This document shows positions 1-59,049 of a stretch of 59,049 nucleotides of DNA, one piece after another; positions within the stretch are counted from its first letter, which is position 1; each line of letters starts with the position of its first letter. A program made the translations under genes and the position numbers. A model generated the notes under the pieces. It worked only from the letters and a program-made list of their open reading frames with translations. It searched no databases and was not told the DNA's origin. Origin of the DNA: a virus (Duplodnaviria > Caudoviricetes); IMG/VR virus record IMGVR_UViG_3300035145_003654, positions 1 through 59,049 of that record. One strand, written 5' to 3'.

Positions 1-2
1 CT

Positions 3-1466
3 AACACTGGGACCGATAGGGGTCTTCCCATCAGCTGTTTTGGTATTGATACACCTGATAGCATTAGGGGAATTGGATTAACTAACGCTGAACTTATGAA
101 ACTTACAGCACTTGGTGGTGGTGTAGGCATTTCAGTAAGTAGAATTCGCCCTAGGGGTACAACAATTACAGGTAATGGTAAATCTGAGGGTGTAGTACCA
201 TGGTGTAAGATTTACGACTCAGCAATTATCGCTACAAACCAAGGTTCAGTTCGTAGGGGTGCTGCATCTGTAAATTTGGATATTAACCACCTTGACATTG
301 ATGAATTTATGCAAATTCGTAGACCTAAAGGTGATCCCAACCGTCAATGTCTTAATCTACATCAGTGTGTAGTTGTAGATGATCATTTTATGAGACGTTT
401 ACAAGACAGAGACGGGGATGCTATGAAATTATGGCTTGAAATACTTAAAACACGTGTAGAAACGGGTGAACCATATATTATGTTTAAGGACAATGTTAAT
501 AAAAATAATCCTTTAGCATATGCTATGAACAACCTTGATGTCAGTATGACTAATATTTGTACTGAGATTACACTTCACACAGATGAAGAACATAGTTTTA
601 TTTGTTGTTTAAGTTCTTTGAACCTTGCAAAGTACGATGAGTGGAAAGACACTGATGTAGTAGAAACTGCAATTCGTTTCTTAGATGGTGTGATGCAAGA
701 ATTTATTGATAAAAGTAATGGTAAAGATTCACTTATTAGAACTCACAGACATGCCCAAAAAGGTAGAGCGCTTGGTTTAGGTGTAATGGGTTGGCACTCA
801 TTCCTTCAACAGAAGAACTTACCATTTAACTCTATTGCTTCAACAGCTTGGACACATACCATTTTTAGTGACATTAGACAAAAAGCTGAAGCTACTTCTA
901 GAGAACTTGCCCAAGAATATGGTGAACCTACTTGGTGTAAAGGAACAGGTATGAGAAATACTCACTTGCTTGCTATTGCACCTACTGTTTCTAATTCGCG
1001 TTTAAATAATTGTTCTGCTGGTATTGAACCTATCCCTGCTAATATTTACACTTTTAATGGTGCTAAAGGAACATTTATTGTAAAAAATAAAGAATTAGAA
1101 TGTTTACTTGAAGGTAAAGGACACAATACAGATAAAGTGTGGGATCAAATTCTTGCTGATAATGGTTCTGTCCAAAACCTTCCACATGATGTTCTTACTG
1201 AAGCTGAAAAAGAAGTATTCCTTACATTTAGTGAGGTTAATCAGTTAGAACTTGTAAAACAAGCAGCTATCAGACAAAAATACATAGACCAAACCCAATC
1301 TTTAAACCTTTCATTTGACCCTACCGATTCTCCTAAATGGATTAATCAGTGCCATATGGAAGCTTGGAAATTAGGAGTTAAAACTTTGTATTACTTGCGC
1401 ACAGATTCCGTGATTAAAGGAGATTTAGGATCTCGTACTGCAGATTGCGTTTCTTGTGATGGTTAA
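3..1466 (+). CDS. nrdA: Ribonucleoside-diphosphate reductase class I alpha subunit (5'-truncated by window edge)
   Basis: Frame is open from nt 3 (NTGTDRGLPISCF...). Contains TNICTEI radical-Cys motif, AIAPTVS, YY pair (TLYYLR) and C-terminal CVSC. Confidence 0.95.
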   Translation, partial: NTGTDRGLPISCFGIDTPDSIRGIGLTNAELMKLTALGGGVGISVSRIRPRGTTITGNGKSEGVVPWCKIYDSAIIATNQGSVRRGAASVNLDINHLDIDEFMQIRRPKGDPNRQCLNLHQCVVVDDHFMRRLQDRDGDAMKLWLEILKTRVETGEPYIMFKDNVNKNNPLAYAMNNLDVSMTNICTEITLHTDEEHSFICCLSSLNLAKYDEWKDTDVVETAIRFLDGVMQEFIDKSNGKDSLIRTHRHAQKGRALGLGVMGWHSFLQQKNLPFNSIASTAWTHTIFSDIRQKAEATSRELAQEYGEPTWCKGTGMRNTHLLAIAPTVSNSRLNNCSAGIEPIPANIYTFNGAKGTFIVKNKELECLLEGKGHNTDKVWDQILADNGSVQNLPHDVLTEAEKEVFLTFSEVNQLELVKQAAIRQKYIDQTQSLNLSFDPTDSPKWINQCHMEAWKLGVKTLYYLRTDSVIKGDLGSRTADCVSCDG

Positions 1467-1500
1467 CATATGTATAATTGAAATTTAAAACTAAATTACT

Positions 1501-1680
1501 ATGAAAGAAAAAACATTAGGAATTATCAGACACGCTTTAACATTTGTTGGAGGTGTTTTAGTTACTCAAGGTGTTCTAGATGACGCTATGTTCATGGAAC
1601 TCTTTGGAGCAGTAATGACTCTCGTCGGTGGCGTTTGGTCAGTAATTGACAAAAACAAAGCTGAGGCAGCAGAGGCATAA
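1501..1680 (+). CDS. Small 2-TM membrane protein, putative holin (59 aa, not in ORF track)
   Basis: MKEKTLGIIRHALTFVGGVLVTQG...LFGAVMTLVGGVWSVIDKNK. Two hydrophobic segments with an RH..T..GG / WS pattern seen in small phage holin-like proteins. Confidence 0.6.
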   Translation: MKEKTLGIIRHALTFVGGVLVTQGVLDDAMFMELFGAVMTLVGGVWSVIDKNKAEAAEA

Positions 1681-1698
1681 TAAATTAAAAGTTAACTT

Positions 1699-1748
1699 GG
1701 GGGCCTAATCAGTTATGTAAATCACTGGTTAGGCCCTCTTTATTTTTT
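1699..1748 (+). terminator. Rho-independent terminator-like hairpin
   Basis: gggcctaatcagt ... actggttaggccc stem followed by a T-rich tract. Confidence 0.7.
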
Positions 1749-1755
1749 GTGAAGA

Positions 1756-2022
1756 ATGAAGGCACCTATAAGCTTTGAGCAGTTTACTAAAAACCCCGTT
1801 GCCGCAATAGCGTTTGTTGCGCTAGGTGTAATAGGGTACTTATATGTGGATATGATGAGTATCCATGAGGCTCAGTTAGATAATTTAGAAGAATCTTGTG
1901 TTCAAAGAATTGATGATCACAAAGAAAGAATTGAGTCTTTAGAAACTACTATTGTTAGGTACGAAGAGAAGTTGGAATTAATCAACGAAAAGTTACTAGA
2001 ATGTTTAGGAACACGAGACTAA
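1756..2022 (+). CDS. N-terminal TM plus coiled-coil protein (i-spanin-like)
   Basis: One TM (VAAIAFVALGVIGYLYV), then heptad-rich helix with two Cys. Overlaps the next lipoprotein gene. Confidence 0.45.
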   Translation: MKAPISFEQFTKNPVAAIAFVALGVIGYLYVDMMSIHEAQLDNLEESCVQRIDDHKERIESLETTIVRYEEKLELINEKLLECLGTRD

Positions 2023-2537
2023 TATTTGCAGTTGTATTATCAGGATGTGCTACAGCAGCAGGAGATTCTACAGCTCCCAATTTTACCCCTACTGAAGTAG
2101 AAGAAACAATTAATACTACTTTATTAGAAACAGTAGAAACTACTTTAGAAGTAGCTGATTTAGCTATTGATGAGATTTTAGAGGATAAAATTGAAAAGCA
2201 AAATAAAATATATTCTCTTCAAAAATTAGTAAATCAAGAAGAAGAATTAATTTTAAATCTAGAAGGCTCTTTAGGTGTTAAAGATAGCCTCCTTTTAACT
2301 TATGAAATAAATAATCAGCTTCTTGAAGAAAAAATAGATGAGGTAGCAACTAATTTAGATCATGCCCTCCATAAGTGTACAAATGAATGTTACCCTACAA
2401 TAGTTAAATTAAATAAAGAAAACGAAGAGTTATTAAATTATGTTGATTCTCTTCAAAATTGGGTATTTTACTTAGATTCATTAGTAATGACTAATAAAAA
2501 ACTAAGTAAAAAAAATACCTTCCCCCACGAAATTTAA
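2001..2537 (+). CDS. Coiled-coil lipoprotein (o-spanin-like)
   Basis: Lipobox VLSG-C after a short signal peptide; long coiled coil with CxxxC. Confidence 0.45.
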   Translation: MFRNTRLIFAVVLSGCATAAGDSTAPNFTPTEVEETINTTLLETVETTLEVADLAIDEILEDKIEKQNKIYSLQKLVNQEEELILNLEGSLGVKDSLLLTYEINNQLLEEKIDEVATNLDHALHKCTNECYPTIVKLNKENEELLNYVDSLQNWVFYLDSLVMTNKKLSKKNTFPHEI

Positions 2538-2545
2538 AATAAAAA

Positions 2546-2911
2546 ATGGTTTTGTATTATTATAACGCCAAGCTTGATAGGGTTGTCGATGGAGACACTA
2601 TAGATGCTATGGTTGATTTAGGATTTAATACATGGAAACATGTAAGAATCCGTTTAAATGGAATAGACGCTTATGAATCCAGGACCAGAGATTTGGATGA
2701 AAAAGAAAAAGGATTAAAAGCTAAAGCTAGAGTAGAAGAATTATTAGCACTTACAGATGGTCACTTTTTCCTTTCCTCAAAAGGGGTAGACAAGTATGGT
2801 AGATGTTTAGGTGATGTAAGAATAGAACCTAACATTCACAATCATATTAATATAAGTGAAAAGCTATTAGCTGAAAATTTAGCAGTTCCTTATTACGGAG
2901 GTAAAAGATAA
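2546..2911 (+). CDS. Thermonuclease (SNase-like) family protein
   Basis: RVVDGDTI, IRLNGIDAYE and DKYGRCLG motifs. Confidence 0.9.
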   Translation: MVLYYYNAKLDRVVDGDTIDAMVDLGFNTWKHVRIRLNGIDAYESRTRDLDEKEKGLKAKARVEELLALTDGHFFLSSKGVDKYGRCLGDVRIEPNIHNHINISEKLLAENLAVPYYGGKR

Positions 2912-2912
2912 A

Positions 2913-2944
2913 TTTGGAATTTTAAATCTCTGTTCGTATATTTC
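2913..2944 (+). promoter_or_regulatory. Bacteroidota sigma-A-type promoter
   Basis: TTTGG (-33) ... TTCG-TATATTTC (-7), the same geometry as other copies in the window. Confidence 0.6.
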
Positions 2945-2948
2945 GAAC

Positions 2949-3449
2949 ATGGCACATTCAATTGAGGTTATCGAAGAGCAGTTGTCCCAACTACAAAAAT
3001 TGAATTACAACCAATTCTTTTGGTGGCGTAGATGGGGCCGCAAAACCAAACCTTTGCACAAGTATTCTCCATTGATTGACAAAATTCGCAATGGTGATTA
3101 TGATCCTAGTCCTTATTTGTGGCAAATTTATTATTGCCAATGGGAAATTGATCAAAAGTACAAGCAATTTGAAGGTGATGGTCGTGAACAAGCTGTTCAA
3201 ACTCGTCTCGACAAACAACGTCGACGCCGTCTTATCGACGATCACGAAAAGTATGAAAAAGAAAACCTTGCCCAACTCGAAAAGGATTTTCTCGTCACAT
3301 TCCGTATGACCAAAGATGATTACCGAAGAGATGTAATTGAGGTTGGTGGTTCGCCAGAGGAGTTTTATAATTATTGTGACGACACGTATGGTCGATTTAA
3401 TCGCCCTACTACATCACCTCGTAGAGGCCGTCCACCTAAAATTAAATAA
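2949..3449 (+). CDS. Hypothetical protein with C-terminal AT-hook-like motif
   Basis: ORF ends PRRGRPPKIK and abuts the next gene (TAATG). Confidence 0.6.
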   Translation: MAHSIEVIEEQLSQLQKLNYNQFFWWRRWGRKTKPLHKYSPLIDKIRNGDYDPSPYLWQIYYCQWEIDQKYKQFEGDGREQAVQTRLDKQRRRRLIDDHEKYEKENLAQLEKDFLVTFRMTKDDYRRDVIEVGGSPEEFYNYCDDTYGRFNRPTTSPRRGRPPKIK

Positions 3450-4243
3450 TGAAAGTATCACACGAAATACCATTCGCATATTTAGAGCAAAGTCTTAAGT
3501 TTAACGACTATGACTATTTGCTCCCACATTTGTATGACGAATACGAAGAATATAGAGAGTTTTTTCAAAGGGAAAACAAACAATTCCGACGTTACATTGT
3601 AATGGATAATTCACTCCACGAGCTAGGAGTACCTTACTCGAAAGGTAGAATGATTTCTATTATTGAGGAAGTAAAACCTGATGAATTTATAGTACCAGAT
3701 GCCTGGGAAGATGCTGTTCAATCTATGCGGCAAGCAAAAGAATGGAGCTTTATAGAATTACCTAAAGGGGTAGAAAAAGTAGCAGTTGTACAAGGTAAAT
3801 CGTTTGATGAGGTAGTAAAGTGTTATCAAACGTATAAGTGGTTAGGTTATAATAAGATTGCATTTAGTTATGGTGCTAGCTATTATAACGATGTATTTCC
3901 CCATCGTAATAAGGATGTAGGTAAAGCATTAGGTCGCCAATTGGTCATCAGTAAAATGATTAACATGGGGCTTATTGGACACACTGATAGAATTCATCTC
4001 TTAGGTTGTTCCCTTCCACAAGAGTTTTTATATTATAAAGATGTTAAACAAATTGAAAGTATTGATACTTCAAATCCTGTAATGGCAGCTTTTGATGGGG
4101 TAACATATCATCCTAATCACGGGTTGGATTCTAAACCTAAAACAAAGATTGATGAGGTTATAAATTCACCTTTTGATGAACAGATAGCAGAAAAAATAGA
4201 TTATAACGCAACATATTTTAAATTATTAAATAACATATTATGA
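3449..4243 (+). CDS. TGT-fold protein, candidate DNA 7-deazaguanine transglycosylase (DpdA-like)
   Basis: IVMDNS, IVPD, AVVQG, IHLLG and SIDTS motifs are collinear with TGT/DpdA barrel motifs. Overlaps the queC start. Confidence 0.6.
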   Translation: MKVSHEIPFAYLEQSLKFNDYDYLLPHLYDEYEEYREFFQRENKQFRRYIVMDNSLHELGVPYSKGRMISIIEEVKPDEFIVPDAWEDAVQSMRQAKEWSFIELPKGVEKVAVVQGKSFDEVVKCYQTYKWLGYNKIAFSYGASYYNDVFPHRNKDVGKALGRQLVISKMINMGLIGHTDRIHLLGCSLPQEFLYYKDVKQIESIDTSNPVMAAFDGVTYHPNHGLDSKPKTKIDEVINSPFDEQIAEKIDYNATYFKLLNNIL

Positions 4244-5037
4244 AAAAACAAGCAGTATTGTCACTGAGTGGAGGTATGGACAGCTCCACAGTGTTACTTC
4301 ATCTACTCGCCAATGGCTATGAAGTGACGGCACTGTCTTTTGATTACGGACAAAAACACAGGGTTGAACTTGATCGAGCCCAATCATTAGTTAATTATCT
4401 TAATAGTAATGGGCAAAATGTAAAATACGGAACTATTAAACTTGATGGTTTAGCTCCTATGCTTAATAGCGCCCTTGTAGAAGGAGGTGATGAAGTACCT
4501 GAAGGTCACTATGAACAGGAAAACATGAAGGAAACAGTTGTTCCTAACCGTAATAAAATTTTCTCATCACTAATCCAAGCTGTAGCATTATCAATAGCAA
4601 ATGAAAAAAATACTGAAGTACATATCGCGATGGGTATTCACGCAGGTGACCATGCTATATATCCCGATTGCAGACAAGAATTTAGAGACGCTGACTATAC
4701 AGCCTTCACCGAAGGCAATTGGGACGCTGAGCGCGTTAGCTATATTACCCCTTATCTTAATGGCGACAAGTTTGATATACTGCGAGATGGTATGGACGCC
4801 TGTGGGCGATTGGGATTATCATTTAACGAAGTTTATAAACGTACAAATACTAGCTATAAGCCCATTAATATTGGTGATGAGTGGTTTAGTGATTATAAAT
4901 CGGCTTCTTCGGTCGAACGCGTCGAAGCGTTTATCAAACTTGGCCAACCGGATCCTGTCGAATATGCTGATGAGACTGGACCCGTGGGATGGGATATTGT
5001 AAAAAATCATGTTGAACAAGTTTTAGCTGAAGCCTAA
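4240..5037 (+). CDS. queC: 7-cyano-7-deazaguanine synthase
   Basis: SLSGGMDS PP-loop, FDYGQKH, VPNRN, YPDCR. Confidence 0.95.
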   Translation: MKKQAVLSLSGGMDSSTVLLHLLANGYEVTALSFDYGQKHRVELDRAQSLVNYLNSNGQNVKYGTIKLDGLAPMLNSALVEGGDEVPEGHYEQENMKETVVPNRNKIFSSLIQAVALSIANEKNTEVHIAMGIHAGDHAIYPDCRQEFRDADYTAFTEGNWDAERVSYITPYLNGDKFDILRDGMDACGRLGLSFNEVYKRTNTSYKPINIGDEWFSDYKSASSVERVEAFIKLGQPDPVEYADETGPVGWDIVKNHVEQVLAEA

Positions 5038-5495
5038 TGTTTATCTCAACTAAAATATTTGATGGATTTAGCTGTGTGTTTCGTCAGTGGAAAGCTGAAG
5101 GAACACACTGCCGATTCCTCCATGGTTACGGAATCTCGTTTAAAGTATGGTTTAAAGGAGAATTAGACGAACGTAATTGGGTTTGGGATTTTGGTGGTAT
5201 GAAACGTGCTAAAACCGAAATTGATGGTATGAGTCCTAAAATGTGGATGGATCACATGTTTGATCACACTATGCTTGTAGCAGTAGATGATCCATTTTTA
5301 GAATCATTTAGACGAATGGATGAAGCTGGGGTAGTCCAACTTAGAGAAGTCCCAGCAACTGGGGCAGAACGTTTTGCTCAGTTTATTTATGAAAAGCTTA
5401 ACAAGTTTGTATTGGAAGAAACAGATGGACGTGTTAGGGTTATGAAAGTAGAATTTAGAGAACACGGAAAAAACACAGCAATCTATGCCGAATAA
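5037..5495 (+). CDS. queD: 6-carboxy-5,6,7,8-tetrahydropterin synthase
   Basis: HCRFLHGY, WVWDFG, FDHT, TGAE and terminal E...NTA motifs. Confidence 0.92.
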   Translation: MFISTKIFDGFSCVFRQWKAEGTHCRFLHGYGISFKVWFKGELDERNWVWDFGGMKRAKTEIDGMSPKMWMDHMFDHTMLVAVDDPFLESFRRMDEAGVVQLREVPATGAERFAQFIYEKLNKFVLEETDGRVRVMKVEFREHGKNTAIYAE

Positions 5496-6261
5496 AAGAA
5501 TAGAAGATTACGATAAAATATTACCTGTACTAGAAGTATATAGGTGTGTGCAAAGTGAGGGCTCCCGTTTTGGGCGTCCCACTATTGCTGTTAGAACAAC
5601 AGGATGTACTCACCGTTGTTGGTTTGGTGAAGGTGGATGGTGTGATTCATGGTACACTAGTATCCATCCTGAAAAAGGTACATTTTCATTTAATGACATT
5701 ATCAATATTTATGATGAGAATCCTCAAGTAAAAGAGATGATGTTAACAGGGGGTTCACCAACAATGCATCCTGCTTTAGTAAATGAACTTACTCATTTTG
5801 CCGCTGAAAGAGACATACTTATTACGATCGAAACTGAAGGATCTCACTTTGTTGAAACTGATTACCCACTTGGTCTCGTTTCTCTTAGTCCTAAGTTTTC
5901 TAACTCTGTCCCTCGTGTGGGTGTTACTACTCCCGGTGGTAAAGTTGTTGATGAAAGGTTTGTCAATCAGCATAACAAGTTTAGACTCAATTATGAGAAC
6001 ATTAAAAAAATGATGAATTTTCATAGCGATTATCACTACAAACCAGTTTGGGATGGAACTGATGAATGTTTAGCTGAAATTGAAGAGTTTAGAGTTAAAA
6101 TGAAGATCCCTAAAGCTAAAACTTATGTAATGCCTGCAGGAGATACAAGAGAAACTCTAATTGAAATGTACCCAAAGGTATTTGAAATGGTTGCTGAGCG
6201 AGGATATAATATGACTGGTCGTGATCATATTATAGCTTATAACACAGAACGAGGAGTATAA
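5485..6261 (+). CDS. queE: 7-carboxy-7-deazaguanine synthase (radical SAM)
   Basis: VQSEG, RTTGCTHRC...WCDS, LTGGSP, IETEG, SLSPK. Confidence 0.93.
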   Translation: MPNKRIEDYDKILPVLEVYRCVQSEGSRFGRPTIAVRTTGCTHRCWFGEGGWCDSWYTSIHPEKGTFSFNDIINIYDENPQVKEMMLTGGSPTMHPALVNELTHFAAERDILITIETEGSHFVETDYPLGLVSLSPKFSNSVPRVGVTTPGGKVVDERFVNQHNKFRLNYENIKKMMNFHSDYHYKPVWDGTDECLAEIEEFRVKMKIPKAKTYVMPAGDTRETLIEMYPKVFEMVAERGYNMTGRDHIIAYNTERGV

Positions 6262-6262
6262 T

Positions 6263-6301
6263 ATACCCCCTTATAATTGGGAATACCCCCTTATAACTGG
6301 G
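6263..6301. repeat. Tandem 20-bp-period direct repeat (2 copies)
   Basis: atacccccttataattggg / atacccccttataactggg. Confidence 0.85.
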
Positions 6302-6306
6302 GATAG

Positions 6307-6333
6307 AAAAGGGCGCTTAATGGCGCCCTTTTT
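6307..6333 (+). terminator. Rho-independent terminator (possibly bidirectional)
   Basis: aaaagggcgc-ttaatg-gcgcccttttt. Confidence 0.85.
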
Positions 6334-6368
6334 AATATTTATGATCGAAAGTTTTAACTAAAGTCGCT

Positions 6369-8444
6369 ATGAAAAAATTATTTTCCTTACTTTTATTACT
6401 CATTACAACCTTTGTCTTTTTTGGACAAGATAAATGTGGCACTGATGCCATTCTAGAACAACAACTGCAAGACCCAGTTTTTGAAAGAAGTTTTAACACT
6501 TTAATGGACGTTATGTCTAATCAATCAAATCGAGCATCCTCTAATGAAACTTTAACTATTCCTGTAGTAGTGCATGTTTTTTATGATGGGGATGACTATG
6601 GTACTGGAACTAACATAGCTGATGAAGTAATTTATGATGCTATTGCTAATCTTAATGCAGCGTTTGCTGGTGAACCATGGCACACTGCACAAGGAGCACC
6701 ATTTGTTCACCCTTATAGTAATTCTAATATTGAGTTTTGCTTAGCCTCTATTGATCCTGACGGCAATCCTACAAATGGCATAACAAGGCAAAACCCAGAT
6801 ACGTTAGATGGGTATTTAACCCAAGGTATGGTTACTACTACATTGTTAGCTGAAACATATGAACATAAACTTAAAGAATTATGTTACTGGCCTGTACAAG
6901 AATATTGTAATATTTATGTTGTACATAAATTAAATGGTGGGTACTCACCATTAGGGTTTGCTTATTTACCACCTAACTCAAGTTATTATGATGGTATAGT
7001 ATGTCACTATCAAGTTTTTGGGTATGAAGAACCATGGTTACTAAGTAATTTTAATTTAAATTGTACACTTATGCATGAAATGGGCCATTATCTAGGCCTA
7101 TTACATACCTTTAGCTCTACCTCAAGTTGTGGACCTGAAACAAATTGTAATGCACAAGGGGATAAATTATGTGATACCCCACCCACCACCGGCTCCGCAG
7201 GTTGCGGTCCATGGGATTGTCCTGACACTATGGTAGAAAATTTTATGGATTATAGTAATGATGACTGTATGGATAGATTTTCGCCTGATGGTGTTACTAG
7301 AATGAGAAACCAATTACTACAATGGAGGGCAGGGTTAGTAGATGAAGACAATTTAGCTTGTGGGATACCAGGAGGTTTAGATGTAAAAATTAGTAATATT
7401 ATAGTACCTAGCGTAGGATGTGACCCTATTATGTCAGATGCAAATTATGAAATAAGAAATTTAGGTTCAGATACTTTAACTGAAACTACAATTAATTATT
7501 ATGTAAATGACCAAACGGGTACTTTAATATGGACAGGTAATTTAGGTTTTGGAGAAGCTGAAATAGTAACTATCCCAGATTTTGATGTAGGATTTGGCCC
7601 TGTTAGTATTACTGTTGAAGCAGTACCTATAGGGGATATTAATAATGAAAACGATGTTGCAACTTTTGAGTATGATAATTATGAAGGTACTTTTGTAGAT
7701 GTAGAAATTGATTTTGATGCACTACCAGCAGGAATTGATTGGAATTTATATGAAGTAGTTGACGGTGTTCCTATAGGTGAACCAATTTTTGAAGCCAATT
7801 ATTTTACTATAGGATTTAATGATTTGTACTCTTGTGGGAATGAAACATATACTTTTTGTCTTCCTGAAGGGGAATATATGGTAATAGTAACAGACCTTTT
7901 TGGTAATGGAATGTATTATACAGGATGCTCTAACGGTGATGGAACTGACGGTGACATTACTATAACAAATGGGTCTGATACTTTAAATTATATAGAGGGT
8001 AATTGGGGTAGTGAAGTAGAGTTACCATTCATAGTAGGACCCCCAGGTTGTTTCCCAGCTACTTGCTATGGAGATGTTGATGGAGACGGATTTATTTGGA
8101 CAAGTGATATACTCATAATGTTACAATATTTTGGTCTTGAAGTAGAGCCTTGTAGTCCCCTTGATACTGATCAAGATGGTATAGTAGGAGTAAATGATAT
8201 AATGGATATTCTAGCTGCCTTTGATACTGATTGTAGTGGCCAATTAGCGCCTGAAGGAGGATTTGAAGCATTTTTAAAAGAGGAAAAAGAAGGAGAATTA
8301 GTAAAAACTACTTTGTATAATATAATGGGGCAAGAAGTTCAAAACACTGATCACCTAGATACAGGTATTTATATAATAGTACAAGAATGGAATGTTCCTA
8401 GTACCGGTACGTTTATTACTAAAAAGAAAATTTTCCGTGAATGA
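6369..8444 (+). CDS. Secreted M43 (pappalysin/ulilysin-like) zinc metalloprotease with dockerin-like repeat and T9SS type A CTD
   Basis: Signal peptide; KCGT cysteine switch; HEMGHYLGLLH; NFMDYS Met-turn; GDVDGDG/DTDQDG Ca-loops; C-terminal LYNIMGQEV..LDTGIYII..KKKI. Confidence 0.88.
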   Translation: MKKLFSLLLLLITTFVFFGQDKCGTDAILEQQLQDPVFERSFNTLMDVMSNQSNRASSNETLTIPVVVHVFYDGDDYGTGTNIADEVIYDAIANLNAAFAGEPWHTAQGAPFVHPYSNSNIEFCLASIDPDGNPTNGITRQNPDTLDGYLTQGMVTTTLLAETYEHKLKELCYWPVQEYCNIYVVHKLNGGYSPLGFAYLPPNSSYYDGIVCHYQVFGYEEPWLLSNFNLNCTLMHEMGHYLGLLHTFSSTSSCGPETNCNAQGDKLCDTPPTTGSAGCGPWDCPDTMVENFMDYSNDDCMDRFSPDGVTRMRNQLLQWRAGLVDEDNLACGIPGGLDVKISNIIVPSVGCDPIMSDANYEIRNLGSDTLTETTINYYVNDQTGTLIWTGNLGFGEAEIVTIPDFDVGFGPVSITVEAVPIGDINNENDVATFEYDNYEGTFVDVEIDFDALPAGIDWNLYEVVDGVPIGEPIFEANYFTIGFNDLYSCGNETYTFCLPEGEYMVIVTDLFGNGMYYTGCSNGDGTDGDITITNGSDTLNYIEGNWGSEVELPFIVGPPGCFPATCYGDVDGDGFIWTSDILIMLQYFGLEVEPCSPLDTDQDGIVGVNDIMDILAAFDTDCSGQLAPEGGFEAFLKEEKEGELVKTTLYNIMGQEVQNTDHLDTGIYIIVQEWNVPSTGTFITKKKIFRE

Positions 8445-10342
8445 AAAAACTCCTAACATCACTATTACTTTTAATTCCTATTTTTTCTATATCACAAACA
8501 TGTGATCTAGAATTTTTAGGATATGATAAAATTACCCAACAAGTTACTGTTGTTATTCACAATGGTGAAAATTGTGGGTGTAATGAATACACCCAACAAG
8601 ATGGTAATACTTGTAATGAAGCATCTTCATCAGCAGTAGGTAATAATGAAAGTGTTACCCACTTAGTTTTTGGCCTCCATTACGATGACTTCGATTATGA
8701 ACCAAATTGTACAGCTTCAACAGATTTCCACCCAGGATGGAATTTTGTTACTGCTGGGTTAGGGTGGGAATATTTTACGGGGGACACTGCTAATTTTCAA
8801 CTCGACCCCCCATTTGGTTGGGATTGTATGTTAAATAATCCTGTAGAGGGAATATGTTGGGAAATGGTTGTATGGCAAATTAATCTGTCCCAAACTGTTG
8901 ACATCGTAGATTTCCCTAACGATTTTTGGACTGATACTTGTGGTACTTGTGCCGATCAAACTCAAATGTACCCCGATATTAACCTATCAGATAATTCTTT
9001 AATCTGGTGCCCAGGTACAAACCCACCACCCCCTTTATATCCAGGTTGTATGGATCCCTTAGCTGAAAACTATGATGAAACAGCTAATTTTGATGATGGT
9101 TCATGTATAGACCCTCCAATCTATGGTTGTACTGACCCAACAGCTTGTAATTATACTTGTTTGAATCCACCTGCTGAGGTTGATGATGGTTCTTGTGTTT
9201 ACTGTGATACTCCTAATGGAGAAGAATTATGTGATGAGTGTCAAGGTGAAGGATATTTTGCTTGGTATTCAAACATTTTTGACTGTAATGATGGACCAGA
9301 TCTAACCCCTGTATCAATGGTTATAACAGATCAATTTTGTTTAAGTGATAATACAACTCATGTTTTCCAGTACCAATTAACTGCTACCAATGTAGGAACA
9401 GAAGATGTAGGGGAATTTTGTGTTCAAACTTCTTTAAACCCTAGCGCTTGGAATTGTTCTAATTTAGTTGATATAGATCCTGGAGCTAGTAATGTGCAAT
9501 GGGGTACTTTTCAAGCATCTTGGGTTTCAAACCAACCCGCTACAGTAACACTAGGATTTGTTGAAGGATTAAATGGTGAATTAGAAACAGTAACAGATAA
9601 TAATACCCTTACATTTAATATGCCTGAGTTTATTGAATGTATAGTTGTAAGTGGGTGTACAGATGTGTGTGCTATTAATTACGATCCTGGAGCTGTTGAA
9701 GATGATGGGAGTTGTGAATATGAAATTCTAATAGATACTGTTTATGTAGAACTTTTAGATACTTTATATATTGAATTACCTCCTGATACTGTTACTGTAA
9801 CAGAGTATGATACAACTTATATAGAGATTATAGATACTTTATATATTGAATTACCCCCTGATACTGTTACAGTTACTGAAACTGAATTTATTTTTATAAC
9901 AGATACTATATATGAAACTGATATAATTTTTATAACAGATACTTTATATATTACTTTAATTGATACTATTGTAGAATATCAATTTATAGAAATAGATTGT
10001 GCTACAGGTTTACCTTGTGAGGAAAACCCTGGGTTTAATGATTGTGAACCTTTAACAGTCTATATACCTAATACTTTTACTCCTAATAATGATGGGTATA
10101 ATGATGCTTGGGAGATAGTATTATTTCCTGAATGTTGGGCTGAAGTAGACGCTAAAGTATATAATAGGTGGGGAGGAGTAATATGGGAATCTACTGACCC
10201 CTATAATTTGATATGGGAGGGAGGATTCAACAATGGAGACTATTACGTCCCAGATGGAACTTATTATTGGACATTTACTGGAAGAAAAGCCAATTCTGCT
10301 TATATTGAACAGTTAGAAGGACATGTAACTATATTTAGGTAA
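8441..10342 (+). CDS. Secreted Cys-rich surface protein with T9SS type B (gliding-motility-associated) CTD
   Basis: Signal peptide; GC(T/M)D..A.NY....DDGSC repeats; DTxY repeat stalk; C-terminal YIPNTFTPNNDGYND..VYNRWG..PDGTYYW..GHVTIFR. Confidence 0.88.
   Translation: MKKLLTSLLLLIPIFSISQTCDLEFLGYDKITQQVTVVIHNGENCGCNEYTQQDGNTCNEASSSAVGNNESVTHLVFGLHYDDFDYEPNCTASTDFHPGWNFVTAGLGWEYFTGDTANFQLDPPFGWDCMLNNPVEGICWEMVVWQINLSQTVDIVDFPNDFWTDTCGTCADQTQMYPDINLSDNSLIWCPGTNPPPPLYPGCMDPLAENYDETANFDDGSCIDPPIYGCTDPTACNYTCLNPPAEVDDGSCVYCDTPNGEELCDECQGEGYFAWYSNIFDCNDGPDLTPVSMVITDQFCLSDNTTHVFQYQLTATNVGTEDVGEFCVQTSLNPSAWNCSNLVDIDPGASNVQWGTFQASWVSNQPATVTLGFVEGLNGELETVTDNNTLTFNMPEFIECIVVSGCTDVCAINYDPGAVEDDGSCEYEILIDTVYVELLDTLYIELPPDTVTVTEYDTTYIEIIDTLYIELPPDTVTVTETEFIFITDTIYETDIIFITDTLYITLIDTIVEYQFIEIDCATGLPCEENPGFNDCEPLTVYIPNTFTPNNDGYNDAWEIVLFPECWAEVDAKVYNRWGGVIWESTDPYNLIWEGGFNNGDYYVPDGTYYWTFTGRKANSAYIEQLEGHVTIFR
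9731..9975 (+). repeat. Intragenic degenerate tandem repeats encoding DT(V/L/I)Y units
   Basis: Near-identical ~43-bp copies at 9756 and 9831 (75-bp period), plus shorter tttttataacagatact repeats. Confidence 0.8.
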
Positions 10343-10343
10343 A

Positions 10344-10375
10344 TTTGGATGAACAAAAATTTGTTCATATGTTTG
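10344..10375 (+). promoter_or_regulatory. Bacteroidota sigma-A promoter upstream of thyX
   Basis: TTTGG at 10344 and a perfect TAnnTTTG (TATGTTTG) at 10368. The spacer contains the inverted repeat atgaacaa/ttgttcat. Confidence 0.75.
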
Positions 10376-10395
10376 CAACAAATTTATAAAACCAA

Positions 10396-11061
10396 ATGAA
10401 AGTTACTTTATTAAATGTTACGCCGAAAGCTGAAGAGCATATTGTGGAGGTTGCACGTGTATCTAGTTCACGTAAGAATAAGAAAGATAAACCAGAGGGC
10501 CTTCTCTCATACTTGGTACGACACAAACACTGGTCACCGTTCGAGCACGGTCATGCGACGTTCGAGATTGAAACTTCCAAAGCCATCGGAATCCAGCTCA
10601 TCCGTCACCGTTCGTTTTCTTTCCAAGAGTTTAGTCAACGATATCAAGATGTTAATCGTTTGGAATCTATGTTTGAACCCATTGAACTACGATCCCAGTG
10701 CGAAGACAACAGACAAAGCTCAGTCGAAGTAATTAACCCCAATCTTAAAAGAAAATATAATGGGGGAGGAGTTAAAGACTATCCAGCAGATAGAGTTGTA
10801 AAAAACTTCTTAAATGATGCTCATACTCTTTATAATGAGCTTTTAGAAGCAGGTGTTGCTCGTGAAACAGCTCGAATGGTTCTTCCGTTAGCTACAACTA
10901 CTAAAATTCATATGACAGGTAGTATTCGTAGTTGGATTCATTTCCTTGAGTTAAGAGATGATGAACATGCACAAAAAGAAATACAATTGGTAGCTAAAGA
11001 AATTAAAAAACATTTTATACAAGAATTTCCTATCATTTCAACTGCTTTGGGGTACGTATAA
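10396..11061 (+). CDS. thyX: Flavin-dependent thymidylate synthase
   Basis: HWSPFEH, RHRSFSFQEFSQRY, ARMVLP, HAQKEI. Confidence 0.96.
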   Translation: MKVTLLNVTPKAEEHIVEVARVSSSRKNKKDKPEGLLSYLVRHKHWSPFEHGHATFEIETSKAIGIQLIRHRSFSFQEFSQRYQDVNRLESMFEPIELRSQCEDNRQSSVEVINPNLKRKYNGGGVKDYPADRVVKNFLNDAHTLYNELLEAGVARETARMVLPLATTTKIHMTGSIRSWIHFLELRDDEHAQKEIQLVAKEIKKHFIQEFPIISTALGYV

Positions 11062-11068
11062 ATAAAAA

Positions 11069-11512
11069 ATGAAACATTTATTTATACTTTTTAATTTACT
11101 CCTTATTTGGGGGTGTATAGGTCGTTCCCAAAAAATAGGGTACGAGTTAAGAACAAACGGTAAATCATACCTTACTATAAGTCATAAAATACACGATAAA
11201 GGTGGACTTGAATTAAGGCATAAAACTGATTTAGGTGAAAATCGATTTACTTATAGACATAATTTTAAAGTAGCAGATAAAGTAGTGTTTAGTGTCCCAC
11301 TTCACTACAAAAGAGAAAAAAACGAACCTACTTGGGAACCTCGTTTAATTTACAAATTTGATAAATTTAAACTTTGGGCACAACAAGAGTTTTGGTTCGA
11401 CGAAATATACAATTTAGCAATCGCAACTGACATACCTTATAAAAATTACGTTTACCGAGTTGGTTGGGATACATCAAACACAATACGATTTAGAATTTCA
11501 ATTAAAATTTAA
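11069..11512 (+). CDS. Small exported protein, probable outer-membrane beta-barrel
   Basis: Signal peptide followed by alternating amphipathic beta-strands ending RFRISIKI. Confidence 0.5.
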   Translation: MKHLFILFNLLLIWGCIGRSQKIGYELRTNGKSYLTISHKIHDKGGLELRHKTDLGENRFTYRHNFKVADKVVFSVPLHYKREKNEPTWEPRLIYKFDKFKLWAQQEFWFDEIYNLAIATDIPYKNYVYRVGWDTSNTIRFRISIKI

Positions 11513-11521
11513 AACAACAAA

Positions 11522-12460
11522 ATGAGTTTATTAGCAATGGTGGGTTTTGCACTCGCCGGTTATTCAGTTATCGCTAACGATAGCGTTCAAACATTAGGCA
11601 CTTGGATCGCCTCAAACCGTGAAAGATTCAAATGGTATATAATGTGGGCTGCAGCCTCAGCAGTAATGATAGGTACCCTAGTTTATGGATGGACTGTTTA
11701 TGATGGAGATATTTCATTTGGTAGGTTAACTAAAATACCATTCCAAGAAGTACAGTGGTACCATGCACTAGCACCTTTAGCACTAGTGGCACTTACTAAA
11801 AAAGGTATACCTGTATCAACTTCATTTCTTGTACTTTCAGCATTTGCTTCAACTTTTGTACTTGAAAAAATGCTACTTAAAAGTGTAGTAGGATATGGTT
11901 TAGCTGCTGTTGTAGCTTATACTTTATGGTTTGTTATTTCTAATTTCTTTGATGAAAGTAGAGATATTAAAGAAGAAAATAAAAAATATTGGAGAATAGG
12001 ACAATGGCTTACTACAGGTTTTTTATGGTTTACTTGGCTTTCACATGATGTAGCTAACATTGCCGTATTCCTCCCACGCCAACTTTCAGTTGTAGAACTT
12101 ATAGGAGTAATTACCTTCTTTACAGCGGGTCTAGGATGGATTTTTTACCAACAAGGAGGTAAAATCCAAGAAATTGTCCTTGATAAACAAAACACAAAAT
12201 ACGTTAGATCAGCTACTTTAATTGATTTAGTGTATGCTTTCCTTTTACTTTACTTTAAACAGATAAATAACATTCCTATGTCAACTACCTGGGTATTTGT
12301 TGGATTGTTGTGTGGTAGAGAATTAGCATTGAATACATACCTTACTAAAAAGGGTAATCTTAAACAAGTATTCCCAATTGTTGCTAAAGACTTCCTTAAG
12401 CTTTTAGTTGGATTGGTAGTATCGGTTGCAATTGTATTATTAATCCATTATGTACTTTAA
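11522..12460 (+). CDS. PiT-family-like (phosphate/anion) inner-membrane transporter
   Basis: Multi-TM with duplicated signatures ANDSVQTLG / HDVANIA and PVSTS / PMSTT. Confidence 0.72.
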   Translation: MSLLAMVGFALAGYSVIANDSVQTLGTWIASNRERFKWYIMWAAASAVMIGTLVYGWTVYDGDISFGRLTKIPFQEVQWYHALAPLALVALTKKGIPVSTSFLVLSAFASTFVLEKMLLKSVVGYGLAAVVAYTLWFVISNFFDESRDIKEENKKYWRIGQWLTTGFLWFTWLSHDVANIAVFLPRQLSVVELIGVITFFTAGLGWIFYQQGGKIQEIVLDKQNTKYVRSATLIDLVYAFLLLYFKQINNIPMSTTWVFVGLLCGRELALNTYLTKKGNLKQVFPIVAKDFLKLLVGLVVSVAIVLLIHYVL

Positions 12461-12472
12461 AATTAAAAAATT

Positions 12473-13081
12473 ATGAATTGTCCAACGTTAAAACAAATTG
12501 AAGATACCGTAAAAGCCAAAGGTTATAAGTGGTTTGAAAACGGTGACTATAATCTTAATATTGTAGGTGTAAGGAATAGTGAAACTCTAGAAGAAGTAAC
12601 TAATAAATTCGATGACTGTATAACTATCTCTTATAAAGTAGATGGTTTATGGAGAATGGATTGCTATCCTTGTACAACTGATCCTGGTAGATATTGGGTA
12701 GAAAATTTGATAAATGAAGATGGGGTAGCTATCCTTAAAGAAAATCAATATAGAAGTACCTATCAAATTGGTATGCACCAAGGCAAATACGAAGCATTAT
12801 GCCAAGTAAAACCTGTTGAAGTTTATAGGGATGACAATTTAGATGATTGTTATGATTTAAATGAAGATAGTGTTCAAGAAGGTTTATTTGGAATTAATAT
12901 TCATAGAGCTACTAAATATGAAGGTTCAACATCCACCCAAGTAGATAAGTGGTCTGCAGGCTGCCAAGTAATAGCCTCAAATGATAATTGGCAGAATTTT
13001 ATAGGCCTTTGTAAACAGGCAAGAGATATTTGGGGTAACTCATTTACCTATACACTAATTAACTCAGACGATCTAGTTTAA
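12473..13081 (+). CDS. Putative peptidoglycan-active enzyme (L,D-transpeptidase-like His/Cys motif), possible endolysin
   Basis: TTDPG, GINIHRA ... WSAGCQV, resembling the YkuD-type H-x-S-x-GC catalytic motif. Confidence 0.5.
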   Translation: MNCPTLKQIEDTVKAKGYKWFENGDYNLNIVGVRNSETLEEVTNKFDDCITISYKVDGLWRMDCYPCTTDPGRYWVENLINEDGVAILKENQYRSTYQIGMHQGKYEALCQVKPVEVYRDDNLDDCYDLNEDSVQEGLFGINIHRATKYEGSTSTQVDKWSAGCQVIASNDNWQNFIGLCKQARDIWGNSFTYTLINSDDLV

Positions 13082-13593
13082 TGGAACAAGCAATAAGCCC
13101 TAAAGAGCTAGATATTAAAATTAAAATTCTAGCCAAGCAAATAAATGATGAACATAGAGATGACCCCACTCCTGTAGTATTAGTTTGTATACTTAATGGT
13201 GGTTTTATGTTCTTTAGTGATCTCGTAAAACAGATTAACATACCAATTGAAGTAGATTTTATTCGTTGTAAATCCTATTATGGTAGAAAACAAGGTGATT
13301 TAGTTGTTAGTAAGGATCTAGAAACCAAAATTAAAAACAAACACGTTTACCTTGTAGACGATATTTTAGATTCAGGTAATACTATGAAGGCTGTTACCAA
13401 GTTTCTATCAGTAAAGGAGCCTAAATCAGTCACCCCAGTTGTAGCAATTTATAAAGAAAGCGGGGATTTTGATAAAGTATTACATATATTGTATCAACCT
13501 ACTGATTCATTATTTGATCCTTGGTATATAGGCTATGGTATGGATGATGATAAAGGCCACAATAGAAATTTAAGTACAATTTATACAATATAA
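13081..13593 (+). CDS. hpt: Hypoxanthine/guanine phosphoribosyltransferase
   Basis: ILNGGFMFFSDL, LVDDILDSGNT PRPP loop, IGYGMD...RNL. Confidence 0.9.
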   Translation: MEQAISPKELDIKIKILAKQINDEHRDDPTPVVLVCILNGGFMFFSDLVKQINIPIEVDFIRCKSYYGRKQGDLVVSKDLETKIKNKHVYLVDDILDSGNTMKAVTKFLSVKEPKSVTPVVAIYKESGDFDKVLHILYQPTDSLFDPWYIGYGMDDDKGHNRNLSTIYTI

Positions 13594-14288
13594 TGGAAAA
13601 TAAAAGAAGAAAGCAACACAATGATATTGAGTGTGTTCCTATCGGTTATGCAAATGGTGCAGCAATGGACCGCCCTCTTACTCCTCATGAAAAAGAGGTA
13701 ATGATTAATGAAGCAGCAGATGCTTACAGTAAATTTTTAGATGCTCTAAAGTGTGATTGGAGGAACGATCCTAATTCAATGGAAACTCCTAAACGAGTAG
13801 CTAAAGCATATGTAAACGACTTATGGGCAGGCAGATATGACGGATTTACAGATATTACGTCTTTTCCTTCTGACGGTTATGATGGTATTATCATTGAAAG
13901 GAATATTCCTCTTACTAGCATGTGCAGTCATCACCACCAAACTATTCGTGGTGTTGTGCATATTGGTTATATCGCCGGAGCCGAAGGACGAGTTATTGGA
14001 CTTTCTAAACTTAACAGAATTGTTGAGCACTTTGGACGAAGAGGAGCAATCCAAGAACAATTGACAGCAGCTATCCACCAAGGCGTAGATAAAGTGTGTG
14101 AAGGTAATTTAGGAGTTATTGTTACTGTAGTTGCTACGCACAATTGTGTTAGTTGTAGAGGTATTAAGCATGCAGGTGCTGCTATGGTTACAACTAAGGC
14201 AACTGGTGCTTTTAGAGATGATACAAACCAAGCCCGCAAAGAATTTTTTGATAGTTTAAAAATTAATAATGGCGGGCATCAAATATAA
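13593..14288 (+). CDS. folE: GTP cyclohydrolase I
   Basis: ETPKRVAK, SMCSHH, IGLSKLNR, IQEQLT, HNCVSCRG. Confidence 0.96.
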   Translation: MENKRRKQHNDIECVPIGYANGAAMDRPLTPHEKEVMINEAADAYSKFLDALKCDWRNDPNSMETPKRVAKAYVNDLWAGRYDGFTDITSFPSDGYDGIIIERNIPLTSMCSHHHQTIRGVVHIGYIAGAEGRVIGLSKLNRIVEHFGRRGAIQEQLTAAIHQGVDKVCEGNLGVIVTVVATHNCVSCRGIKHAGAAMVTTKATGAFRDDTNQARKEFFDSLKINNGGHQI

Positions 14289-14293
14289 GAATT

Positions 14294-14875
14294 ATGAGTA
14301 AACCTACTGACATTTATACCCAACCTCTTCCTAAAAAACATTACGATTCTGATCAATTAGAATTATTTGAAGAATTTAAAATTCCAACTATTGTACCTTT
14401 TGTAAGTGAAGTAGAAGAATTTAATGCCTTAATGAACAAACCTAACAATTATGAGCCGACCATACCAGAAAAGAAAGAATGGGAATTCGTCTACAACTTC
14501 GTATTGGAGGAACTTGAGGAATATAGAGAAGCGTGTGAACAAGGTAACATCGTTGAGGTTTTGGATGCTTTGTGCGACATTGCTTACGTATCGTTGGGGA
14601 ATGGAACTATGCTACATGGTCTTAAAGATAAAATTTGGCCGGCCTATCAGGAAGTCCAAGCCTCTAACTTATCTAAAGCTTGCCAAACTGAAGATGAGGC
14701 ACGAAAAACGGTTGAAAAAAGATCCGAAGAGCAAGGTGAAGCCTGTCACTATGAAATGGTTGGTGATAAGTATATTGTCTACCGTACGCGAGACAGAAAA
14801 GTAATGAAGAATATAAATTACTTCAGGCCTGATTTAAAGCAATTTTTTACCGAAAAAGAGTTAAAAAATGTCTGA
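14294..14875 (+). CDS. MazG-like (all-alpha) NTP pyrophosphohydrolase
   Basis: EELEEY..EVLDALCDIAYV..EVQASNLSK..KVMK...YFRPDL. Confidence 0.85.
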   Translation: MSKPTDIYTQPLPKKHYDSDQLELFEEFKIPTIVPFVSEVEEFNALMNKPNNYEPTIPEKKEWEFVYNFVLEELEEYREACEQGNIVEVLDALCDIAYVSLGNGTMLHGLKDKIWPAYQEVQASNLSKACQTEDEARKTVEKRSEEQGEACHYEMVGDKYIVYRTRDRKVMKNINYFRPDLKQFFTEKELKNV

Positions 14876-15110
14876 TGGATTAAATGAAGCATTACGAGGT
14901 ACTTATAATTCATATAAAAAAGTACCTGTAACAAGAAATGTAGAACAAACTTTAGGCTTAATGCCAGACCAAAAATGGCACCGTAGAGTTTCCTTTATTA
15001 AATCAGGAATTCGAATTGTAGGTTATGCCTTTATCCCTTTTAGTTTAATAACAGCTACAATTTTGCTTGTTGCAAGTGAAGTTGTAGGTATAATTGAAGA
15101 ATTAGTATAA
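14868..15110 (+). CDS. Small membrane protein
   Basis: SFIKSGIRIVGY, then a hydrophobic tail ending GIIEELV. Confidence 0.6.
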   Translation: MSDGLNEALRGTYNSYKKVPVTRNVEQTLGLMPDQKWHRRVSFIKSGIRIVGYAFIPFSLITATILLVASEVVGIIEELV

Positions 15111-15111
15111 C

Positions 15112-15654
15112 ATGAAACATTATTCACAAATAGGCCAAGATTTATGGGTTATTGAAAAAACCCAAACCAAACGTAATGGTTATTTTATAGATATGGGGGC
15201 TGCTCACCCCATTACTATTAATAATACCTATGCTTTAGAAACTGAGTGGGAGTGGACAGGTATTTCATATGATATTGGTCCCCCTAGAACACATGGGATA
15301 GATAGAGATGTAATTAATACTCCTGAAAAGTATACCCACTTATGGAATGAACATCGTTCAACTCCTATTATTGTTTGTGATCTTTTAGAATTAAATATTG
15401 AACAATCTTTTATTGAAAACAACGTCCCCTCTGTAGTAGATTATATTTCTATAGATCTATACCCCCCAGCATCACATAATGTGCTTTATAGATTACCTTT
15501 AGATAATTATAGTTTTAAGTGTATTACTTTTGAACATGATGCTTATAAAGGATTTGAACAAGAAAAACAAGAAGCTATAGATTATATGGAATCTAAAGGT
15601 TATACTTTAGATAAAATTTATAAACAAGATTGTTTTTTTACCTTTAACTTGTAA
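15112..15654 (+). CDS. FkbM-like SAM methyltransferase
   Basis: YSQIGQD, FIDMGA, NNTYALE..W.G, VDYISID, ITFEH. Confidence 0.75.
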   Translation: MKHYSQIGQDLWVIEKTQTKRNGYFIDMGAAHPITINNTYALETEWEWTGISYDIGPPRTHGIDRDVINTPEKYTHLWNEHRSTPIIVCDLLELNIEQSFIENNVPSVVDYISIDLYPPASHNVLYRLPLDNYSFKCITFEHDAYKGFEQEKQEAIDYMESKGYTLDKIYKQDCFFTFNL

Positions 15655-15678
15655 GGTATTTAGATAATAAAATAAACA

Positions 15679-15927
15679 ATGAAACAACTTTTATATTTTT
15701 CTGCCCCTTGGTGTGGGCCTTGTAGACAGTTAGGTCCTGTAATGGAGGGACTTAGTTCTGAAATAAACATCAAAAAAATTAATGTAGATGATAATCCTGA
15801 GTTGGCACAACAATTTGGGATTCGAAATATCCCAACTGTAGTTTTAACATCTAATGGAGCAGAGGTTATTAGAAAGATAGGTGCTCATCCGAGACAAACT
15901 TATCTTGATATGTATAACCAAAACTAA
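15679..15927 (+). CDS. trxA: Thioredoxin
   Basis: WCGPC and IRNIPT. Confidence 0.93.
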   Translation: MKQLLYFSAPWCGPCRQLGPVMEGLSSEINIKKINVDDNPELAQQFGIRNIPTVVLTSNGAEVIRKIGAHPRQTYLDMYNQN

Positions 15928-16910
15928 TGTTAAAAAAGCTACAAGAAAGAATATTCCCTTTTATAATAGCTTTAAGCGCTTTATCAGTTTCGGCATCAGC
16001 AGCATTTTACTCAGTCACAGGATTAAGTAAATTGTTTGCTGGTGCTTCAACTGAGGTGCTTATAATGGCCGGTTCTTTAGAGGTTTCTAAACTTGTAATA
16101 GCCTCTTTACTTTATCAGTACTGGGATACAATAAACAAAGTATTAAGAACATACCTAGCAGTTGCTTGTGTAGTCTTAATTTTAATCACCTCAGCAGGCA
16201 TTTATGGATTTTTATCTGCCGCTTACCAAGAAACAGCAGCACTAGCAGGAAGTGTGGATGCCCAAATTGCTCTTATAGAAACTAAAAGAGACAATGTAAA
16301 AGAGCAATTAGCTGTCTATAATGAGGAAAAAACCTCTATCAACAGTGCTGTAGCTTCATTGCGAGATGGTTTATCTAACAATGTAATACAATATAAGGAC
16401 AGGGAAACTGGTGAAATTATAACAACTACTTCTAGCTCAACCCGTAGAGCTTTAGAAAAACAATTAGATCAAGCTATTGATAGACAAACTGAAATTAATT
16501 CTAAAGTAGATGGGTTAAATGAACAATTATTTGAGTATGAAACCCAAATAGTAGAAGTCCAAACCAGTAGTGAAATTGGAAGTGAATTAGGCCCACTTAA
16601 GTACCTTTCAGGATTAACTGGTTTAGGTATGGATAAAATAATAAATTATCTTCTTTTAGTAATAATTTTTGTTTTCGATCCTTTGGCCATATCTTTAGTA
16701 GTAGCTGCAAACTTTGCTTTTGCTAAGTTACGTAAAGAAGAACCTAAAGAGGAAGTAAAAGTGGTAGAAAAGATAGTCGAAAAAATAGTTGAGGTAGAAA
16801 AACCATTAGAAGTATATGGAGATAAACCAAATCAAACTTTACCTGGAGCTAATCCACCACCTCAAAAAAAAGTCCAATCCCGAAGGGGTCTAACAGGTCC
16901 TCAGCCTTAA
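15927..16910 (+). CDS. Multi-TM membrane protein with long coiled coil
   Basis: Three N-terminal TMs, a coiled coil, ELGPLKYL, and a C-terminal TM with IIFVFDPLA. Confidence 0.7.
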   Translation: MLKKLQERIFPFIIALSALSVSASAAFYSVTGLSKLFAGASTEVLIMAGSLEVSKLVIASLLYQYWDTINKVLRTYLAVACVVLILITSAGIYGFLSAAYQETAALAGSVDAQIALIETKRDNVKEQLAVYNEEKTSINSAVASLRDGLSNNVIQYKDRETGEIITTTSSSTRRALEKQLDQAIDRQTEINSKVDGLNEQLFEYETQIVEVQTSSEIGSELGPLKYLSGLTGLGMDKIINYLLLVIIFVFDPLAISLVVAANFAFAKLRKEEPKEEVKVVEKIVEKIVEVEKPLEVYGDKPNQTLPGANPPPQKKVQSRRGLTGPQP

Positions 16911-16930
16911 CAATAGAATATAATTAAGTT

Positions 16931-18616
16931 ATGTATAAAAAGTGTTATGCCGAATTTGCTGGTAAAAACCAGTATAAGATACACCTCTGGGAAGAAGATG
17001 AATATAAAATTATCCCTTGGCGTAATCCTGCTTATGTAGAGTGCCAAGAAAGAGATGCTCAGTATCAAGGACTAAAAGGTGAGTGGCTTAAAAAAACATA
17101 TGATTGGAATAAGGATACCCCGGGTTTACATTTCCATGATATGCCTGCTTACCAAAAGTTTCTTATTGAAAAGTATGGTACAAATGATGATGTATCTAAA
17201 GGACATAGGGAGGTATTTTTTGATATTGAGATTGAAATGGGTGGGGCCCTTACTGAAGAGTATATTAAATTAGCTCCTAAACCTGTAACTTCAATTGCTT
17301 GGTATGATCGTACTCCTGATGAATGGGTAATTCTTATCTTAGATAAAAAAGATCAAATTAAACATACTAAGGGACATAAGGAAATCATCCCCTGTGCTAC
17401 TGAAGAAGAATTACTTGGTAAATTTATAGAAAAATTTAGAGAAATTAACCCAGATATCCTTGTAGGGTGGAATAGTGACTATTTTGATATTCCCTATCTT
17501 TATTATAGAATTAGTAGAGTGTTAGGTGAGGATTTTGCTAACGCTTTATCTCCTATAGATGTTGTAAAAGATGAAAGTGCTTGGAACCGAAACGGGTGGC
17601 TTAATATTGCGGGGGTTGAATCACTAGACTATATGAAACTACATAAAAAGTTTAGTTTCCGAGATGAACCATCTATGAGATTAGATGCTATTGGAGAAAA
17701 ATATGTAAATTTAGGCAAGGTTGAGTATGATGGTAACTTGGATCGTTTGTTTGAAGATGATATTCAAAAGTTTATTCAATACAACTTTCGAGATGTAGAA
17801 ATACTTAAAGCACTAGATGAAAAGTTTGAGTATATTGGTCTTGTAAAAAACCTATCACATAAAGGAAAACACAATTATGGAGAGGTATACGCTAATACTA
17901 AAACCCAAGACGGAGCCATTTCAGCTTATTTGTTAGGGCAAAATATTGTACCACCTGCTAGAGACCGTAACCCACTTACTAAAAAGAATTATGCTGGTGG
18001 TTATTTGTTTTGCCCCCAAGCAGGACTTTACAAATATATGTTTGATGAGGACTTAACTTCACTATACCCTTCAATTATTATGTCTCTTAATATTGGTAAA
18101 GAAACATATGTAGGTAGAATTATGGATTTGTTTGATGACCGAAACAACCGTTTAGGATTAAATGATCTTAAAGCAATGGATCCTAGTAAGGAACTATGTG
18201 TTGAAAACGTACAACGCAAACAGAATTATATTCGTTGTGATAGAATTATTAAAACTATAGAAGACAACAATTTAGCCATTTCAGCTAATGGAGTAATGTA
18301 CCGTACTGATAAACCATCTGTTTTGTCAACAATACTTTCTAAGTGGTTTGATGAACGTGTTGAATATAAAGGTTACATGAAAAAAGCATACAAATCAGGT
18401 GATAAAGAAAAAGGTGCGTTTTGGCACCAACGCCAACATACAATGAAAATTTTGTTAAATAGTTTGTATGGTGCTACTGCTCTTGGTAGCTTTAGATATG
18501 GTAGTGTAATCCTTAGTGAATCAATTACACTTTCAGGTCAACGAATTATTCAAGAATCTGCTTTGTGTGCTAATAGACATATGAATAAAGTAATAAGGGG
18601 AGAAGTAGAATTATGA
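16931..18616 (+). CDS. Family B DNA polymerase, N-terminal subunit (3'-5' exonuclease, motifs A and B)
   Basis: FFDIE, GWNSDYFDIPY, YNFRDV, DLTSLYPS, KILLNSLYG. Confidence 0.95.
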   Translation: MYKKCYAEFAGKNQYKIHLWEEDEYKIIPWRNPAYVECQERDAQYQGLKGEWLKKTYDWNKDTPGLHFHDMPAYQKFLIEKYGTNDDVSKGHREVFFDIEIEMGGALTEEYIKLAPKPVTSIAWYDRTPDEWVILILDKKDQIKHTKGHKEIIPCATEEELLGKFIEKFREINPDILVGWNSDYFDIPYLYYRISRVLGEDFANALSPIDVVKDESAWNRNGWLNIAGVESLDYMKLHKKFSFRDEPSMRLDAIGEKYVNLGKVEYDGNLDRLFEDDIQKFIQYNFRDVEILKALDEKFEYIGLVKNLSHKGKHNYGEVYANTKTQDGAISAYLLGQNIVPPARDRNPLTKKNYAGGYLFCPQAGLYKYMFDEDLTSLYPSIIMSLNIGKETYVGRIMDLFDDRNNRLGLNDLKAMDPSKELCVENVQRKQNYIRCDRIIKTIEDNNLAISANGVMYRTDKPSVLSTILSKWFDERVEYKGYMKKAYKSGDKEKGAFWHQRQHTMKILLNSLYGATALGSFRYGSVILSESITLSGQRIIQESALCANRHMNKVIRGEVEL

Positions 18617-19539
18617 AACATTTAGAAGATACACCTTGGTGGATTTGTGATGAAGGCGATTATAATTTTTGTGCCTATGTAGACACAGATTCTAATTATT
18701 TTAATGCTGAACCTTTATTAAAGCACTTATATCCTAATTTTGAGGAAATGAGTGAAGAAGAAAAAGATGATGTATTAGAACAAGTAGCTCTCAAATATCA
18801 AGATATTATTACTGGGTATTATGATGAATTAGCTCGTGATTGTTTTAATGTCCAAGAACATAGACTTGAAATGAAAACAGAGTGTGTTATTCGCTCTGCT
18901 TACTTTAGAGCCACCCGTAGATATGCCCAGTGGATTACTAAACAAGAAGGTATTGCTAAAGAGTCACTTGATATTAAAGGACTTGAGTTTAGGAAAGCTA
19001 ATTTTCCTCCTATATTTGGTAAGTTTTTTAATGATATCCTTGAAATGATCCTAAAGGGTACTGAACAAAAAGAAATTGATGATTTAATCCTTAATTTTAG
19101 AAAAACCATCATGTCTAAGGATACAGACATTACTTTACTTGGTAACCCTACTTCAGTTAAGACACTTAATGAATATATTGGTCGCAAACCAAGAGCAGGT
19201 GAGGTAATGACTGAAATTAAGAAAGGGGCACCTGCAAATGTTAAAGCAGCTATCCGTTATAATGATCTACTTAAATTTTGGAACATTAAAGGACATAGTG
19301 AAATAGTTCAGGGTGATAAAATTAAGTGGATTTATTTAATTGATAATCCTTACAAAATTGAAGCAATTGGTTTCTTAAGCTTTGATATGCCTGATAAAAT
19401 GCGTACATTCCTAAACGACTACGCAGATAGAAAAAAATCATTTGAGACTATCCTACAATCAAAATTAGAAAACTTTTATAACGATTTAGGATGGACTTTA
19501 AATTTAAACCCAAACATTAATAAATTCTTTAGCTTCTAA
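18613..19539 (+). CDS. Family B DNA polymerase, C-terminal subunit (motif C, thumb)
   Basis: YVDTDS, RRYA, IKGLE and a clamp-binding-like tail INKFFSF. ATGA overlap with the upstream part. Confidence 0.93.
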   Translation: MKHLEDTPWWICDEGDYNFCAYVDTDSNYFNAEPLLKHLYPNFEEMSEEEKDDVLEQVALKYQDIITGYYDELARDCFNVQEHRLEMKTECVIRSAYFRATRRYAQWITKQEGIAKESLDIKGLEFRKANFPPIFGKFFNDILEMILKGTEQKEIDDLILNFRKTIMSKDTDITLLGNPTSVKTLNEYIGRKPRAGEVMTEIKKGAPANVKAAIRYNDLLKFWNIKGHSEIVQGDKIKWIYLIDNPYKIEAIGFLSFDMPDKMRTFLNDYADRKKSFETILQSKLENFYNDLGWTLNLNPNINKFFSF

Positions 19540-20291
19540 TGATAGCAAAAAATAGATTACAATCAATTATCTCTAAGTATTATCTTGGAGGTAAAGTAGA
19601 ATCAGTCAAATGGATAGTTGAAGGTGGTACCTTAACTATTGATTTTATGTCCCCTACAAAGGATATGATTGGTAGAGTAATTGCTTCAGATTTCCCTATT
19701 GCAACAGAAGGTACACTAGCCATTTTCAACACCTCTCAACTTAACAGGTTGTTAAATGTATTATCAGGTGATTTAGTACTTGATGCTGAAAAAACAAAAG
19801 CAGTACTTACTAAACTTAATATTCAAGATGCTAAATCTACTATTAATTATTCACTTGCTGATCCACTTATGATTCAAAAGGTAGGTGAAGTAAATGAAGA
19901 TGTAGATTGGCAAGCAAACGCTACACTTGAAAACGAAGATTTTCATACCTTTGTTAGAGCTGCCTCTGCTATTCAAGGAAATGAAATTGTAACTGTAAAC
20001 CCAACTGAAGATATTGTAGGTACCCCTGTATTACAATTTATATTTGGTGAGCGTATGGAATTTTCTAACAAAGTAGAATTTCATGTTAATGCTGAATTTG
20101 AAGAAAACGTTAGGCAGGATAATAAAATCCCATTTAGTAGTGAAATGCTCAAAGAAATATTTAATGCCAACAAAACGTCAGATGAATGTCACCTGAGTTT
20201 TGTGGATGAGGGTTTACTTCGTCTTATCTTTACATCTGAAGATGAAAAGGTAGATTCTCAATACTTTGTTGTACGAAAAGCAGATTACTAA
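19539..20291 (+). CDS. Sliding clamp (gp45/PCNA-like)
   Basis: 250 aa, directly after the polymerase, with two alpha/beta domains ending GLLRLIF...SQYFVV. Confidence 0.75.
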   Translation: MIAKNRLQSIISKYYLGGKVESVKWIVEGGTLTIDFMSPTKDMIGRVIASDFPIATEGTLAIFNTSQLNRLLNVLSGDLVLDAEKTKAVLTKLNIQDAKSTINYSLADPLMIQKVGEVNEDVDWQANATLENEDFHTFVRAASAIQGNEIVTVNPTEDIVGTPVLQFIFGERMEFSNKVEFHVNAEFEENVRQDNKIPFSSEMLKEIFNANKTSDECHLSFVDEGLLRLIFTSEDEKVDSQYFVVRKADY

Positions 20292-20302
20292 TATTTATTA
20301 AC

Positions 20303-20872
20303 ATGGCAAGAATTAAATCAGTATATAACGACATAGGTATAGCTACAGATAATATAGTAGATATTATTAGTTATAATTTAGGAGGTGATCGAGATCAAAA
20401 CTATGGAGATTATTTAGATAAGTACATAGAAGGAGGATTTACTAATTGGCAAAAAGATTTAGATAAATACAAAGCAGATTACGATTTTTTTGATGGTCCT
20501 CTTAAAACAGGATATAATGAAATTCACACAATGGGTATCTTAAAAAATCGTCCTGAACTTCATCTTAGAATTGGTCTTGCTATGATGAAAAAAGCTAGAG
20601 AGGAAGGAAGTTTTTCACAACTTTCGGATGAAGAATTTAATAACTTAATAGACGAATTTAAAAAGGATCCTACTAATTTTCAACCTGCTAAACGTAGAGC
20701 AATTTCTATCAAGTACGATAAAGAGCTCCAAAAAGATATTGCTACAAGAAAAGGAATTAGTACTGATGATGTTGTAGCTAAAATGGGAGATTTCCAAAAG
20801 AAGTTTGAAGAACAGCAATTAGAAGAATGGCAAAAACGCCAATGGCAACTTAGAGCTGGAATCATTAAGTAA
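20303..20872 (+). CDS. Hypothetical protein, probably late/virion-associated
   Basis: Preceded by ATATTTAT; ends WQLRAGIIK. Confidence 0.55.
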   Translation: MARIKSVYNDIGIATDNIVDIISYNLGGDRDQNYGDYLDKYIEGGFTNWQKDLDKYKADYDFFDGPLKTGYNEIHTMGILKNRPELHLRIGLAMMKKAREEGSFSQLSDEEFNNLIDEFKKDPTNFQPAKRRAISIKYDKELQKDIATRKGISTDDVVAKMGDFQKKFEEQQLEEWQKRQWQLRAGIIK

Positions 20873-20904
20873 TTTGGCAATTTAAGAATTTTTTCGTATA
20901 TTTA
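20873..20904 (+). promoter_or_regulatory. Sigma-A-type promoter of hsp20
   Basis: TTTGG ... TTCG-TATATTTA. Confidence 0.65.
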
Positions 20905-20911
20905 TTGGCGA

Positions 20912-21436
20912 CTTTAGGGCACCAACCTAGTTTTTATTAACCGTCACCTTAGGGGACACAAAACAAAACAAAATGACACACGTATTATTTAATGAAAATT
21001 ATACTAGTCCACTTGATGTACTAGTTAGAAACTTTTTCGACTCACAAGGCACATTTGATAAGCCTAGTCGACCCAATGTAACACATCCAATTGATGTGTT
21101 TGAAGATCAAAACGGCCTTACACTCGAAGTAGCTTGTACAGGCATTGATAAGAAGGACGTAAATATTAATATTGAAGGTGACGTCCTTAGACTTTCCTAC
21201 GATAAAGGTAAAGCAGAACCTCGAAACGGAACTCATGAAGGAGTTCGTTACTACCACTCTGGTATCAAAAAGAGCAATTTTAATTTGGGCTGGAAAATCT
21301 CTCGTAGATTTAATCTGGCTAAAGCCAATGCTGAGATGGTGAATGGTCTACTTGTAATTAGTATCCCGTTTGCTACTGAATCAAAGCCAAAATCAATTAC
21401 TATTAAGTAATTATTCTTTAGGTTGGTGCCCTGAAG
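20912..21436. repeat. 18-bp long-range inverted repeat enclosing hsp20
   Basis: ctttagggcaccaaccta (20912-20929) versus taggttggtgccctgaag (21419-21436): 17 Watson-Crick pairs plus 1 G-U. Confidence 0.85.
20973..21410 (+). CDS. Small heat-shock protein (Hsp20/alpha-crystallin)
   Basis: PIDVFE..LEVACTGIDKKDVNI..YYHSGI..AEMVNGLLVISIP. Confidence 0.92.
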   Translation: MTHVLFNENYTSPLDVLVRNFFDSQGTFDKPSRPNVTHPIDVFEDQNGLTLEVACTGIDKKDVNINIEGDVLRLSYDKGKAEPRNGTHEGVRYYHSGIKKSNFNLGWKISRRFNLAKANAEMVNGLLVISIPFATESKPKSITIK

Positions 21437-21453
21437 ATCATTTCGTATATTCA
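21422..21453 (+). promoter_or_regulatory. Sigma-A-type promoter upstream of the groES/groEL unit
   Basis: GTTGG ... TTTCG-TATATTCA. Confidence 0.6.
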
Positions 21454-21477
21454 CACGTAATTAAAAAACTAAAAGTT

Positions 21478-21729
21478 ATGAAGTTTATCAAAGACCCTGT
21501 GCTTGAACCTTATTTTATCCAAGTAGACGACCTAAACTACTCAGCGTACCATAAGATTATCCCCGATAGTGGAATACCTTATGATTCGTGTATTGGTCAC
21601 TTTAAAAACCTAGCAACAGCACTTGAGCGTGTTGCAGAACATCAGGTTCGACAGAAGTCTTACGATAGTCTTAAAGAATATATCGAGGAATTGAAATCTA
21701 TTAAAAACGAATTAAAAACTATTGTATAA
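21478..21729 (+). CDS. Hypothetical protein
   Basis: ATG at 21478 after an A-rich leader (MKFIKDPVLEPYFI...). Confidence 0.6.
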   Translation: MKFIKDPVLEPYFIQVDDLNYSAYHKIIPDSGIPYDSCIGHFKNLATALERVAEHQVRQKSYDSLKEYIEELKSIKNELKTIV

Positions 21730-23648
<1,919 letters not shown>

Positions 23649-23657
23649 ATTTAGATA

Positions 23658-23927
23658 ATGTCTGAATTCGAAACAGTAGAAGAGAAACAACTGATCGCAA
23701 AGAGAGTTCCACCGGGTGACCGGTGGACTCTCGTTGCAAGCTCAGAGGGTAAGGTGTATGATACACTTACAGATACTTTAGAAGCATATTTCCAAAAAAC
23801 TAAATTTAACAAAGCATTTTATCTTGATCCTATTGGAAGTGCTTTGTATGCTGTAGATAGGATAGAAGTAGAAATCAAACCAGAACCAATCAAAACATTT
23901 GACTTTTATGGAGACGGCTATCAATAA
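23658..23927 (+). CDS. Hypothetical protein
   Basis: ORF packed between groEL and the clamp loader gene. Confidence 0.6.
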   Translation: MSEFETVEEKQLIAKRVPPGDRWTLVASSEGKVYDTLTDTLEAYFQKTKFNKAFYLDPIGSALYAVDRIEVEIKPEPIKTFDFYGDGYQ

Positions 23928-24834
23928 TAGTTTGTGGGTAGAAAAGTATCGCCCTAATGTACTTACAAATTATGTAGGTAATGAGCACCTAAAAAATATT
24001 GTTAAACGATATTTAGAAGAGAACGATATTCAAAATCTAATCTTCTATGGACCCGCTGGTACAGGAAAAACTACGCTCGCCAAACTTCTGGTTAAGAATC
24101 TTGATTGTGAGTACCTTTATATTAATGCCTCTGATGAAAGGGGTATTGAAACAATTAGAGATAAAGTATCGGGGTTTGCTAGTACAATGTCGTTTAAACC
24201 ACTTAAAGTGGTCATTTTGGATGAGGCTGATTTTCTTACTATCCAAGCGCAAGCTTCTCTCCGGAACGTTATTGAAACGTTCTCTAAAAGCACTCGGTTT
24301 ATTTTAACTTGCAATTATGTAGAGCGTATTATTGATCCTCTACAGTCACGTTGTCAAGTACTTAAAATTATACCTCCAACTAAAGGTGCAGTTGCACAAC
24401 ACCTTTTTAATGTATTATCTAAGGAAAACGTGCAACACAGCACTGACCACCTTAAAGATCTTGTAAACCAATACTACCCAGACGTACGTAAGATGCTTAA
24501 CGTATGTCAGATGAGCGTTAGAGATGGTGAACTAGAGTTAGATAAACAAACACTTGTATCATCTAATTACATTGATAAAGTAATTGAATTATTGCCTAAT
24601 AAAAAATCATTTAAACAAATTAGACAAGTAATTGCTGATTCCAATGTACAAGATTTTGAAGCGTTATATAAAGCTTTATATGAGCGTATAGACGAGTATA
24701 CATCCCGACCTGCAGAAGCAATTATTATTATTGAAGAATATATGTATCATTCAAATTTCCGAATTGATAAGGAAATTAATATAATGGCATGTATTTCTAA
24801 ACTACTTGAAATCTCCGGCAAAGTTGTTATATAA
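23908..24834 (+). CDS. Clamp loader AAA+ subunit (RFC small subunit / gp44-like)
   Basis: WVEKYRP, GPAGTGKTT, INASDERG, ILDEAD, SRC. Confidence 0.95.
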   Translation: METAINNSLWVEKYRPNVLTNYVGNEHLKNIVKRYLEENDIQNLIFYGPAGTGKTTLAKLLVKNLDCEYLYINASDERGIETIRDKVSGFASTMSFKPLKVVILDEADFLTIQAQASLRNVIETFSKSTRFILTCNYVERIIDPLQSRCQVLKIIPPTKGAVAQHLFNVLSKENVQHSTDHLKDLVNQYYPDVRKMLNVCQMSVRDGELELDKQTLVSSNYIDKVIELLPNKKSFKQIRQVIADSNVQDFEALYKALYERIDEYTSRPAEAIIIIEEYMYHSNFRIDKEINIMACISKLLEISGKVVI

Positions 24835-24995
24835 AGATATAATACAGTTTGGAGATCGAATGTTTATGTTGTATCGTACTGTTAAGGTTACTGATAAAGT
24901 AGATGCTAATATACTTAGAAAGCATTGGCATTGCGATACAGTACTAAAAAAAGAAGAATTATATTATTTTTGTAACGAAATTAAAGAAATAGATT

Positions 24996-25238
24996 ATGAA
25001 GAAATCAGAAATGACAGCTCAACCACAAATTGATTTGAGCAAAACTACCTCTATGGAAACTGAAAATGGTGGTAAAGTGTGGCAACAAGGATTTATTCTC
25101 CGCAAAGTTTCCCGCTTTATTACTAATAGCCCAGAAGATGCAGTAATGCCTATTCCTGTGTTTTATGATCCCGAAACAGGTAAAATCTTAGGACAAGGTT
25201 TGCCACCTGAAATTCGAGGTGATTATGACACTATTTGA
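24996..25238 (+). CDS. Hypothetical protein
   Basis: ORF coupled to its neighbours (IDL..T..LRKVSRF..PIPVF). Confidence 0.6.
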   Translation: MKKSEMTAQPQIDLSKTTSMETENGGKVWQQGFILRKVSRFITNSPEDAVMPIPVFYDPETGKILGQGLPPEIRGDYDTI

Positions 25239-25635
25239 TTGGTTAAAAGAATTAACAGGTAAGAAACGAGATTGGGACTCCTTCTCGGACAAAGAGAGGG
25301 AGTCCTTTAATCCTTACATGGTTAACCGTTTTTTATCTATGCACCAGCCATTTGTTGAATTAGTAAATTATGTGCAAACTATACCTTACACTGATAAGAA
25401 AAAATATTATATAGTATACTGTAATTTATTACCAAAACAAAATGTTTGGCTTAAATATATTAAATCTAAAATGAAACAACCTACCTCTGAATTAGTAGAT
25501 GCTATATGTAAAATAATGGAGTGTTCTAGACGTGAAGCAACTAATGCTGTCATTACTTTAGATAATGATCACTTAGAAGAAGTTTTATATAAAGCTGGGT
25601 ATCAACCCAAGGAAGTAGCTAAAATGTTTAAGTAA
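25225..25635 (+). CDS. Clamp loader small subunit (gp62-like)
   Basis: TLFDWL..FNPYMVNRFLS..LLPK..WLKYIK; located near the clamp loader ATPase gene. Confidence 0.7.
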   Translation: MTLFDWLKELTGKKRDWDSFSDKERESFNPYMVNRFLSMHQPFVELVNYVQTIPYTDKKKYYIVYCNLLPKQNVWLKYIKSKMKQPTSELVDAICKIMECSRREATNAVITLDNDHLEEVLYKAGYQPKEVAKMFK

Positions 25636-25636
25636 A

Positions 25637-26665
25637 ATGGGGGATTGGAAACAAATAAAAAATGTTATTTGGTTTAGGGATAAGATCTTTTTTGAAATGC
25701 CTGAAGGGTTTCAATTAAAAGAAACCCACCCCGATTTATTAGCTTTATGTGAATATGTTCTATTAAAGCCTTGGGAAAAAGGTATATTACAAGGGCATAA
25801 ATTTAGTAGAAAACAAGGAAATAAAATAGGATTAGCCTTCTCCACAGGAAAAGATTCAACAGCTGCTAAATTTCTTTTACCTGATGATACAGTTTTAGGT
25901 TATAACGAAAGAAAAAGTGATTTATCCCGTGATTTAAATCAAAGCAATGCTTATGCTACTTTAAGTAAAATAAGAATTAATGAACCTGATAGGAAAATAT
26001 TCAATATAGCAACTAATCAGGAAGAAGTTAGAATGAACCATAACCTTCATTTGGGATATTCTACAGATTTTTGTGTATTGATTCCTTGTATACTAATGGC
26101 GGATTGGTATAATTTAGGATTTATAGCTACAGGTACTATTTTAGAATCTGCCTATATGTGGAAAGGGAAATATTTTAGAGAATTTTCTGATATATCATAC
26201 ACTAACCACTATTATGATTTATTTCTAAAAGCTGGCTTAGAGCTTGTTTTTCCTGTAGCAGGTGTAGCTGAGGTTTTAACTTATAAAATTGTAGGAGAAA
26301 CATACTTAAAAGACCTTTCACAATCATGTCTTAGGGGAGAGTATGGAACAGTATGTAAAAAATGTGCTAAATGCTTTAGAAATGGGGAGGCTGAATACCC
26401 TTTATCTAGAGAAATTATAAATTCTATTAACAATCATAAACTTTGGGCTAGTACCGCTTACAGATTAATGAAAAATAATGAATGGTATGGACAACAACCT
26501 ATAGACGTTTCATTTTTAGAAAAAGGATATTATCCACCTTATTTAAAACATTGTGGTCCTTTTGCTCAAACAATTAAGGATAACTTATCTAAATTTAATA
26601 TTTATGCTATGGATTCCCAAAGTATTTCTAACTTAGAAAATTTTAAAGAATACCCTAATCTATGA
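25637..26665 (+). CDS. PP-loop (QueC-fold-like) ATPase of unknown substrate
   Basis: LAFSTGKDSTAA and a C-terminal SC..CKKCAKC Zn cluster. Confidence 0.65.
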   Translation: MGDWKQIKNVIWFRDKIFFEMPEGFQLKETHPDLLALCEYVLLKPWEKGILQGHKFSRKQGNKIGLAFSTGKDSTAAKFLLPDDTVLGYNERKSDLSRDLNQSNAYATLSKIRINEPDRKIFNIATNQEEVRMNHNLHLGYSTDFCVLIPCILMADWYNLGFIATGTILESAYMWKGKYFREFSDISYTNHYYDLFLKAGLELVFPVAGVAEVLTYKIVGETYLKDLSQSCLRGEYGTVCKKCAKCFRNGEAEYPLSREIINSINNHKLWASTAYRLMKNNEWYGQQPIDVSFLEKGYYPPYLKHCGPFAQTIKDNLSKFNIYAMDSQSISNLENFKEYPNL

Positions 26666-27444
26666 AAATTCTTTGTATTATACCTTGTTACAAAGCTGAA
26701 TCTACTCTAAAAGAGGCTATAGAGTCTATCCTTAAACAATCCTATACTAACTGGGAACTTGTCATAGTAGATGATGCATCCCCCGATAAATCTTACAAAA
26801 TTGCTCAAAGTTATTCTAAAAAATACCCTAATATTACAGTATTAAAAAACCATACAAACCAAGGGTGTTATTATAGTAGAAATAGAGCTCTTTATTATAT
26901 GAAAGATAAAGAATGGAATGTATTTACAATACATGATGCTGATGATACTTCTACCCATGATAGGTTTAAAATTTATGTAGATACGTTTTTAACCTACCCT
27001 AAACTATCTGTAATAGTAGGTATTTTTAATGGTATTAGGTGTAATCCTTGGAGAGGACCCCAACCTAGATATTATAAAGAAGGTGAAGCTACTGGAACTA
27101 ATTGGTATAAAAGAGACATATTTAAAACTTTTGGTTATTTTGATGATACTAGGTTTGCTGGGGATAGTGAATATACCGAAAGAATAACAGAATTTCTAAC
27201 CAGAATTTTACCTGAAGATAAAACCCCTAGAGAGTTTAGAAATGAAGTAATGCAAAAACTTGATCTTAAATATTCTTATACTTACACCACAGGATTTCAT
27301 CCCCAAGGAAACTTAACCCAAAATTATAAAAAACCTGAAAGGGTAGAATATAAAAGCCAATATACCGAAAAACACCAAAACTGGAGGGAACCAGAAGAAT
27401 TTTACACCAGCTTTGAACCCTCCCCAGAAGATATTATATTATAA
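26662..27444 (+). CDS. Glycosyltransferase family 2
   Basis: IIPCYK..WELVIVDDASPD..SRN..HDADD. Confidence 0.88.
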   Translation: MKILCIIPCYKAESTLKEAIESILKQSYTNWELVIVDDASPDKSYKIAQSYSKKYPNITVLKNHTNQGCYYSRNRALYYMKDKEWNVFTIHDADDTSTHDRFKIYVDTFLTYPKLSVIVGIFNGIRCNPWRGPQPRYYKEGEATGTNWYKRDIFKTFGYFDDTRFAGDSEYTERITEFLTRILPEDKTPREFRNEVMQKLDLKYSYTYTTGFHPQGNLTQNYKKPERVEYKSQYTEKHQNWREPEEFYTSFEPSPEDIIL

Positions 27445-27446
27445 AA

Positions 27447-27641
27447 ATGGACAGTATTGTAACCTCAGTTATAGAACAATTCACCACTCGAGCTGAAATG
27501 GGTGAAAAAAAGTATGGTGTCAATTTAGACAGAGAAGATCTTAAATTTCAAGAGTGGATTACTCACATGAAAGAAGAATTAATGGACGCTATACTTTATT
27601 TAGAAAAATTAGAAAAATTATATGAAAGTAAATCAAAATAA
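27447..27641 (+). CDS. Small conserved-type phage protein
   Basis: G.KKYG..L.R.DL...EW..H..EELMDA.LY. Confidence 0.65.
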   Translation: MDSIVTSVIEQFTTRAEMGEKKYGVNLDREDLKFQEWITHMKEELMDAILYLEKLEKLYESKSK

Positions 27642-28098
27642 CTTAGGAGACTTTGCTATAGGTCTTAACTTATTTAATTGGATCCTAGATAACATTCCTC
27701 ATGGTTCTACTATTCTAGAATTAGGAAGTGGAACAGGGACACACGAACTAGGAAAAATATATAATACCCATTGCATAGAAGATAATAAAGATTGGGTGAA
27801 TAAATTCCCTAATTTAATATATCATTATTCCCCTATTAAAGAAGGATGGTATGATAGAGAATGGTTAGGAAATCTTCCTAAAGATTATTCTCTTCTTATT
27901 TTTGATGGTCCTCGAGGAGATATAGGACGAACTAAAGTATTAGAAAATTTAGATTTATTTAATCTTAAGATCCCTATTATTATAGATGATACCCACCGCG
28001 AAGTTGAGTTAAGAATCGCAAATAAACTTATAGAAATTACGGGTAAATCCTCTATAGAGATTAAAGAACATAATAAATCAGCTTATATTATATTGTGA
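27622..28098 (+). CDS. Class I SAM-dependent methyltransferase
   Basis: ILELGSG, FDGP, IIIDDT.R. Confidence 0.75.
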   Translation: MKVNQNNLGDFAIGLNLFNWILDNIPHGSTILELGSGTGTHELGKIYNTHCIEDNKDWVNKFPNLIYHYSPIKEGWYDREWLGNLPKDYSLLIFDGPRGDIGRTKVLENLDLFNLKIPIIIDDTHREVELRIANKLIEITGKSSIEIKEHNKSAYIIL

Positions 28099-28625
28099 GC
28101 CAATTTATTATAACAGGATGCCCCCGAAGTGGAACACGTTATGCTTCTAAATTTTTTAATGTAGGACATGAGTGTATTAATAGCAATGGGGTATCAAGTT
28201 GGTGTTTAATAAAAAACCCTCCTTTATATGGACCTTCATTAAAGGAAGTCCAAAGCAAATTTCCAGGGATATCTATATACCACCAAATAAGAAACCCTGT
28301 AGATACTATATCTTCATTTTTGTCCATGAAGGAAAAAGCTTGGGAATATTTTACTATACAACTTAAATTAGACCCTAAATCTTCTAAACTAAAAAAGGGG
28401 ATGGAAATTTATTATGAATGGAACCAATTGGCTAAAAATATAGCAGATTTTACTTATTGTTTAGAAGAAATAGAAACTGTTTTTCCACATATAAAACCTT
28501 TTTCTAATAAGAAGGAAAATACTCGCCCTCATTTAAATTATGCAGAGGAAGATCTGCTAAAAGAAGATAAAGAGTTGTGGGATAAAATAAAAAAAATATA
28601 TGCCCAAGAAACCTCAAATACTTAA
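28095..28625 (+). CDS. Sulfotransferase-like protein
   Basis: ITGCPRSGT (5'-PSB loop) and IRNPVDTISS (3'-PB motif). Confidence 0.7.
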   Translation: MSQFIITGCPRSGTRYASKFFNVGHECINSNGVSSWCLIKNPPLYGPSLKEVQSKFPGISIYHQIRNPVDTISSFLSMKEKAWEYFTIQLKLDPKSSKLKKGMEIYYEWNQLAKNIADFTYCLEEIETVFPHIKPFSNKKENTRPHLNYAEEDLLKEDKELWDKIKKIYAQETSNT

Positions 28626-29535
28626 GGAGATACAAAATAGGGAATTGCCTGAGGTAAATTATGCTTACCAAAAGACAATTTCTTATTCACAAATGTCTAT
28701 GTATAGAAGTTGTCCACATAAGTGGTCACTTCAATACAAAGATGGACATTACGATGATTCCCCTTCAATTCACTTTACTTTTGGTACTGCAATGCACGAG
28801 GTGATCCAAGATTGGCTTACTGTATTGTATGAACAATCTGGGGTAAAAGCAGATGCCATGAATTTAGAAGAATTATTCCAAGAAAAGTTTATAGGCCTCT
28901 ACAAAGAAAGTTACACTAAAAACAAAGAAACCCATTACTCATCCCCAGAGGAGCTTAGAGAATTTTTTGAAGATGGTGTAGCTATACTTGAATTTCTTAA
29001 GAAAAAACGTAAACAATACTTTGGTAATCGTGGTTGGCATTTAGCAGGAATTGAATTACCAATTGTGATGAACGTTGGTAGAAATTTAGTATACAAAGGC
29101 TTTATTGATCTTGTATTATACCATGAACCTACAAATAAATTTTATGTATACGATATAAAAACGTCTACTAGAGGGTGGAGTGCTAAAGCTAAGAAAGATG
29201 AAAACAAGCAAATGCAGCTTGTACTTTATAAAAAGTTTTTTAATGAACAATATGGTATTCCACTTGAAAATATAGAAGTAGAATTTTTTATTGTACGTAG
29301 AAAAGTATGGGAAAATAGTGATTATCCAATTTATAGAGTACAACAACATAGGCCGGCTGCAGGTAGAAATAAACTTAAAAAAGCAGACCGCATATTAGAA
29401 GAGTTTATTACTGAATGTTTTACTCCTAAAGGTGAATACCAAGATAAAGAACATCCTAAAGTAGTATCAAGGCTATGTGAGTGGTGTCCTTTTAATGGGG
29501 ATGAAAAACTTTGTAATAAAAATACACCTTCTTAA
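28600..29535 (+). CDS. PD-(D/E)XK exonuclease (Cas4/RecB-like)
   Basis: SYSQ..CP, FGTAMH, GFID, YDIKT, QLVLY, CEWCPF..C. Confidence 0.88.
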   Translation: MPKKPQILKEIQNRELPEVNYAYQKTISYSQMSMYRSCPHKWSLQYKDGHYDDSPSIHFTFGTAMHEVIQDWLTVLYEQSGVKADAMNLEELFQEKFIGLYKESYTKNKETHYSSPEELREFFEDGVAILEFLKKKRKQYFGNRGWHLAGIELPIVMNVGRNLVYKGFIDLVLYHEPTNKFYVYDIKTSTRGWSAKAKKDENKQMQLVLYKKFFNEQYGIPLENIEVEFFIVRRKVWENSDYPIYRVQQHRPAAGRNKLKKADRILEEFITECFTPKGEYQDKEHPKVVSRLCEWCPFNGDEKLCNKNTPS

Positions 29536-29566
29536 TTTTGCGAATATTTATATCAAAATATACGCT

Positions 29567-29749
29567 ATGAAAAAAGATATGACATTAACAAGTGTAAAGG
29601 TTCAAAGTGAGTTATTTGATGAATTTAAAGTAGCTTGTGTTAGACATAAGTTTTCGTTCCAAAAACTTGCTGATAGATGTGTTCATTTATACCTTACCGA
29701 TGAGGATTTTAAAAGACAAATCCACAATCACACTAATTTAGATTTATAA
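29567..29749 (+). CDS. Small ribbon-helix-helix-like protein
   Basis: LTSVKV strand followed by two helices; ATATTTAT upstream. Confidence 0.5.
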   Translation: MKKDMTLTSVKVQSELFDEFKVACVRHKFSFQKLADRCVHLYLTDEDFKRQIHNHTNLDL

Positions 29750-29763
29750 AAATACAACTTTTA

Positions 29764-31224
29764 ATGCAAGTAGTTACGAAAATGGATGGGTACATACCTC
29801 AATCCGAAAGAAAAAAAATTCTTTTGTTATGCGATGATATAAGAACCCACTCGGGAATCGGAACAGTAGCAAAAGAAATAGTCTTACATACCTGTCATCA
29901 CTACAATTGGGTTCAAGTAGCAGCAGCAATCAAACACCCTGAAGCCGGTAAACCTGTAGACCTTAGCCAAGAAACTAATAATATAGCAGGCTTAAGTGAT
30001 TCCTCAGTTATATTACATCCTAACAGTGGGTATGGTAATCCTGATTTAATTAGGCATTTAATTAAACAGGAAAAACCTGACGCTATTTTTATATTTACTG
30101 ATCCTAGATATTGGACCTGGTTGTTCCAAATTGAAAACGAAATTAGGAAACATATTCCTATTATTTATTTAAACATTTGGGATGATTACCCAGCCCCAAT
30201 GTATAATAAAACGTATTATGAATCTTGTGATTTACTAATGGGTATTTCAAAACAAACTGTTAACATTAATAAACTAGTATTAGGGGATAAAGCTAAGGAT
30301 AAAATTATTTCGTATGTTCCCCATGGGTTAAATCATAAGTTATTTTTCCCTATAGATAAAGATCATGATCAATGGGAAACTTTACAAAATTTCAAATCCC
30401 AACTTTGTGGAGGAAAAGAGTATGATTTTATAGCTTTATATAACTCTAGAAATATTAGACGCAAACAAGTCCCGGATACTATTTGGGCTTTTAAACAATT
30501 TGTTGATAAACTTCCCCTAGAAAAAGCTAAAAAATGTGCTTTAGTACTTCATACAGCCAAAGTAGACAACAATGGAACTAACCTCCCAGCAGTTATAGAG
30601 GCATTATGTGGAAACGAACCCGAAAGATATAATTTTATATTTTCTGAACAAAAACTATCTCCTGAACAGATGAATTACTTATATAATTCTACGGATGTTC
30701 AAATTCAACTTACTTCAAATGAAGGGTGGGGATTAAGTTTAACTGAGGCTTTATTAGTAGGTAATCCTATTATAGCTAACGTAACTGGAGGTATGCAAGA
30801 CCAAATGAGGTTTGTAGACCATAAAGGAGAATGGTTTACCCCAGACAGTGAAGTACCTTCAAACCATAGGGGTACTTATAGACAACATGGTAAATGGGCT
30901 TTACCAGTTTATCCTTCTAATATTTCTATTGTAGGATCTGTACCTACTCCTTATATTTTTGATGATAGATGTGATGCTAGTGATGCTGCTGATAGGTTAT
31001 TAGAAGCTTATGAAATGGGCCCACAAGAAAGAAAAATCAGAGGAGATTTAGGTAGAGAGTGGGCCACTAGTAAAGAAGCAGGGTTCACTTCAGAACAAAT
31101 GGGATATAGAGTTATGAGTAATATAAATGAATTACTTGATACTTGGAAACCCAGAAAAAAATATAACTTAATTAAAGTTGACAAAATCGAACGTCAATTT
31201 ATTCCCCATAATTTAGACTATTAA
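29764..31224 (+). CDS. GT-B (family 4-like) glycosyltransferase
   Basis: HSGIG, VPHG, RNIRRK, EGWGLSLTEA. Confidence 0.88.
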   Translation: MQVVTKMDGYIPQSERKKILLLCDDIRTHSGIGTVAKEIVLHTCHHYNWVQVAAAIKHPEAGKPVDLSQETNNIAGLSDSSVILHPNSGYGNPDLIRHLIKQEKPDAIFIFTDPRYWTWLFQIENEIRKHIPIIYLNIWDDYPAPMYNKTYYESCDLLMGISKQTVNINKLVLGDKAKDKIISYVPHGLNHKLFFPIDKDHDQWETLQNFKSQLCGGKEYDFIALYNSRNIRRKQVPDTIWAFKQFVDKLPLEKAKKCALVLHTAKVDNNGTNLPAVIEALCGNEPERYNFIFSEQKLSPEQMNYLYNSTDVQIQLTSNEGWGLSLTEALLVGNPIIANVTGGMQDQMRFVDHKGEWFTPDSEVPSNHRGTYRQHGKWALPVYPSNISIVGSVPTPYIFDDRCDASDAADRLLEAYEMGPQERKIRGDLGREWATSKEAGFTSEQMGYRVMSNINELLDTWKPRKKYNLIKVDKIERQFIPHNLDY

Positions 31225-32507
31225 TGAAACCATTATTTATAATAAGTTGCCCTGTTGATACCTACTCAGGTTATGGGGCCAGATCTAGAGATATAGTTAA
31301 ATCTATTATTGAACTTGATAAGTATGATGTTAAAATCCTTCCCCAAAGGTGGGGTAATACCCCTTGGGGTTTTATAGAAGATCATTCTGAGTGGGAGTTT
31401 TTAACTCCTCATTTATTACCTCCTGGTAATCACCTTCCTTCTAAACCTCAAATTTGGGCGCAAATAACAGTCCCCAATGAATTTCAGCCCGTAGGAGAAT
31501 ATAATATAGGAATTACAGCAGGAATTGAAACTACAGTATGTGCTCCCCAATGGATTGAAGGGCTTAATAGAATGGATTTAAATTTAGTTTCTTCTACTCA
31601 CTCTCAAACAGTATTTAAAGACAGTAAGTTCACTAAAGAAGGACCAGATGGAACTAAATTAGGGGAAGTATTCCTAAAAAAGCCTGTAGAAGTATTAATT
31701 GAAGGAGCTGATTTAACTACATATTTTCCTTCTAAAGAAAAAAGTTCTATAGATTTAGAAGAAATAAAAGAATCATTTGCTTACCTATTTGTAGGACATT
31801 GGATGCAAGGTGATTTAGGAGAAGATAGAAAAAATGTAGGTTTACTTATTAAACTATTTTTAGAAACATTTAAGAATAAAAAGAAAACCCCTGCTCTTAT
31901 TTTAAAATGTAGTGGGGCGGGTGCTTCTTACATGGATAGAGATATCATTTTAGATAAAATAAACCAGATTCGCTCCACAGTAGAAGCTAATAATTTACCT
32001 AATATTTACTTACTTCATGGTGAATTTACAGATAAAGAAATGAATGAACTTTACAATCACAGAAAAGTAAAGGCAATGGTTTCTTTAACTAAAGGTGAAG
32101 GTTTTGGTCGTCCTCTCCTTGAATTTAGTTTAACTAAAAAACCAATTATTGCTACAAATTGGAGTGGGCATATAGACTTTTTAGATGCTAAATTTACTCC
32201 TTTAGTAAATGGGGAGTTAAAAAATGTCCATTCTAGTGCTGTTGTAAAAGATATGATCTTAAAAGAAAGCAAATGGTTCTCTCCAAACTCCTCAGATTTT
32301 GGTAATTACCTTTATGATATGTTTACAAATTATAAAAATTACCAAAAGGGAGCAACTCTTCAATACCATAAAAGTAAAAACTCTTTTAGTATGGATAACA
32401 TGAAGCAACAATTAGAAGAATACTTCTCTATATATACCCCCTTATTCCCAGAACATGTAGAGTTAAATTTACCTAAGTTAAACTTACCAAAATTAGAAAA
32501 TGTCTGA
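31224..32507 (+). CDS. GT-B (family 4-like) glycosyltransferase
   Basis: SGYG, DRKN, GEGFGRPLLE, TNWSGHIDF. Confidence 0.88.
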   Translation: MKPLFIISCPVDTYSGYGARSRDIVKSIIELDKYDVKILPQRWGNTPWGFIEDHSEWEFLTPHLLPPGNHLPSKPQIWAQITVPNEFQPVGEYNIGITAGIETTVCAPQWIEGLNRMDLNLVSSTHSQTVFKDSKFTKEGPDGTKLGEVFLKKPVEVLIEGADLTTYFPSKEKSSIDLEEIKESFAYLFVGHWMQGDLGEDRKNVGLLIKLFLETFKNKKKTPALILKCSGAGASYMDRDIILDKINQIRSTVEANNLPNIYLLHGEFTDKEMNELYNHRKVKAMVSLTKGEGFGRPLLEFSLTKKPIIATNWSGHIDFLDAKFTPLVNGELKNVHSSAVVKDMILKESKWFSPNSSDFGNYLYDMFTNYKNYQKGATLQYHKSKNSFSMDNMKQQLEEYFSIYTPLFPEHVELNLPKLNLPKLENV

Positions 32508-32967
32508 AGATAAATTAATTACCTGCCCCCGTTGTGGGAGTGACGCCTGTTATGAAACCCAAGAACAGTACAATTTAGTTAATAGAATGTGTTATGGTTG
32601 TGGTTTTATGACACATAACTACATGAAAGAAGATAGTGAATTTCTTCAAGAACAACTTGAAGTCCTCCCTGAGCTTTATAAAGAATTAACATTCGTAGAT
32701 GATAATAATTACTACTGGATCCCTAGTACAGTCAACCTCCCAGATAAAGGAATGGTTTATGTAAATGGGACTGGAAAGGATAATTGGGGGTGGACAGCTG
32801 TTCCTGTAGTCGAAATACCTGAAGATGAAAAAGAAAGATTCCCTATAAAAGACAAACCAGGGGAATACCATACTCATAAAATGGATAATTCCTCATCTAA
32901 GAATTTTAGTGAGCGTGATTATATGGAAGCTCTTGATTATATTGGGGTCTTTGAATCAATGAAATAA
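32500..32967 (+). CDS. Zn-ribbon protein
   Basis: CPRC...CYGCG. Confidence 0.6.
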   Translation: MSEDKLITCPRCGSDACYETQEQYNLVNRMCYGCGFMTHNYMKEDSEFLQEQLEVLPELYKELTFVDDNNYYWIPSTVNLPDKGMVYVNGTGKDNWGWTAVPVVEIPEDEKERFPIKDKPGEYHTHKMDNSSSKNFSERDYMEALDYIGVFESMK

Positions 32968-33593
32968 TGATAATAAGCTACGCTATACCTGTATGTAATG
33001 AATGGAAGGAGATAAAATACCTTATGGATTATCTCTTTAAACATAAACGTGAACAGGATGAAATTGTAGTACAATGTGATAAGGGTAATACTACTCCTGA
33101 GGTATATGAAGTATTAAAAGAGTATGCTGAATTTAATATGCCTTATAAACACATTGAATTCCCATTAAATGGGGATTTTGCTTCCTTTAAAAATAATCTT
33201 AAAGATAATTGCTCAGGAGATTATATTTTTCAAATAGACGCTGATGAATACCCAGATGATTATTTAATGGATACTATTGAATCTATGATTAAAATGAATG
33301 ATAAGGTAGATGTATTTTGGGTTCCTCGTATTAATAAAGTTAATGGTTTAACTAAAAAACACGTTGAAAAATGGGGATGGAATGTAGATAGTAAAGGTAG
33401 AGTAAATTTCCCTGATTACCAGTGTCGTATTTTCAAAAATATTAAACGAATTAAGTGGAAAAATAAAGTACACGAACATTTAACAGGACATAAGACCCAA
33501 ACCCAATTCCCAGCTAATGATGAATTTTGCTTAATCCATGTTAAGGATATTGAACGCCAAGAAAAACAAAATAAATTTTACGAAACGTTATGA
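32967..33593 (+). CDS. Glycosyltransferase family 2
   Basis: SYAIPVCNE, DFASFKN, QIDADE, KVHE. Confidence 0.85.
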   Translation: MIISYAIPVCNEWKEIKYLMDYLFKHKREQDEIVVQCDKGNTTPEVYEVLKEYAEFNMPYKHIEFPLNGDFASFKNNLKDNCSGDYIFQIDADEYPDDYLMDTIESMIKMNDKVDVFWVPRINKVNGLTKKHVEKWGWNVDSKGRVNFPDYQCRIFKNIKRIKWKNKVHEHLTGHKTQTQFPANDEFCLIHVKDIERQEKQNKFYETL

Positions 33594-34732
33594 AAAAAGT
33601 ATGGTATGCCCCCTATAAGTTTGAATCTTATGGTGAGGAAGAAATTAAAGCAGTAGAAAAATCCCTTCGTTCTGGATGGTTAGGTGGGCAAGGCCCCCAA
33701 TCTGTTAAATTTGAAAAAGAAATAGCCCAACGCTTTGGTAAAAAACATGGAGTATTTGTTAACTCAGGCTCTTCAGCTTGCCTTTTAGCAATTGCTTCTT
33801 TAGACTTACCCAAAGGGAGTAAAATTATTACTCCGGCTTGTACTTTTTCAACTACACTAGCCCCAATTATTCAATTAGGATATGTTCCGGTATTTGTAGA
33901 TGTTGATCCTACTTCATATTGTGCTAAAGTAGAAGATATAATGAAAGTAGTAGATAAGGATGTTAAAGCTATTATGCTGCCTAATCTTATTGGAAATAAA
34001 CCCGATTGGGAGTCTTTAAGGTTTGAATTAAATAATCACAACAGACAAGATATATTTTTAGTAGAGGATTCAGCAGACACTATTACTAAAACAGAATGTA
34101 CTGATGTATCTACTACAAGTTTTTATGCTTCACACGTTATTACAGCTGGGGGAGTTGGAGGAATGGTAATGTTTAACGATAAAAAACACGTCACCCGTTG
34201 CCTTCAGTATAGAGACTGGGGTCGTATAGGAGACGATTCAGAAGTAATAGATGATCGTTTTAATCATAAAGTAGATGGTATACCCTATGACCATAAGTTT
34301 TTGTATGGAGTATTAGGTTACCATATGAAAGCTTGTGAAATGAATGCTGCCTTTGGTTTAGTTCAATTAAAGCGTTTTGAAAAGTTTTCTAAAATTCGTA
34401 GAGCTAATTTTGAACGTTACTTAGAAAATTTACAGGGAGTAGGAGATTTAGTTTTACCGGATGATAGTATTAAACCTAATTGGTTAGCAATTCCACTTCA
34501 AACAGAAAAAAGATTTGAATTGTTAACCTTTTTAGAAGAAAATAATATCCAAACTCGAGTAACTTTTGCTGGTAATGTTACCCGTCACCCAATTTATAGA
34601 GAATACCTCCAAGAATTTGAACATTCAGATACTATTATGAAAAACGGATTTTTGTTAGGGGCACATCATGGTATGACTATCGAGGATGTTGATTATGTTT
34701 GTGATAAAGTTAAAGAATTTTTTAGTAAATGA
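33590..34732 (+). CDS. DegT/DnrJ/EryC1/StrS PLP-dependent NDP-sugar enzyme (RfbH/ColD-like, His at the usual Lys position)
   Basis: VNSGSSA, EDSAD, SFYASHVITAGGVGG, RDWGR. Confidence 0.88.
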   Translation: MKKVWYAPYKFESYGEEEIKAVEKSLRSGWLGGQGPQSVKFEKEIAQRFGKKHGVFVNSGSSACLLAIASLDLPKGSKIITPACTFSTTLAPIIQLGYVPVFVDVDPTSYCAKVEDIMKVVDKDVKAIMLPNLIGNKPDWESLRFELNNHNRQDIFLVEDSADTITKTECTDVSTTSFYASHVITAGGVGGMVMFNDKKHVTRCLQYRDWGRIGDDSEVIDDRFNHKVDGIPYDHKFLYGVLGYHMKACEMNAAFGLVQLKRFEKFSKIRRANFERYLENLQGVGDLVLPDDSIKPNWLAIPLQTEKRFELLTFLEENNIQTRVTFAGNVTRHPIYREYLQEFEHSDTIMKNGFLLGAHHGMTIEDVDYVCDKVKEFFSK

Positions 34733-35424
34733 AATTTATCATTCTAGGAGATGGGCTTTTAGGAACTGAGTTACACAAACAGACACAGTGGGAGTACTTT
34801 TCTAGGAAAAAAGATAATTTTGACATTATTGATAAGGATTTTCTTAAATATCCGAAATTTGGAGTTAATGTAACCCTTATTAATTGTATAGCTCATACTG
34901 ATACTTATTCTAATAATAAAAACAAACATTGGGATACAAATGTAGTAGGTGTAAAAAACCTTTTAGAATACTGTGAAAAATGGGGATGTAAATTAGTTCA
35001 TATTTCTACTGATTACATCTACACTAACTCAGTCCCTAAAGCCAGTGAAGAAGATGTCCCAGTCCACTGCAATAATTGGTATGGGTATACTAAATTAGTA
35101 TCAGACGCTTTAGTTCAGTTATATAGTGATAAACACTTAGTCATAAGAGAAACACATAAACCTACCCCTTTTCCTTATAACAAAGCCTGGACAGACCAGA
35201 TAGGGAATTTTGATTATGTTGATAAAATTGCTTCATTAATTATTAAATTAGTAGAACAAGATTGTAAAGGGGTTTATAATGTAGGTACTGAAACTAAATC
35301 TATATATGATTTAGCTTTGCAAACAAAAAAAGTTACACCTGCTACTAAACCTAGTAATGTTCCTTCTAATACTACAATGAATCTAAATAAGTTACAAAAT
35401 GTTACTGAAGGAGTTAATAAATAA
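34729..35424 (+). CDS. NDP-sugar reductase (RmlD-like SDR)
   Basis: GDGLLG, NCIAHT, HISTDY, YGYTK. Confidence 0.85.
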   Translation: MKFIILGDGLLGTELHKQTQWEYFSRKKDNFDIIDKDFLKYPKFGVNVTLINCIAHTDTYSNNKNKHWDTNVVGVKNLLEYCEKWGCKLVHISTDYIYTNSVPKASEEDVPVHCNNWYGYTKLVSDALVQLYSDKHLVIRETHKPTPFPYNKAWTDQIGNFDYVDKIASLIIKLVEQDCKGVYNVGTETKSIYDLALQTKKVTPATKPSNVPSNTTMNLNKLQNVTEGVNK

Positions 35425-36190
35425 ATCAACATACGGAACTATAGGATACGTAGCATCCCAGGAAGATTTAAATACCTTAGAAAGGTATATTCTTTATAAC
35501 TTAAAGGTTCTCAAAGAGTATAAACAAATAATAGTAGCTACTAATTATGGATCCTTTCTTCAATTAGAAAATAAAAATTTATGGGAAAAGTATTTTTCTA
35601 ATGTTACATTAATTGACTCTGAAGTTAATAGAGGACACAATCACGGTTATGCTGATTTAGATAATTTAGTATTTGATTATTGTAAGAAAAATAATATAGA
35701 GTGGTTGTGTAAATCTGCTAATGATGTTATTATAGAGAGTGACATTTTAAGTAAAGAAATACCCGAAGCAGACTTTTATTATCTAAATGGTATTGGTCAT
35801 GGGGGGATGATAAAATACAACTATGATTATAATCTAATTATAGAAAAAGATTTTTATCCACAAACTAACTTTTACTTTATAAATGTCTCCAAAACAGATT
35901 ATTTAAATGATAAAAAGTATTTAGATGAAACTTATGAATATATAAATTCTCTAAACAACTACAATGGAATGATCTGGAATTATATTGAGGGGTGGACATG
36001 TGAAGATTTTTTAAAAAAAGTAATTAAAAGAAACAATCTAGCAAAACACCATTTAGTTTCTGAGCAATCCTACAGAAAATTACTAACTCATATCCATAAA
36101 AATGATATTCATGACCCTTCCCACAAAAACATTTTAATAGAAGGAATATGCCATTATGCTTTTCCTAATCACCCCGTAGTAAAAATATGA
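35399..36190 (+). CDS. Hypothetical protein, possibly a GT-A-fold glycosyltransferase
   Basis: Lies in the glyco-cluster; NRGHNHG and ANDV motifs. Confidence 0.45.
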   Translation: MLLKELINKSTYGTIGYVASQEDLNTLERYILYNLKVLKEYKQIIVATNYGSFLQLENKNLWEKYFSNVTLIDSEVNRGHNHGYADLDNLVFDYCKKNNIEWLCKSANDVIIESDILSKEIPEADFYYLNGIGHGGMIKYNYDYNLIIEKDFYPQTNFYFINVSKTDYLNDKKYLDETYEYINSLNNYNGMIWNYIEGWTCEDFLKKVIKRNNLAKHHLVSEQSYRKLLTHIHKNDIHDPSHKNILIEGICHYAFPNHPVVKI

Positions 36191-36780
36191 TTAAAGAATT
36201 AGTTATAGCAGCTTATGATAGGGATTATTCTTGGGTAAATAAATTAAATCCTAAAATAAAAATAACCCCTTATAGAAAAGGGGATAATCCTCTCCTTCCA
36301 GGAGAAGCTTATATACCTTTAAATCAAGGAAGAGACGTTCATACTTTTTTCTATCATCTATTTATTAATTATAATAATTTAGCAGATGTAACGTTTTTTT
36401 CCCAAGATTATCCTTTTGATCACGTCCAAAATTATATTGATATAATTAATGGAGATGAAAAGCTATGGACCCAATTATCCGTTCAATCAATTCCTGGGTG
36501 TTGGTTTTTTTGTACCCAATACAATGTTTTAACTTGTGATAAACAAGGAGCTCCCCACCACCCCGGATTGAATCTTGAAAAAATGTGGAATCAATTATTT
36601 GATATACCTTGCCCTAATTCTTTCCATTTTACTCCAACAGGTCATTTTGCTATAAGTAAAGAATATGCACGTAAACTTCCCAGGTCAAGATATAAACAAA
36701 TCATTAACATCTTAGAAACCCAACCAACATCTCCTTGGGAGATTGAAAGACTAGAACCTTATATATTATCCGCAGTATGA
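36187..36780 (+). CDS. DUF3431-like putative glycosyltransferase
   Basis: LVIAAY..W, N.GRDVHTFFYH..NY.NL...TFFSQD.PFDH, ERL. Confidence 0.7.
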   Translation: MIKELVIAAYDRDYSWVNKLNPKIKITPYRKGDNPLLPGEAYIPLNQGRDVHTFFYHLFINYNNLADVTFFSQDYPFDHVQNYIDIINGDEKLWTQLSVQSIPGCWFFCTQYNVLTCDKQGAPHHPGLNLEKMWNQLFDIPCPNSFHFTPTGHFAISKEYARKLPRSRYKQIINILETQPTSPWEIERLEPYILSAV

Positions 36781-37469
36781 AAATAATTTATAGAATATCA
36801 GATGCAGGTTATAATAAAATAAAACCTGATTATATCACTAATGAAAATTGCTTATCTAACGCTGTTAAAACATTTGGTAGTGAAAATTTTGTTATTATAG
36901 CGGATAATATATCTGAGGAAACTTTTCTAATGATTTGTAAATATGTCAAATCAAAACAAATTACTAAAGTTTCTGTGGGGCATGGAGCCGGGACATTTAA
37001 TTTGGCTTTAAACTTTGCTTTAGAAAAACTAGAAGATAATGAGATAGTATATTTTTTAGAAAATGATTATCTCCATAAACCTAAATCTAAGGAAATATTA
37101 GAAGAAGGGTTTAGCTTAGGTGCCTCATTTGTTTCTTTATATGATCATCCTGATAAGTATATGGATCCTATTTATGGAGGAAATCCTTATTGTGGGGGAG
37201 GAGCAGAGGATACTAGAGTATATTTAACAGATAATTGTCATTGGAAAATTACTAATAGTACTACTATGACATTTGCTGCCAAAGTTAGTACCCTAAAAAA
37301 AGTAGAACCCATATTAAGAAAACACACTTCAGAAACACACCCAAATGATTTTCAAATGTTTCTTGAGTTAAGAAAAAATAACGAATTATTAATAACTTCT
37401 ATACCAGGATATTCTACTCATGGAGAAACAGCTTGGTTAACTCCCCTAACAAATTGGTCTAAAATATGA
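36777..37469 (+). CDS. Putative GT-A glycosyltransferase
   Basis: IIADN, VYFLENDYLH, STTMTF, PGYSTH. Confidence 0.65.
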   Translation: MKIIYRISDAGYNKIKPDYITNENCLSNAVKTFGSENFVIIADNISEETFLMICKYVKSKQITKVSVGHGAGTFNLALNFALEKLEDNEIVYFLENDYLHKPKSKEILEEGFSLGASFVSLYDHPDKYMDPIYGGNPYCGGGAEDTRVYLTDNCHWKITNSTTMTFAAKVSTLKKVEPILRKHTSETHPNDFQMFLELRKNNELLITSIPGYSTHGETAWLTPLTNWSKI

Positions 37470-38242
37470 TTTCTGTAATTATTCCTACTTACAAAGAACC
37501 TGAGGTTCTAGATTTATGTTTAACTTCTGCTATTAAGGGTCAAACCCAAAAAAATCAAATTATAGTAGTAGTAGACGGCTTTTATAATTTAAATAAAGAT
37601 GTTCTTGAAAAGCATAAGGAACACATTGAAATTTTAAATTTACCTGAAAACGTAGGTTTATGTAAAGCTACTAATTTAGGAGTATATAATGCTACTTCTA
37701 ATAAAATTCTTATTGTAAATGATGATAATGTTTTTCCTGATGAATGGGATGTAGCATTAGTAGCAAACTATTCCCCAGGGTCAGTACTAACCCCTAATCA
37801 AATTGAGCCCATTCCTAGTATGTTTAAACAAATGCACATTAAAGATTTAGGTAGAGATCCTAAAACATTTGATTTAGATGCTTTTTGGGAGTATGAAGAA
37901 AGTATTATAGAAGAAAACAAAGTAGAACCCAATGGAAGCACTTTACCTATTTTTATGAATAAATGGGACTATATGAAAATAGGGGGATGGGATGAAGCAT
38001 ATCCTGGTGCCTGGGTTGTTGATTGGGATTTCTTTTTAAAATGTGAGATAGCAGGTTTACAAATGCTTCGAACATTTGAGTGTCATTTTTATCATTTTGT
38101 TTCTATAGGTACAGAATCTACCTATGAAGAAAAACAAGCCAAACAACAAAAAGAAAAATTATGTCACGAGTATTTTAGATACAAATGGGGACAATGGGCT
38201 AAGCACAACCCAGAAAACAACTCAAAGATGTTAGACTTCTAA
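37466..38242 (+). CDS. Glycosyltransferase family 2
   Basis: SVIIPTY, VVDG, NDDN, IGGWDE, DWDF. Confidence 0.85.
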   Translation: MISVIIPTYKEPEVLDLCLTSAIKGQTQKNQIIVVVDGFYNLNKDVLEKHKEHIEILNLPENVGLCKATNLGVYNATSNKILIVNDDNVFPDEWDVALVANYSPGSVLTPNQIEPIPSMFKQMHIKDLGRDPKTFDLDAFWEYEESIIEENKVEPNGSTLPIFMNKWDYMKIGGWDEAYPGAWVVDWDFFLKCEIAGLQMLRTFECHFYHFVSIGTESTYEEKQAKQQKEKLCHEYFRYKWGQWAKHNPENNSKMLDF

Positions 38243-38287
38243 ATATTTATTAGTGACAGCTATCTCACTAACCTAAATTTATTTATT

Positions 38288-38632
38288 ATGGCAAAGAAAA
38301 AAGAAAGAGATGTTTTGTCTATTGAAATTCAGTATGATGAAACTGAAGAGTTAGAAGCTCTAGTAGAAAGTGAAGACTTCCATAAGTTATTGTTAGACGA
38401 AGCGATAGCTACAATAAAACATGCTTTAACTAAAAAGCGTAAATCAGCTCGAGTATGTTATGTCCCTAATTTAGAATGTTCAGTAGTATTAGAACAACGT
38501 AATTTTACTAAAGTGTTAGAAACTGCTATTAAGTTTTATGAGCAACAAGAAGATTATACCCAGTGTGCTGAATTAGTTAAGTTAAAAGAAGAGGTTAATG
38601 GATCAGAAAAAAGAAATAAAAAAAGTAATTGA
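38288..38632 (+). CDS. Hypothetical protein with UVR-like C-terminal helix pair
   Basis: AIKFYEQQEDYTQCAELVKL; similar to the C-terminus of 40476..40787. Confidence 0.55.
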   Translation: MAKKKERDVLSIEIQYDETEELEALVESEDFHKLLLDEAIATIKHALTKKRKSARVCYVPNLECSVVLEQRNFTKVLETAIKFYEQQEDYTQCAELVKLKEEVNGSEKRNKKSN

Positions 38633-39005
38633 GCAGATCTTAGGATCTAATATTACTATGCGTTTTGATGGCACTAATGAAGAAGATAAACTAAAGGAAG
38701 AATTCATTAGGGTCATGACTTTGTTTGAGGAAGTATGGCAGCGTCAAAATGATATAGATATAAAGTATGGTGCTGATTTTTCTACATATGATGATCCTTT
38801 CTTCAGAGTAATCGAAGGATTTATTAATTTTTGTTTTGATGAAGTTGCGGGTGAAGCAATTATATTTTACGTGTACGCCAGAAAAACAGATGGGGATAAC
38901 ATAAACCCATTTATAGACCCAAATGGTAAAGAATATATTTTTAAAGATTTAGATGATCTATGGGAATTTCTAATGTATTGGGCTGAAGAAATGATGAAAC
39001 TTTAA
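38598..39005 (+). CDS. Hypothetical protein
   Basis: ORF in a co-oriented operon. Confidence 0.6.
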   Translation: MDQKKEIKKVIEQILGSNITMRFDGTNEEDKLKEEFIRVMTLFEEVWQRQNDIDIKYGADFSTYDDPFFRVIEGFINFCFDEVAGEAIIFYVYARKTDGDNINPFIDPNGKEYIFKDLDDLWEFLMYWAEEMMKL

Positions 39006-39008
39006 AGT

Positions 39009-39629
39009 ATGCCTAAAGCAAAACCACTTAGTAAACAACAAATACAAGCTGCTATGAATAAGACTAAGTCTAACCGAGCAGCAGCTAGGTATTTAGGTGT
39101 TTCTTATATTCATTATAAGAAGTGGGCCCAAAACTATGATAGTGAAACACACGAAAATTTATTTGAACAACATAAAAACCAAGCAGGTAAAGGGATACCT
39201 AAATTTTTAAATGGTAGTGTAAAACAACCTGCTGTATTAGATATTATAGAAGGTAGAATTGACCCTTCCCATTTTAGCGCCGTTAAAATTCGTGAAAGAA
39301 TGATTGGTGAGGGTTATTTAGATGATTGTTGTTCAAATTGCAATTTTAATGAACGAAGGGTATTAGATTATAAAGTTCCATTAATAATGAACTTCAAAGA
39401 CGGTAATAAAAAAAATTATAAATTGGATAACGTAGAACTTCTCTGTTATAATTGCTATTTTTTAACAGTAGGGGACATATTTAGTGACAAACAGGTCCAA
39501 TCAATGGAAGAACACAAACCAGTTAATGAAGGTAAAGTAGATTGGGAAATTGATGATTACCATCTCCAACGCCTAAAAGAATTGGGTTTAGAAGATAAAG
39601 ACGAACTAGACTTAATATCAAGAATATGA
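39009..39629 (+). CDS. HTH plus degenerate HNH-domain protein
   Basis: SNRAAARYLGVSY HTH; CSNC...NFKDGNKKNY.LDNVELLCYNCY. Confidence 0.7.
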   Translation: MPKAKPLSKQQIQAAMNKTKSNRAAARYLGVSYIHYKKWAQNYDSETHENLFEQHKNQAGKGIPKFLNGSVKQPAVLDIIEGRIDPSHFSAVKIRERMIGEGYLDDCCSNCNFNERRVLDYKVPLIMNFKDGNKKNYKLDNVELLCYNCYFLTVGDIFSDKQVQSMEEHKPVNEGKVDWEIDDYHLQRLKELGLEDKDELDLISRI

Positions 39630-40330
39630 AAACACTAAACTGGTCAGGATATGAATGGTTAACCCAGGAACGTTGGGGATCAATCCATAAAGATAAACCT
39701 TATTGTTGGTATGATCCTTCAGCAGTACAAACTACACTTAAAGGATATTTAAACCTAAAAACCCAGTATAATCCTAAAGAATTTTCACATTTAGGTGTTA
39801 GATCTAAAATAGGGGTAGGTTTAGTTTCTTGTGTTACTGAATTTGGTCCTGGCACATTTGAAATAAAGGCTAGATTACCTTATGGTAAAAATTTATGGCC
39901 TGCTTTTTGGATGTGGAGTTGGGATAGTTGGCCCCCTGAAATAGACATATTTGAAGGTTATACTCATAATCGTCCTGATTACCTTAGGTTTAATTGGAAT
40001 AAACCCTGGGCTTGGAGACATATAGATACTAATGTCCACTATACTAAAAATGGAAAAAATAAAATGTGGGGACCTAAAAGTCACTTTATGGGTTTTAAAG
40101 ATCCTACTAAAGATTTTATAAAGTATAAATTAGATTGGAGTCTAGATTCGTTGAAATTTTACTATAATAATAGATTAGTTCGTATTATAGATGATCCTTT
40201 AGTTATGAAGCAAGTAAATTCTACTAAAATGAATGTTGTGATAAATAATCATGTTACTCAGGATATGCCTTATTCAGAAATACCTGATAGTAACTTCACA
40301 ATTAAGTATTTTAGCTATGAAAAAGCGTAA
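39626..40330 (+). CDS. Glycoside hydrolase family 16
   Basis: LWPAFWM...WPPEIDIFE catalytic ExDxxE motif. Confidence 0.88.
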   Translation: MKTLNWSGYEWLTQERWGSIHKDKPYCWYDPSAVQTTLKGYLNLKTQYNPKEFSHLGVRSKIGVGLVSCVTEFGPGTFEIKARLPYGKNLWPAFWMWSWDSWPPEIDIFEGYTHNRPDYLRFNWNKPWAWRHIDTNVHYTKNGKNKMWGPKSHFMGFKDPTKDFIKYKLDWSLDSLKFYYNNRLVRIIDDPLVMKQVNSTKMNVVINNHVTQDMPYSEIPDSNFTIKYFSYEKA

Positions 40331-40475
40331 GCATAAAAAATTAATGGACGACTACGAAGGACAAAAACGTAAACATCTCGAAAAACTTGCGACAAAAAGT
40401 TTGGAGAATGATGAGAAAATGCGTAAATTCAAGTCAAAAGAAATAAACGATAAATTTCTAGATTTATTTTAAAAA

Positions 40476-40787
40476 GTGGTATTCGTGAAAAAAATACTGG
40501 TTAACGACTATGATGAGTTTTTGGCTATGACTAAAAACAAACAGTTTACTATTTCACAACAAATAGTAGAGACTATATTAAATAATATAGATACAAAGAG
40601 AAAAGAACTACCCGTATTCGAAGTAGAAGTAGAAAGTGAGGGAGCATCTTATACCTTATCTATCCAAACTGACGAATTTATAGATACATTAAATACAAAC
40701 CTTATTCATTTTGAGAATGAAGAGGCATATGAAGGTTGTCAAAAAATTATAGAAGCAATAAATTATTTAAAAACCAAAAATGGCTAA
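40476..40787 (+). CDS. Hypothetical protein with UVR-like C-terminus
   Basis: HFENEEAYEGCQKI. Confidence 0.55.
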   Translation: MVFVKKILVNDYDEFLAMTKNKQFTISQQIVETILNNIDTKRKELPVFEVEVESEGASYTLSIQTDEFIDTLNTNLIHFENEEAYEGCQKIIEAINYLKTKNG

Positions 40788-40917
40788 GAAAATTAGTGCC
40801 TTTGAATACAAAGGTGATAGCTCTGTGAATAGACCTGGTGTTCACGCTAAAACAAAAACCAGCAATCACAAAACTTCCAAGCATTATAAAAAAGCTTATA
40901 GAGGACAAGGACGATGA
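40780..40917 (+). CDS. Small basic protein ending YRGQGR (45 aa, not in ORF track)
   Basis: MAKKISAFEYKGDSSVNRPGVHAKTKTSNHKTSKHYKKAYRGQGR; overlaps both neighbours. Confidence 0.7.
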   Translation: MAKKISAFEYKGDSSVNRPGVHAKTKTSNHKTSKHYKKAYRGQGR

Positions 40918-41087
40918 GTAAAAATAGTCACAAGCAGCGCTATGAAGCGCTCAAGGATTGGGACCAATTTATGCAAAACGAGTACCCCAATTACAAGGAA
41001 CGTAAGAAAAAGCCTAAGTCAAAACCACCTCAGTACTTGAGTGCTGAGGATGAGGACTTGGACGAGTACTACAATGGAAAACTTTGA
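40914..41087 (+). CDS. Small hypothetical protein (57 aa, not in ORF track)
   Basis: ATGA overlap with the upstream gene; MSKNSHKQRYEALKDW... Confidence 0.55.
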   Translation: MSKNSHKQRYEALKDWDQFMQNEYPNYKERKKKPKSKPPQYLSAEDEDLDEYYNGKL

Positions 41088-41300
41088 ATCAGTAACCATA
41101 AATGAAGCTATGAGGGTTATGTCTGATGAGGACTTAACCTTCATAGCAACATATTACCCTATGATGCTCCAGGGGATGTGTTTAATGGCTACTTTAGAAA
41201 ATCAATTAGAAATAGAAGGTAAGGCTAGTAATCCTCCCGTCATTTTGAAAACGAGGAAATCCGAAAATTGGTTTGTATATTTACGACGAAGATTTAAGGA

Positions 41301-41729
41301 ATGGCTATTTTCAAGGTTATTAAAGACGGAGTCGAAGAAACGGTAATCCAAGACTCTACTCAATTTAGCTATAAACCCGACGGAAAAACTAAATTCTACG
41401 CTGTGCAAAGGGTTAAGTATAAACAGGATTCATGGATGCCCCCCACATTTGTAAACATAGGTGGTAAAAAATATTTGATGCCTAAGTGGGTTGAGGTACA
41501 TTCCCAAGCACAGCTTAGTGATGTTATTTGGGAAAAACCCAAATTGGAGGTTAAGCAACCTGAAATGGTAGTTAGGGAATTTACTTCTAAGAGTAATCCT
41601 GATATTACCTATGAGGCACGTAAAGTGACTTTGCCCACTGGAAAAATTACATTTAGTTGTAATTGTCCTGGTGTTTGGAGATCGAAAACTAGAGAGTGTA
41701 AGCATATTAAAGAGCTAAAAAATGCGTAA
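41301..41729 (+). CDS. SWIM zinc-finger protein
   Basis: SCNCPG...CKHI. Confidence 0.75.
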   Translation: MAIFKVIKDGVEETVIQDSTQFSYKPDGKTKFYAVQRVKYKQDSWMPPTFVNIGGKKYLMPKWVEVHSQAQLSDVIWEKPKLEVKQPEMVVREFTSKSNPDITYEARKVTLPTGKITFSCNCPGVWRSKTRECKHIKELKNA

Positions 41730-42021
41730 TCATAACAACCGCCGCCGTAAGCGGGATTATTTTAGTAATGTCCACAACTTGGCCAATGCTATGGTCAAGG
41801 GTGATGTTGAGGGTACAAAAATGTACTTTGAAAAGGTACTAGGTTACCGGAATGCAGGAATGGACCGCCGTGACTGTGAGGAGTTCCTTAGGGAGTTTCG
41901 GGCTGAAATGGAGGAGCGAGTTCCTAGTAAGCAACAGCGTGCTGTGAGTAAGGAAAAAGCTAAGCGTAGACGTGAGATGCGTGAGCTGGAAAAGCAGTTG
42001 GGTATCGAGAGAAAAAGATAA
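41722..42021 (+). CDS. Hypothetical basic protein
   Basis: ORF overlapping the upstream stop codon. Confidence 0.55.
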   Translation: MRNHNNRRRKRDYFSNVHNLANAMVKGDVEGTKMYFEKVLGYRNAGMDRRDCEEFLREFRAEMEERVPSKQQRAVSKEKAKRRREMRELEKQLGIERKR

Positions 42022-42092
42022 GTCATTTTAAAGTCATTTGAAAATTTGGGATCCAGAAACCCCGTTCGTATATTCATGGGGTAAGGTTGAGA
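42022..42092 (+). promoter_or_regulatory. Promoter with GTCAT-N6-GTCAT upstream element (leads into the tRNA cluster)
   Basis: GTCAT at 42022 and 42033, TTTGG, TATATTCA at 42069. Confidence 0.75.
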
Positions 42093-42101
42093 AAGAAACA
42101 A

Positions 42102-42353
42102 ATGCAAAACAACAACAACATGCAAAATGATCGCTACCCGGAGGGTTACCTCCCTAAGATTGCCTACCACATCTTCAAGGGCAATGATGAGAAAGTTAAT
42201 TACTTCATCCAACGCCAAGAAGCCCAATACGGTGAGATGGGTCCTGAAGAAATGGCTATGGTTGGTCAAAAGATCAAGGCCCTGTGCTTTGAGCACGAAA
42301 CGGGTCTTCACGAGGCCCAAGCTTGGATGAAACGAAACATGGCAGCAGCATGA
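42102..42353 (+). CDS. Hypothetical early protein
   Basis: First ATG after the promoter, with an A-rich leader. Confidence 0.6.
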   Translation: MQNNNNMQNDRYPEGYLPKIAYHIFKGNDEKVNYFIQRQEAQYGEMGPEEMAMVGQKIKALCFEHETGLHEAQAWMKRNMAAA

Positions 42354-42446
42354 TGACACTTGAAGAATACATTGAAGCCTACGAAGAGAGGTTTGCTGGA
42401 GTTGGAGATTTAACGGATACATCGTATCTTATGTAAATAATAAAAT

Positions 42447-42532
42447 GCCGCTGTGGTGGAATAGGTAGACACGACAGACTTAAAATCTGTTTCGCCGAAT
42501 GGTGAGTGCCGGTTCGATCCCGGCCAGCGGTA
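42447..42532 (+). tRNA. tRNA-Leu(TAA)
   Basis: Cloverleaf with long variable arm; anticodon arm acaga-cttaaaa-tctgt. Confidence 0.93.
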
Positions 42533-42541
42533 CAAAAGCAT

Positions 42542-42616
42542 GCCCTCGTAGCTCAGTTGGATTAGAGCAACAGCCTTCTAAGCTGTGGGTCACAGGTTCG
42601 AATCCTGTCGGGGGTA
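42542..42616 (+). tRNA. tRNA-Arg(TCT)
   Basis: acagc-cttctaa-gctgt; GTTCGAATC T-loop. Confidence 0.95.
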
Positions 42617-42689
42617 CTAGGTTCTTTACTTACTGGAATAAATAACATTCGCTGATGACGCCACTGCGTAATAAATGGCGCACCAATAT

Positions 42690-42763
42690 GGGAACGTAGC
42701 TCAATTGGTTAGAGCATCAAGCTTATATCTTGGAGGTCGCAGGTTCGATTCCTGCCGTTCCTA
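42690..42763 (+). tRNA. tRNA-Ile(TAT)
   Basis: Acceptor gggaacg/cgttcct; tcaag-cttatat-cttgg. Confidence 0.9.
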
Positions 42764-42764
42764 C

Positions 42765-43109
42765 AAATGAAGGAAACCCCACCGCGCTGATCACGCACGG
42801 GGGGGTATGACTGAATGTGTCCCTCGCTTAGGGGGATAAAGTACACATGCTAATAGGTAGCTCGACTTACAGCAAGCGCTGTAGGGGGTGAAAGCCCAGT
42901 GTGGGCCTATTCAGTGTGTGGTTGTGCGATGTGGAAATAAATTTCTACTAAGCGATATTGTGAACTTCAATTGGGGTTAGCAGCCATGAAGTGAAATGAT
43001 TAATGGGATGCGGGTTTAACACTCCTCTTGTGCCATTATGATTTACCAATACAACCGCCTGCTAGTCGCGCTTAAGAGCCTGAATAACTCTTTACCCATT
43101 CCTTCATTT
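42765..43109 (+). ncRNA. Unassigned ~345-nt structured non-coding RNA
   Basis: Perfect 11-bp closing helix (42765-75/43099-109) and at least eight internal helices. Fills the gap between two tRNAs, is GC-richer than the flanking coding DNA, and has no ORF in the track. Confidence 0.75.
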
Positions 43110-43112
43110 TAT

Positions 43113-43186
43113 GATCCCGTAGCTCAGCTGGTTAGAGCATCTCACTTTTAATGAGAGGGTCCTGGGTTCGAGTCCCAGCGGGATCA
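43113..43186 (+). tRNA. tRNA-Lys(TTT)
   Basis: tctca-cttttaa-tgaga. Confidence 0.95.
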
Positions 43187-43207
43187 CAGCGTGTGAGGCG
43201 AATGCAA

Positions 43208-43281
43208 GCCACTATAGCTCAGTTGGCTAGAGCAGCTGATTTGTAATCAGCAGGTCGCGGGTTCGAATCCTGCTAGTGGCT
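43208..43281 (+). tRNA. tRNA-Thr(TGT)
   Basis: gctga-tttgtaa-tcagc. Confidence 0.95.
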
Positions 43282-43283
43282 CA

Positions 43284-43390
43284 ACCCTTAGTCTAATATG
43301 GGAGACTCGGCCCCTATAAGCCGAAAATATAGGGTCTCAGTGGTCCGACGAGATACCAGACGGACAAGTCCTCACTGCTGAGTGGGGCAA
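43284..43390 (+). ncRNA. Structured, pseudoknot-forming spacer RNA
   Basis: tcggc/gccga stem with loop ccctat pairing ataggg; further tctc/gaga, tggt/acca and gtccg/cggac pairings; hairpin gtcctcact/agtggggc. Confidence 0.45.
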
Positions 43391-43392
43391 TA

Positions 43393-43465
43393 CGGAATAT
43401 GGCGCAGTTGGTAGCGCACCTGCTTTGGGAGCAGGGGGCCGCAGGTTCGAGTCCTGCTATTCCGA
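43393..43465 (+). tRNA. tRNA-Pro(TGG)
   Basis: cctgc-tttggga-gcagg. Confidence 0.95.
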
Positions 43466-43482
43466 CCTGAAGACTGCGTGTA

Positions 43483-43556
43483 GCTCCCTTAGCTCAGTTG
43501 GTTAGAGCATCTGACTGTTAATCAGAGGGTCCCTGGTTCGAGCCCAGGAGGGAGCG
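43483..43556 (+). tRNA. tRNA-Asn(GTT)
   Basis: tctga-ctgttaa-tcaga. Confidence 0.95.
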
Positions 43557-43559
43557 CTA

Positions 43560-43924
43560 AGGAAGTTCTTTGATTTTATTAATAATTAAAAATTAGAAAT
43601 CATGGAAGTATTATTTTACAGTTTAGGTGTGCTTACAGTTGCATTCTTATATGCAGTTGTGAGTGTGTTTAAGTTAAATAAAAAAATAGATTATTTAGAA
43701 AACGTAGTTGAAGAACACAAAAGGCAAACAAATATAGAATATAATGAAATCTATAGAGAAATGGACATTAGAATAAATGATCACGCCACCCAACCACTTA
43801 GGGAAACGAATGAAAATGTGGCACGTGAAGTAGAGGATATTTATCGTATGGTAGATTCTCGTATAGATAAATTAGAAGACCGTTTAACAAAAAATAGCTA
43901 AAAATTAGCAACAAAGAACTTCCT
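43560..43924. repeat. Perfect 13-bp inverted repeat enclosing ORF 43602..43901
   Basis: aggaagttctttg (43560-72) / caaagaacttcct (43912-24). Confidence 0.85.
43602..43901 (+). CDS. N-terminal TM plus coiled-coil protein within the tRNA cluster
   Basis: Hydrophobic residues 1-23; C-terminal DSRIDKLE. Confidence 0.7.
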   Translation: MEVLFYSLGVLTVAFLYAVVSVFKLNKKIDYLENVVEEHKRQTNIEYNEIYREMDIRINDHATQPLRETNENVAREVEDIYRMVDSRIDKLEDRLTKNS

Positions 43925-43927
43925 ATA

Positions 43928-44002
43928 GGTCCCTTAGCTCAGTTGGTTCAGAGCATCTCGTTTACACCGAGGGGGTCACTGGTTCGAGTCCAGTAGGGAC
44001 CA
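43928..44002 (+). tRNA. tRNA-Val(TAC)
   Basis: tctcg-tttacac-cgagg. Confidence 0.95.
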
Positions 44003-44015
44003 CAAATATTAAAAA

Positions 44016-44216
44016 ATGCAAGTTGGAGATAAAATAAAATTTTTTCTATTTGGCGTGGAATCTGAAGGAGAGATTTATAACGTTAACAAAAAGGAAAAAA
44101 CAGTAGATATATTTTGTGAAGGGTATAAATACCCTGGAGTACAAACATTTAGGAAATTACCGAAAAAACAAAAGGATACACCACCCTGGTATATCTTAAA
44201 AACCAAAAACAAATGA
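44016..44216 (+). CDS. Small SH3/KOW-like hypothetical protein
   Basis: MQVGDKIKF...EGEIYNV...TVDI. Confidence 0.55.
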   Translation: MQVGDKIKFFLFGVESEGEIYNVNKKEKTVDIFCEGYKYPGVQTFRKLPKKQKDTPPWYILKTKNK

Positions 44217-44437
44217 AACATTTATTCACAACTGCCCTTATTGTGGGCCTTGCCTCTTGTGGCACAACAGACACCACCACCGACCAGGTAGACTGTCACG
44301 AAACAGACTCAACAGGTGGATTCCTTCCTGACAGTGTAGTAATTAACAACTACCTTGTTACTGATTCGATCGCAAACGTAAGTGATCTTCTTGATACACT
44401 TGCTGCGTACGAGCCAGCAGCTAAAATGACCCACTAA
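44213..44437 (+). CDS. Small lipoprotein
   Basis: Lipobox GLAS-C; Thr/Asp-rich mature part. Confidence 0.7.
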   Translation: MKHLFTTALIVGLASCGTTDTTTDQVDCHETDSTGGFLPDSVVINNYLVTDSIANVSDLLDTLAAYEPAAKMTH

Positions 44438-44446
44438 GGGTCATAT

Positions 44447-44526
44447 GCCTGAGTGGTGGAATTGGTAGACACGCTGGTCTTAGGAACCAGTGCTTCGGCG
44501 TGTGGGTTCGAGTCCCACCTTAGGTA
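44447..44526 (+). tRNA. tRNA-Leu(TAG)
   Basis: ctggt-cttagga-accag; variable arm with ttcg loop. Confidence 0.93.
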
Positions 44527-44546
44527 CAAAATTAAAATTATATCAA

Positions 44547-44759
44547 ATGAAAATGTTTGAACAAGTTAGAGTCCCTGACTCACGTAAAGGAAACGATTAT
44601 ATTGTTACCGCTGAAATTAACCAAGTAGCATATGATGACCGTGAGGGTCCTTACTATTTTGTCCAAAGGGCAGATAGTGGTAAAGGCCGTAGAATTAACA
44701 AAGCCAACTTTAAAAAAGGCAAATTCTACCACCACTCAGAAGTAATGGGGTTAACATGA
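44547..44759 (+). CDS. Hypothetical protein
   Basis: ATG after the tRNA with an A-rich leader. Confidence 0.55.
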   Translation: MKMFEQVRVPDSRKGNDYIVTAEINQVAYDDREGPYYFVQRADSGKGRRINKANFKKGKFYHHSEVMGLT

Positions 44760-45403
44760 AATCCTTAAATATTCAAAATAATATTGAAATGTGGGGGGAC
44801 CCCTCTACATGGCAAAAAGATGGGGATGAGTGGTCTACCCAATTTGGTAGTACACAAAATATGTGGGATGAAATTATTCACCCTAAAATTTCCCAATTCC
44901 TCAGAGGTGATGTACTTGAGATAGCTCCTGGGTATGGTAGAATAACCGAAAAGCTTCTAGAGTATGATATTGATAGCCTAGAAATAGTAGATTTAAATTC
45001 TAATTGTATAGATAGATGCCAAGAGAGGTTTGGAGATAAAATACAAGGATACTTTACCAATTCAGGTACAAATTTATATGACTTTTCTCCTGAAAGTAAG
45101 GATTTTATTCTATCTTGGGATTCATTTGTGCATATGGATGAGAAAGTAATTGAATCTTATCTTAAAGAAATACACAGAGTACTTAAACCTGGGGGTATTG
45201 CATGGATTCACCATTCTAATTTATGGGGAGGAAGTGAAAATAATTGGAATAATATGGGGGGAAGAACCAATATGAACCTTTTTAGATTTGCTGAATTAGG
45301 GCAAGAAGCAGAATTAAGTATTTCTAACCAAGAAACCATTAAGTGGGGGGATGAAAAAAGTACTTTATGGGATGGTATCTCTACCCTTAAAAAGGAGTTA
45401 TAA
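44756..45403 (+). CDS. Class I SAM-dependent methyltransferase
   Basis: VLEIAPGYGR, SWDSFVHM, RVLKPGG. Confidence 0.88.
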   Translation: MKSLNIQNNIEMWGDPSTWQKDGDEWSTQFGSTQNMWDEIIHPKISQFLRGDVLEIAPGYGRITEKLLEYDIDSLEIVDLNSNCIDRCQERFGDKIQGYFTNSGTNLYDFSPESKDFILSWDSFVHMDEKVIESYLKEIHRVLKPGGIAWIHHSNLWGGSENNWNNMGGRTNMNLFRFAELGQEAELSISNQETIKWGDEKSTLWDGISTLKKEL

Positions 45404-45451
45404 GTTCGTCATATGAAGATTTGGTTTATTCCGGGAACTTTCGTACCTTTA
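45397..45451 (+). promoter_or_regulatory. Promoter with GT(T/C)AT direct-repeat element
   Basis: GTTAT at 45397, GTCAT at 45408, TTTGG, TACCTTTA at 45444. Confidence 0.7.
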
Positions 45452-45457
45452 TGGTGT

Positions 45458-45586
45458 ATGAAAAAGCAGAAAAACATCAATTCTACTTTACCTGATGGTA
45501 AGTACTTTCAGCAACCTGCTAATCGTACCCACAAGGATAAATCTAAATTTAATCGTAAGAAAAAACATAAAAATGCTGAAGATTAA
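45458..45586 (+). CDS. Small basic early protein with ArfA-like tail (42 aa, not in ORF track)
   Basis: MKKQKNINSTLPDGKYFQQPANRTHKDKSKFNRKKKHKNAED; first ORF after the promoter. Confidence 0.55.
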   Translation: MKKQKNINSTLPDGKYFQQPANRTHKDKSKFNRKKKHKNAED

Positions 45587-45818
45587 AACAACAGTCTCTG
45601 ATTGTTACGAACAGGCCCGCGAAGCACTAAAAGCAGGTAAACCTAACAAAGCACGTGATATGGCTGACTATGGTATTGTTAAAGTAGCTGAGGCCCGTAG
45701 TGAAGGAATGGGTGTAGACGACCTAATAGATGATGTACGTATCGGCCTATGGCTTGAGCGTTTCTGGTATTTTTTGGAAAACAATAATTTGATGCTTGAT
45801 GGAGATGTCGAAGAATAA
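45573..45818 (+). CDS. Hypothetical protein
   Basis: Likely start MLKIKTT, overlapping the upstream ORF. Confidence 0.55.
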   Translation: MLKIKTTVSDCYEQAREALKAGKPNKARDMADYGIVKVAEARSEGMGVDDLIDDVRIGLWLERFWYFLENNNLMLDGDVEE

Positions 45819-46094
45819 AATTTACAACGAGGCTCAATACATCCTTAAGCAGCTAAATGAAATTGATGCTCGTTACTACTGTGATGTAACAGAAGAAGTG
45901 TATGAACTCCTCCTCCAAATTAGATTTACAGCAGAAGAAATCCAACGTCAATCCCAAAAGTATGTACATAGATTTGAGGAAGCGGGAGAACGAGATCGAC
46001 CGTAAAATAGCAGAAGAACGCAAACAACCATTTTATGTAATAGATGAATACGCTCAAGTATTTGCAGGTTTAAGGAGAGGGTATCCGTATTTTA

Positions 46095-46685
46095 GTGATA
46101 ATGTTGAAGAAGCAAAACCAATATATAACAATGAACAACTTGGATGTATCCGTAGAGGACACCTTTACAAAATCGAACGAATTGAAGCTGAAGATCTATT
46201 GTGATATGGATGGGGTGCTTACTGATTTTGATAAGCGCTTTAATGAAATCCACCCTTGGAGTCCTACTAAGTTTACTGAGAAAAACGGTAAGGATGAGTT
46301 TTGGGAACTTATTGATGAGCGTGGAGTTGGATTTTGGGTAGGAATGGAATGGATGGAAGATGGTAAGTTGTTGTGGGAATATCTTAAAACAAACCACGAT
46401 GTAGAGCTGTTGTCTTCTCCTTCACGTGCTGAACACTCACGTTTAGGTAAGCGTTTGTGGGTTAGAAACCATAAGTTGGGAGCTAAATTAAATTTAGCTT
46501 ACTCATACAATAAGAAAAAGTATGCTGCTCCTAACCATGTGTTGATTGATGATCGAAAAGACAACATTGAAGGTTGGGAATCTAAAGGAGGAATTGGTAT
46601 CTTGCACACCTCCACTGAGGATACAATTGCTAAGTTGTTAAATATAGTTGCTCAATATGGCCGAAAAGAAAGGACAGACAGTTAA
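46095..46685 (+). CDS. HAD-family 5'(3')-deoxyribonucleotidase-like protein (true start probably ~46180)
   Basis: IYCDMDGVLTDF, LLSSP, K..W, VLIDDR. Confidence 0.85.
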   Translation: MIMLKKQNQYITMNNLDVSVEDTFTKSNELKLKIYCDMDGVLTDFDKRFNEIHPWSPTKFTEKNGKDEFWELIDERGVGFWVGMEWMEDGKLLWEYLKTNHDVELLSSPSRAEHSRLGKRLWVRNHKLGAKLNLAYSYNKKKYAAPNHVLIDDRKDNIEGWESKGGIGILHTSTEDTIAKLLNIVAQYGRKERTDS

Positions 46686-47004
46686 GCTCAAATATGATTT
46701 CCCTGAGCAGTTATGTTGTGAAGTGTATGTGCCTAATCTAGAAGATTGGTATAGAGTAACGTGTAATGAGTTTAGGAGTTGGGTAGGTAAACGGAGAATT
46801 TTACATTTAGAAGGTAATAATAAAGAAAATACTAATGTTAAGGCCGAATATAGAGAATATGATGGTCCTACTTACCTGTTTAGATCAAATAAAAAAATAA
46901 ATCCAAGCAAATATACACAAAACAAAATTGCATTTTTGCACGATAAAGATCCACGAGAAGCAAAACCAAGAAAGCATGAAAAATTTTCAAGAGCCAAAAA
47001 ATAA
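46648..47004 (+). CDS. Hypothetical protein
   Basis: ORF containing WYRVTCNEFRSW.G.RR. Confidence 0.55.
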   Translation: MLNMAEKKGQTVKLKYDFPEQLCCEVYVPNLEDWYRVTCNEFRSWVGKRRILHLEGNNKENTNVKAEYREYDGPTYLFRSNKKINPSKYTQNKIAFLHDKDPREAKPRKHEKFSRAKK

Positions 47005-47386
47005 GCTTGAGGAGGAGATGAAAGAAGAGCTCCGTAAGCAAGGTATTAATCCCGATATGATTAGTGAGTATGGGGATGTTGATTTTGAAGATGGAGTTGA
47101 TGATTATTATAGCTACAAAGATAGCTATGATGAGTACGGAGAAGATGAGTATTAAAACAAGCTTTTAACAGACCACCCACCCCTCTTAATCCGTATATAC
47201 GATGTTACATTATCAAAATGAAATACTTAGTTACCTACTAATAGGAGTTATTGTATCTTTTATCCTAGAAAGCCTAATAAGGTGGGGTGGGGAAAATGTA
47301 AATGGGTGGGAACGTTTTTCACTTATTGTGGCGTGGCCCATTATGTTGTGTATATTTGTATACCAATTTATAAAAGGACTTATAGA

Positions 47387-48157
47387 ATGAAAATAGGAAT
47401 ACAAATTATAACTTACAACAGCGCTGATAGTTTTGAGAAATTAATTGAACCCTGGCTAAAACTTAAGGATAGGTACGACCTTAAGATATGGGTAGGTAGT
47501 GGGCAATTTAAGATTTATCATGACATGGGTTGTGAGAACTTAAATGGGCCCACTATCCAGCTACTGGAAAGTATGCTGGGACAAGGAAAAATAGATTATC
47601 TGTTCCAGCCAGACCCAGATAACTTGTTGGGTGATCATACAACTAGGGATAAGTGTATTCCTTGGATGAGGGAACAAGACATTGACCTAATGATTCAGTT
47701 GGACTCAGATGAGTTTTACACCGAAGAGGAGGTAAATAATTATATTGAGTTTATAGAACAAAACCCAGACTATAATTATAAGACAGTATTTAATAATTTA
47801 GTTGGGGGAGAAGGGAAAGGTATAGATTGGGAAAAACACACTGCATGGTGGATTAAAAGGTTTGGGGGGATTAGTCATTATTATTATGATGCTCACTGGA
47901 GTTATCTTGGAGAAGGAAATCCTATAGGGCATAAAGGGGAAGGAAACATTGAGTATAGGTGGCCCCCTAGTTTAATTATACCTAAAGAATTGGTTAATCC
48001 TCAACACTATACTTGGACTAATGATGAAAATATTGGTGGACCTTCCCATGTTAAGGAAAAAATTGAGTACCAAAAGAGGTACTACAATACTGGAGAGTGT
48101 GGGTATGTTTGGGATGAAAATGAGCAGAAAGTAAAACCTGTGGGTAATGACGCTTAA
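47387..48157 (+). CDS. Putative GT-A glycosyltransferase
   Basis: IQIITYN start; QLDSDE DxD motif. Confidence 0.65.
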   Translation: MKIGIQIITYNSADSFEKLIEPWLKLKDRYDLKIWVGSGQFKIYHDMGCENLNGPTIQLLESMLGQGKIDYLFQPDPDNLLGDHTTRDKCIPWMREQDIDLMIQLDSDEFYTEEEVNNYIEFIEQNPDYNYKTVFNNLVGGEGKGIDWEKHTAWWIKRFGGISHYYYDAHWSYLGEGNPIGHKGEGNIEYRWPPSLIIPKELVNPQHYTWTNDENIGGPSHVKEKIEYQKRYYNTGECGYVWDENEQKVKPVGNDA

Positions 48158-48303
48158 GGAATTTATAATGCATAAAACCCGTTGGCTTAACGGTTGGAAT
48201 GCACATATGAAACTTGGAAACATAGATTTCAAAACGTATATGCGTATGAATGGAATGAGTGAAGAAGAGTTTGATATGTTAAATAAGAAATCTGAAGAAA
48301 AGG

Positions 48304-49047
48304 ATGGATTTTAAAATAGTACAATTTGGGTTAAATAGAGATGATTCTAAGGAATCACAATCTATGGAGCAACTTAAGCAGTTAAGCAGTGATATGAATG
48401 TTAGATACATTCGTATTGAAAATCCCCCATACGAATGGGATGCTCCTGTTGATAATATATTTAATAATTGGAGAGGGAATTATGTAGGAAGAACTAAACC
48501 TCCTAACGCTCAGGGTTTAAATTTAACTGATTTTAATTATGGGTGTTGGTTGGCTCATAAACAAGCTATAAGTTTAGGGTTTGCTGATAGGGGGCATACT
48601 TTAATATGTGAATCTGATTGCCGTATACTTGATATAGATTTATTTAAGCAGAGATTAAGTGAGGCTGTTGAATTATTTAACAGTGGAGTAGATTATCCTA
48701 TTATCCGTTTTGAGCCTCCTTTTTATCCTGTTTGGATTAAAACCAAATTTGGTAAACAAGTAAGTAAAAATATCTACGAATGTGACCAAATATTCTCAGG
48801 TCACTGCCACCTTATAAATGAAAACTCAAAAGAACTCTTTACAGATTTATATGAGACAAAGGGGTGGTTAACTAATGATGATTGGCTTAATTATAACTTA
48901 GGAGATCGAAATATACCTATGTTAGCATTCAAAGAGCTTCTTACATTCCAGTTTGATGGGAGTTCTGCTTTAAATGTTTATGCTCAAAACTTTAATGAAA
49001 TGGTTAAAGATATAGATGAATCTATCAGACAAAACCTAAGTGCTTAA
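48304..49047 (+). CDS. GT25-like glycosyltransferase
   Basis: YGCWLAHK, LICESD, DDWL. Confidence 0.65.
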   Translation: MDFKIVQFGLNRDDSKESQSMEQLKQLSSDMNVRYIRIENPPYEWDAPVDNIFNNWRGNYVGRTKPPNAQGLNLTDFNYGCWLAHKQAISLGFADRGHTLICESDCRILDIDLFKQRLSEAVELFNSGVDYPIIRFEPPFYPVWIKTKFGKQVSKNIYECDQIFSGHCHLINENSKELFTDLYETKGWLTNDDWLNYNLGDRNIPMLAFKELLTFQFDGSSALNVYAQNFNEMVKDIDESIRQNLSA

Positions 49048-49919
49048 TGATATATTTAAAAGTAAATGAAGGAGAGGAATCAAATGAATTTAGAGTTGAT
49101 TTAGATCCTACACTGGCCCTAATTCATCCTGGTAAATTTAGGGTAAAGTTTAGTCATTTCCCTATAGAAAATCCTGAAAGAGAATTTGGAAGTAATAAGG
49201 GGTGGGAAACAAACATCCCTCCTGGTGGGTGGGCCTCATGGAACAGTGGAAACTCATGCCCTAGATGTGATATTAGTATTTACACCCAAGATGGGATTCA
49301 CTTGTTTACTAGAAGGTGGAATTCTATTTTAGATGGGGGTAATATTGATAAGGCATTTTCCCTTTTTGTTAAAGCAAATCCTGGGTGTAAGGGTATAATT
49401 ATAGGTCCTCATGACGGGGAATGGGGGCATTGGGTGGATCCTGTTAGAGACATGGGTGTAGAATGTTTACTTATTGAAGGGAGTAAAAAACAATTTGATA
49501 AGTTAAAGGAAAAGTATTTTGAGCTCCCAAATTGTACTTTTTTAAATCATATTATAACGGTTAATGGTGAGGATGTTACTTGGCATACTACTGATAATGG
49601 TTGGATGGATTCTATAATTTTAGAAGTAAGTAAAAAATGTGCATCTGGTGGAGAAATTATTTCGGAAACTAAGCCTAGCAAAGCAATTAATGAGTTAATT
49701 GAAGAACAAGGGTATACTGATTATGATTTCCTTCATTTAGATTTAGAAGGGTACGACACTGATCTTATTATGGGTCTAAGATATTTACCAAGAATGATTG
49801 TATTTGAAAATAATCATTGTAAAGCTATGGGTAAGTACGATAAAGCAAGGAACTACCTGGAAAGGGAAGGATATAGTATCATTGAAGAAGGTGGAGACAC
49901 TCTAGCAATCAAATTGTGA
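49047..49919 (+). CDS. FkbM-like methyltransferase with N-terminal extension
   Basis: IGPHDG, LIEGS, FLHLDLEGYD, IVFE. Confidence 0.75.
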   Translation: MIYLKVNEGEESNEFRVDLDPTLALIHPGKFRVKFSHFPIENPEREFGSNKGWETNIPPGGWASWNSGNSCPRCDISIYTQDGIHLFTRRWNSILDGGNIDKAFSLFVKANPGCKGIIIGPHDGEWGHWVDPVRDMGVECLLIEGSKKQFDKLKEKYFELPNCTFLNHIITVNGEDVTWHTTDNGWMDSIILEVSKKCASGGEIISETKPSKAINELIEEQGYTDYDFLHLDLEGYDTDLIMGLRYLPRMIVFENNHCKAMGKYDKARNYLEREGYSIIEEGGDTLAIKL

Positions 49920-49923
49920 TTGC

Positions 49924-49978
49924 GTCATATTAACGTCATGCGGAAAGGATTGGATCCGCGGATCCTTTCGTATATTCA
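49924..49978 (+). promoter_or_regulatory. Promoter with GTCAT-N6-GTCAT element
   Basis: GTCAT at 49924 and 49935, TTGG, TATATTCA at 49971. Confidence 0.75.
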
Positions 49979-50255
49979 CGGTGTTAATGATTACAGCCAT
50001 GACGAAAACAGAGAAAAAACAAGAAGTGACTCGGATGTTCTACGAGTTCATTGAGCGTAAAGGTTTTGAAGCCTTTGATGAAGGACACGGTTACTGGTAC
50101 GTTTTCCCGAAAAATAATGATTTTAATACCACGAGGTTCCAAGTGACTCGGGATTTTGAGATTAATACTTTTGGTTGTTACAGCCAGTTTGTTCTTGAGT
50201 TTGCTGATCAGTTGAATCAAGAGCTTGAGAATTACCAACGAATGATGGAATTGTA

Positions 50256-50750
50256 ATGGAAGATTTGAAATTTAAAACAGCAGAAGAAGTTATGAACTTT
50301 AGTAATAACGCAAGTGGTAATAGGGTAGATACGGACTTCTACACTAACATGAACAAGGGATTCGCCATGATGATCAATGGTTACCGGATCAGTGTTCAGT
50401 GGGGTCCTGGAAACTACGTTGATAGGGATGTTCGGTACGCTGATCATGGTGCTCCTATGAATACTGAAATCTGGGGTTGTGATAACGCTGAGGTTTTGAT
50501 CTGGGATGAGCAAGGTCGGTTTGCTCGGAATGGTGCTGGTGCTAGTTTGTTTGATCTAGCCCCTTGGGATGATGAGTTGGATGAGTACGACTTTGAGTGG
50601 TGTAATATAATTCAAGGTGGTCACAACGACCAAGTGTTTGGACACTGTTCCTCAGATTGTGTTGGTAGGATAATTGGGTTGTTGGCAAGCTGTGGTGATG
50701 ATGATCCTAGGCCTGGAATTGCCCAGATTTACCAAGCAAGTTTTAAGTAA
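50256..50750 (+). CDS. Hypothetical early protein
   Basis: GF.M..NGYRISVQWGPGNY..AEV motif-like segment. Confidence 0.65.
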   Translation: MEDLKFKTAEEVMNFSNNASGNRVDTDFYTNMNKGFAMMINGYRISVQWGPGNYVDRDVRYADHGAPMNTEIWGCDNAEVLIWDEQGRFARNGAGASLFDLAPWDDELDEYDFEWCNIIQGGHNDQVFGHCSSDCVGRIIGLLASCGDDDPRPGIAQIYQASFK

Positions 50751-50801
50751 TATTGACGTCATATACGGACTTGGGGATTCATCCCTGAGTTCGTATATTT
50801 C
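50747..50801 (+). promoter_or_regulatory. Promoter with GT(A/C)AT direct-repeat element
   Basis: GTAAT at 50747, GTCAT at 50758, TTGG, TATATTTC at 50794. Confidence 0.72.
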
Positions 50802-50827
50802 GGCGTTCAGGTAATAAAAAAGACGCC

Positions 50828-51277
50828 ATGAAAGAAAAAAAGGAAATGAACGTTGAGTTCGAAAACACGATGGATGCTATCGTCAAGACTAGGGATCTTG
50901 CTCGTTTGAGCGCTGAATCTAATAACCCTCAGGTGTTTGAGGTTAAGTTTAAACTGCCTGGTACGGGTTATTCATACCGGAGTGATTTTTACCGTTTGGT
51001 ATTTGATCCCAATCACATGGGTGATGATAAGTATCTTGGTGATTCGTTGTTCCTTTACCAAGGTGATGGAATTCTTGACAAAATGATGGGTATGGTTGAT
51101 ATCCAAAAGAATGGAAAAGCCATTGTTGTTCGAGATTTTTGGTTTGGTCAAAAAATGACAAAAACGTTCCGAGCTGAGGATATGGAGTTTGTGGGTATTA
51201 TTCATTATGATGCTGATGTTGAGAAGAATTACAAGAAGGTTGAGGAGGAAGTTGAATCTGAAAATTTGCCGTTCTAA
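50828..51277 (+). CDS. Hypothetical early protein with acidic tail ending LPF
   Basis: C-terminus EEEVESENLPF. Confidence 0.65.
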   Translation: MKEKKEMNVEFENTMDAIVKTRDLARLSAESNNPQVFEVKFKLPGTGYSYRSDFYRLVFDPNHMGDDKYLGDSLFLYQGDGILDKMMGMVDIQKNGKAIVVRDFWFGQKMTKTFRAEDMEFVGIIHYDADVEKNYKKVEEEVESENLPF

Positions 51278-51486
51278 TGGATAAGTTAATGTTTGATTTG
51301 CTGTGTCAAGTGGATATTGATGACAGTATTGAAATGCTCCGTGAGCTGCGTGAGCTTAGTGAAATGAGTGATAGTGAACGTGAGATTTATGGGTTGATCC
51401 AAGGAGATGAATTCATTGGTTTGATGCCCAGAGAATCTTTCGTAACTTCGCGTGAAGAGATTTTGAGTTTCCTAAATTAAGAAAAA

Positions 51487-51966
51487 ATGAACGTTCTATA
51501 TTTGCACGGGCTTGAGTCGAAGCCCACAGGTCCTAAAATGCGTTACCTAAAGGATCGATTTGAAAATTTTTATGCTCCTGAAATTGATTATGAGGAGCCT
51601 GAGGCGTTTGAAGAAATCCTCGACTTGTGTATTGCTGAAGAATTTGATATGATTATTGGTTCTTCTATGGGTGGTTACTTTGCTCATGCGGTTGGTACTA
51701 CGCTTGGAATTCCAGTTATTATGTTTAACCCAGCTTTGCACTCTCGTTCGTTTAATCCCTATGGTGTTACAAATGGGGAAAAGCCCATTGATGGGTATTG
51801 TGTGTTGGGTATGGATGATGACGTTATTGACCCTACAATAACGTATGAAATGCTAAAAGACCGCGAGAAGCTAGCGATTATGCCCGTAGAAGGTATGGGT
51901 CATAGAATCCCCTTCACCAAGTTTATTGATGTGATTGAAACAATCGTGCCTGAGGAAGTTGAGTAA
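51487..51966 (+). CDS. YqiA/YcfP-like alpha/beta hydrolase (esterase)
   Basis: YLHGLES, GSSMGG, NPAL, DDVI, GH. Confidence 0.88.
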   Translation: MNVLYLHGLESKPTGPKMRYLKDRFENFYAPEIDYEEPEAFEEILDLCIAEEFDMIIGSSMGGYFAHAVGTTLGIPVIMFNPALHSRSFNPYGVTNGEKPIDGYCVLGMDDDVIDPTITYEMLKDREKLAIMPVEGMGHRIPFTKFIDVIETIVPEEVE

Positions 51967-51977
51967 TATTTATTAGC

Positions 51978-52541
51978 ATGATTAAGCTAGTAGATTTACT
52001 TCTTGAGGATTATCCTAAGGGTGAGTACATACCTTTGGATGATGAGGAGAAAAAACAGGCACAAAAAGATCTATTTGATCTTATAGATAATGCCTATAAA
52101 TCCATTGGGGGTCACGTAAAATTTAAGAAACCCTCTGATGTTTTAGACCCTGAACTTCAATACTGGAGAGCAGCTGATTTAGACGATGATCCTGAATTGG
52201 ACGTCGTCTATTTTGGTAAAGTAACCCCTTATGGTGTTAAGCATACTGGAATTGGACACGATGGTGATAGGAGTAATGTTAAAAACTTGCTTATTAGGAA
52301 ATCTAAAGAACTAACCAGCCCAGGTAACTATGTTGAAATAAGTGGTGCTGCATTTGATTCATTTGTTGGTAAAGGAGGTGTTACTCCTATTGAAGATGAA
52401 GAAACAGTGCGTACTATTTTAAATAAAAAAGACATAGAATGGCATGGTAAACACCCCAAGGGTACTAAACCAGGTAATGGTTGGTATACTCGTACAATTG
52501 GTGGCCAAAAATTAACAAAAACCTTGGCAGGGAACGTTTAA
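51978..52541 (+). CDS. Probable internal virion protein
   Basis: ATATTTAT upstream; N-terminus MIKLVDLLLE. Confidence 0.6.
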   Translation: MIKLVDLLLEDYPKGEYIPLDDEEKKQAQKDLFDLIDNAYKSIGGHVKFKKPSDVLDPELQYWRAADLDDDPELDVVYFGKVTPYGVKHTGIGHDGDRSNVKNLLIRKSKELTSPGNYVEISGAAFDSFVGKGGVTPIEDEETVRTILNKKDIEWHGKHPKGTKPGNGWYTRTIGGQKLTKTLAGNV

Positions 52542-52561
52542 ATTGTATATTTATAATTGAA

Positions 52562-53548
52562 ATGAAAGAATTAAACACATTTAGGAAGTTTATCACAGAG
52601 GGTAATGCTCACGATGAGGTTCTTAGTCCCCTTATGAGCAGTGGTAAGGTAAACCCAGATGAAGAAATTGGGCAAATTTTATCTACACGAGATTCAATTG
52701 ATGTAGATAAAATTAGTGGAGATTATCTTGCGCAAGTATATAACTTTGATGATTATAAAAATCTTAACATCACCCCAGGAGATGTAGAAAATGCTTTAAG
52801 CCAACTTAAAGTTGTAAAAGTAACAGATGGAGATAAATTGGTAAGCGATTTTGATCTTGGTGGGTTTGGAGAATATGTTTTGATTGATTTTAATGGTAAC
52901 AAATATCTTGCTCATGATGGAGGTAGATACATAACAGCATTAACGGAAGGAAACGAAATCCATGAAGGTACTTGGGGTTATGGCTCTAAGGATCAAATGA
53001 TAAAAGCTCTATCTAAGCTTGAAAAAATCCGTAAAATGGGTGGAGTAAAGGGTTCACTAGAACTTGATAAAATAGGAAGTATGCTTTACAATACATTTGG
53101 AAATGATGATTTCCATGATTCTATTGATGCTGCTAAGGATGCTGCTACTGATGATGATCGATTCGCAAATTACATTGGTGATGCTCAAATTAAAGGATTA
53201 GATATGCTTAATAGTATCTATAGTGGTGAAGGAGGAAACGCTTTTAGTAAAGCAGCAGATAACCCAGATGTGAGAGTTAAAGACGCAATGTCTAATGACT
53301 TGTCTGAAAATGATAAAGCACTTGATGAAGTAATTGAAGAAGGTACTCTTTCTGATGAGATTAATAACAACATGAAACTCATCGCTGTTCACATGAGTGC
53401 TGCTGAAACTTTGGAAGATATAGTAGCTGAGTTCAATATCATCCAGGGAGGAAAAGAAATTCTTGCTCAAGTTCTTAGAAATATAGTAAAAGATAATAAT
53501 TTAACTGGCGACCCTGAAGAGTATGCCTCAATTGGATTTGAAGAATAA
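52562..53548 (+). CDS. Probable internal virion protein (acidic)
   Basis: ATATTTAT at 52547; start MKELNTFRKFITE; internal LTE/IHE/LSE/IEE sites. Confidence 0.6.
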   Translation: MKELNTFRKFITEGNAHDEVLSPLMSSGKVNPDEEIGQILSTRDSIDVDKISGDYLAQVYNFDDYKNLNITPGDVENALSQLKVVKVTDGDKLVSDFDLGGFGEYVLIDFNGNKYLAHDGGRYITALTEGNEIHEGTWGYGSKDQMIKALSKLEKIRKMGGVKGSLELDKIGSMLYNTFGNDDFHDSIDAAKDAATDDDRFANYIGDAQIKGLDMLNSIYSGEGGNAFSKAADNPDVRVKDAMSNDLSENDKALDEVIEEGTLSDEINNNMKLIAVHMSAAETLEDIVAEFNIIQGGKEILAQVLRNIVKDNNLTGDPEEYASIGFEE

Positions 53549-54285
53549 TGGCACAATTTGATTACACAAAATTCCTTAAAGAAGGTGGTATTGAGAAATA
53601 CCTAATGGAAGCTGATTTTGGTAACGACCCACAATCTCGTTACGATTATATTAGACCACTTATGTCTAAACTCCCTGACTCAGCTCGTACTGAAGCTCTT
53701 ATTGATGGGATGGAAGATGGGTTGAGAGAAGATGATAAGACTATGTTCGACTATTACTTTGTAGAAGCTATGAAAGAACTAGGTCTAGAAAGTGAGCTTA
53801 TGGAAGCTGATTCACTTGTCAACCCAGAAGCAGAAGAAATAGATGCTGAGGATTTAGATGCGGCAGCTGATTATTTCGATAGCTTAGCAGAAAATGACGA
53901 TGTATTGGACGAAATGATCGCTGAAGGTGACATTCAAGTAGGTGATTTAGTTTATTTTAAGGGACGTGAAGATGAAGTGCCTATGGAAGTACTAAAAGTT
54001 CGTAGAATGTTTGGTTCTAACCTTGATGCTATTACAACTGAAAAAGGAGAATATGATGAAACTCAATTAGTTAGAGCTAAAAGAGCAGTAGACATGGGTG
54101 ATGGTACTTTCCAAGTAAGTGAAATGGAAGGTGAAGTACAAACTGAAAATAAAGCACTTAAAGCTTCTAATGATCTTGAAGACGCACTTAATAGTGTAGT
54201 TGATGAATTAACAGACGACCAAATTGATTCTATCACTGATATGATTCTCGATTTGAGAGATAAAGTAAAAGCTAAGAAAAAATGA
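53548..54285 (+). CDS. Probable internal virion protein (acidic)
   Basis: MAQFDYTKFLKE; repeated LME/LAE/IAE/VSE sites. Confidence 0.6.
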   Translation: MAQFDYTKFLKEGGIEKYLMEADFGNDPQSRYDYIRPLMSKLPDSARTEALIDGMEDGLREDDKTMFDYYFVEAMKELGLESELMEADSLVNPEAEEIDAEDLDAAADYFDSLAENDDVLDEMIAEGDIQVGDLVYFKGREDEVPMEVLKVRRMFGSNLDAITTEKGEYDETQLVRAKRAVDMGDGTFQVSEMEGEVQTENKALKASNDLEDALNSVVDELTDDQIDSITDMILDLRDKVKAKKK

Positions 54286-54653
54286 ACGAGCGTAAGTGGA
54301 GGGAGTTTATAATTCAGGAAAATTTAGAAGACCATAAAATAGGTCTTGAACTAAATGCTAGAAAGATAGCTAAGGAAGTAGGTGCTATGCCACCTAAATT
54401 AAGTAAGGTAACAAGAATTGGTGCTTACTATATGATTTTCCCTTTTGATCCTGGTTCTCCTGGTGCTGCTTTAAGTTTTGGGGGACAAAGAACAATGTCA
54501 GGACAACAAAGAGATATTTCAATGGGTAGAGCTAAACAAGCAGCAGAGAGATTTGTTGAGTTTGTTAAGCAAGATGGTTCCCCAATTGATCAGGGGGCAT
54601 TAGGTATTGATGAAACTGGTAGTTCATATAAAGTATTTTTAGTCCCATTTTAA
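54282..54653 (+). CDS. Probable internal virion protein
   Basis: MNERKWREFIIQE. Confidence 0.55.
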   Translation: MNERKWREFIIQENLEDHKIGLELNARKIAKEVGAMPPKLSKVTRIGAYYMIFPFDPGSPGAALSFGGQRTMSGQQRDISMGRAKQAAERFVEFVKQDGSPIDQGALGIDETGSSYKVFLVPF

Positions 54654-54654
54654 G

Positions 54655-54834
54655 ATGAAAGAATTAAATAAATTTAGGGAGTTCCTTAATGAAAATACTG
54701 CTGATAACCAGTGGACTGCTTATGTTAAATCATTAGTTAATGACATTAGGTTAAATGGTGTAGAACAATATAAAGATTTTACTGAAGCTGATATTCTCGA
54801 GGATTTTGAGAATTATGTTGCAGAAAAAATGTAA
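54655..54834 (+). CDS. Small probable virion protein (59 aa, not in ORF track)
   Basis: MKELNKFREFLNE..., with an N-terminus nearly identical to that of the 52562 ORF. Confidence 0.6.
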   Translation: MKELNKFREFLNENTADNQWTAYVKSLVNDIRLNGVEQYKDFTEADILEDFENYVAEKM

Positions 54835-54849
54835 CGGGGGGTTTCTTTC

Positions 54850-54920
54850 GTCATATTGACGTCATGCGAAGGGGTGGATTTCCATCCCTTCGTTCGTATA
54901 TTCATGGGGTAAGATTGAGA
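54850..54920 (+). promoter_or_regulatory. Promoter with GTCAT-N6-GTCAT element
   Basis: GTCAT at 54850 and 54861; TATATTCA at 54897; leader TGGGGTAAGATTGAGA. Confidence 0.75.
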
Positions 54921-54943
54921 CGTAAGAAAAACCCCAATTACAA

Positions 54944-56692
54944 ATGATTAAGTTTAAAAAGAGCGAGGTGTTCAAAGCAGGTGGAAAGATGTTTGTTGCT
55001 GCACAAGCAGCCCACAAAATCATGGAAACACGTGTTGGCTTTAATGCGTTTGACCGTGACAATTGCCTTGTCCACTCTAAGCTGGGTAAGATGTTTATGA
55101 TTCCCCAGAATGTTGAATTTAAAATTGTTAAAGGATGATTATTAAAATTGCCCTTGGTTATTTGGTTGGAAAACTAATGTACCAATTCCTAGAGAACGTC
55201 GTTTATGCTTATGTTGAATACAAATCCACTAAAAAATAAAGATATGATTCGTTATTTTGTTGAAAAGGCTTTGATCCTTACAGGTTGTGCTTATTTTATT
55301 TATGCAGTTGGTAATTATCAATTGTTGGCTAATGCCCCTGAATTAGCGGCTGCGAGTTTGGTACTTGGAGCTACATTTATTGGTTTGCTCACATTGTGGG
55401 ATGTGTATTCTATGATTTGGGAATATTTTAAATCCAAGAAGTAATGATTAGGAAAAAGCAAGATCCAACGCATCCTATTGTTATTGACCTTACTGGCCCT
55501 GATGGTAATGCATTTGCGTTGATGGGTTATGCAAATAGATTTGCTAAGCAACTTGGGTTGGATAGTAAAGCTATTACCAATGAAATGATGAGTGGTGATT
55601 ATGAAAACCTACTCGAAGTGTTCGATAAGAACTTTGGTGATTTTGTAATTTTGGAGCGATAATGAAGCTGATTGATTCGGGTGGTGCCCACATTAACCTA
55701 GACCAAGAAGGTGATGCTTACTTTCACATTGATAGTACAGTTTATTACTTGAATGATTTTATTAAAATTAGACAGGTGATGGGGATTAAAGGTGATGGCG
55801 TTACTCACCTTAGTAACACTGGTATGATGATAATTGATATCGACCAAACAAACGAATACGTTGAATATAAAATCTACACAGATGCTTAATACCTATGAAT
55901 TGATTCCCGTAGGGGAAAAAGAAATGGTTGCTGAGGGTAAGTGCCTTCAAACAGGTAAGGTTTACCGAACAGCTCCCTTCACTGGAGTAGGATGGATGAG
56001 GTGGAAGAAGGGAGGGGAAATGATTCAAGCAGCACTCCCAGAACTTAATGCTGATGATCGAGAGTTTTTGATCAGTGGGTTTTCACCTGATGGTTGGAGA
56101 GAAATTTATGGTACTGAAGATGAATAAAATTAATTAAATATGGAACATTCCTTTACACAAGAACAGCTTGATACTATTGATGAAGCACTTTATGGCCTGA
56201 TTGAAAAGGGTCTAGTCAAAATTACAGGAGTAAATGAAAACGGAGAGCTCTTGTATGAACTTACTGATGAAGCAAGAAATATTTTTGAATGAATAGGTTT
56301 GATAAATTTTTGAGTAAAGCTAACACGGTAGTATTTACTGCCATTCAGCTTGGATTTTATATTATGGCTGTTTATGTTGGTGTAATTATTCTTAAAACTA
56401 TTGTTAGTCTTATTTGGTGATGAGTAGAGGTAGACCACCACTTGAAGATACTCCCCCTCCTCGTAAGTTTACTAGGGAGTTTAAGGATACTGATGGTAGT
56501 ATTTCTATTTGGCATTATGATTTAGATTACTTTCCTAGAGGACCTTATAAGGTTGAAGTTAAGGAAGCACCTGATACTGAAACTTGGGAGGAAAAAAACG
56601 CTAAGCTGCCTAAAACACAACGTAAGTATTTTAACCCTGCTAATAATAAATGGATTGGATATGGCCGAGCTAAACAGCTTGGCGTCATCTGA
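54944..56692 (+). other. Run of small hypothetical early genes (54944, 55205/55244, 55444, 55662, ~55882, 56414 and others)
   Basis: Tightly packed or overlapping + strand ORFs after the promoter. 55444 has IDLTGPDGNAFALMG; 56414 has an RGRP AT-hook-like motif. Confidence 0.6.
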
Positions 56693-56753
56693 TCGTCATT
56701 TGAAGATTTGTGGGATCTAAAACCTTTTCGTATATTCATGGGGTAAAGTTAAG
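56684..56753 (+). promoter_or_regulatory. Promoter with GTCAT-N6-GTCAT element
   Basis: GTCAT at 56684 and 56695; TATATTCA at 56731. Confidence 0.75.
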
Positions 56754-56756
56754 CAC

Positions 56757-57320
56757 ATGAAAGAAGCGATTACACAAAAAGTTGGTTATACTGGTTGGCA
56801 TGGAACCACGATTGTTGAAGAGTTGAAGCCTGAATATTTTGTTGATAGTGGAAGCTTGGCAGCGAGTCAAAGTGAATTGGCAAAACGTGAGACTAATGAC
56901 TGTGTTGTTCGAGCGTTTATGGGTGCTCTTGATTTGCCTTATGATCGTGCTCATGGGTTTGTTAAGAAAAACCTGGGGCGTAAGTTTGGAAAAGGTACCT
57001 ACACCTCCGCTACTATTCAGAGTGTGTTGGGTAAGGTGAAAAATGGTTACAAGTTGAGGCCTTATGGTTGCCACCCCGACAAGAAGTGGATTATGGAGCC
57101 TAAAGGTTTCAAAGTGATTACCAACCCAAAATACAAGAATAAGAAGGTTGGTTACACGTTGAAGTCGTTTATTGAAGCTCATCCTAAAGGTCGTTATTTT
57201 GTGATTCTTGAGCGACATGCGGTTGCAGTAGTGAATGGTGTGCTTTATGGAAACAAGTGTGAGCAACGCCAGGCGCTGTACCGCCGAGTGAATTGGATTG
57301 TTAAATGTGAAGAAAAATAA
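56757..57320 (+). CDS. Hypothetical early protein with Cys/His pair (papain-like?)
   Basis: NDCVVRA ... HAVAVVNG. Confidence 0.6.
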   Translation: MKEAITQKVGYTGWHGTTIVEELKPEYFVDSGSLAASQSELAKRETNDCVVRAFMGALDLPYDRAHGFVKKNLGRKFGKGTYTSATIQSVLGKVKNGYKLRPYGCHPDKKWIMEPKGFKVITNPKYKNKKVGYTLKSFIEAHPKGRYFVILERHAVAVVNGVLYGNKCEQRQALYRRVNWIVKCEEK

Positions 57321-57326
57321 TTAAAC

Positions 57327-58503
57327 ATGAGTATTTTAAAAGACTTAAACCTTGATATTAGGAAAGCAATGGATGCTGATAAGGAATTGTATCAACATTC
57401 ACACGCTGCCTTGATTCGTAACATGCAGAAAGCTACACTGGTTACTGATTTGCCTGTTAGCACTGCAAGTACTCTCATTGGTTATGGAGAGCAAGTTGGA
57501 ATGAAGTTTGAAAGTGATAATTTTGTTCTTAGATTGTATCAAATTTTTGGAAAGTAATGCCTAATATGAGCTACTGCCGGTTTGAAAATACGATGAGTGA
57601 TCTTCGTGATTGTTTAGACCACATTAACCGCAAAGCGGAAAATGAATATGACGAACGAGCACGTCAACAAATGATTGAATTGTTTAAAGAAATTGCTGAA
57701 GACTACGAAGGTGATGTAGTTGGGTACTCAGAAAATCAGTATTAAAATGAGTGAAGTTAAATTTGAAGAGTTTCATAACATGAGTTATGATGATCAACTC
57801 AAGCACGTTGAAGATCAACTGAAGCGTGTTAGGGAGTCTAAGGAAAACAATGCTAAGTCTATTAGGCAGTTGGAAGGTTTTATTGAAAACTGTAATGAGC
57901 AGATTGAAGTGTTGTTGGAGATGAAGTTTAATGTCCTCCACCAACAGAGGATGGATGAAGCGTTGAGTAAGATCAAGAGTAACGTGTTTGGAGACTGATG
58001 AGTGGGTTTATTGCTGGGTGTGTTGTGTCCCTAATTCTCACAGCAATTGGAGTAGCTGCTATTATGTACTCTCGTACTATTAGTGGTATGGCTTCAGTTA
58101 GTATTATTCAAGCAGCAATGTTTGCTAAGCTAATGCTTGGTTGTATATTTACCCTAGCATTAATTAAGCTTGCTCCATTTGAGGTTGATTTGTGGGGTTA
58201 TGCTTTGACACTAGGAACTTATAGCTGTGCTGGCTTTCCAACACTTGCTTACTTTATGATGAAAAACGATTTTAAAAAATGAATATTACAATGGAACAAG
58301 ACACTACTTACATGTCATTGTATGATTACCTTGGTAGAGCAGCTGGTCAACAATTGGGTGGTGAAGTAAATAAAGCTGCTGTTGAGAAGAAAATTGGATT
58401 TAAACAACGTTTTATCTCTAATCCTGCTTATCATGGTAATGTTCACCTTTACCCTGTGGAATTTTTGAATGAATATTTTGGAAATGATGGAACAAACAAA
58501 TAA
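57327..58503 (+). other. Run of small hypothetical genes (57327, 57557, ~57747, 57998 membrane protein, 58279)
   Basis: Abutting + strand ORFs; 57557 begins MPNMSYCRFENT. Confidence 0.6.
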
Positions 58504-58816
58504 ACTACTTAGGTGGGTAATTTTCTTACTTGCTATTATTGCTGTTAACACCTGTAATGCCCAACGTATTTTTGTTACTGATAACCAATACGAGGCTAAT
58601 TACCAAATCTTTATTACTAACAATCGTTATGAGGCTGATTGGATTATTTACCAAACTGATAACCAATTTGAAGCCGATGCTAATAGAGGTAGGTGGTTTG
58701 TAACTAAAAATAGGTATCAAGCTAATTACATTATGTATTTTACTGATAATCGTTACATGGCTGATAAGATCATATATTTAACTACAAACAAGTACGAAGC
58801 TAAAATGAGTATGTGA
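58484..58816 (+). CDS. Exported repeat protein (about 6 x 13-aa (I/W)FxTxNxYEA(N/D) repeats)
   Basis: Signal peptide ending CNA-Q followed by tandem repeats. Confidence 0.7.
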   Translation: MMEQTNKLLRWVIFLLAIIAVNTCNAQRIFVTDNQYEANYQIFITNNRYEADWIIYQTDNQFEADANRGRWFVTKNRYQANYIMYFTDNRYMADKIIYLTTNKYEAKMSM

Positions 58817-59049
58817 TGCAAAATGATCCTGCGTTTGAAAACAACCCTTATTTAACTGTTTATCCTAGTATAATGGACCCCGGAAATGGAAATGGAGGTG
58901 GTCCTGATGAAAGTGATTGTGAGCCATGTTACCAAGTAAATCCACCTGGTTGGTGTAACAATCCAAATCACCCCTGTTACAATTGTTGTAACCCTATTCC
59001 TGTTGAACCTGGTATTTTAGGATTAGGAATGATGCTTGCGTTTGGGGTA
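58816..59049 (+). CDS. Cys/Pro-rich small protein with PID-CTERM-like membrane anchor (3'-truncated, not in ORF track)
   Basis: MQNDPAFENN...CEPC..WC..PCYNCCNPIPVEPGILGLGMMLAFGV, running off the window. Confidence 0.5.
   Translation, partial: MQNDPAFENNPYLTVYPSIMDPGNGNGGGPDESDCEPCYQVNPPGWCNNPNHPCYNCCNPIPVEPGILGLGMMLAFGV

Follow-up and report, generated by a model that had tools for sequence, protein, structure and literature searches.

The spacer between the genes for tRNA-Ile and tRNA-Lys in an uncultured marine phage encodes a conserved, folded non-coding RNA of ~345 nt on the + strand. We consider this spacer, with a probability of roughly 0.55, to be the gene for an enlarged and divergent relative of the manA RNA motif (RF01745), probably freed by tRNA processing. 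The manA motif itself is known already, and the enlarged variant is what is new here. Most helices of the RNA keep their pairing through sequence change. The link to manA is weak on score and rests mainly on the architecture of our structural model, in which four elements lie in manA's order inside a putative closing helix and the P4 element appears to have grown from a small hairpin to a 148-nt domain.

All coordinates refer to the window, by which we mean the whole stretch of DNA analysed (59,049 nt). This 59-kb IMG/VR viral contig has an estimated completeness of 44% and carries genes for ribonucleotide reductase, DNA polymerase, a GroEL-like chaperonin and glycosyltransferases. The GroEL-type chaperonin gene, at 22017-23648, is full-length and matches PHROG 5725 (E = 6e-164). 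The polymerase is nearest to phage family B enzymes (T4-like), with a best match of 35.7% identity; since all 2673 matching records fall below 60% identity, the phage is without a close cultured relative. The lineage that bears the RNA consists of uncultured marine phages.

Nine tRNA genes form an array on the + strand at 42447-44527. The upstream neighbour of the RNA is tRNA-Ile (anticodon UAU, + strand), placed at 42690-42764 by ARAGORN and at 42690-42763 by the Rfam tRNA model (73 bits), so that its 3' end is 42764 or 42763 depending on the program. The downstream neighbour is tRNA-Lys (anticodon UUU) at 43113-43187 on the + strand (ARAGORN; Rfam 73.9 bits). Open reading frames that overlap the Ile-Lys spacer are at most 45 aa long. 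A Pfam search of 10 neighbouring ORFs returned one methyltransferase and one weak nucleotidase match, and no RNA-processing enzyme among the 10. Promoter-like sites were no more frequent than in shuffled sequence (10 vs 10.5).

The array contains other spacers and reading frames of its own. The Thr-Pro spacer at 43283-43392 (110 nt) is conserved relative to a related locus (L008), with paired changes in its 3' hairpin, and its folding is unremarkable (z = -1.02). Contigs from two RNA libraries skip this spacer exactly, joining 43282 to 43393, which suggests that it may be absent from some relatives; it may be another small RNA module. In the Arg-Ile spacer (42618-42689), a hairpin at about 42658-42683 keeps its pairing through a two-sided change in L008, with an energy no better than that of shuffles (z = -0.11). 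Small ORFs of 99, 66 and 74 aa lie between tRNA genes of the array (43602-43901, 44016-44437) and match no convincing Pfam family. In another phage tRNA array (L007), ARAGORN called a tRNA with the amber-reading anticodon CUA at 4739-4812.

Homologues of the RNA were sought in the 25 viral loci related through P0001, the 142-aa protein encoded just upstream. The RNA is present in five of these, in the same order Leu-Arg-Ile-RNA-Lys-Thr. A scan of metagenomes with a core-based pattern gave 23 further loci. Of 26 homologous loci, 24 have Ile(tat) upstream, one has a tRNA called Leu(taa) there and one is cut by a contig end; downstream, 23 have Lys(ttt) and contig ends cut the remaining three. 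Twenty-three full spacers reduced to 18 distinct sequences, which made up the alignment set; these are 345-363 nt long, are 88.6-95.1% identical to the window, and all occupy the Ile-Lys slot. Only one copy is found within the contig. A related phage, L016, keeps the Leu-Arg-Ile-Lys-Thr array (4987-5146) with an Ile-Lys spacer of only 10 nt and no RNA, so the RNA is an accessory element in the lineage. When a tRNA-RNA-tRNA query was run by distant blastn against GenBank phages, the 244 matching records aligned only in the tRNA parts, and none covered at least 80% of the query; the window-type core pattern had no match in prokaryote genomes. The homologues, the covariation of the helices and the placement together bear out the claim of an earlier note on this DNA that a discrete, conserved, structured non-coding RNA exactly fills the spacer between two tRNAs.

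A nested model of 104 pairs was built by combining the RNAalifold prediction on the 18 sequences with the manA consensus line, and pairing was counted on a MAFFT alignment. Across the 18 sequences, 95.8% of cells are paired. Two-sided changes occur at 12 pairs, a number reached by 1 of 500 shuffles, and in 46 cells, a number reached by none of 500; when the 3' partners were slid by one to three columns, 0-2 double-change pairs and 40-52% pairing remained, although these controls favour the model, since the 18 homologues are closely related and the structure was in part built from them. The double changes are spread over nine helices (P0, P3, P3x, P3b, P3c and P4 with one each; P2a, Hc and P5 with two each). 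RNAalifold run on the same set without guidance from the model recovered P0, P1, P2a, P3, P3b, P4, Hb and P5. No variation is seen across the 18 sequences in the closing helix, in P1 and P2, or in the inner stems of Hb, so the key manA-like junction depends on the ability of its strands to pair and on a template-guided reading.

Folding energy alone proves little. The + strand folds to a minimum free energy (MFE) of -114 kcal/mol (z = -2.36), and 2 of 100 shuffles fold as well. The minus strand gives a lower z of -3.96, and energy alone cannot choose the strand. The model itself has an energy of -96.5 kcal/mol, worse than the MFE. The pairs are more telling: G-U is the commonest pair type at nine or more pairs, and since these would become A-C mismatches on the minus strand, only the + strand fits. 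The + strand is also indicated because the tRNAs and the manA core lie on it.

The outermost helix, P0, pairs 42765-42775 with 43099-43109 on the + strand. Its arms are a perfect 11-bp inverted repeat, 100% complementary, and the sole inverted repeat of at least 9 nt within 42600-43300; pairing holds in 97.5% of cells across the 18 sequences, one A-U pair is replaced by G-C through a double change, and both arms are longer in several homologues (up to about 17 bp). The earlier note was right that this helix closes the whole Ile-Lys spacer and that it ends 3 nt before tRNA-Lys; its start lies 0-1 nt after tRNA-Ile and not the 2 nt that had been given. Inside P0 on the 5' side is the P1 hairpin (42776-42806, + strand), predicted by RNAalifold on the 18 sequences, whose core stem spans 42779-42802 and which in isolation has an MFE of -16.7 kcal/mol (z = -2.43). 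Its 7-nt loop (42788-42794) contains the palindrome UGAUCA and is invariant in 18 of 18 sequences. P1 occupies the same place as the P1 hairpin of the manA consensus structure line. Its stem can be extended to 42776-42806, and in this form it competes with the closing helix for the same run of G residues.

The closing helix, Pc, would join GGGUA at 42803-42807 to UACCC at 43093-43097, both on the + strand. The 5' strand lies 2 nt upstream of the core, and the Rfam manA model puts exactly these bases in its multiloop-closing helix; the 3' strand is complementary to the 5' strand and invariant in 18 of 18 sequences. The helix is assigned by analogy, because all five pairs are invariant in the 18 sequences and none covaries. 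The core that follows (42808-42843, + strand) consists of UGACUGAAU, the P2a hairpin (42820-42836) and UAAAGU, with P2 flanking pairs at 42810-42811/42841-42842. Nowhere is the manA match better aligned than here (posterior marks of the top grade, an asterisk), and two pairs of P2a show double changes.

The multi-branch P3 domain (42844-42920, + strand) has a long stem, 42844-42857/42906-42920, and the hairpins P3b (42866-42885) and P3c (42886-42897). The P3c loop is a GNRA tetraloop (GAAA, GAGA or GGAA) in 15 of 18 sequences, and the hairpin is missing in the other three. Next comes the enlarged P4 domain of 148 nt (42924-43071, + strand). Its stem, 42924-42930/43065-43071, was predicted by RNAalifold on the 18 sequences and is 100% paired; the variation in it consists of nine C-G to U-G changes and one double change. 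The stem encloses the hairpins Ha (42931-42948), Hb (42957-43000) and Hc (43001-43038) followed by a conserved 26-nt strand (43039-43064). The P4 domain has no counterpart of any weight in Rfam, the sole row being PCGEM1 at E = 8.8. The last element, P5 (43074-43092, + strand), is a hairpin with a 9-nt A-rich loop that stands 0 nt from the closing strand; two of its five pairs are double-changed, splitting the set nine sequences against nine.

Most of the helices proposed in the earlier note are confirmed by the 18 homologues. Two-sided changes were found at two pairs each in tccctc/ggggga, taatgg/ccatta and aagag/ctctt (in the last, nine sequences differ from nine) and at one pair each in aatagg/cctatt, ttacagc/gctgtag and the GNRA-capped ggg/ccc hairpin, all of which gain support as a result. 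The helix cttca/tgaag is invariant in all 18, as is atgtgt/acacat (42815/42843), which clashes with P3. The helix accccaccg/cgggggggt is predicted by both MFE folding and RNAalifold, and it varies only by one C-to-U change, which leaves a wobble pair in place. For gtggaaa/tttctac, pairing in the MAFFT columns is only 69.8% because seven sequences are shifted by one column; by eye it still pairs. The proposed gtggttgt/acaaccgc (42918/43051) helix fares less well: it is 93.1% paired with no double change and one pair broken in 9 of 18 sequences, and the region is explained better by the P4 stem. Two further pairings came up in the course of the analysis. A possible pseudoknot between the Hb loop and the strand 43059-43064 comprises five invariant pairs, with a sixth unpaired in 7 of 18 sequences. 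A long-range helix between the P1 region and 43060-43076, predicted by RNAalifold from four sequences, was rejected, as it is absent with 18 sequences and variation in its columns breaks the pairs by eye.

Searches of the 345 nt against Rfam returned manA as the only family with E < 1 (18.6 bits, E = 0.0096), below its gathering cut-off of 55.2 bits; up to E = 10 the only other row was one lncRNA row without structure, at E = 8.8. The view that the RNA is unassigned and possibly new was correct insofar as no family reaches its gathering score and the whole window yields tRNAs only. As worded it is otherwise not supported, given that the RNA carries the conserved manA core and, in the model, manA's helix order. 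The Rfam alignment to manA misplaces the helices beyond the core. Among eight window-type relatives, a manA row appeared at E up to 10 in two (21.2 and 18.0 bits) and in none of the other six; L008 and L043 gave no manA row at E up to 1. No models for group I or group II introns, small ribozymes, tmRNA, RNase P, GOLLD or ROOL matched the 345 nt even at E up to 10, in agreement with the earlier note's observation that tmRNA, RNase P and group I core motifs are lacking.

When compared with manA element by element, the RNA has the core as described in the family (UGACUGAAU, a short G+C hairpin, UAA(A/G)GU and two flanking pairs) with top posterior marks. Its P3 junction has a GNRA hairpin but departs from the consensus in how many inner hairpins there are and in their order, and its P5 has an A-rich loop of the 9-11 nt class followed by the closing strand, at 43074-43092. 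The strands 42803-42807 and 43093-43097 can pair as the manA closing helix does, with matching spacers (2/1/3/2/0 nt in the model vs 2/2/3/1/0 in the manA consensus line), the five pairs being invariant and in competition with the extended P1. Three features of manA are absent. The score stands at 18.6 against 55.2 bits, the single-hairpin P4 with internal loops (~45 nt) is replaced by the 148-nt three-hairpin domain, and the 5' UTR position is replaced by tRNA-Lys 3 nt downstream of the RNA. That manA relatives tolerate large insertions is indicated by the locus L042, whose match to manA is 268 nt long at 48.3 bits.

The core was also traced through other viral loci. A strict core pattern found 13 loci, nine of which are manA at 60.7-68.3 bits, and a looser pattern found 42. 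Fifteen further core-bearing loci were scanned; five pass the manA cut-off (141.7, 84.4, 77.1, 72.6 and 60.8 bits) and 10 fail, with sub-cut-off scores including 48.3, 45.3 and 27.1 bits. The manA scores thus fall gradually, from 141.7 to 18 bits, toward the window type, and do not form two classes. An HMM profile of the 18 sequences, run against the 42 core-bearing stretches, found five window-type copies and, at E = 0.001-0.0036 and over 75 positions, 3 of the 37 others.

These data have to be set against the reading in which the RNA is an independent, new family, unrelated to manA in descent and in overall fold, whose UGACUGAAU/UAAAGU internal loop and hairpin are a common tertiary module used once more. 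The score of only 18.6 bits, the six of eight relatives that give no manA row, and the end of sequence similarity to manA copies after ~75 positions are all as this reading predicts; 10 of the 15 loci scanned carry the same core and score below the manA cut-off, and nothing in manA corresponds to P4, the outer helix or the P1 loop. We nevertheless regard an independent family as rather unlikely, as the order of elements, the junction spacers, the P3 GNRA hairpin and the P5 that abuts the closing strand all match manA, the scores are graded, and a canonical manA copy (L046) sits in the same kind of tRNA slot. Less likely again is a reading in which the RNA acts in cis within the tRNA operon and does not work as a free trans-acting RNA; as a sensor, insulator or processing platform, for instance, it would adjust how tRNA-Lys and the tRNAs behind it are matured or reached by read-through. 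Such a role would accord with the first proposal of manA as cis-regulatory (PMC2864571), with several canonical manA copies that lie between a tRNA and a gene start, and with RNA-library contigs that bridge the tRNA-RNA borders (X6 record 21, X8 record 31). It fits poorly with a long helix that seals the ends 0-1 and 3 nt from the tRNAs, which suits excision, and with 345 nt of strong conservation, which is much for a spacer; no terminator-like site was found on the + strand in the RNA or just after it, and in L016 the same two tRNAs are matured from either side of a spacer of only 10 nt.

The perfect terminal inverted repeats could also be read as DNA signals of a small, non-autonomous mobile insertion and not as an RNA helix. 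Presence in some related phages and absence from L016 would follow, and paired changes in the arms would equally fit repeats bound by a transposase. This we judge highly improbable: there is one copy in the contig, always in the Ile-Lys slot, with no target-site duplication at the junction by eye and no ORF within the element, and the internal helices covary with G-U pairs that are strand-specific.

Release of the RNA by tRNA end-processing is plausible. The RNA would be co-transcribed with the tRNA array; an RNase P cut at the 5' end of tRNA-Lys (43112/43113) would free its 3' side, and 3'-end processing of tRNA-Ile next to 42763/42764 its 5' side. Both ends would then be held by the 11-bp outer helix in an almost blunt stem, which should protect them from exonucleases. 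Evidence for expression is weak: the RNA is covered by contigs of four RNA libraries, which come from three studies, and some of these contigs bridge into the flanking tRNAs, but contigs cannot show ends and may reflect DNA carry-over.

A cryo-EM preprint from 2026 describes manA RNAs that in vitro form RNA-only closed 8-, 10- and 60-mers from pentamers, held by kissing loops and a GNRA-receptor contact (bioRxiv 10.64898/2026.07.01.735769). The window RNA may self-assemble too, a guess prompted by its retention of the core and GNRA hairpin and its added loops; the palindromic P1 loop and the extra hairpin loops are candidate contact sites. It is possible, though the odds run against it, that the RNA is a subunit of a natural RNA-only cage or ring of the manA type, decorated or reshaped by the 148-nt domain and freed from the tRNA operon by RNase P and tRNA 3'-end processing. 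If so, manA-type RNAs would be structural, compartment-forming phage RNAs and not riboswitches. A natural variant with a large added domain offers in any case a means of finding out which parts are responsible for folding, assembly and function.

Several other loci place manA beside tRNA genes. The canonical manA copy L046 (181-393, - strand; 77.1 bits) exactly fills the gap between two tRNAs, which indicates that the 5' UTR position is not universal in the family, and it has 14 bases in common with the window RNA from the closing strand into the core. A 27.1-bit variant, L012 (13765-13934, + strand), lies between two tRNA-Met genes. Neither fits Rfam's cis-regulatory label for manA. The canonical copies L046, L004, L013 and L060 are flush against or between tRNA genes, and in 12 of the 42 core-bearing loci (7 of these 12 not of the window type) the core lies within 50 nt of an upstream tRNA on the same strand. 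On another contig, L047, the strongest manA copy (141.7 bits) accompanies a PhotoRC-II RNA (66.9 bits), at 311-404 and 6958-7152, both on the - strand; manA is known from this setting in cyanophages. In phage tRNA regions, the tmRNA model also gives short matches (L044 5428-5515, 61.4 bits over 88 nt; L012 3669-3740, 21 bits) that look like tmRNA reduced to its tRNA-like part.

A connection between manA and tRNAs is absent from the passages of PMC2864571 that deal with manA or with tRNA, and the word tRNA does not occur in the manA preprint (bioRxiv 10.64898/2026.07.01.735769). Among the manA papers listed by literature searches, no title suggests an enlarged variant; the supplementary lists of PMC2864571 and of PMC10690425, the latter with 8,495 unnamed IMG/VR candidate RNAs, may already include the window RNA or manA copies flanked by tRNAs. 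With the present RNA there is one more indication that unannotated RNA genes concentrate in the tRNA arrays of phages.

Phage RNAs encoded with tRNAs offer the nearest comparisons. RNAC and RNAD of T4, ~120-140 nt in size, are located in the T4 tRNA region and matured with the tRNAs. By description only, they resemble the window RNA as small stable phage RNAs encoded with phage tRNAs, and at those sizes they are much smaller. GOLLD and ROOL lie near tRNA genes. Like them, the window RNA is a large, multi-branched, ORF-free phage RNA, for which self-assembly is conceivable by analogy; it differs in being much smaller and in having a manA-type core. What is described of GOLLD and ROOL is that they are large, ornate phage or prophage RNAs that form RNA-only multimers (PMC12286853), and the T4 RNAs are described as small RNAs of unknown function (PMC9697503).

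The closest likeness is to manA, an orphan 'riboswitch candidate' since 2010 that Rfam types as cis-regulatory, that has been placed in 5' UTRs (PMC2864571), and for which the preprint now reports RNA-only cages in vitro. Both RNAs occur in marine phages and have the conserved internal-loop core with its hairpin. In the model, both would also have a P1 that lies 5' of the closing helix and follow the order P2, multi-branch P3 with a GNRA hairpin, P4 and P5 inside that helix; the manA consensus likewise has a GAAA-capped hairpin in the P3 junction, and P5 stands directly before the 3' closing strand in the consensus and in L046. The window RNA departs from manA in its length (~345 nt vs ~170-215 nt), its extra 11-bp outer helix, its P1 loop (a 7-nt palindrome in place of a tetraloop), its 148-nt three-hairpin P4 in place of a small hairpin, and the tRNA, not a gene, that follows it at 3 nt. 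With no gene downstream, a cis-regulatory reading as a 5' UTR cannot apply to it. An enlarged manA-type RNA that has no gene to regulate, lies flush between tRNAs and is sealed by a terminal helix argues that at least part of the manA class consists of free-standing RNAs from tRNA operons.
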